Shown: positions 1 to 12,311 of the stretch, piece after piece
Numbering within the stretch: position 1 is the stretch's first letter
How the letters are laid out: every line of letters begins with the position of its first letter
Notes under the pieces: model-generated
What the model was told of the DNA's origin: nothing
Database searches by the model: none
Seen by the model: the letters and a program-made list of their open reading frames with translations, nothing else
Program-made: the position numbers and the translations under genes
Assembly (NCBI GenBank): GCA_039802265.1
Contig: JBDRWI010000064.1
Coordinates: 1 to 12,311, forward strand
DNA from: a candidate division WOR-3 bacterium
GTDB lineage: Bacteria; Hydrothermota; Tepidihabitantia; SM23-42; JAOAFX01
Reading direction: 5' to 3'
DNA: 12,311 nucleotides

Positions 1-1061
1 TCATTTTCTATAGAATGTATCAAATGATGTAGCACCCTGCCACCTTCACACATACCTGAAGCAGATATAATAATCATTGGGCCTGTTTTCTCATTCAATT
101 TTTTTGAACCTTCCTGGTCTTTTATGTATGTGATGCCCGGAAAATCAAATGGTTCTTCTTTAAGAAACTTTTCATAGGTCTCTTTATCAAAACACTCTGG
201 ATGTCTTGAAAAGACTTCGGTCACACTCGTTGCCAGTGGACTGTCCACATATATGGGAATATTTTTTAATACGCCTTGTTGGTACAATCTTTTTAGCATC
301 GTAACCAGAACCTGGGTTCTTTCCACTGCAAATGCCGGAATGATTATTTTACTCTTTTTTTGTTTACCTTCAAGGATTATATCTTTTAATTCAGTGGTCA
401 TCTGTTCAAATGAACTATGGACCCTGCTTCCATAGGTAGATTCAAGTATTAGATAATCAATATCCCGGGGAATCTCTGGGTCTTTGATTATCGGCATATT
501 CTTCCTTCCCAGATCACCGCTGAAAAGAATCCGCTTCCCATCAAACTCAATCAAAACTTGTGCGGAACCAAGGATATGTCCTGCATCATAAAATGTTATA
601 GATACACCATCAATCGGTTCAAATTCATTATTGTAGTTAATTGCTTTAAAATATCTTAATGACTCTTCTGCATCTTCTACTGTGTAAAGTGGTTCTTTTG
701 TTGGCAAACCTGCCTTGCGTTGTTTTTTATTAAAGTATGCAATATCGTTCTCCTGGAGATGGGCAGAGTCAAGCAGCAAAAGTTCTGCAATATCTTTTGT
801 TGCTGGTGTGCAATAGATTTCTCCATTAAAATTCTTTTTCACAAGTGTCGGTAGATTGCCTGAATGGTCAAGGTGCGCATGGGAAAGCAGAACACATCTT
901 ATTTCTTTCGGTTTAAAGGGAAATGTGCGATTTATCCTTTCTGCCTCAGCCCGGTGCCCCTGATAAAGTCCGCATTCTATCAAGAATTTCTGCTTTTTAT
1001 ACTCAAATAGATGCATTGAACCGGTTACGGTCCTTGTTGCACCAATGAATGTTATTTCCAT
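1..1061 (-). CDS. MBL-fold metallo-hydrolase, beta-CASP RNase family (Ysh1/TTHA0252-like); 3' end lies outside the window
   Basis: Not in the ORF track; translated by hand from ATG at 1061: MEITFIGATRTVTGSMHLFEY..LIECGLYQG..LLSHAHLDHSGNLP (HxHxDH), later DAGHILGSA, FSGDLG, ILESTYG, IIIPAFAVERTQ and IISASGMCEGGRVLHHL. Confidence 0.93.
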   Translation of the reverse strand, partial: MEITFIGATRTVTGSMHLFEYKKQKFLIECGLYQGHRAEAERINRTFPFKPKEIRCVLLSHAHLDHSGNLPTLVKKNFNGEIYCTPATKDIAELLLLDSAHLQENDIAYFNKKQRKAGLPTKEPLYTVEDAEESLRYFKAINYNNEFEPIDGVSITFYDAGHILGSAQVLIEFDGKRILFSGDLGRKNMPIIKDPEIPRDIDYLILESTYGSRVHSSFEQMTTELKDIILEGKQKKSKIIIPAFAVERTQVLVTMLKRLYQQGVLKNIPIYVDSPLATSVTEVFSRHPECFDKETYEKFLKEEPFDFPGITYIKDQEGSKKLNEKTGPMIIISASGMCEGGRVLHHLIHSIEN

Positions 1062-1067
1062 AAAAAA

Positions 1068-1095
1068 ATAATAATCAAAAATTTCAAAAGGTCAA
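1068..1095 (-). promoter_or_regulatory. sigma70-type promoter, probably producing a leaderless mRNA
   Basis: Minus strand reads TTGACC(1095-1090)-N16-TATTAT(1073-1068)-TTTTTT-ATG(1061); no Shine-Dalgarno. Confidence 0.6.
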
Positions 1096-1149
1096 CATCC
1101 TGGGTAAATTTGTGAGGTAAAGAATAAAAAAGTTCAGAAATAAGCCATA

Positions 1150-1172
1150 CGCAGGCTAAAGACCGAGGCTAC
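1150..1172 (-). repeat. degenerate GTAG-type REP-like element
   Basis: Minus strand GTAG-C-CTCGGTC-TTTA-GCCTGCG. Same 23-nt layout as the element at 5353-5375, but the stem has two mismatches. Confidence 0.4.
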
Positions 1173-1174
1173 CA

Positions 1175-1209
1175 AACAGGGAATTTATATGGACAATAAA
1201 TTTCCTGTT
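1175..1209 (-). terminator. stem-loop downstream of the C25 gene, possible terminator
   Basis: aacagggaatttat-N7-ataaatttcctgtt, 13/14 complementary, about 24 nt after the stop. The U-tract on the minus strand is weak. Confidence 0.5.
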
Positions 1210-1232
1210 ACTCTTTTTAATTTGTTTCCTTC

Positions 1233-4200
1233 TTATTTTAATAGTAATGCCTTTTCTACTTGAGTGAAATTTTCGGTTTGCAATTGGATGAAATAAATCC
1301 CCGCAGGCAATCGGCGACCGAAATTATCAGTGCCATCCCAGATGATTTGGTCTGATTGTCTGATGGTCTCATGGTCCCATTGTCTAACTACTCTCCCGGT
1401 TGCATCGTAAATATGCAAAGTAGCGAGTAGCGAGTACCGAGTAGCGAGATTGGAATTTATTTCGGATTTCGAATTTGGGATTTCGAATTTAATTGTAAGG
1501 CGATTCCTGGATGGATTGGGCATTAGGGATATACCTAACTGGCCGAAGGTCAATGCCTGCTCGTTTTCTTCGATACCAACCTGTTGAATACAACCGAAGA
1601 AGTGCATAATGCTATCCAATAAAATTGCACGCCTGGAAACCCCACTGCCATCAGTCAATAACCCCAATTCAAATGATGTTCCAACTGTCCTGGAATTCCC
1701 AAATCCATAATTTGCTACACCACAGTCATAATTATTGTCCTGGTCACGGAAGATTAGGAATGCTCCACCACCGGAAGGACTTATGTGATCCATCAAATTG
1801 TTTTCTCCACTATAGTTAAAAACCATTCCGGCAGTAAATGTGCCCCATTGTCCGGCAACAGGCCCCATATCGTCAATACCATCAGCAGTGGCATTTATTC
1901 CAAATAGGGAACAGAAATTATAACCACCAATCATTGGGTCGTAGTACCAGACATCGCCTCCTTCAAGATAAACTTTTCCGTTTTGGAAGAGTAGGTAATT
2001 GTATAACTGTGTGGCTTCAGTGGTACCATTATATATTATATAGTTATTTGGCCATACTCCAAGACATACAAAAACTGATTGATAAAGAGTCAAATCACCT
2101 GTTAGGGTTGTTCCATAATCTCCTATGTAGCCGAGCGAGGTCAATATTGAATGCATATTCTGTCCGGGGGATGGCGTTGGTTCAGGATTCCATAAATAGT
2201 AATGTTTTCGTCCGAGCATCAAACTAAAATTTATGGTGGTGGAGTAAACTCCCGAGGTAATTAAAACCTGAAAGTTAATCATTGTTCCCTGTGGGGCATT
2301 GGAAGCAACCGTTACCGTAAATGGGTCAGAATTATTGTTTGCGGTTGCCATCGGTGGGACATTTCCAAAACTGCCATCTGCATCATTTATTGTTACATAA
2401 GGTGAGGTTTCTGTTAATACACCGATTACATTATTCGCTGTTGCGCTTCCTTCGTTTTTTATTGTGAGTATTAAATTTGCAGTCTCTCCGGGGTCCAATC
2501 TTCCGTTATTATTTCCTCCAACAACCGCCACTGACTGATAAACTATTACCGGCGCATAAACCATCAGAGAAAATTGAGATGTCCAGGTAGAATCTAAGTT
2601 GTCTTTGCAAACCAAGGTCAAGTTAATATTGTAACCGTTCGGACAATTATTTGCTACCTGTAAATCATATCCATTAGAACCGGTATATGCAGAATCACCG
2701 GGAACAATATTCCCGAACGATTTAATTGTATCAGAAATTGAGACATAGGATTCTGTTTCTCGCAATATCCCTATGACATTGCTTGCCTGAGCATTACCAA
2801 AGTTTTTTACCCATAGAGGTAGCTCAACAGATTCTCCCGGATTTAGGATTCCATCATTATTTCCGCCTGGTATCGGGTCGCTGATTGTATTCTTTAGATA
2901 CATCACCATCGCATAATTGCTCATCAGAACCTGTATTGTTCCCTCAAAAGGATAGTAATTGGGGGCAGTAACTGTAATATCCATCGTTCCAGGCGATGTT
3001 GGAGCAACATTCAAAGTAACCGTTCCTGAGGTATTGGTATAACCATAGGCGTAGGTCTCGTTACCCTTTTGAAGACAAACAAGGGCATTGGAGATTGGAG
3101 TACCGTTATGCATTACAATTACATTCACATTTTGATTTCCGACTTGTAATACTGCTGGATATGAGACAGAGAGATTTGCTGGAACCTTTGTCCACAATGG
3201 TAATTCAGGGTCACCCAGGAGATTCAATTCATACAAACACCAACGGGTAAATGTATATTGATTTCCCCAATCTGCATAAGGAACCCAGGCATCTTTTGCA
3301 GCCGCAAGAACCTGCCCCATCTTATATAACCCACCCTGAAATATTTTTGCAAAATATGTAGTATCAAGACGCTCTGAAGGACCGGGGACATATTGACCAT
3401 TAACAATAGCTCCCCAGCCATAGCGAGAGTTAAACATTACACCGAGCAAACCGCCACCAGTACGATTTATCAGGTGTTCAGCAAAACAATCACCACCGGG
3501 TGTCTCATCCCAGGCACCCGTGAAACAGGCAATGGAAATAGCAATGCCCTGTTTATTACCATTAGTTAGTCCATCCGCATCGCTGGATGTTAGATAGGGT
3601 GGGAAAATACCACCTTGGTGCATATAGATTCCATTTTCGTTGCCATGCCCCTCCCAGGCTCCCATACCATAACCAACATTCATTGAATCAATCATTCTTT
3701 GTCTTGATAAAGTTCCATTTCGTTCATATAACTTTGCGTCAAACCAGGGTGGTGTTGTTGTTATTCTTGCAATTGAATCTTGCATTGGTCTTTCGTCATA
3801 ACTTGGCCACAAAATTGCTGTAGGTAAAAGCATCTTCGTTAGATAACTTGTTGGTGGATTTTTTTCATAAGTCAATATTTTATATACGAAATTCTGGACC
3901 TGGGAAATTGTATAAACTGATGCCCTTCCTACATAGACATCGCTGTACATATCAGCATTATCCGTAATTTCGCCATAAGTGTGATTGCCGTTGGCATCCC
4001 AGCTTCCGCTTAAACCGGCAAAATATAAATCACAGGGAATGCTGTCTTCATCATAGTAACACCATGCATATGAGGTAGTATACCAACAACTCCTTTCAGG
4101 AACAAGGTTCTGACCCGAGGTCTTATGATCTGCAGAACCACCAAGCAAGACCCAGATGGTGCCCCAGGTATTTTTCGCATCAATGATAAAATTTCGTAAC

Positions 4201-5030
4201 TTCTCTGGCAAATCATATCCAGAGTAAGTGTTACCGATCCATGAGATCTGTACTACTTTTGTCGGTATACCCTTTTTGGTCTTCCAATCAGCAAGACGCT
4301 GGAAAATTGTATCAAAGGCAATTGCGCCACTGATGATTACATACTTATAGTCACCGGAGGGTAATATCCGAGAAGGCGACTTTCCATTGACATGGGGTGC
4401 AAAAATATCAACCATCTCGGGATTGGCAACAAAAGTGCGCACATCTTCGCCAAAAATTCTTTGTTGCTCAGCTGTAGGAACTGTATTATCAACTCGGTTT
4501 TCAAAATATTTTAACCTATAGGTTAGCCGGGTCAAAAGTCTAAGTCTGCCATCAAGGGGAATGTATTCTACGGGGTTTATTTCGATGTGGGCAATTTGGT
4601 AGCCACAGAGGGAACCGACACCGATAAGTTTTAATTTTGCGTTCGGATAGATTCTGTTTGAATTATAAATCTCTTTTTTAGGTTCAAAAAATTTTGGAAT
4701 AAAGACTTTGTTTGGCATCGGTAGAGGAACATCTGGCTGATATGGATATATTTTGTAGTTTCCCTTCAACTCAATTACTTCTTCAGAAACAATCTCTACA
4801 CTTGCTGGAACGGCACCAGCAGGTATCAAAACTGCCTGTATCAATTTTGGTAGTCTTGGTTCGCCCGGTTGATTTGCGATTGCAATACAGCCTTTTAACT
4901 CAATCACATCATAGTCCTGTATCCTGGTTATGACTAAATCATCTGGTAAGAATTCTACATTCTGTATTATTTCACCAGCCCAGAAAATATTCATCGACAC
5001 AAACGTAAAAAAAACAATTATCTGCCTCAT
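1233..5030 (-). CDS. Gingipain-family (C25) cysteine peptidase: signal peptide, propeptide, catalytic domain, C25_C Ig domain, two tandem Ig-like repeats, alpha/beta domain, T9SS/FlgD-Ig C-terminal domain
   Basis: Propeptide GEPRLP; motifs LADWKTKKG, WVLLGG, CDLYFAGL, DVYVGR; catalytic EGHG (His462) and SIACFTG (Cys502); LNLLGDPEL; C-terminal PNP..IYDATGRVV..WDGTD..GRRLPAGIYF..KALLLK; SD AGGAG at 5037-5041. Confidence 0.93.
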   Translation of the reverse strand: MRQIIVFFTFVSMNIFWAGEIIQNVEFLPDDLVITRIQDYDVIELKGCIAIANQPGEPRLPKLIQAVLIPAGAVPASVEIVSEEVIELKGNYKIYPYQPDVPLPMPNKVFIPKFFEPKKEIYNSNRIYPNAKLKLIGVGSLCGYQIAHIEINPVEYIPLDGRLRLLTRLTYRLKYFENRVDNTVPTAEQQRIFGEDVRTFVANPEMVDIFAPHVNGKSPSRILPSGDYKYVIISGAIAFDTIFQRLADWKTKKGIPTKVVQISWIGNTYSGYDLPEKLRNFIIDAKNTWGTIWVLLGGSADHKTSGQNLVPERSCWYTTSYAWCYYDEDSIPCDLYFAGLSGSWDANGNHTYGEITDNADMYSDVYVGRASVYTISQVQNFVYKILTYEKNPPTSYLTKMLLPTAILWPSYDERPMQDSIARITTTPPWFDAKLYERNGTLSRQRMIDSMNVGYGMGAWEGHGNENGIYMHQGGIFPPYLTSSDADGLTNGNKQGIAISIACFTGAWDETPGGDCFAEHLINRTGGGLLGVMFNSRYGWGAIVNGQYVPGPSERLDTTYFAKIFQGGLYKMGQVLAAAKDAWVPYADWGNQYTFTRWCLYELNLLGDPELPLWTKVPANLSVSYPAVLQVGNQNVNVIVMHNGTPISNALVCLQKGNETYAYGYTNTSGTVTLNVAPTSPGTMDITVTAPNYYPFEGTIQVLMSNYAMVMYLKNTISDPIPGGNNDGILNPGESVELPLWVKNFGNAQASNVIGILRETESYVSISDTIKSFGNIVPGDSAYTGSNGYDLQVANNCPNGYNINLTLVCKDNLDSTWTSQFSLMVYAPVIVYQSVAVVGGNNNGRLDPGETANLILTIKNEGSATANNVIGVLTETSPYVTINDADGSFGNVPPMATANNNSDPFTVTVASNAPQGTMINFQVLITSGVYSTTINFSLMLGRKHYYLWNPEPTPSPGQNMHSILTSLGYIGDYGTTLTGDLTLYQSVFVCLGVWPNNYIIYNGTTEATQLYNYLLFQNGKVYLEGGDVWYYDPMIGGYNFCSLFGINATADGIDDMGPVAGQWGTFTAGMVFNYSGENNLMDHISPSGGGAFLIFRDQDNNYDCGVANYGFGNSRTVGTSFELGLLTDGSGVSRRAILLDSIMHFFGCIQQVGIEENEQALTFGQLGISLMPNPSRNRLTIKFEIPNSKSEINSNLATRYSLLATLHIYDATGRVVRQWDHETIRQSDQIIWDGTDNFGRRLPAGIYFIQLQTENFTQVEKALLLK
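1348..1387. repeat. five degenerate 8-nt tandem repeats inside the C25 C-terminal domain
   Basis: tggtctga ttgtctga tggtctca tggtccca ttgtctaa. Confidence 0.75.
1419..1490. repeat. two 7-nt tandem repeat tracts inside the C25 C-terminal domain
   Basis: agtagcg agtagcg agtaccg agtagcg (1419-1446) and atttcgg atttcga atttggg atttcga attt (1459-1490). Confidence 0.8.
2215..2900 (-). repeat. tandem duplicated ~120-aa Ig-like (CARDB-like) domain in the C25 protein
   Basis: GGNNDGILNPGESVELPLWVKNFG..ASNVIGILRETESYVSISD..SFGNIVPG versus GGNNNGRLDPGETANLILTIKNEG..ANNVIGVLTETSPYVTIND..SFGNVPP; period about 350-360 nt. Confidence 0.85.
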
Positions 5031-5069
5031 TTTTTACTCCTATTTATATTTTTTGGACTTTCAAGAATT

Positions 5070-5098
5070 TTAATAAACTTATTTTTGTAATTTGTCAA
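5070..5098 (-). promoter_or_regulatory. candidate sigma70 promoter for the C25 gene
   Basis: Perfect TTGACA (5098-5093), then N17, then TATTAA (imperfect -10), upstream of SD AGGAG. Confidence 0.45.
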
Positions 5099-5174
5099 TC
5101 CGATTATCTTCCAAAGAATCAGTTCCTCATTTTCATTGGAAACAGATTTTTTTCAATATTACACTAAAATTAAA

Positions 5175-7109
5175 TTACTTTATTTTGATTACCTTTTTAC
5201 TTACCTGCTTTGTGCCTAAACTCATTTCTACAAAATAAATCCCGGCCGGCAATCGGCGACCGAGATTATCAGTGCCATCCCACAGAATTGATGATTGGTA
5301 ATCGGTTAAATGGTTAAATTGTTTTACCAGTCGGCCGGTTATATCATAGATTGCAAGACCAAAGCCTTGCCCTACATTTTCTGCATAGTGCATAGTACTT
5401 AGTGCATAGTGGAACACGCATTGATTCCTGAACGGATTAGGAAAGACCCAAAGTTTCAGATTATCATTTTCAAACTGGGGATTTGATATTTCAGTGATTT
5501 CGGTCAACTCAAAATATTTCACCTCAGCCCGGATGTTGAAGTTATAACAGGTTCCATTATCCAGTGCCTCTTCCCAGTCATTACCATTAAGTGAAACATA
5601 GGAGCGGTGTGCGGACCAGTTTCCATTGTCAACGCCAATTGGATAATAGGCATTTTCAGTGTAGACAACCAACCATAGGTCTCTTTTCTGTTCTATTGCC
5701 AACGGCGAAGCAAGTTCAATGTAATTCCAGCAGTGGTGGGAGATTCCTGATTGAGAGTAAATGATGTTTTTGGGCATCAAATATTCATCTGTATCATAGA
5801 TATAAATTTGATAATTAAATTCATGATTAAAGAATGCCAAAATCCCGGTCAGAGTGCAGGGCTGGGCAAAAGAAAATCGCACACCTGCATAAAATGGCGG
5901 CTCATCCGGATAACCCCAGAATGAATAGGGAGCACCGTCGTATTTTATTGTATCAATGAATGTCCAGTTATTAATTCCACCGTATATCCCCATTGAATCA
6001 TTATACATATACCCTTTAAGATATTCATCCCATTTAGTAAATTCACATACCTCAAGATTGGAGTAGGAATTATCATAATACGATGGCTTTGTAGGATGGT
6101 ATATTGAGATTCCGTAGGCATTCGCATAATTATTATTGCTCGCCTTTACCACATCATTGACACTATTCATAACCATATCCGCAGTGTTCTTCAAATAGTC
6201 AGGCACATTTGCCAGTTTTATTCTTCGGGCAAAGTCATAAAGGTCAATGTGGTAATATTCATAAAAATTCTGAGTTGCTGAGCGGACGGAATTTATAGTG
6301 TTGGTGTAGCCCTGGTCTTTTGCCCGCATCAGTTCAAGGGCAAATGTGTCAATGCTGTGGTTGAGGGTGTTAATTATTGATAGGTCAACAGCCGAGAGGG
6401 TAGGTTGTTCAGTACTACTTACTATGCTCGTTGCCAGTTCCACCGCATTCATTGAAGAATTGGTGACGAGGTCGTCAAGGAATCCGGTATAATACCAGCC
6501 ATCAGCCGGTTCGGTCTCTTCTGAACCAACCATACAGGTTGCATAGGGAGACGCATTTACCATTACTTCCCACATCTGCATAAGACAGGCATCAAAACCC
6601 AACACATCCACATGACCGATTTGAAAGAGTGCCTGTTTCAATTCACCCCGGGATACCGAGATTTCGTTCCCGCTTGATTCGTCATAGGAAACTCCCCTTA
6701 CGGGTACCATGGAATCTCCTATTCCCCGCCAGCCATCGCCATGATTCCAGATTATAAGTAAATAATGATTTGCCGGAAAGTTATTCATTGCCCATAGTGC
6801 GAAATTTGAAAGTGTGGTTGGGTCACCCATATCCACTTCACCCAGGTCTTCAAGTAACTGGGAATTTATTGTGTTGATGTCATTATCATGAATAACATAA
6901 TACCTTCTACAGGTCGTCCAGTCGCCATTTGAATTGTTATAGCCAATAGCCCGGTCAATCTGGACAACAATATTAACATCTGGTGAAGAGCCAACAACCT
7001 CCATCTCATTGAAGTCTTTAATTCCATAGGTCTCAAGATTGTTGTCGGCATTTAGATAGACCATCACGGTCCACTGAGTACCAAGTAAGAAAAGCAATAG
7101 TTCCATCAT
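5175..7109 (-). CDS. Clostripain-family (C11) cysteine peptidase with a beta-sandwich accessory domain and T9SS/FlgD-Ig C-terminal domain
   Basis: WTVMVYLNADNNLE, VNIVVQIDR, EVDMGDP..L..F; catalytic WNHGDGW (His123) and GFDACLM (Cys175); VGSEETEP; IDLYDFA; GISIY; C-terminal FPNPF..IYDITGRLVK..WDGTD..GRRLPAGIYF..KKVIKIK; SD AGGAGG at 7115-7120. Confidence 0.93.
   Translation of the reverse strand: MMELLLFLLGTQWTVMVYLNADNNLETYGIKDFNEMEVVGSSPDVNIVVQIDRAIGYNNSNGDWTTCRRYYVIHDNDINTINSQLLEDLGEVDMGDPTTLSNFALWAMNNFPANHYLLIIWNHGDGWRGIGDSMVPVRGVSYDESSGNEISVSRGELKQALFQIGHVDVLGFDACLMQMWEVMVNASPYATCMVGSEETEPADGWYYTGFLDDLVTNSSMNAVELATSIVSSTEQPTLSAVDLSIINTLNHSIDTFALELMRAKDQGYTNTINSVRSATQNFYEYYHIDLYDFARRIKLANVPDYLKNTADMVMNSVNDVVKASNNNYANAYGISIYHPTKPSYYDNSYSNLEVCEFTKWDEYLKGYMYNDSMGIYGGINNWTFIDTIKYDGAPYSFWGYPDEPPFYAGVRFSFAQPCTLTGILAFFNHEFNYQIYIYDTDEYLMPKNIIYSQSGISHHCWNYIELASPLAIEQKRDLWLVVYTENAYYPIGVDNGNWSAHRSYVSLNGNDWEEALDNGTCYNFNIRAEVKYFELTEITEISNPQFENDNLKLWVFPNPFRNQCVFHYALSTMHYAENVGQGFGLAIYDITGRLVKQFNHLTDYQSSILWDGTDNLGRRLPAGIYFVEMSLGTKQVSKKVIKIK
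5295..5326. repeat. 8-nt tandem repeats inside the C11 C-terminal domain
   Basis: ttggtaat cggttaaa tggttaaa ttgtttta. Confidence 0.65.
5353..5375 (-). repeat. GTAG-type REP-like hairpin inside the C11 coding sequence
   Basis: Minus strand GTAG-G-GCAAGGC-TTTG-GTCTTGC (7-bp stem with one G-T pair), translated as VGQGFGLA. Confidence 0.6.
5382..5409. repeat. four 7-nt tandem repeats inside the C11 C-terminal domain
   Basis: tgcatag tgcatag tacttag tgcatag. Confidence 0.8.
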
Positions 7110-7126
7110 ATTGCCCTCCTAAGATA

Positions 7127-7165
7127 ATGATGGGCTCTGGCTCCAAAAGGGCCAGAGCCCATCAT
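7127..7165. other. perfect 15-bp inverted repeat (intercistronic stem-loop; terminator, attenuator or mRNA stabiliser)
   Basis: atgatgggctctggc-tccaaaagg-gccagagcccatcat, ending 6 nt before the C11 SD on the minus strand. Confidence 0.85.
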
Positions 7166-7207
7166 ATGGATAAGAAAAATGATTGTCTAGCGCACCCAAG
7201 GGCGAAT

Positions 7208-9499
7208 TCATTTCATCAATATCACCTTCTCAGTCTGCTCAAAATCTCCACTCTGGAATTTGACAAAATAGATTCCAGCAGAAACCTTACGACCAGAATT
7301 GTCGTCACCATTCCAGCTCACCTGGTTAAATGGTTGAATTGTTAAATTGTTAAATTGTTTTACCAACCTGCCGGTGGCATCGTAAATACAAATAGTAGGC
7401 ACTCTGTTATTTGGTGCATAGTCCTTACTGCTTAGTGCATACTGAATCACAAGGTGATTCTGAAATGGATTGGGATAGACCCGAAGTGTAGGATTTTGAA
7501 GTTCTGATTTCGGGCTTGCGGTCTCGGTGATGCCATAACCCCAGCCGAGGTTCTGGACCATAAAGTTAAGAACATAAAATCCACCAGAGTCAGCAATAGC
7601 GTGATAGATATAAGGACTATATTCATAATAGTACTGCCAGAAGTTTAGTGTATCTGGCAGATAACCCATTGTTGCTTCAATCATCAATTCCTGACCGACT
7701 TTGAATTGATGGGTCATCTCAGCACCAATCGCAGCAGCCACTTGAAATGAAAAAGATGGGCCCCCAGGAATCTGGCCTGATAACTTGCCAACCAGATTGC
7801 CTTTTGAGTATAAAACATCCTCATGAACTTGGGTCTGGGCAAGATAGATATACCAGCCACCCTGGACGCCCTGGGTGATAGAATAGATGGGATGGTTCAC
7901 AAAGAGAAGTTCCTCGGGTGGTATTGGATAACCATTGGGGTAAACATAACCCTGGGGATAGGTTGTCACATCTCCGGGTTGTTGAATTGGAAGCAATAAT
8001 CCCTTTGGCAGATAGTCAATTGTATCTGCATAAGTGAGATAATTTTCAAGTGTCATGGGCATATTCCCTGATGCGATTGGTACCGCCATATTAATTGTAT
8101 CTTGATGCAGTGTGTCACCTAACAGATTTCTCGGGTCTAAGATTTTATAGAAGAAGCCATTGTAGTAAGTCCGCGCGGCAATGACAATATTGTGGGGATA
8201 GTTGCTTGATATCTCATACCACGAACCCCAAGCAAAGGTCTGACTCTCTTTTAGATTTCGTTTGACTCCAGCCTCAATTGAAGCCTGAATGTTTGCCTCA
8301 AAAAGACCGCCCGGGAATTTTACACCATAGCCCATCGTAGTCTGGGCGGTGATCGCAATTGTAGCATTTAAATTTTGACTCTGCTGATACTCCTCTCCAT
8401 ATCTAATTGTACATTCACCCTCAATTATGCCATTATGATAGGGAGGGAGAGAAAGCACCAAACTTGGCCAGAGTTCAGAGGAACATAGATATGGGCCACC
8501 TGTAAAAACTACCTGGGCATTGTCACCATCCCAGTCCGGGGCAGCAATTCTAAATGCATTCTGCGTGGCACTGAGGTTGAATGTTCCCTCTAATCCATCA
8601 TAATTGAAGACATCAACCTTTTCGTCATCCCTTAAAACTATGACTTCTTCGTATCTGTCGGTATCCTTGTTGCCGCACACGATGTCTATGTCTCCACGAT
8701 GCCCAATATCGATTGTTTTTATCTCATAGAATGTGCTGTCATCAATATTGTACTCATAAAAATGGAGGGCATCGGTCCAGGGCCAGCCGTTTGTCTCAAG
8801 AATGACGAGTTCATCTTGAATATCATCCCTTAAATTGCCAGCAGAGAGCGCTATGTAAGAGCCGCGCTCCTTCGGATTCAAGGAGGTGGGGAAGGACTTT
8901 TCCTTTCCGGTTTCTTCAATTAAAACTATGTTCAAATTTGACTTTCCTGAAGTGAGGTAAATAACCTCATCGTATTTATCCTTATCAATATCACCGCAGC
9001 AGATATCGTAAATACCAGTTGAGATATAGACCGCCTTTAATCGGGTAATAGAGGATGTTGTCCACTTCCACCAGAAGATACTATCCGCGGATGCGGTAAT
9101 AATTTCATATCCGGCATGGATTGAATCGTCAAAGTAATCACCAGATGTTACATACTCCATACCCGACCGGTTCAGATTAAAATTCTGCCCCTGCCACGAA
9201 GAACCATTCCACCAGCGCACATAAACTGAGTTTGAATAGACACCTATGACTTCATCATAACCTGAATGGTTAAGGTCGCCACTGGCGACATCGTAAGGAA
9301 CTGCAGATAAACTCCAAGAAGTTTTATAAGAATTGGATTCCGGCTCATAGATGTCAAAGTAACCAGTCCCGGTATTATCAATTACAACTACTTCCTCATT
9401 GCTGATGAGCCTGAAGCGTTCGCCCAAGGGTTTTGCACCAAAAATAAGAATGGTTGGTACTAATATTGTTATTAGTAATAATAATTTTTTATTCTCCAT
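7208..9499 (-). CDS. Secreted FG-GAP/VCBS-repeat beta-propeller protein with an uncharacterised beta-rich domain (two amphipathic hairpins) and T9SS/FlgD-Ig C-terminal domain, 763 aa
   Basis: Start reassigned to ATG 9499: SD AAGGAG at 9505-9510 and signal peptide MENKKLLLLITILVPTILIFG. Repeats GDLNHSGYDEVI, GDYFDD..YEII, GDIDKDKYDEVI, GNLRDDIQDELV, GNKDTDRYEEVI, PDWDGD. C-terminal YPNPF..IYDATGRLVK..WNGDDNSGRKVSAGIYF..KVILMK. Confidence 0.88.
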   Translation of the reverse strand: MENKKLLLLITILVPTILIFGAKPLGERFRLISNEEVVVIDNTGTGYFDIYEPESNSYKTSWSLSAVPYDVASGDLNHSGYDEVIGVYSNSVYVRWWNGSSWQGQNFNLNRSGMEYVTSGDYFDDSIHAGYEIITASADSIFWWKWTTSSITRLKAVYISTGIYDICCGDIDKDKYDEVIYLTSGKSNLNIVLIEETGKEKSFPTSLNPKERGSYIALSAGNLRDDIQDELVILETNGWPWTDALHFYEYNIDDSTFYEIKTIDIGHRGDIDIVCGNKDTDRYEEVIVLRDDEKVDVFNYDGLEGTFNLSATQNAFRIAAPDWDGDNAQVVFTGGPYLCSSELWPSLVLSLPPYHNGIIEGECTIRYGEEYQQSQNLNATIAITAQTTMGYGVKFPGGLFEANIQASIEAGVKRNLKESQTFAWGSWYEISSNYPHNIVIAARTYYNGFFYKILDPRNLLGDTLHQDTINMAVPIASGNMPMTLENYLTYADTIDYLPKGLLLPIQQPGDVTTYPQGYVYPNGYPIPPEELLFVNHPIYSITQGVQGGWYIYLAQTQVHEDVLYSKGNLVGKLSGQIPGGPSFSFQVAAAIGAEMTHQFKVGQELMIEATMGYLPDTLNFWQYYYEYSPYIYHAIADSGGFYVLNFMVQNLGWGYGITETASPKSELQNPTLRVYPNPFQNHLVIQYALSSKDYAPNNRVPTICIYDATGRLVKQFNNLTIQPFNQVSWNGDDNSGRKVSAGIYFVKFQSGDFEQTEKVILMK
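7323..7362. repeat. five 8-nt tandem repeats inside the propeller protein C-terminal domain
   Basis: tggttaaa tggttgaa ttgttaaa ttgttaaa ttgtttta. Confidence 0.8.
7415..7442. repeat. four degenerate 7-nt tandem repeats inside the propeller protein C-terminal domain
   Basis: tgcatag tccttac tgcttag tgcatac, same unit as 5382-5409. Confidence 0.7.
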
Positions 9500-9524
9500 A
9501 ACTACTCCTTTTAAATGGTATATA

Positions 9525-9540
9525 TGCAAAAACTGTGCCC
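9525..9540 (-). promoter_or_regulatory. sigma-54 (RpoN) -24/-12 promoter for the propeller gene
   Basis: Minus strand GGGCACAGTTTTTGCA = GG(9539-9538)-N10-GC(9527-9526), matching TGGCAC-N5-TTGCW at all but the first base. Predicted +1 near 9514, just upstream of the SD. A sigma-54 activator gene is adjacent. Confidence 0.85.
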
Positions 9541-9624
9541 AAATTTTCAAAAATTACCCAAAAAACTGATGAAATTTCATAAGATTTTTAATAACCATTC
9601 TGGGATTTTAAATCTATAAAAATA

Positions 9625-9707
9625 TGGTAACTTTTTCCCCATTTTTTTGGTATTTTTTGAAAATCTTCTGATTTTTCAACAAATTTTACTGGTAAAATTT
9701 CCCCCAT
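9625..9707. promoter_or_regulatory. two candidate upstream activator (enhancer) sites
   Basis: TGGTAACTTTTTCCCCAT (9625-9642) and TGGTAAAATTTCCCCCAT (9690-9707): 15/18 identical, weakly palindromic, centred about 120 and 185 bp upstream of the predicted sigma-54 start. Confidence 0.55.
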
Positions 9708-9756
9708 CACCTATTATTTTAACTCTTTGTCTCGGGTCGGTGAGTGCAACTGCCTA

Positions 9757-9784
9757 TTGATTTTCAAATAAAATATTATAAAAT
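9757..9784 (+). promoter_or_regulatory. sigma70-type promoter of the activator gene, probably leaderless
   Basis: TTGATT(9757-9762)-N16-TAAAAT(9779-9784)-N6-ATG(9791); no SD. Confidence 0.5.
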
Positions 9785-9790
9785 AACTTG

Positions 9791-11827
9791 ATGAAAGAAT
9801 TGAGAAAACCAAAAGCAAGGGGATTGTCAAAAAAATTGCCAGAGAAGATTACCACAATGGATTATTTCAGTCTTCAACAAGAAATAATGTATTTTCACAC
9901 TCTCTTGGATATTATTTATTCGCTCAACAATATCCATGAATATGAGCGACTTCTTGAATTTATTTTGGAAAAAAGTATTTCGCTTGTAAAAGGAGATAGG
10001 GGATTATTGATGCTTTATGACGAGACAGGACAGTTAGAGTTGAAGGGTTTGAAGAATATGAAAGAAGCGGATCTTAACACCGATGATTTTTATTTTTCCA
10101 AAGATATTATAAATCAAGTGCTTTCTTCGGGAAAGCCCTATTTTATGAGGAACATCTCGCATAAAAGGGGCCAAACGCTTAGTGATTCCCTTAATTCTAT
10201 ACCGAAGATGGTTGTTTGCCTTCCGTTTTCTATCAAGAATAGGACACTGGGAGTGATATATGTTGATGCTTATTCAGCAAGAGAAATTACCAATCTTGAA
10301 GAGAACATATTAAAGGTCTTTACTGCCCAGGCAGGGATTGCGATTGAGAGTTGTCGTTTGTATGAAGTAAATATTCGTGACCCGCTCACTGGACTTTATA
10401 ATTATTCTTACCTGCGCCTCAGATTGAACGAAGAGATTGCACGGACATTAAGATATAAAAAAGAATGTCTATCTTTCGTAATTTTTGACCTTGATGATTT
10501 CAAGGTGATAAACGATTCTTATGGGTATCAATTTGCCAATACCATACTTATGAAGATTGGAGAAGTGATAAAAAAGGCAATAAGGACTTCTGATATTCCA
10601 GTGCGTTTTGGAGGTGACTCATTTGCCATTCTGATGCCTGAGACTGATATTTTTGGTGCAAAATCTGTGGCACAGAGATTGCAATCCGAGATTGCCAAAA
10701 CTGAATTTAAACTTGGAAGTAAAACTGTTCCTGTAACCGCCACTTTCGGGGTTTCTACATTTCCTGCAGAGAGACTCAAGTGTGCTGAGAATATCCTTAT
10801 TGAGGCAGAGAGTGTATTAAATATGGCACGCAAAAAAGGGCGCAATAATATTGTTTGTTTTGGTGGTGAGGTAAAGGAGAAAGAAGAGGAACTCGAAATA
10901 GTGGGGAGGTCAAAGGCAATCCAGGAGATAAAGAGATTGATAAACCGAATCGCCAGGACCGATACCACAGTCTTGATACTTGGTGAAACCGGTACCGGAA
11001 AAGAACTGGTTGCTCAACTCATTCATAAAAAAAGCTTGAGGCGGGATAAACCCTTGGTGGTGATCAACTGCGGGGCAATACCCGAAACACTATTAGAAAG
11101 TGAACTATTTGGTTATGAGAAGGGGGCGTTCACCGGTGCTTATACAAGACATATCGGGAAGTTTGAATCCGCACAGGGAGGGACATTATTTCTTGATGAG
11201 ATCGGAGATCTTTCCTTGGGTCTTCAGGTAAAGATTTTACGGGCGATAGAGCATAAAGAGGTTGACCGGTTGGGTTCCCGATTCCCAATAAAGGTGGATG
11301 TGAGGGTTATTGCATCCTCTAACAAAGACCTATTAGAAGCTATAAAGAACGGTACCTTTCGTGAGGATTTGTATTATCGTCTTAGTGTCGCTACAATCTA
11401 TATACCTCCATTGAGGGAAAGAATGGAAGATATTGAACCACTCAGTCGTTATTACCTTAATTCACTCAGTAAAAAGTATAGTCGCGCATTTAGAGGATTT
11501 ACAAAAGAGGCGATGGAGGCGATGCATCATTACCGGTGGCCCGGTAATATTCGCGAACTCATTCATCGCATTGAAAGGGCAGTAGTAATGAGCACCAATC
11601 AATATCTTACGGTTAGTGACCTTGGGCTTGAGGATGTTATACCCAAGAAAGTTATGGGACTAAAAGAGGCAAGGAATGAAGCCGAGAAGATAACATTGAC
11701 TGAAGCCCTCAATCGAAACAGATGGAACATCACCAAATCGGCACAGGAGCTTGGTATCAGTCGCAAAACCCTACGGGATTTAATTAAAAAACACGGCATT
11801 GCCAGGTCAGTTAAGATAACAAATTAA
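9791..11827 (+). CDS. sigma-54-dependent enhancer-binding protein: GAF, degenerate GGDEF, AAA+, Fis-type HTH
   Basis: GAF (GDRGLLMLYD..VVCLPF..LGVIYVD); GGDEF (RDPLTGLYN..DLDDFKVIND..RTSDIPVRFGGDSF..TATFGV); AAA+ GETGTGKE, ESELFGYEKGAFTGA, LFLDEIGD, FREDLYYRL, WPGNIREL; HTH NITKSAQELGISRKTL. ATG 9791 is preferred over TTG 9788. Confidence 0.93.
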   Translation: MKELRKPKARGLSKKLPEKITTMDYFSLQQEIMYFHTLLDIIYSLNNIHEYERLLEFILEKSISLVKGDRGLLMLYDETGQLELKGLKNMKEADLNTDDFYFSKDIINQVLSSGKPYFMRNISHKRGQTLSDSLNSIPKMVVCLPFSIKNRTLGVIYVDAYSAREITNLEENILKVFTAQAGIAIESCRLYEVNIRDPLTGLYNYSYLRLRLNEEIARTLRYKKECLSFVIFDLDDFKVINDSYGYQFANTILMKIGEVIKKAIRTSDIPVRFGGDSFAILMPETDIFGAKSVAQRLQSEIAKTEFKLGSKTVPVTATFGVSTFPAERLKCAENILIEAESVLNMARKKGRNNIVCFGGEVKEKEEELEIVGRSKAIQEIKRLINRIARTDTTVLILGETGTGKELVAQLIHKKSLRRDKPLVVINCGAIPETLLESELFGYEKGAFTGAYTRHIGKFESAQGGTLFLDEIGDLSLGLQVKILRAIEHKEVDRLGSRFPIKVDVRVIASSNKDLLEAIKNGTFREDLYYRLSVATIYIPPLRERMEDIEPLSRYYLNSLSKKYSRAFRGFTKEAMEAMHHYRWPGNIRELIHRIERAVVMSTNQYLTVSDLGLEDVIPKKVMGLKEARNEAEKITLTEALNRNRWNITKSAQELGISRKTLRDLIKKHGIARSVKITN

Positions 11828-11849
11828 AAGTAGTTCTCCGCTCTCATTG

Positions 11850-11877
11850 TTGACATCTCACTAAATTTTGTTAAAAT
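11850..11877 (+). promoter_or_regulatory. sigma70 promoter of parA with extended -10, probably leaderless
   Basis: TTGACA(11850-11855)-N16-TAAAAT(11872-11877), the -10 preceded by TGn; ATG follows after 5 nt at 11883; no SD. Confidence 0.75.
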
Positions 11878-11882
11878 ATAGA

Positions 11883-12311
11883 ATGCGAAAGATTGCAATC
11901 TGCAATCAGAAAGGCGGGGTTGGTAAAACTGCCACAGCAGTTAATCTGACCGCGGGGATTTCACTTGCTGAGAGAAGAGTTCTGCTCGTTGATTTTGATC
12001 CCCAGTCCAATGCCACAAGTGGCATTGGAATTGACTACAAACAATTGAAGTTATCGGTATATGATTGTCTTTTTGAACCACAATTAATCAAGGAGGCTAT
12101 AATCAGGACAAAATACCCATACTTATCAATTCTTCCTTCAACCCCGGATTTGGTTGGTGCTGAGATTGAATTGGTTGATAAAGAAAAAAGGGAACAAAAA
12201 TTAAAGAATGTCCTTGATGTTGTAAATAATGAATATGACTATTGTATTATTGATTGTCCGCCATCGCTTGGACTTTTGACGCTGAATGCCCTCGTCGCCA
12301 GTGATGGTGTG
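11883..12311 (+). CDS. parA: ParA/Soj chromosome partitioning ATPase; 3' end lies outside the window
   Basis: Not in the ORF track; translated by hand: MRKIAICNQKGGVGKTATAVNL..VLLVDFDPQSNATSGIG..ILPSTPDLVGAEIEL..YDYCIIDCPPSLGLLTLNALVASDGV (deviant Walker A, A' and B motifs). Confidence 0.95.
   Translation, partial: MRKIAICNQKGGVGKTATAVNLTAGISLAERRVLLVDFDPQSNATSGIGIDYKQLKLSVYDCLFEPQLIKEAIIRTKYPYLSILPSTPDLVGAEIELVDKEKREQKLKNVLDVVNNEYDYCIIDCPPSLGLLTLNALVASDGV

Follow-up and report, generated by a model that had tools for sequence, protein, structure and literature searches.

Protein P0001 from a candidate division WOR-3 bacterium is probably a secreted beta-pore former, in which two tandem aerolysin-like modules stand behind a six-bladed propeller and four strands per subunit would enter the membrane of another cell, probably a microbe. 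As read from its sequence, the middle of the protein carries the aerolysin signature, an amphipathic hairpin between Ser/Thr flanks, twice. Since two conserved membrane-type hairpins are predicted side by side, the protein likely makes pores as aerolysin toxins do, with four strands instead of two. Described aerolysin-type toxins have one hairpin per subunit. Because P0001 departs from this one-hairpin pattern of canonical aerolysins and its family gives no MACPF/CDC profile match, we class it as a tandem variant working like an aerolysin-type pore former and assign it to no named family. The domain is covered by no family model, and the family is undescribed in the searched literature. The following features lie in the window, which is the whole stretch of 12,311 nucleotides that was analysed:

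5175 to 7109, minus strand: Clostripain-family (C11) protease with a type IX secretion (T9SS) tail, directly downstream of the P0001 gene (PF03415, E 3.7e-51)
7208 to 9499, minus strand: gene for the 763-aa protein P0001, laid out as signal peptide, propeller, twin-hairpin domain and T9SS tail
7220 to 7480, minus strand: type IX secretion C-terminal sorting domain, residues 674-760 (PF18962, E 5.2e-9; TIGR04183 over cut-off)
7550 to 7864, minus strand: Unit 2, residues 546-650, with strand, Ser/Thr flank, hairpin, flank, strand and beta-hairpin
7682 to 7834, minus strand: Hairpin 2, residues 565-593, with Ser/Thr flanks (556-606), from alternation and a coevolution ladder
7865 to 8044, minus strand: conserved helix/loop connector between the units, residues 486-545, with near-invariant Y487, G509, Y514 and G523
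8045 to 8521, minus strand: Unit 1, aerolysin-like module by weak colinear structure alignments, residues 327-485
8231 to 8392, minus strand: Hairpin 1, residues 381-412, with Ser/Thr flanks (370-423), from alternation, profile matches and coevolution
Residues ~327-655, minus strand: twin-hairpin domain, the middle of the protein between propeller and T9SS tail
8522 to 9418, minus strand: FG-GAP beta-propeller, residues ~28-326, predicted to be six-bladed (PF13517, E 5.6e-7)
9437 to 9499, minus strand: likely Sec signal peptide, residues 1-21, with a basic start and hydrophobic core, read by eye from the sequence
9525 to 9541, minus strand: sigma-54 (-24/-12) promoter-like site, 42 nt before the start (2 matches versus 0.20 expected)
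9788 to 11827, plus strand: divergent GAF-GGDEF-sigma54 activator, likely the regulator (domain matches)

The ATG at 9499 agrees with the starts of homologues, whose alignment to P0001 begins at residue ~22. In the AlphaFold model the propeller has a pLDDT mostly above 90, and its best fold matches are six-bladed propellers (nidogen, Kelch and YWTD, Z 22-23.7 over ~245 residues). The source genome encodes SprA, PorV and RpoN homologues, and a paralogue of P0001 is present on its contig C75. Between the two copies the middle domain is 89% identical and the tail 50%; the N-terminal propeller, a separate candidate binding domain, is more variable than the middle domain, at 72%. The pN of 0.067 versus a pS of 0.79 in the middle domain indicates a real gene under purifying selection. 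The DNA of the window also turned up in two runs from hot springs, both belonging to one study, which may represent the source sample. Two RNA runs yielded 0 matching reads, a count that does not bear on expression. The initial annotation could assign the ~310-aa region behind the propeller to no family, and searches agree: the domain has no Pfam match at E<=5 (Aerolysin, ETX_MTX2 and Toxin_10 included) and no NCBIfam match.

Both of the alternating segments proposed at the outset lie where they had been placed (residues 376-413, nt 8374-8261; residues 565-599, nt 7807-7703). Alternation was scored in 14-column non-overlapping windows of alignment A3, which holds 107 full-length sequences in 634 columns with the propeller included. 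The four best windows were 381-394 (0.83), 400-413 (0.67), 564-577 (0.64) and 581-594 (0.64); the next-best reached 0.52, and the best in the propeller 0.39. The maximum after column shuffling had a mean of 0.52, a 95th percentile of 0.65 and a 99th of 0.71. By this measure hairpin 1 is beyond chance on its own, and the strands of hairpin 2, taken singly, lie at about the 95th percentile. Conservation of the alternation among homologues was borne out as well, with the pattern retained in 102, 99, 94 and 85 of the 107 rows for the four strands. All full-length rows have the two conserved hairpins, and the pattern persists at 20-25% identity. Across the 107 rows, the outer hairpin faces are 78-88% hydrophobic and 1-5% charged, and on the inner faces G/S/T account for 53-65% and large hydrophobic residues for 2-5%. 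In P0001 itself, Gly occupies several outer positions in the first strand of hairpin 2 and makes it weaker than the other three strands. The four most Ser/Thr-rich windows in these rows (372-382, 413-423, 556-566 and 596-606) are the four hairpin flanks. The PGG turn noted in both segments is not conserved in the family; only about 5% of 170 rows have the second PGG, which is an insertion. Passages of PMC9363482 describe an amphipathic stem loop with Ser/Thr patches, and likewise long Ser/Thr flanks, as traits of the aerolysin type.

The two hairpins belong to two units, and Unit 2 has the same order of elements as Unit 1. This order fits the suggestion that the domain is internally duplicated, and the two halves align colinearly when their profiles are compared (global P 2e-4, against 2e-3 for the reversed comparison). 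Sequence does not establish it, as local profile scores between the halves were lower than those of reversed controls; self-BLAST of the domain showed no internal repeat. Coevolution was analysed on a shallow alignment of 170 rows (effective 141). From 132 proteins, 9 fragments were dropped, and the 123 that spanned the domain, minus a duplicate query, were joined by 48 locus translations. Each hairpin was recovered as a long antiparallel ladder (hairpin 1: 378-415, z 9.4, and 376-417; hairpin 2: 556-600, 558-598 and 560-596), together with two closing beta-hairpins. The top same-face ladder of 80,087 runs from 382-592 to 390-584, with a score of 4.01 (mean 0, sd 0.46). It remained at rank 1 without the 17 rows of the WOR-3 phylum and took ranks 1, 11, 2, 9, 32 and 1 in six half-samples. 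Since this strongest ladder joins the first strand of hairpin 1 with the second strand of hairpin 2, it suggests four barrel strands per subunit. Its residues all lie on the polar face, as would be expected of barrel neighbours judging from the sequence pattern. The ladder does not discriminate between a contact within the monomer and one in the pore. The second junction that a barrel requires, between strand b of hairpin 1 and strand a of hairpin 2, gave no ladder (best rank 324).

A search of 1.84 billion representatives with a profile built from 7 close domains returned 120 distant clusters at E<=0.001, most of them 700-750 aa long with a propeller followed by a C-terminal twin-hairpin domain. 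Named sources include Deltaproteobacteria and Bathyarchaeota (P0092). Two homologues, P0118 and P0126, have the twin-hairpin domain and no propeller by Pfam; P0118 carries three SLH domains, and P0126 an N-terminal hydrophobic anchor. A near-length protein search with the domain gave none among 955 candidates, a viral library gave no match at E<=0.001, and plasmid searches with two distant homologues gave none. In the ESM Atlas, unnamed clusters of 270-300 aa from Bacillota, Pseudomonadota and Bacteroidota scored 0.93-0.94 and may be standalone relatives. They were followed by Aerolysin, ETX_MTX2 and Monalysin clusters at 0.87-0.88, which are leads only. Fusions of FG-GAP to MACPF and to CDC domains also exist in the Atlas, which makes propeller plus pore domain a recurring design. 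No description of an FG-GAP and tandem-aerolysin protein was found in the literature searched, which was mostly open-access; supplementary lists of PMC8986115 and PMC13397529 could contain members.

The genes around the family differ between clades. The largest clade, of Deltaproteobacteria type, was represented by 68 metagenome loci, retrieved with a scan pattern that selects this one clade. Among the 58 loci that extend 700 nt or more downstream, 50 encode an unnamed lipoprotein of ~420 aa directly after the gene; 36 loci reach 2,200 nt or more, and in 32 of these a Porin_O_P-like gene comes next. The lipoprotein (L058:10129-11442 and homologues, alignment A6) is conserved at ~400-440 aa, found no match in Pfam, NCBIfam or the PDB, and bears no relation to the twin-hairpin protein; it is a candidate immunity or assembly factor. 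The third gene of the operon (L058:11442-12578 and homologues) encodes a Porin_O_P-like outer-membrane barrel (E 2e-6 to 4e-5), possibly a dedicated export route. According to passages of PMC11169675, the pore-forming CDC-like toxins of Bacteroidota (BfCDCL) are encoded in an operon with a surface lipoprotein (immunity) and a porin and are activated by C11 proteases. The three-part likeness is one of analogy and not homology: BfCDCL belongs to a different fold family and is two-component, whereas the twin-hairpin protein is one chain with no CDC/MACPF signature and a partner whose immunity role is putative.

The strong conservation of the pore domain and the three-gene operon also fit a housekeeping role in the envelope. 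Subunits of CsgG-type channels are lipoproteins that each give four strands to the barrel. By a similar logic, copies of the twin-hairpin protein could assemble by themselves in the outer membrane of the producing cell, forming a channel that works in export or uptake alongside the partner lipoprotein and the porin. We regard this as unlikely, though it is the foremost alternative. The pairing of the hairpins suits any barrel with four strands per subunit, the lipoprotein and the porin recur at the frequencies given above, and a loose pattern finds a lipobox-like Cys in 56 of 83 full-length distant homologues. P0001 itself lacks a lipobox and ends in a T9SS tail, and tblastn found no match to the partner lipoprotein or the porin in its source genome. 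The archaeal homologue P0092 and the SLH-anchored P0118 speak against such a channel, as does the absence of a CsgG Pfam match in 57 members; the propeller is a further difference from CsgG-type channels. The long Ser/Thr flanks are an aerolysin trait in the passages of PMC9363482, and those of PMC11169675 describe a toxin operon of this three-part make-up.

Comparisons with known structures also hint at a pore former. The domain-only profile A7 (57 rows) matched 3 of 177,635 PDB sequences at E<=10, all over hairpin 1 and all at hairpin-type segments of pore formers: 7y79 (E 0.0025), 7y78 (E 0.0074) and CEL-III (E 2). With profile A4, 7y79 (Cry78Aa) was matched over hairpin 1 (E 7.7e-4) and 2ztb, which is parasporin-2, over hairpin 2 (E 0.02); its other PDB matches were mostly to the propeller. 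These PDB sequence matches are short and compositionally simple, and a single-sequence query with the domain gave nothing informative. Both 7Y78 and 7Y79 are Cry78Aa; passages of PMC9363482 class its C-terminal domain as aerolysin-type and describe in it Ser/Thr patches and an amphiphilic region that spans the membrane. One of the 57 members matched ETX_MTX2 in Pfam (E 0.011), and none matched MACPF or Thiol_cytolysin at E<=1.

AlphaFold2 modelled the propeller and domain with a pTM of 0.80 and the domain alone with 0.76. Confidence was low only at the two hairpins (pLDDT <50-60), where there is little helix; the domain as a whole has almost none, and its only helix of substantial length lies at the start of the connector. 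A fold search with the whole model was of no use for the domain, being swamped by propeller matches. Foldseek with the domain, the monomer comparison that the initial annotation had called for, listed 46 matches, of which 25 were beta-pore formers (21 aerolysin-type and 4 CDTb), with a best E of 5.7e-3 and TM<=0.15. An unbiased wide VIA search had parasporin-2 as its best match (Z 2.9, 113 residues, rmsd 5.2), and 8 of the 32 matches listed were aerolysin-type; pilin and PilZ domains scored alike to these. When the Foldseek top 1000 were re-examined with VIA, 15 of the 16 matches listed were aerolysin-type, mostly aligning model residues 5-166 with whole pore modules. We presume the aerolysin-family assignment of some of these entries. 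This stretch of the Unit 1 model is colinear with 6lh8 (Z 3.1, rmsd 6.2, 114 aligned), 2ztb (Z 3.0, 5.1, 112) and Dln1, all with weak scores (Z<=3.1, rmsd 5-9 A). Passages of PMC5654971 define the aerolysin module by a core of five strands in which a loop is inserted between strands 2 and 3. From the alignment of its model to whole pore modules, Unit 1 likely has this five-strand, one-loop topology. The beta-pore-former reading of the initial annotation thus gains support from conserved amphipathicity, profile matches to pore hairpins, weak matches to aerolysin modules and the hairpin-to-hairpin ladder, and lacks a significant fold match (VIA best Z 2.9-3.1, rmsd 5-10 A). Of the two kinds of pore former then considered, the aerolysin kind is favoured and the MACPF/CDC kind is not.

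The twin-hairpin protein resembles the aerolysin-like beta-pore formers (parasporin-2 2ZTB, Cry78Aa 7Y78/7Y79, BmALP 6LH8, Dln1, LSL and epsilon toxin) in its putative binding domain and in its module rich in beta structure, where strands rich in Ser/Thr flank an amphipathic stem loop. Unlike them, it has two covarying stem loops, an FG-GAP propeller instead of a lectin trefoil, a T9SS tail or lipoprotein anchor, no Pfam membership and matches below significance. Two membrane hairpins per subunit are the rule in CDC/MACPF proteins, and the twin-hairpin domain likewise has two membrane-type hairpins.

One tandem aerolysin case, botulinum HA70/HA3, was found in the searched literature, and its pore function is lost. 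According to passages of PMC12383247, each HA70 chain has tandem D1-D2 aerolysin-like units, each giving two strands to the inner barrel, and the protein is non-toxic, forms no pores and lacks the alternating pattern. P0001 could similarly be a scaffold that does not insert, acting as a prepore ring or as a surface adhesin that displays propellers. HA70/HA3 appears weakly in the fold search (Z only 2.2-2.4), no sequence similarity to the twin-hairpin domain was found, and some homologues bear adhesin-like extras (LamG, Ig, NEW3, SLH). We judge such a scaffold improbable, since the family keeps both alternating hairpins at 20-25% identity whereas HA70, in the same source, has lost the alternation. 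MACPF/CDC domains have a bent four-stranded sheet and store their hairpins as helical bundles. An unrelated beta fold (a long soluble sheet, a filament or a MACPF/gasdermin-like two-hairpin domain) with a merely compositional likeness to aerolysin is just as improbable: no match exceeds Z 3.1, pilin and PilZ domains score alike and FG-GAP fusions to MACPF and CDC are found, yet Unit 1 can be aligned over its whole length with several aerolysin modules that are independent of one another, the model has almost no helix, and the 57 members lack MACPF and Thiol_cytolysin matches. No MACPF, CDC, gasdermin or CsgG chain is among the fold matches listed for the domain, an absence that is still compatible with such folds.

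Within the WOR-3 phylum the gene is patchy, occurring in 6 of 271 genomes at 7 loci, on which single-protein and profile searches agree; the 7 loci are kin and not independent. The next gene encodes a T9SS-tailed protease in all 7, a clostripain in 5 and an MXAN_6640-type metalloprotease in 2 (one assigned by NCBIfam, the other by 59% identity to the first). The adjacent C11 protease is a candidate activator. The adjacency may instead be inherited synteny, given the many secreted proteases of the source genome, which has 4 C11 (clostripain) and 12 C25 (gingipain-like) matches. In that genome the T9SS-type tail has far more than 100 tblastn matches, and the repertoire of secreted proteases is very large. 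At 1233-5030 of the window, downstream of the clostripain gene and on the same strand, lies a gingipain-family C25 protease with a propeptide and a T9SS tail. A perfect 14-bp inverted repeat with a 9-nt loop (7128-7164) separates the twin-hairpin and clostripain genes just before the ribosome-binding site; a strain in run X1 differs within the loop, and the repeat is a possible mRNA stabiliser or attenuator. The phylum loci have no immunity-like lipoprotein.

In 5 of the 7 loci the gene or its operon is preceded, at a distance of 42-58 nt, by a GG-N10-GC site, and in 5 of the 7 a GAF-GGDEF-type or related sigma-54 activator adjoins the gene. Such GAF-GGDEF-sigma54 activators recur beside T9SS-cargo genes (window 9788-11827; L008:4780-6708; L009:10-4394; L081:408-4106), and two of these loci have a large TPR/NTPase upstream, one with a kinase. 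The GGDEF motif of the window activator reads GGDSF, so it may be degenerate.

For the preferred reading, a secreted pore former, we propose the following course. The protein would be exported by the type IX system under sigma-54 control, bind its target through the more variable propeller and be activated by the adjacent protease. In the prepore, units 1 and 2 would alternate as pseudo-subunits. Both hairpins would then be released, and the Ser/Thr flanks would zipper into a long barrel with hydrophobic faces toward the lipid and Gly/Ser/Thr faces toward the lumen. For the Deltaproteobacteria-type clade we envisage a lipid-anchored form of the protein, with the lipoprotein encoded next to it acting as an immunity factor.

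More tentatively, and at somewhat less than even odds in our view, these proteins may form a widespread single-chain 'double aerolysin' class that inserts four strands per subunit, so that a barrel of alternating unlike hairpins would take half as many subunits. The class would serve as an antibacterial weapon in myxobacteria-like lineages (with an immunity lipoprotein and a porin), in WOR-3-type bacteria (T9SS-secreted, sigma-54 controlled and protease-activated) and in archaea. Both the strand pairing predicted here and the partner lipoprotein lend themselves readily to direct testing. If true, a tandem protein whose hairpins are both intact would reveal the effect of duplication on the stoichiometry and symmetry of a pore, and would provide a pseudo-symmetric nanopore of natural origin, from an organism associated with hot springs. 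It would also add an aerolysin-type weapon to the conflict between microbes in uncultured lineages.
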